Assembly (NCBI GenBank): GCA_963977445.1
Contig: CAXBPH010000190.1
Span: forward strand, 1 to 13,872
Length of the DNA stretch: 13,872 bases
Source of the DNA: an uncultured bacterium
GTDB taxonomy: Bacteria; Hydrogenedentota; Hydrogenedentia; Hydrogenedentales; JAEUWI01
Direction of reading: 5' to 3'
Within the stretch, counting starts at the first letter, position 1. Every line of letters begins with the position of its first letter. Below the pieces are notes generated by a model. The model ran no database searches, had not been told where the DNA came from, and saw only the letters and a list, made by a program, of their open reading frames with translations. Positions 1 to 13,872 of the stretch are shown here, piece after piece. A program made the translations under genes and the position numbers.

Positions 1-87
1 CACCTGCACCTTCACCTTACCTTCACCTTCACCTTCACCTTCTCCTTCTCCTTCACCTTCACCTTCACCTTCACCTTCACCTTCACC
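1..87 (-). repeat. Hexanucleotide tandem repeat (GGTGAA/GGAGAA)n encoding a Gly-Glu linker
   Basis: The plus strand reads (ccttca)n with two ccttct units. There are 11 in-frame GE pairs from 87 to 22, then a unit lacking one base between positions 18 and 19. Confidence 0.97.
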
Positions 88-1545
88 ACCGGACTCCACG
101 AATCCCAGCTTTACCAGAAATCCATCGGTGTTTCCATCGGGTGCGGTCAGGTTCGCTTCGCCCACACCCGGATCAAAGTCGACTGTTAGCTCGAAAGTAC
201 CCGCCACAAATACATTGTGCGCTGCATCCACAACGATAGACTCGCCTTGGTCAAATCCCGCGCCGGGGAATTGTTTCCCCCAGACAAAATCTCCATCGAC
301 GTCAAGGCGGGACACAAAAATATCGGTAACCCCCGCCGTGGTCACATTTGCCTCGCCCGCACCGGGGTCGAGATCGATAGTCCCCTGGAAGTAGCCGGTG
401 GTGTACACACTGCCTTCCCCGCCAACAGCGATGGCAAGTCCCGTGTCGCGGCTGTTGCCGCCCAGGGAGCGAGCCCAGACATGATTCCCTGCGGAATCCA
501 ATTTTGAAATGAAGACGCTGTCGGAAAGGGAGAATATTTCGTCCGTTCCCGCGCCGGGATCAAAGTCTACGGTTCCCGAATAGAAGCCCGTGGTGTATAC
601 ATTGCCGGCGCTGTCCGCAGCAATGGCCTCGCCCTGCTCGATACCCGTGCCACCCATCTGCCGGGCCCATACGAGTTCACCATCCGAATTGAGTTTGGCG
701 GCAAAAATATCCGTCACACCAAAACTGGTCAGGAGGAATTCGCCCTCGCTGGAGTCAAAGTCCACCGTATCTTCAAAACGCCCCACGATACAGGCATTGT
801 CCATGCCATCGACCGCCAATCCGAAGCCCTCTTCCCGACCACTACCGCTAAAGGAAGTCGCCCAGGCAAAATTTCCATCGGCATCGAGCTTAAATACGAA
901 CGCATCGGCATCACCATTGCTGGTGATGTTGTTGAACTCGTCGCTGGGATCAAAATCCAACGTTCCGCGAAAATATCCCGTGCTGTAGACCGCCCCGGTA
1001 CTATCAACATCCATGCCTTCCAGATTATCGGTAAAGGAATTCCCGATAGCTCGGGCCCAGATAAAATCGCCCGATGGGTCCAGCTTTAAGACAAAAATAT
1101 CTGAACTACCCCGCCCCGGTAGTTGAGACACACCCTCCCCCGGGTCAAAGTCTACGGTACCCGTAAAGGTTCCACCCACATAGATGTTTCCGGTAGCATC
1201 CAATCTTATTTCGTTTACTTCGTCTTTTACGGTACCACCGAAGGTGCGCGACCAGACCAGTGCCCCCGTGTCATCCAGTTTCACAACGAAGATGTCGTCC
1301 GATCCGGCACTGGTAACTTCGGAAGTCCCCAAACCCGGATCCAAATCGACGGTCCCTCGGAATTGCCCCGTCACATAGGTGTTCCCATTGTCGTCCACCG
1401 CCACCCCAAATGCCTGGTTGTCTTCGGCCCCGCTGAAGGCCGCCGCATAATCCAGCGCGACATCCTGCGCCGTCGTGGCCCCCGGGAAGAGCGATACTCC
1501 CAGCAACAAAAACAAAACACCGCTACTTTTTTGAATCATACCCAT
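1..1545 (-). CDS. Secreted seven-bladed beta-propeller (SBBP-repeat-like) surface protein with (GE)n linker; 3' end truncated by the window edge
   Basis: Hand-translated, 515 codons with no stop (likely why the ORF track omits it). AGGAG lies 6 nt before ATG 1545. The N-terminus is signal-peptide-like (MGMIQKSSGVLFLLLGVSLFPGATTAQ). Seven ~60-aa repeats resemble A-V-D-x-x-G-N-x-Y-x-T-G-x-F-x-G-T-V-D-F-D-P-G...D-I-F-V-x-K-L-D-x-x-G-x-x-x-W, with cores DLDPG, DFDPG, DFDPS, DFDSS, DFDPG, DLDPG, DFDPG. These are followed by GEGEGE. Confidence 0.92.
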   Translation of the reverse strand, partial: MGMIQKSSGVLFLLLGVSLFPGATTAQDVALDYAAAFSGAEDNQAFGVAVDDNGNTYVTGQFRGTVDLDPGLGTSEVTSAGSDDIFVVKLDDTGALVWSRTFGGTVKDEVNEIRLDATGNIYVGGTFTGTVDFDPGEGVSQLPGRGSSDIFVLKLDPSGDFIWARAIGNSFTDNLEGMDVDSTGAVYSTGYFRGTLDFDPSDEFNNITSNGDADAFVFKLDADGNFAWATSFSGSGREEGFGLAVDGMDNACIVGRFEDTVDFDSSEGEFLLTSFGVTDIFAAKLNSDGELVWARQMGGTGIEQGEAIAADSAGNVYTTGFYSGTVDFDPGAGTDEIFSLSDSVFISKLDSAGNHVWARSLGGNSRDTGLAIAVGGEGSVYTTGYFQGTIDLDPGAGEANVTTAGVTDIFVSRLDVDGDFVWGKQFPGAGFDQGESIVVDAAHNVFVAGTFELTVDFDPGVGEANLTAPDGNTDGFLVKLGFVESGGEGEGEGEGEGEGEGEGEGEGEGKVKVQV

Positions 1546-1733
1546 GAATAGCTCCTGAAAATGTTCTCAGCGACGCGTGATGCGGCCGCGCACAAGTCAG
1601 AATCGAAACACCCATAAAAATCACGTGCATATCCTGAGATACCCATGAATCCTATACGAGCTACCCGGTGTCATACAAATGCGTTATAGAAAGGTGTGTC
1701 GATGGGACGATAGCGTTCAACTTCTCCCGCGCC

Positions 1734-2813
1734 TCACTGCCCTCCTTCGAGCAATTTATTGTCCAACACGGCTGCAGCCAGCGTTTCACCCACCAATCGA
1801 TTACCCGCCGGTGTATAGTGAAAGGCGGAACGGCGCCACACCAGTAGTTCATCCAGGTGTTTGTTGAACGCCTCGGCCGGGCAACAGACGGGCATACCGC
1901 TGCCTATTATCTCGGGCCATTCGGAAATACCCGGACGATAGCCACCGGCTTCACTGCCTTGGGGAATATCCAAGAGCAAAAAGGTGGCCCCCGATGCCGT
2001 AGCTTCGCGACGAATCTCGGTCAACAGCGCAATCGTCAGCTTTTCCGCATTGGTTCGGGGCTTGGACGACGCAGTCTCTGGCGTGGGCGATGGTTCTGTG
2101 GCTGGTTCCGGGGGGCCGCCGCGGTAAGTTACCATCATTCCTTGCACAAGTCGGGATGCCGTATCTCGTCCAAAGACATACAGATGGGATGAAGAGGATA
2201 CCCACCGATAGAGTGCGTAACTGTTCAATTTCTCCCTGACCTTGACCGAAGGCAAGTAGGTCTTGTTTGCGGGCTCTAATACACCCTCCTTAAGTCGAAA
2301 CAAGTTGGACCGAACATTGTCACTTATATCGGTAATATGCCAGGCAACAACGACGAGGTCGGGATCATATTTCAGGCCTTCCGCCCGCAATGCGAGGAGC
2401 TCTTCGGCGTTTCCGTGTCCCGATACACCCAGATTGATTACACGGCATGGCTGATCATTCTCCTTCAGAATTGATGCCATTTGCGCATGAAAGGTCTGGT
2501 CAAGCTTGGCGCCATAGCCCATCGTAAAGGAATCACCCAAAAAGACAACCCGCTTTTCACCGGCAGGTTTTTCATAGGGTATTTCTTCATCGCTTCGAAT
2601 GCCCCGAGAGTTGATATTAAACTCGACGCGGTAGTCAGGCGTTTTGTGCACATAGTGGGCGTTGGGCGAGTTGCCCCGGATGCCGTAATCCGTAGCGCTC
2701 ACATAACGTGGCATGAGCGGCAACGGAGAAAAGACCCGTATGTACACCTCGGCTGCGATGACCACGTAGACGGCCACCAACAAGACTCGAATCACTTTCT
2801 TTACAATATTCAT
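1734..2813 (-). CDS. Membrane-anchored SGNH/GDSL-fold protein, likely acyl-transfer partner of the MBOAT (AlgX/PatB-like role)
   Basis: 359 aa with an N-terminal TM anchor. Motifs: INSRGIRS, block I VVFLGDSFTMG, block II VINLGVSGHG, YDPDLVVV, and C-terminal FHYTPAGNRLVG. It starts 22 nt after the MBOAT stop. Confidence 0.88.
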   Translation of the reverse strand: MNIVKKVIRVLLVAVYVVIAAEVYIRVFSPLPLMPRYVSATDYGIRGNSPNAHYVHKTPDYRVEFNINSRGIRSDEEIPYEKPAGEKRVVFLGDSFTMGYGAKLDQTFHAQMASILKENDQPCRVINLGVSGHGNAEELLALRAEGLKYDPDLVVVAWHITDISDNVRSNLFRLKEGVLEPANKTYLPSVKVREKLNSYALYRWVSSSSHLYVFGRDTASRLVQGMMVTYRGGPPEPATEPSPTPETASSKPRTNAEKLTIALLTEIRREATASGATFLLLDIPQGSEAGGYRPGISEWPEIIGSGMPVCCPAEAFNKHLDELLVWRRSAFHYTPAGNRLVGETLAAAVLDNKLLEGGQ

Positions 2814-2835
2814 GGATTATGTTCTCTGGAACAGG

Positions 2836-4506
2836 TCAAAATGCGAAGTAGATGAACTCAATCGTCTCGGTATTCCGGAGCAGCAGGATGGACAAGATGA
2901 TAAATATCCAGACATTCAAACGAACAAACCAGTGCCAGCGCGCCATTGGATTCAAGGTGCCGGTGTACCATTGAATAATCTGAAAGAGTATCAGGAACCA
3001 ACCATAGAACAGGAAGTCTTGTGCAAGCTCAATGGTATGGGCATCCCATCCGAAATTCAGGAAAATGGACTGTAGAAAGAGCCCGATGGTCGTCACGTTT
3101 CTGGCACGAAAAATCAGCCATCCGATGCACACAAACTGAAACATGACCAACCCTTTGGCAAGGGTCAGCCAGTACGGAGCCTTAACCAGTTCCTTGGGCG
3201 CACTGAAAAACCGATAGACCACGAGGAGGGCACCTTGGTAGGCACCCCACAAGACGAAGGTCCACGCGGCTCCGTGCCAGAGCCCGCCCAGGAGCATGGT
3301 CAACATCAGGTTAACGTAGGTGCGCCGTGGTCCTTTGCGATTCCCGCCCAGCGGCACATAGAGGTAATCGCGCAGCCAACTCGAAAGACTGATGTGCCAA
3401 CGTTGCCAGAATGCCGAAGGGGACGTGGAAAAGTAGGGCAAATTGAAGTTGAGCATTAAATCAAAGCCCATCAGCCGGGCTGTACCACGGGCGATATCGG
3501 AATAGCCGGAAAAGTCCGCATATATCTGGAAAGCGAAAGCATATACGGCGATCAGACAGGTGAGGCCGTCCGCGGGCACCGCCGTGGTTGTAAGGGTATC
3601 GTAGGGTTGAAAAACGCTATTGACGATCGTTGCCATATTGTCGGCAACCACCATCTTCTTGAACAGACCCCAACCAATCAGCCACATTCCGGAGCGCCAG
3701 TCTTCCCAGGAGGCACTACGGGAACGGGTGAATTGGGGTAGCAAGTGTTTGCCCCGTTCAATGGGGCCTGCGACCAGTTGGGGAAAGAACGCGACGTAGG
3801 TGGCGAAATCGAGTAGTGAATCACTCGAATCCATTTCCTTCCGATAAACATCAATGGTGTAGCTCATCGTCTGGAAGGTGTAAAAGGAGATACCGACAGG
3901 CAGGATGACTTCCAATGTCCACGGCGTAGGCGCGGTGTGAAACAGGGTCTGGAAAATATCAGACATACCCTCGGCAAAGAAATTGAAATATTTGAAGAAG
4001 CCGAGTATCCCCAAATTGGCCACCACACTGACGGTGACAAGAAACTTTCTGCGAAAGGCTTCGGGCAATGCCGCGATGCGCCCGTGAAACAGGCACGCCA
4101 ATAGTGCGGCAACAGACGTCCCCACCAATACCTGCCATTTAGCCCAGGTCAGGGGCACCAGGGCCGCCCAGTCCACATCGCAGACAAGGTGGAGCCCTTC
4201 GTTATAAATGGTTATCTTGTCCCACTGCACGGTCAATAAGAAGAAGGCCGACAAGACGGCAGCGGCGGCAACCGATATTCGTTCCCGTTGTGTCATCGAA
4301 CCGCGATCAATCATCCTCGCTGTGGAATAATCGATACAGGTTGAGATCACGATGAGATAGAGAAAGCGATAATCCCACCAACCGTAGAACACGTAACTCA
4401 TTGCGAGCAGCATCGTATTCTGATGTTTGTAGGAACGAGCGAGCCCACGATATAGGCCCATCACGATCAAAAAGTATATAGCAAATGTCAGACTATTGAA
4501 TATCAT
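2836..4506 (-). CDS. MBOAT-family O-acyltransferase, AlgI/PatA/WssH-type
   Basis: 556 aa. Motifs: MIFNS start, SYVFYGWWD, NLGILGFFKYFNFF, LPVGISFYTFQTMSYTIDVYR, FFPQLVAGPIER, QIYADFSGYSDIA, FWQRWHISLSSWLRDYLYVPLGG, catalytic His in GGLWHGAAWTF, and C-terminal FIYFAF. Confidence 0.97.
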   Translation of the reverse strand: MIFNSLTFAIYFLIVMGLYRGLARSYKHQNTMLLAMSYVFYGWWDYRFLYLIVISTCIDYSTARMIDRGSMTQRERISVAAAAVLSAFFLLTVQWDKITIYNEGLHLVCDVDWAALVPLTWAKWQVLVGTSVAALLACLFHGRIAALPEAFRRKFLVTVSVVANLGILGFFKYFNFFAEGMSDIFQTLFHTAPTPWTLEVILPVGISFYTFQTMSYTIDVYRKEMDSSDSLLDFATYVAFFPQLVAGPIERGKHLLPQFTRSRSASWEDWRSGMWLIGWGLFKKMVVADNMATIVNSVFQPYDTLTTTAVPADGLTCLIAVYAFAFQIYADFSGYSDIARGTARLMGFDLMLNFNLPYFSTSPSAFWQRWHISLSSWLRDYLYVPLGGNRKGPRRTYVNLMLTMLLGGLWHGAAWTFVLWGAYQGALLVVYRFFSAPKELVKAPYWLTLAKGLVMFQFVCIGWLIFRARNVTTIGLFLQSIFLNFGWDAHTIELAQDFLFYGWFLILFQIIQWYTGTLNPMARWHWFVRLNVWIFIILSILLLRNTETIEFIYFAF

Positions 4507-5281
4507 CGCTTCCCCGTAGATGCTCGTCGAGCAGTAAACGCAGCTGGGGTGTTACAAAGTTTGCGAGCGAATCATAACCCGCCCGATTCAAATGAAGATC
4601 GTCCAGGGCATAGGCAGACTTCATGCGTCCACCTTCACCAAGCACGTCATCGCAATCTACGTAGAAGACCGCCTCCCCCGACAGGGACCCCAGCCATTGG
4701 TTTAGCTCCGTCACTGCCGTTAGCGTACGATCGGACCACACGGGACGGCGGCTTAGGGGTACGTCACCAACGGGAAAGATTGACAGGAGAACGACCGTGC
4801 ATTCGGCGCTCTCAAGTCGGCGGACGATTTCCTGAAGGTTACGCTTACATTCCTGAATGATGTCGTCGCCCCGGTCAGGAAAAAGGCCAATGGACTTCAA
4901 ATCATTGATTCCCAGTTGGATAACGACCATGTTGGGATTCAAGTCCAGCACTTCCCGATCCAAACGTAATAACGCTTGCGCGGTCGTCTCGCCACCTGCG
5001 CCCCGGTTGACCGCCTGGAAATCCTGGTGATCCTCAAGCCCCGCCCACATTTCGATACGGGAGTCGCCAAAGAAAACAACGCGTTTTTGGCCGTCTGGGG
5101 CATCGCTCAACGACTTCAGGTTCCGTGCAAACAGGCCTGTTTTCGTGGGGTCCAGTTGAAGCTGTTGGCGCTCCTTATAGGAGCCTATTGCCTGCCGGAA
5201 CAGGACCAGGTTGAGAACTGCACTTATGGCCAACCCGGTAAGGAGAATAAAGACCAGGCCCATACACCATATCTTTTTCAC
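4493..5281 (-). CDS. Membrane-anchored SGNH/GDSL esterase or acyltransferase
   Basis: 262 aa, GTG start, N-terminal hydrophobic helix. All four SGNH blocks are intact: FFGDS, NRGAGG, QLGIND, DDLHLN. It overlaps the MBOAT start by 14 nt. Confidence 0.93.
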   Translation of the reverse strand: MKKIWCMGLVFILLTGLAISAVLNLVLFRQAIGSYKERQQLQLDPTKTGLFARNLKSLSDAPDGQKRVVFFGDSRIEMWAGLEDHQDFQAVNRGAGGETTAQALLRLDREVLDLNPNMVVIQLGINDLKSIGLFPDRGDDIIQECKRNLQEIVRRLESAECTVVLLSIFPVGDVPLSRRPVWSDRTLTAVTELNQWLGSLSGEAVFYVDCDDVLGEGGRMKSAYALDDLHLNRAGYDSLANFVTPQLRLLLDEHLRGSDDIQ

Positions 5282-5714
5282 TATTCACCCTTCCTGGCAA
5301 AGCGACACATTCCAACCAATACCTTTGCACCCCTCCCGCCGCCGGACACGAAACCAGAATCCGACAGTACCGCCGACAATTCCAGACCCCAGACGTCTGC
5401 CCCCCAGAATCGAGCCCTATTGTCTACTTTTCCCGAGAATGATTTCAATCACTCACTGATCCCCCTGTAAACGCATGCGATGGCATTCAACCTTACGGTC
5501 ATCTTAAAGAACCGCAATAAATTCACCCGCATTAAATCTCGTCCAGGGCTTTGGTCCATCTGTTGCGATAGTAAGAATATTTGTAGAGAAGTTGCCCACC
5601 GAGCCGCTGCTACCCATACCGAGAGTCCCAAAACGGACAAATTCTAGTGGTCTGAATCACCCTGATGGATCATTATTCCGGCACTTTGTATGGCATAAAG
5701 CGCGGTGAATAACT

Positions 5715-5730
5715 CCCCTCTTGGGAGGGG
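5715..5730. terminator. GC-rich hairpin CCCCTC-ttgg-GAGGGG; possible terminator or REP-like palindrome
   Basis: A perfect 6-bp stem ~95 nt downstream of the stop of the 5826..6914 gene. The following tract is only weakly U-rich (agttattc on the minus strand). Confidence 0.3.
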
Positions 5731-5825
5731 CATCTATACCCGGTTCCTACTCAATTTCACGGGACTATAAAGACCTTCACCTATCACTCAATCCACTAGA
5801 TGACACGTTCACGGCAAAAAGTACG

Positions 5826-6914
5826 CTACCCCTTCCTCCCCATCGCCCCCTTCATTTTCCCCAGCAACTGGGAACCCGCAGGCATGCTCCCCAGGACCAA
5901 CAGCACGATATCGTCGAGATACCCGATGGGCCCGAACACGCCTTCGGGCAGGAGGTCGTAGGGCATGAGAAAGTAGGCACCTGCGAGCAGCAGGATGATG
6001 TAACCCGCAAGGTTGCTGAGCATCTCGATGATATGGGCTACCGGTTGGGGCAGGTAACTCTGTTCCAGCAGGGCGGTTGCGTAGACTTTCCCCGTATCCC
6101 GGCTGTATTCCAGGAGGCCCGCGTCGGCCAGGGCGTTGAGCTCCCGGGTCACGTGGGGTGGGGTCGCGCCATCGATATTGCGGCCTCCGATATAAAATAG
6201 CACCTCCCGATCGGTCAGCGGACGCTGGCGCACTTCCAGGAGCATTTCGCGCAGGGCCGGTCGGAGGTGGAGCCGTTCTTCGACACCCCGGGGCAAATAA
6301 AGTGTCTCCCGCCAAAGGAGCATGAATCCGGAAAACCACAGGAGATAGGCGGTGATCAGTCCAAGGTCCCAGGGGTAAAGTCCATAGAGGAGGGGCAGGC
6401 TGATAAACAACAGGAAGCCCTTGTAGGATTTGTAGGCGAAGGAGGTAACCAGAACGAATGCACAGAAGAGGTACATGGGGCTGGCGCTTATCGTGGCAGC
6501 CCCGTCTCCGGCAGCCTTGCTGAGGAGGGCGATCACTTCGCCCTGGAGCGATTGGTAGAGCCGCGCGAGGGGCCAGTCCCCCTGGTTTCCGAGAACGTGG
6601 GTAAGGCCCATCAGTGCCGTCACAAAAATAACAAAGGCCGATATAACCGCAGGTATTTCGTAGAAGGACCCCAAACGCGGACGGAGCAGGAAAAGAAAGG
6701 CCACGGTAATCAACGTGAGGACGGTGGCCGGCACGACGTGGGCATGGTGCACCCAGATGCCTGATCGAAGAATGAGTTGGGAGATGGCAGAAATCATGAG
6801 GAGCCAACCGACCATATTGGTCGTCCATTCGAAGCGATGCTCGGCGACGAGTGAGGGCTCCGGGCCGTGCATCGGGCTGGAGCCGGGAAGGCTATGGGTT
6901 TTGCCTGCACTCAT
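5826..6914 (-). CDS. Polytopic membrane protein with an internal winged-helix-like domain and C-terminal DUF1232 (YkvA-like) domain
   Basis: 362 aa with about six N-terminal hydrophobic segments. The soluble segment LREMLLEVRQRPLTDREVLFY...VTRELNALADAGLLEYSRDTGKVYAT has a wHTH pattern. The C-terminal AYFLMPYDLLPEGVFGPIGYLDDIVLL matches the DUF1232 signature YxxxPxDLIPD...GxxDD. ATGA overlap with the upstream gene. Confidence 0.8.
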   Translation of the reverse strand: MSAGKTHSLPGSSPMHGPEPSLVAEHRFEWTTNMVGWLLMISAISQLILRSGIWVHHAHVVPATVLTLITVAFLFLLRPRLGSFYEIPAVISAFVIFVTALMGLTHVLGNQGDWPLARLYQSLQGEVIALLSKAAGDGAATISASPMYLFCAFVLVTSFAYKSYKGFLLFISLPLLYGLYPWDLGLITAYLLWFSGFMLLWRETLYLPRGVEERLHLRPALREMLLEVRQRPLTDREVLFYIGGRNIDGATPPHVTRELNALADAGLLEYSRDTGKVYATALLEQSYLPQPVAHIIEMLSNLAGYIILLLAGAYFLMPYDLLPEGVFGPIGYLDDIVLLVLGSMPAGSQLLGKMKGAMGRKG

Positions 6915-7426
6915 GGCAAATACTCGGAAATCTTCTTATTGCGCGCAAAGGTCTCGTCGAGGGTCGTAAGGCGAACGTGGAGATGGTCCTGCAGGATACC
7001 GCATTGAATGGAATCTACAATAAGGCTCTTGTCCGTGTTGCCCAGCGGATATTTTTGTCCGGTAATGAGTTCCCACGCCTTGGTGTAGGAGGCATAGGCC
7101 CCTTGGAGCTTGTCGTTGTCGTTTATCCAGCTGTAGCCCTCTTCATAGAGTTGGTCGCCATGGGTGCGGAGCTGTTCCGCCGCCTTTATCTTGTCTTCCA
7201 CCGACATTTCGTGTTTTACCATGGTGGCCTCGGGCGTCGGGGCCGCCGGATCGGGGGCGAGGAAAGCGAATATGTTGATAACCAGCGCGATGGCGGCCAG
7301 CAACAGGGGCGCGAGATAGCGTTTCACACCACTATCGGCATGGGTGGCCGGGGCAGGCTCCGACGGGCGCTGTGGCAAGACATCGCCTACGGCCGTCTGG
7401 GGATCTCGGGGTTGGATTTCATTCAT
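6911..7426 (-). CDS. Hypothetical single-pass membrane protein with a helical, TPR-like C-terminal domain
   Basis: Start moved from the track's 7456 to ATG 7426, which has AAGGAG 9 nt upstream; 171 aa. TM segment YLAPLLLAAIALVINIFAFLA, a Pro/Ala linker, then AEQLRTHGDQLYEEG...LQGAYASYTKAWEL. The stop overlaps the next ATG (6911-6914). Confidence 0.8.
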   Translation of the reverse strand: MNEIQPRDPQTAVGDVLPQRPSEPAPATHADSGVKRYLAPLLLAAIALVINIFAFLAPDPAAPTPEATMVKHEMSVEDKIKAAEQLRTHGDQLYEEGYSWINDNDKLQGAYASYTKAWELITGQKYPLGNTDKSLIVDSIQCGILQDHLHVRLTTLDETFARNKKISEYLP

Positions 7427-7454
7427 GAAGTGCCACTCCTTAGCTAGGCTTCCC

Positions 7455-7484
7455 ATTGTAACGCGATGCAGGGTGCATTGTGAA
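7455..7484 (-). promoter_or_regulatory. Putative sigma70 promoter TTCACA-N18-TACAAT for the 7426/6914 operon
   Basis: Both hexamers match consensus at 5/6. It lies just upstream of the AAGGAG RBS. The spacer contains the palindrome ATGCA-N3-TGCAT (7466-7478). Confidence 0.6.
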
Positions 7485-7597
7485 TTTACCGTGGCGCGGA
7501 CGAACCCATACCGGACACTACCGTGTAGAATCCTTTTTTATGCGTCCGGGTTTCCCCCTGGGGCTAAAATCGATGGTCCCCCACCCAAATTCACAAT

Positions 7598-7626
7598 TCT
7601 ACATTCTTACGTATCCGTGGTATCAT
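7598..7626 (+). promoter_or_regulatory. Putative extended -10 promoter (TCTACA-N17-TATCAT, TGn-extended) for the DUF58 gene
   Basis: TGGTATCAT at 7618-7626 ends 5 nt before ATG 7632. There is no Shine-Dalgarno sequence. Confidence 0.5.
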
Positions 7627-7631
7627 GGCGC

Positions 7632-8918
7632 ATGAACAATCTCATCTGGTTCATAGCGGGTGGTATCGCCCTGGCAGCGGCTTTTCTGTTACAAAGCCCC
7701 TATATGGCCTTTGCGGTCTATACCTTCCTGCTACTCGTGGGGCTGGCCCACTTTTCGTCGCTGGCCTGGCTCTCGGGGTTGGACTGCACCCGCACCATCT
7801 CCACCGACACCATCCTCCAGGGCGAGGAAGTGACCGTCAAGGTGGTGGTGGAGAATAAACGGGGCTGGCCCATCCCGTGGATATTCATCGAAGACTACCA
7901 CCCCAAGGACTTTCCCCGGGTCGGACAGAATAAGATGTTGGCCTTCATCATGCCGGGCCACTCGGTGACCCTGGAGTACCGACTGCGCTGTCCCCGTCGG
8001 GGCTACCACCGCATCGGGCCCCTGCTCATGGAATCGGGCGACCTCTTTGGTCTCCAGCGCCGTTTCCGCACCGGCGTCACGCAGGACTACGTGTCTGTGC
8101 TGCCCACCGTCGCCTACATCGACACCTTTAACGTGGCCACGAAGCGCCCACACGGTCCCGTGCGCCTTTCCAACCGCATCTACACCGACCCCACCCGCAT
8201 CAACAGCATCCGCGAATATGTGCCCGGTGATCCGCTGAACTCAATTCATTGGAAAGCAACGGCCCGGACGGGTACGCTCCATGTGAAAACCTATGAGCCT
8301 TCGAGCGTCATCGGCGGCACCCTCATTCTCGATCTCCATGAGAACAGCTACAAGCCGGATCGCAAAGAGGAACGAATCGAGTTGGCCATCACCACCACCG
8401 CCTCCATCGCCTATCTCCTCCAGATGTCGGGCGAACAAGTCGGCATGATTACCAATGCCCGGGACGCCGCCGAGGTGGCCGAATATGATGTTGCCCGTCG
8501 GGAGACCCTGAGCCGCCAGGAAGTCGATGCGGAAGTCGATGGGGTGCTGGTCTCCACCACCATCAGTCCCCTTTGCGTAGAAACGGCCCGCAGTCCTTTT
8601 CAGATACAGCGCATCACCCAGAATCTGGCCCGCGTGTTGCCCACCGATGGACTGGATGGGCTGGGACTCGTCCTCAGCCAATATCACATGCTGCCCCGCG
8701 ACGCCACCCTCATGCTCGTAGCTCCCATTATTACCGAGCGCATGGCCCACGCCCTGGGCGCCATTAAACTCTCCGGATTCAACATTACGGTATTTTTAAT
8801 CCAGGACCAACGCGCTTTCGAGGAAGCGGCCCTTTTCCTGGCGCCCCATTACATTCACGTCTTTCACATCGAACACGAGCGCAGTTTACATGAGATTTCC
8901 CCCGCTAGAATCGGGTAG
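7632..8918 (+). CDS. DUF58 domain protein (MoxR-associated, VWA-like) with an N-terminal TM hairpin
   Basis: Start moved from the track's 7344 to ATG 7632; 428 aa. Two N-terminal TMs, then RRGYHRIGPL, GDLFGL, the DUF58 signature IREYVPGDPLNSIHWKATAR, LILD and ELAITTTASIA. Confidence 0.92.
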   Translation: MNNLIWFIAGGIALAAAFLLQSPYMAFAVYTFLLLVGLAHFSSLAWLSGLDCTRTISTDTILQGEEVTVKVVVENKRGWPIPWIFIEDYHPKDFPRVGQNKMLAFIMPGHSVTLEYRLRCPRRGYHRIGPLLMESGDLFGLQRRFRTGVTQDYVSVLPTVAYIDTFNVATKRPHGPVRLSNRIYTDPTRINSIREYVPGDPLNSIHWKATARTGTLHVKTYEPSSVIGGTLILDLHENSYKPDRKEERIELAITTTASIAYLLQMSGEQVGMITNARDAAEVAEYDVARRETLSRQEVDAEVDGVLVSTTISPLCVETARSPFQIQRITQNLARVLPTDGLDGLGLVLSQYHMLPRDATLMLVAPIITERMAHALGAIKLSGFNITVFLIQDQRAFEEAALFLAPHYIHVFHIEHERSLHEISPARIG

Positions 8919-10692
8919 GCGACGACCGGCCCTGGCCAGCACGGATTTTCATTCCCTGCTGAATTCGCCTGCCCCCGACGTTCTTGACCCCGATGAAGAT
9001 ATTCGGGCGGACGGTACCGACTACCGCTCGCTGGTCCATCGTGATCGGGTGCCCGCCGAACGGGTGCCGCCCAAGACCCTGGCCGATGCCCTGATTGATA
9101 TTTTTACCCCCCTGCTCATTTTTGTGATGGTCTATACCGTCATATTTTTTCTGTTGGATGTGCGCTACATCTACACCGCCGTCAACGACGGACCACTCCG
9201 TTTCGTGGCGCTCTTTTTTGTGGTGGGGGTAGTGGCCTGCAACCGTATTTTCGCCCGGGACAGCTCTCCCGACTCCCTGCTGCTGCCCATCGTCTTTGCC
9301 GGGGCCGTCGGTCTGTATACCCTTTCGTCGTCGACTTTTTATGACAACAGTGGCTCCTTTGCCCGTAATTTCATGAATGACGCGCCCCTCCTCGCCACAG
9401 GATTTAACATGGCCGTAATCGCCCTCATCTGGTGGGTGGTCAATCGCCTGACCCACGAGTGCTGTGTGGATGAAAACAAGACGGCCGGAGACGAAGGCAT
9501 TCTCACGGGAACGGCGCGCAAATTCCAGATGGCGATGCGCCCCAACAAGGCCACTACGGCCATTGACCATCTCTATGAGAATGATTCCCACGCAGCCTTC
9601 GCGTCGGCACAGGGCAAGGAAATGATGCCCATGAACGTGCTGGAGGCCTTCGACCCCACCGAAGGCTACAAGCCGAAGAAGAAACCCGTCCCCAAGTACA
9701 ATATCGACCGATCCCAGCGACTGTCCAAACGACACCCCGGCATTTCCATCCTCTACTTTTCCATACCCGTGATGGCCCTCTTTACCCTGGGCATTCGGGT
9801 CGTCCAACAGGGCGGCGAAAGCTGGGTGGCCGCCGGTCACTTTTACGCCGGCATCTATACGGTCGCGACCCTCATGCTCCTGCTGCTCACCAGTCTTGGC
9901 GGGCTGCGCCAGTATTTTCGCGCCCGCATGATTTCCATGCCGGCCTTCATGGGCTATTTCTGGTTGGGCCTCGGCATAATCATGATTGCCATGGTTATGC
10001 TGGCCGCGACCCAAATCGTGAAGCCCGACCTGCCGCCCATGGCTATCGTGGAGGAACATGAGGCGGATGCATGGGTTCGGGGCAGCACGTTCCAATTGGC
10101 TTCGACGGCAGCACGGCCCATGGAACTTCTGGAGCAGTCCCTGTTCATGGAGCGCCTGGGCCAGGTGGTCCTGGGGATTTTTGCCCTCTTCGCCCTCTAT
10201 GGGCTGCTCAAACTGGCCGCGACCGGTGCCGCCTGGATGGCCCGACAACGCCATCGTTTTCCCGGTTTCGTGGTCCGCTTTTTCGACAGACTGGAGCGCT
10301 TCCTCTCCCTCATCACCAACGTGCCCAGCCTGCCTCACTTCCGATGGTCCTCTCGGATTGACCGGAGCATTGCCACGTGCACGCCCTATTCGAACTCGCT
10401 CGGTGAGACGGACTCCGGCAAGACCCTGCCCGACCACGTCACCTATGCCTACGACGCCCTCTGTGCCCTGGCCTACGACATTGGCGTTCCTCGGGAGACG
10501 GGGCAAACGCCCTTCGAATTCATTGACGCCTTCCCCCGGCCCCTTCGCCATTTGAAGAAACAGGCCCGGGAATTGACCCAACTCTATGTGCAGGCCGCCT
10601 ACTCGGGGACGCCGCTGGATCCGGCAGCCGAAAATAGGGTACGCCATTTCTGGATAGCCTATGAACGTGCACGCCGACGGGTTCTACGTTAA
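8890..10692 (+). CDS. Polytopic membrane protein with C-terminal DUF4129 domain; exact start uncertain
   Basis: Up to 600 aa with about eight hydrophobic segments. The C-terminus AYDALCALAYDIGVPRETGQTPFEF...ARELTQLYVQAAYS matches the DUF4129 pattern. It overlaps or abuts the DUF58 gene, its usual partner. Confidence 0.85.
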   Translation: MRFPPLESGRRRPALASTDFHSLLNSPAPDVLDPDEDIRADGTDYRSLVHRDRVPAERVPPKTLADALIDIFTPLLIFVMVYTVIFFLLDVRYIYTAVNDGPLRFVALFFVVGVVACNRIFARDSSPDSLLLPIVFAGAVGLYTLSSSTFYDNSGSFARNFMNDAPLLATGFNMAVIALIWWVVNRLTHECCVDENKTAGDEGILTGTARKFQMAMRPNKATTAIDHLYENDSHAAFASAQGKEMMPMNVLEAFDPTEGYKPKKKPVPKYNIDRSQRLSKRHPGISILYFSIPVMALFTLGIRVVQQGGESWVAAGHFYAGIYTVATLMLLLLTSLGGLRQYFRARMISMPAFMGYFWLGLGIIMIAMVMLAATQIVKPDLPPMAIVEEHEADAWVRGSTFQLASTAARPMELLEQSLFMERLGQVVLGIFALFALYGLLKLAATGAAWMARQRHRFPGFVVRFFDRLERFLSLITNVPSLPHFRWSSRIDRSIATCTPYSNSLGETDSGKTLPDHVTYAYDALCALAYDIGVPRETGQTPFEFIDAFPRPLRHLKKQARELTQLYVQAAYSGTPLDPAAENRVRHFWIAYERARRRVLR

Positions 10693-10711
10693 CCGGTGGC
10701 CGCTTATAGAG

Positions 10712-10741
10712 TTGAGTCTTACGATCCAATTTATCTACTAT
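10712..10741 (+). promoter_or_regulatory. Putative sigma70 promoter TTGAGT-N18-TACTAT for the aldo/keto reductase
   Basis: AT-rich intergenic stretch with 4/6 matches at both hexamers, followed by a strong RBS AGGAGG 5 nt before ATG 10776. Confidence 0.4.
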
Positions 10742-10775
10742 GCAGTGACAGACTCAGTATTAGAAGGAGGAACGA

Positions 10776-11813
10776 ATGGAATTTCGTACTCTAGGAAATT
10801 CCGGTCTCAAGGTATCGGTACTTTCTTTCGGGGCGTGGCAGTTGGGGGATCCAGCCTATTGGGGGCCCCATGCACAAGGTCAGGCCGGGGAAACCGTACG
10901 CGTTGCCCTCGACCATGGCATCAATTTCTTTGACACCGCCGAAACCTACGGTGACGGCGAATCCGAACGGGTACTCGGCAAGGCGCTGGGGGCCGATCGG
11001 AAACGTGTCCATGTCGCCACCAAAGTCCTGCCACAGAACTGTACCGCGGACCGGTTACGTGCTTCCTGCGAAGCCAGCCTCAAACGACTTGGCACCGACT
11101 ATATCGACCTCTACCAGATCCACTGGCCCTTTCGGCAGCGGCCCGTCCTGGACACCCAGGGCAAACCCCTTGCCGTGGAGCCCAATGCCATGGAGGCCTG
11201 CGAAGTATTACGCACGCTCCAGGGCGAGGGCAAGATTCGCAACATTGGCGTGTCGAATTTTGGCCGAAAAGACATGGAGGACTGGTTCTTCCAGGGCACG
11301 GCGGAGTCCAATCAAATCGGCTACAACATTGTGAGCCGCGCGGCGGAGTTTGATGTGATCCCCGCCTGCAAGACCAATCAACTGGGCGTCCTGGCCTATA
11401 TGCCGCTCCTCCAGGGCCTGCTGGCCGTCAACTGGAAAACGGTGGATGACATCCCTCCCATGCGGCGGCGAACCCGACATTTTACCGGAGATCGGGACGG
11501 GGTGCGCCATGGCGGTGCGGGCTACGAAGGACTGTTCCTCGAAACCATCGCTTCACTACGGGAATTTTCGAAGGCCATCGGGGTGCCCATGGCAACCATG
11601 TGCCTGAGTTGGCTTCTGGCCCAGCCCAATGTGACCAGCGCGATCATCGGCGCACGGCGGCCAGATCAGCTGCTGCGAAATATCAGTGGGGCTACCTTGA
11701 ACCTGGGTCCCGCAGGCATTGCGGAGCTGAATGAGATCTCGGGCCCCTTGAAGCTGGCTATGGGGCGCAATGCCGATTTATGGCAGGGTGAAGAAACGGG
11801 CCGTATCGCCTGA
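10776..11813 (+). CDS. Aldo/keto reductase (NAD(P)H-dependent oxidoreductase)
   Basis: 345 aa. Motifs: LGNSGLKVSVLSFGAW, GINFFDTAETYG (catalytic Asp/Tyr), VATK (Lys), SLKRLGTDYIDLYQIHWP (His), GKIRNIGVSNF, AYMPLLQGLL, IIGAR. RBS AGGAGG. Confidence 0.97.
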   Translation: MEFRTLGNSGLKVSVLSFGAWQLGDPAYWGPHAQGQAGETVRVALDHGINFFDTAETYGDGESERVLGKALGADRKRVHVATKVLPQNCTADRLRASCEASLKRLGTDYIDLYQIHWPFRQRPVLDTQGKPLAVEPNAMEACEVLRTLQGEGKIRNIGVSNFGRKDMEDWFFQGTAESNQIGYNIVSRAAEFDVIPACKTNQLGVLAYMPLLQGLLAVNWKTVDDIPPMRRRTRHFTGDRDGVRHGGAGYEGLFLETIASLREFSKAIGVPMATMCLSWLLAQPNVTSAIIGARRPDQLLRNISGATLNLGPAGIAELNEISGPLKLAMGRNADLWQGEETGRIA

Positions 11814-11836
11814 TTTCCGGAAAACTCCGTAAATCA
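11811..11836. terminator. Hairpin spanning both convergent stop codons; possible bidirectional terminator
   Basis: TGATTTcCGGA-aaac-TCCGtAAATCA gives 10 of 11 pairs. There is no U tract. Confidence 0.3.
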
Positions 11837-12121
11837 GATCGAACCCTCGCGGACGACGTGTTTATCTTCGGCGCTGGCAAGACGGGTTTCCCGGTGCTTC
11901 ACCGTCGCCACGAAGACGTAGTAGAGGTAGGCGACCGGACCGGCGATAAGGAAGGTGGCAAACACCAGGCCCACGAGGACGGGGAAGAAAACCAAGCCAA
12001 TCAGGGTCAGCAACAGGACGAGCAACACGCCAAGACCAGCCACCAGAATCCATTTCATATGGCGCAACTGGGTGTTGATCTCATCGAGAATTCGCTCGGT
12101 ATTGTCCTGATGTTGGCTCAT
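11834..12121 (-). CDS. Small hypothetical membrane protein (two TM helices)
   Basis: ATG 12121 has AAGGAG 5 nt upstream; 95 aa. An amphipathic N-terminus (ERILDEINTQLRHMK) precedes a ~45-residue hydrophobic hairpin. Confidence 0.75.
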   Translation of the reverse strand: MSQHQDNTERILDEINTQLRHMKWILVAGLGVLLVLLLTLIGLVFFPVLVGLVFATFLIAGPVAYLYYVFVATVKHRETRLASAEDKHVVREGSI

Positions 12122-12367
12122 AGAGTCTCCTTGAAACACCTTCTTGTATCAATCCTATCGTTAGACCGGGCTAAAAGGCAAATTCCCTGTAATAAAAGTC
12201 GGGTGGCACCCAACTACAGCACCACAGGGTCGCGCTCTTCCCGCTGGATGTAGTATTCTACGCCTTCCCACGCGCCAGAAGGGCGCGGCGATCTCAAAAA
12301 TCGAGATTGTGAGCTGTTCATGAACCTTCCAGAGCCTCTCCGGCAATAAACAGTCCAAGGATTTACG

Positions 12368-13872
12368 GTGGTGTCAGACAACCGAAAAATTATGTGTATC
12401 GGCCTCGATGGGGCAACGTGGAATATACTCCGTCCCCGCATGGCCGCCGGCCAGATGCCCAACCTGAAACGCCTCTGTGAACAGGGTGCCGTGGGTGAAA
12501 TCGATTCTATCTTCCCCCCCGAGACCCCGGCCGCCTGGCCCTCCTTCATGACGGGTAAAAACCCCGGCAAGCACGGTGTCTTCGATTTCCTCGTCTATGA
12601 CCCGGAAAAGAAACGGGAACGTCCCGTGAATTCCACCGCCCGCGACGGGAAGACGATCTGGGACTATCTTACCGAAGCCGGGAAGACTTCCCTGGTGCTG
12701 AACGTGCCCACGACCTATCCGGTCAAACCAATCCAGGGCAGTCTCATCAGTGGCTTCCTCACCCCCCAAGGTGTACGCGATTGGGCCTACCCGCCGGAAC
12801 TGGTCACCGAATTGGAAGAGGAATATGGGCGATACCCCCATTTCTTCGAAACCATGTCTTTTGTCTGCGCCCATTCCGAAAAAAATGCGACCCTCTTCCT
12901 TGATGAACTGGAATTCATGGATCGCACGAAGTTTGAAGTCTGCGAGAAGCTTTTCGACCGCAATCAGCCCGACTTTACCATGCTGCACATCTGGGGCACG
13001 GACCGCCTCCAGCATGAACTCTGGCATTGGTTTGACGAAACCCACCCGAAATACGATCCGGCCATGGCGAAGAAATTCGGCCCACGAATTGACGCCTACT
13101 ACACCATGTGTGACGAATACGTCGGTCGCCTTGCCGAAAAAGTCGGTAAAGACGGGCTTACCTTCGTTATTTCCGACCATGGCTTTGGCCCCACCCATTA
13201 TTTCATCGATCTGAACAGCTGGCTCCTCCGTGAAGGGTTTATCGTCCTGAAAGATACTCCCAAGGTGCGGCTGAAGAAACTCCTGTGGGATTTGGGCGTC
13301 ACCCCGCAAAACGCCACCCGTCTGGCCTATCCGCTCTTGAAATTTGCCATGAAATTGAAGGCCGAGGCCCCGGAATCCACGCTACAGAAATCCTCCGGGT
13401 CCTTGCGACTCCCTGGCATGCTGAACCTCAATAAAGACGTGGACTGGGAAAAGACCCGGGCCTATGCCCCCTTTGGCTGGAGCGGTATCTTTATCAATAC
13501 GGAAGGCATTCGACCCAACGGCTCGGTGCCAGAATCTGAATATGATACGGTTCGCGTCTACAGGAATTGAAGAACCCCGACACGGGGGAACATATCGCCC
13601 ATCCAATCCATCTTAAGAAAGATATGTACCACGGCCCCTATACCCCCTGGGGTCCGGACATCATGCCCCTTCCCCTGGACAAACAGCACATGCCCGTTTG
13701 TTTCTTCGGATTCCAGTCGCGAGAGCCTGTCTACAAAAACAATACCCTTTTTGGCAATCACCTCATGGAAGGTATTGTCATGGCCCACGGAAATGGTGCG
13801 CGCGTCGGTGGGGAAACCCATGGACGGCTCATCGACATGGCGCCGACCATCTTGCATCTCCTCGGACTCCCC
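12368..13872 (+). CDS. Alkaline-phosphatase-superfamily protein (type I phosphodiesterase/nucleotide pyrophosphatase); frameshifted near 13555 and truncated by the window edge
   Basis: Motifs: IGLDGATW, PPETPAAWPSFMTGKNPGKHG (Thr nucleophile), DRLQHELW, ISDHGFG. The first frame stops at 13570. The -1 frame from 13558 continues LQELKNPDTGE...GPDI...GNHLMEGI...IDMAPTILHLLGLP, the expected C-terminus, open to 13872. Confidence 0.9.

Follow-up and report, generated by a model that had tools for sequence, protein, structure and literature searches.

Does a winged helix that is held in the membrane from both sides and encoded together with a single-pass partner read DNA, or does it serve as a scaffold? 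This question is raised by two overlapping genes in a stretch of 13,872 nucleotides from an uncultured bacterium of the Hydrogenedentota (the window, in the following, is this whole stretch). The parts of the two proteins are known folds; their combination we have not found described. A preliminary description of the DNA likewise did not recognise the architecture, and the literature searched, with most subscription papers outside our reach, contains no description of that of gene 2. The lead reading at that time was a membrane-integrated regulator, the alternative a non-DNA-binding winged-helix scaffold. The data presented here weaken the former, and the latter fits better. For the pair, a scaffold role is more likely than a regulatory one.

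The features of the locus are collected in Table 1. Both reading frames are open, and the stop codon of gene 1 overlaps the start codon of gene 2 in an ATGA at 6911-6914 (TCAT on the plus strand), which confirms the supposed two-gene operon. A promoter candidate of its own is also present as described, and a ribosome-binding-site-like sequence follows it. Upstream of gene 1 four sigma-70-like sites were counted compared with 1.5 +/- 1.2 in shuffled sequences, and in five of nine upstream regions a TACAAT/TATAAT hexamer lies 27-29 nt ahead of the start. In the related loci L128, L015 and L016 long runs of 7-9-nt tandem repeats are found around the promoter region of gene 1. A 339-aa open frame which covers gene 2 in another frame (5809-6828, minus strand) was discarded as a shadow frame; it has 4-8 stops in three relatives. 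No homology of gene 1 and gene 2 to each other was found.

Table 1. Coordinates of the features of the two-gene locus in the window.
Feature	Residues	Position	Strand	Remarks
Gene 2	1-362	5826-6914	minus	362-aa open frame: six TM, winged helix, DUF1232
N-terminal domain of gene 2	31-200	6315-6824	minus	six predicted TM helices, amphipathic outer loop ~109-145
Winged helix of gene 2	206-290	6045-6299	minus	shaped like ArsR/HxlR/MarR domains, core constrained, predicted to be cytoplasmic
HTH turn and first half of recognition helix	243-258	6141-6188	minus	hypervariable in sequence and length
DUF1232/YkvA hairpin of gene 2	306-341	5892-5999	minus	Pfam PF06803, E 3.8e-8, conserved acidic loop
Gene 1	1-171	6911-7426	minus	171-aa open frame, bitopic partner
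Pro-rich inner tail of gene 1		7355-7393	minus	short conserved motif P18, R20, P24
Single TM helix of gene 1	38-56	7259-7315	minus	basic residues ahead, predicted N-in, C-out
Three-helix bundle of gene 1	76-169	6920-7201	minus	one TPR-like repeat and a long helix; MIT/TPR-like
AAGGAG, ribosome-binding-site-like		7436-7441	minus	9 nt 5' of gene 1 ATG
Sigma-70-like promoter candidate		7455-7484	minus	TTCACA-18-TACAAT, 10/12 match

The AlphaFold2 model of gene 2 (26-row alignment, mean pLDDT 70.7, pTM 0.62) has helices of transmembrane length at residues 20-51, 57-77 and 87-109, then an amphipathic stretch and short helices at 146-161, 164-177 and 184-200; the C-terminal helices comprise residues 290-316 and 330-358. 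Averaged hydropathy resolves six plus two hydrophobic segments, and the multi-TM N-terminus noted earlier is made up of six predicted helices. Topology was assigned by the positive-inside rule. Loop 78-88 has a K/R count of 2.2, loop 162-165 one of 1.2 and the C-terminal tail one of 3.4, compared with 0.1 in loop 181-184 and 0.0 in loop 318-335, in which D/E amount to 4.0. For loops 50-59 (K/R 1.1) and 109-145 (1.7, spread over 37 residues) the assignment by charge is less certain. From this charge bias eight membrane crossings are predicted, which puts the N-terminus, the C-terminus and the winged helix on the inner side. The claim that the winged helix is anchored on both sides holds in this prediction, six helices preceding and two following it.

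The six-TM domain contains no invariant D, E, H, K or R, and an enzymatic role was therefore rejected. Relatives of this domain outside of the gene 2 family were not detected. In three same-genus comparisons the six-TM domain has a pN/pS of 0.16 and the C-terminal part one of 0.17. The latter contains the DUF1232 named in the preliminary description, at 33.4 bits against a Pfam gathering cut-off of 23, with D320, E324, D334 and D335 of its acidic loop conserved; NCBIfam returned no match for either gene. Stand-alone YkvA/DUF1232 proteins share this hairpin with its PxD-hh-P-D/E...G-h-x-DD loop. They differ in that most matches in the phylum, where DUF1232 occurs in 57 of 135 genomes, are short open frames without the other gene 2 domains. 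In the host genome gene 2 is the sole DUF1232 copy. The accessible parts of three reports mention YkvA/DUF1232 without a mechanism (PMC13631088; bioRxiv 2023.11.02.564894; bioRxiv 2023.09.22.558817), and in the main text of a fourth neither name occurs (PMC11237479).

What is the domain between the membrane segments? In the model, helices 209-214, 219-230, 235-242 and 253-264 are followed by strands 268-271 and 276-279, i.e., a three-helix core and then a beta-hairpin wing, with a pLDDT of 76-85 outside the loop. Residues 206-300 of the model were searched against 48,161 chains, and the best 50 rows of each search were considered. Nearly all of these are winged helices, with Z scores of 7-8.2 over ~65-88 residues, among them N4 RNA polymerase (7.9), ArsR 3f6o (7.7), Csa3 (7.7) and MarR (7.5), and in a second search YodB (8.2). 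Each individual Z score is middling; the support derives from the fold shared across nearly all of the best 50 rows. Thus, the ArsR/MarR-like domain of the preliminary description stands as a winged-helix fold; its size does not, being ~85 aa instead of ~65.

No Foldseek match for gene 2 was obtained at E < 0.001, PDB sequence searches gave nothing under E 0.4, no HTH family exceeded its Pfam cut-off in the gene 2 protein (P0001) or in 20 relatives, and none was found in NCBIfam for P0001. Below the cut-off there are faint hints of HTH_Crp_2 (E 0.015), Csa3 (E 0.02) and phrog_2440 (E 0.021). These hints are to regulator HTHs only, and the nearest folds among the best 50 rows are DNA-binding regulators, not ESCRT-II; both points argue against a scaffold. 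ESCRT-II chains are absent from the best 50 rows of either search, to which unlisted families may have to be added.

Across 11 genomes pairwise identity at residues 245-257 is 0.0-0.3, below the whole-protein mean of 0.59. In LexA and HrcA of these 11 genomes the recognition helix hardly varies and exceeds the respective whole-protein means of 0.79 and 0.70, in contrast to that of gene 2, which differs even inside one genus. The three same-genus comparisons yield a pN/pS of 0.11 for residues 201-242, 0.55 for 243-258 and 0.09 for 259-290; the value of 0.55 is based on 16 codons in three pairs, a point which weighs against the scaffold. The spacing from helix 2 to L259 varies from 9 to 27 residues in 26 rows, mostly 16-18, and is 11 in LexA by the same count. 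At every position of 243-258 the frequency of K/R is at most 0.29. Conserved are R222, E227, R229 and R231 on the face of helix 1, E269 and Y270 in the wing and the basic K276. Net charge was dropped as an argument against DNA binding: the domain is not separated from the LexA and HrcA domains, which are likewise near zero.

Since core, helix-1 face and wing are constrained, the winged helix is, as judged from these alignments, not decaying; its base-reading surface appears to be free. It looks like a regulator-type fold under strong selection after loss of the DNA-reading surface. Among the orthologues the recognition helix is not conserved and the turn is not short, and no ArsR/MarR/HxlR profile scores above its curated cut-off. 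By these two properties gene 2 does not belong with the ArsR/MarR regulators. The upstream regions conform to this. No 8-mer, with one mismatch allowed, is common to seven of the nine, and no palindrome is common among them, though operators may lie at distant targets. A scaffold is favored, then, because residues 245-257 are variable where LexA and HrcA are near-invariant, because pN/pS at 243-258 exceeds that of the rest of the winged helix, because the turn varies in length and the basic residues are conserved outside of 243-258, and because the upstream regions have no operator in common. Variable helix and turn, set against the LexA and HrcA controls, and the lack of a common operator are the reasons why the regulator proposed at first has lost ground.

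As a regulator, the pair would be a transmembrane transcription factor plus its co-component, comparable to ToxR/ToxS. The outer bundle of gene 1 would sense a signal and the dimerised winged helix would bind an operator, either via the wing and helix 1 or via a fast-evolving recognition helix which tracks its targets. We regard this as the main rival reading, though as less probable than not. Four observations speak for it: the ArsR alignment runs through the helix leading into TM7 (model 208-300 on 3f6o 7-95, Z 7.7), R222, R229, R231 and K276 are conserved basic residues, the bitopic periplasmic partner is translationally coupled in a way reminiscent of co-component cassettes (bioRxiv 2022.04.08.487670, as far as accessible), and DUF1232 is used together with DNA-binding-type domains elsewhere. 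With ToxR/ToxS, TcpP/TcpH and VtrA/VtrC the pair shares an overlapping, translationally coupled two-gene cassette on one strand, a cytoplasmic winged helix on a membrane protein and a bitopic partner with an outer domain. In the accessible part of that work, however, the definition of co-component systems requires that the HTH is N-terminal, that there is one TM and that the partner resembles lipocalins (Kinch et al., bioRxiv 2022.04.08.487670). ToxRS-type regulators have an N-terminal CadC-like HTH, a single TM, a periplasmic domain of their own and the lipocalin-like partner downstream, whereas the ArsR-shaped domain of gene 2 is internal, between six and two TM segments, and its helical partner is upstream. 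Of the defining properties only the coupled cassette is found; N-terminal HTH with single TM and lipocalin-like partner are not. The pair is not a member of the ToxRS family. The recognition helix varying within one genus, the long HTH turn of varying length, the lack of a site common to the upstream regions and of target genes conserved beside the pair across families further speak against a regulator, as does the fact that gene 2 is almost devoid of a periplasmic input domain of its own and that gene 1 is helical.

Two premises of the preliminary description have to be corrected in this context. Membrane regulators are not confined to a single TM; in the accessible part of a survey 17% have two TM regions and 27% have more (Demey et al. 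2023, PMC10269533). Moreover, fusions of DUF1232 to an HTH are already on record: supplement file 2 of this survey lists 68 DUF1232 proteins, 62 with HTH_3 and six with HTH_26 (PMC10269533), which counts against the scaffold. In these, as in gene 2, an HTH-type domain is followed by a C-terminal DUF1232. They differ in that the HTH is XRE-type, the length is 177-294 aa and one or two TM are present in 68/68 rows; a six-TM domain or a winged helix does not occur in these rows (PMC10269533). A 'Hydrogenedent' entry is missing from the table, which requires a predicted, Pfam-based DNA-binding domain and makes this a weak absence. By the definition used there gene 2 has at least one TM region and a DNA-binding-type fold which does not reach the Pfam cut-off.

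The conserved basic residues outside the recognition helix would also suit a tether which holds DNA or RNA at the membrane by a basic helix-1/wing face irrespective of sequence. Polymerase and helicase chains contain winged helices which are not regulators, and these score as well as the regulators do (6dt7 Z 7.9, 2va8 Z 6.7). Yet a patchy presence in 11 of 135 genomes fits chromosome housekeeping badly and the outer partner is left unexplained, so that we regard a tether as quite unlikely.

Gene 1 was modeled from a 30-row alignment with a pLDDT of 87-98 over residues 81-170. Because basic residues precede its TM and acidic residues follow, it is predicted to be oriented N-in, C-out. Both prolines of the motif in the tail are kept in four of five divergent rows. 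The outer part is all-helical, with helices 76-97, 104-122 and 140-169, and has invariant A83, D91, G97, Y114, W118, T122 and R152. The partner had been described as single-pass and TPR-like. The first property is borne out, the second in part: there is one repeat-like motif, no tandem repeat and a long third helix, and none of 30 members matches a Pfam TPR model (gene 1 has no Pfam match at all, and no Foldseek match at E < 0.001). G90, G97, A110, Y114 and A117 presumably correspond to a single TPR repeat into which a loop is inserted.

MIT domains match the bundle as well as TPR domains do: Atg1 (Z 9.9), Vps4 (9.4), Spartin (9.4), calpain-7 (9.2) and CdvC (8.8), compared with up to 9.9 for designed bundles and 8.0-8.8 for TPR domains, among them Thermotoga TM1634 at 8.2. 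The MIT geometry (Z 8.7-9.9) is thus level with TPR and designed bundles, and helical bundles below Z 13 may just represent a common arrangement, a caveat of the search tool. The MIT match, at Z of at most 9.9 within the chance range of helical bundles, therefore counts against the scaffold. The likeness to the MIT domains of Vps4, Spartin, CdvC and Atg1 and to TM1634 consists in a three-helix bundle (Z 8.2-9.9, rmsd 1.4-3.6); TM1634 is moreover a three-helix TPR anchor and the soluble domain of a membrane protein. Gene 1 differs from these in lacking a sequence match, in its predicted position outside the cytoplasm and in that no AAA+ ATPase or ESCRT-III gene adjoins it. That its bundle is predicted on the side opposite to the winged helix is a further point against a scaffold. 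Complex prediction for the two products gave a score of 0.01 against a mark of 0.32, uninformative either way.

Are the two proteins partners? A word-index search with gene 2 retrieved 33 proteins of 34-100% identity, each of which has DUF1232, and a search with gene 1 likewise 33; 19 of 20 gene 2 relatives scanned pass the Pfam cut-off for DUF1232. A profile of gene 2 residues 25-290, with DUF1232 left out, matched 12 of 1.84 billion representatives, all with identical layout if long enough. The family comprises 12 clusters at 50% identity, mostly from one poorly studied lineage. One 482-aa relative (P0010) carries a 23S_rRNA_IVP four-helix domain in front, possibly by read-through of an inserted gene. 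Matches from the Atlas (gene 2: 0.82 and 0.79 to DUF1232 clusters of 395 and 388 aa, mostly Thermodesulfobacteriota; gene 1: up to 0.83, TPR rows 0.78-0.79) are leads only, as the profile search did not recover them as relatives.

Of 135 genomes of the phylum, the 11 with gene 2 are also the 11 with gene 1, and the gene order does not change, as expected of the dedicated partner claimed earlier. Carriers are nine of the 14 other genomes of the host family, together with one other family. In 10 of the 11 both are on one contig with gene 1 upstream; in G001 both are near contig ends. Among the divergent proteins P0027-P0034 and P0067-P0073 the check for a partner covers a minority, and as the carriers are mostly kin, the independent cases of co-inheritance number ~3. 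G002 is the only genome of the same genus from which the pair is missing; the DUF58 gene next to it is missing as well and the contig stops at this place, so that the absence is probably an assembly gap. Insertions of 0.4-1.6 kb separate the genes in G004, G005 and G008. In L013 an insert begins at the ATGA. The inserts in L005, L004 and L006/L129 are unrelated and we take them to be a PIN-like ORF, a 0.4-kb element and a transposase-like ORF. The pair is adjacent in one of 35 genomes of another phylum (G135) and also in the two metagenome loci of full length; among the 80 loci listed in the metagenome scan, 78 match the C-terminal part of gene 2 only.

In G052 the pair resides in an AT-rich island (GC 0.35-0.44, GC3 0.35-0.38; flanks 0.61-0.65), and its protein falls outside the host-family clade. 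Island and clade placement suggest that both genes moved together. On this island (L124, G052:C135, ~1000-3900) the partner has an N-terminus which is ~60 aa longer and appears helical at its start; the partner is preceded by a small ORF which presumably resembles DUF2283. The joint occurrence in 11 of 135 genomes and in the G052 island counts in favor of the two-subunit scaffold. The patchy distribution of two genes which are always together and the AT-rich island would also be expected of a mobile anti-phage or stress-triggered membrane system. We consider this very unlikely: a PADLOC scan of 10 proteins, neighbours left out, returned one HTH match (E 0.02) and nothing else, there is no plasmid match, no defence gene was recognised among the neighbours, and in 8/11 carriers the position beside DUF58/DUF4129 genes is stable.

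DUF58 and DUF4129 genes are the usual partners of MoxR ATPases. In the window they lie divergently at 7632-10692 (plus strand), with no moxR alongside. A link of the pair to them was rejected: the DUF4129 gene is present in 105 of the 135 genomes of the phylum, and the DUF58 gene of G004 and G052 is not located beside the pair. In G004 (L127, G004:C1, 1-8500) the pair follows shortly after what we take to be a mur/mraY-like cell-wall cluster. In the window, on the other side of the pair at 1734-5281 (minus), lies an SGNH/GDSL - MBOAT - SGNH/GDSL cluster of slightly lower GC, which presumably resembles polysaccharide O-acetylation systems. It is unmatched in related loci and was therefore probably inserted downstream of the pair. 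At the contig end (1-1545, minus) an SBBP beta-propeller protein with a Gly-Glu repeat is encoded, a relative of which follows the pair in two related loci.

According to the accessible part of PMC10936438, wH genes often adjoin pspA. For a link of the pair to pspA, co-presence is uninformative: PspA is found in 12/12 carriers and in 6/8 non-carriers. The host pspA is on a different contig, in a psp-type cluster (G000:C188 1811-6792) which presumably also contains a pspF-like and two pspC-like genes. Nor is the pair accompanied by a gene for a ligand or an effector, which, like the uninformative PspA, counts against the scaffold.

Taken together, we propose, with a probability of roughly one half, that the pair constitutes an inner-membrane scaffold of two subunits, in which the cytoplasmic winged helix would bind protein or lipid, by analogy with VIA1 and ESCRT-II. 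A precedent which favors this is VIA1 (CPLD50) of cyanobacteria and plastids, in which, as described in the accessible passages, membrane-embedded winged helices bind the ESCRT-III-like protein VIPP1, not DNA (PMC13505992). VIA1 is the closest working analogy for gene 2; it differs in that it has two winged helices and is predicted to have three TM helices, the likeness being put forward as an analogy, and the accessible passages do not mention DUF1232 or a bitopic partner (PMC13505992).

The two products would form one complex, a scaffold or adaptor across the inner membrane, with the subunits packed via their TM segments. Outside, the MIT/TPR-like bundle of gene 1 and the acidic DUF1232 loop may bind a periplasmic peptide or ligand. 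Inside, where charge bias also places the Pro-rich tail of gene 1, the winged helix may derive from an ArsR/HxlR-type regulator domain which no longer reads DNA sequence, and would present a conserved face, made up of helix 1 and the wing, to an anionic lipid or a protein of the cytoplasm. Such a protein could be gene 1 itself, via its tail, or a factor of membrane repair or quality control. The likeliest role of the pair would be envelope upkeep. A bolder version, which we consider unlikely, is a horizontally mobile bacterial two-subunit adaptor in which a disarmed regulator-type winged helix, used as in ESCRT-II or VIA1, and an MIT-like bundle, joined via DUF1232, recruit PspA (ESCRT-III) or an AAA+ protein for membrane repair.

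A cytoplasmic domain between N- and C-terminal TM segments is also a property of the eukaryotic RING-TM-DUF1232 ligases, which differ in their RING domain, absent from gene 2. The two C-terminal TM segments of RNF170 we take to be DUF1232. RNF170 has three TM segments, two of them C-terminal (PMC6803694, in part), and RING+TM+DUF1232 proteins are listed in the accessible part of PMC8169666. Were the adaptor version true, DUF1232 would acquire a first role, that of a membrane docking element, and this role would be common to the eukaryotic ligases. The pair is a candidate for an independent route to a membrane adaptor of the VIA1/ESCRT-II kind. With 530 residues it is small enough for expression in E. 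coli and so would offer a direct handle on the widespread DUF1232.
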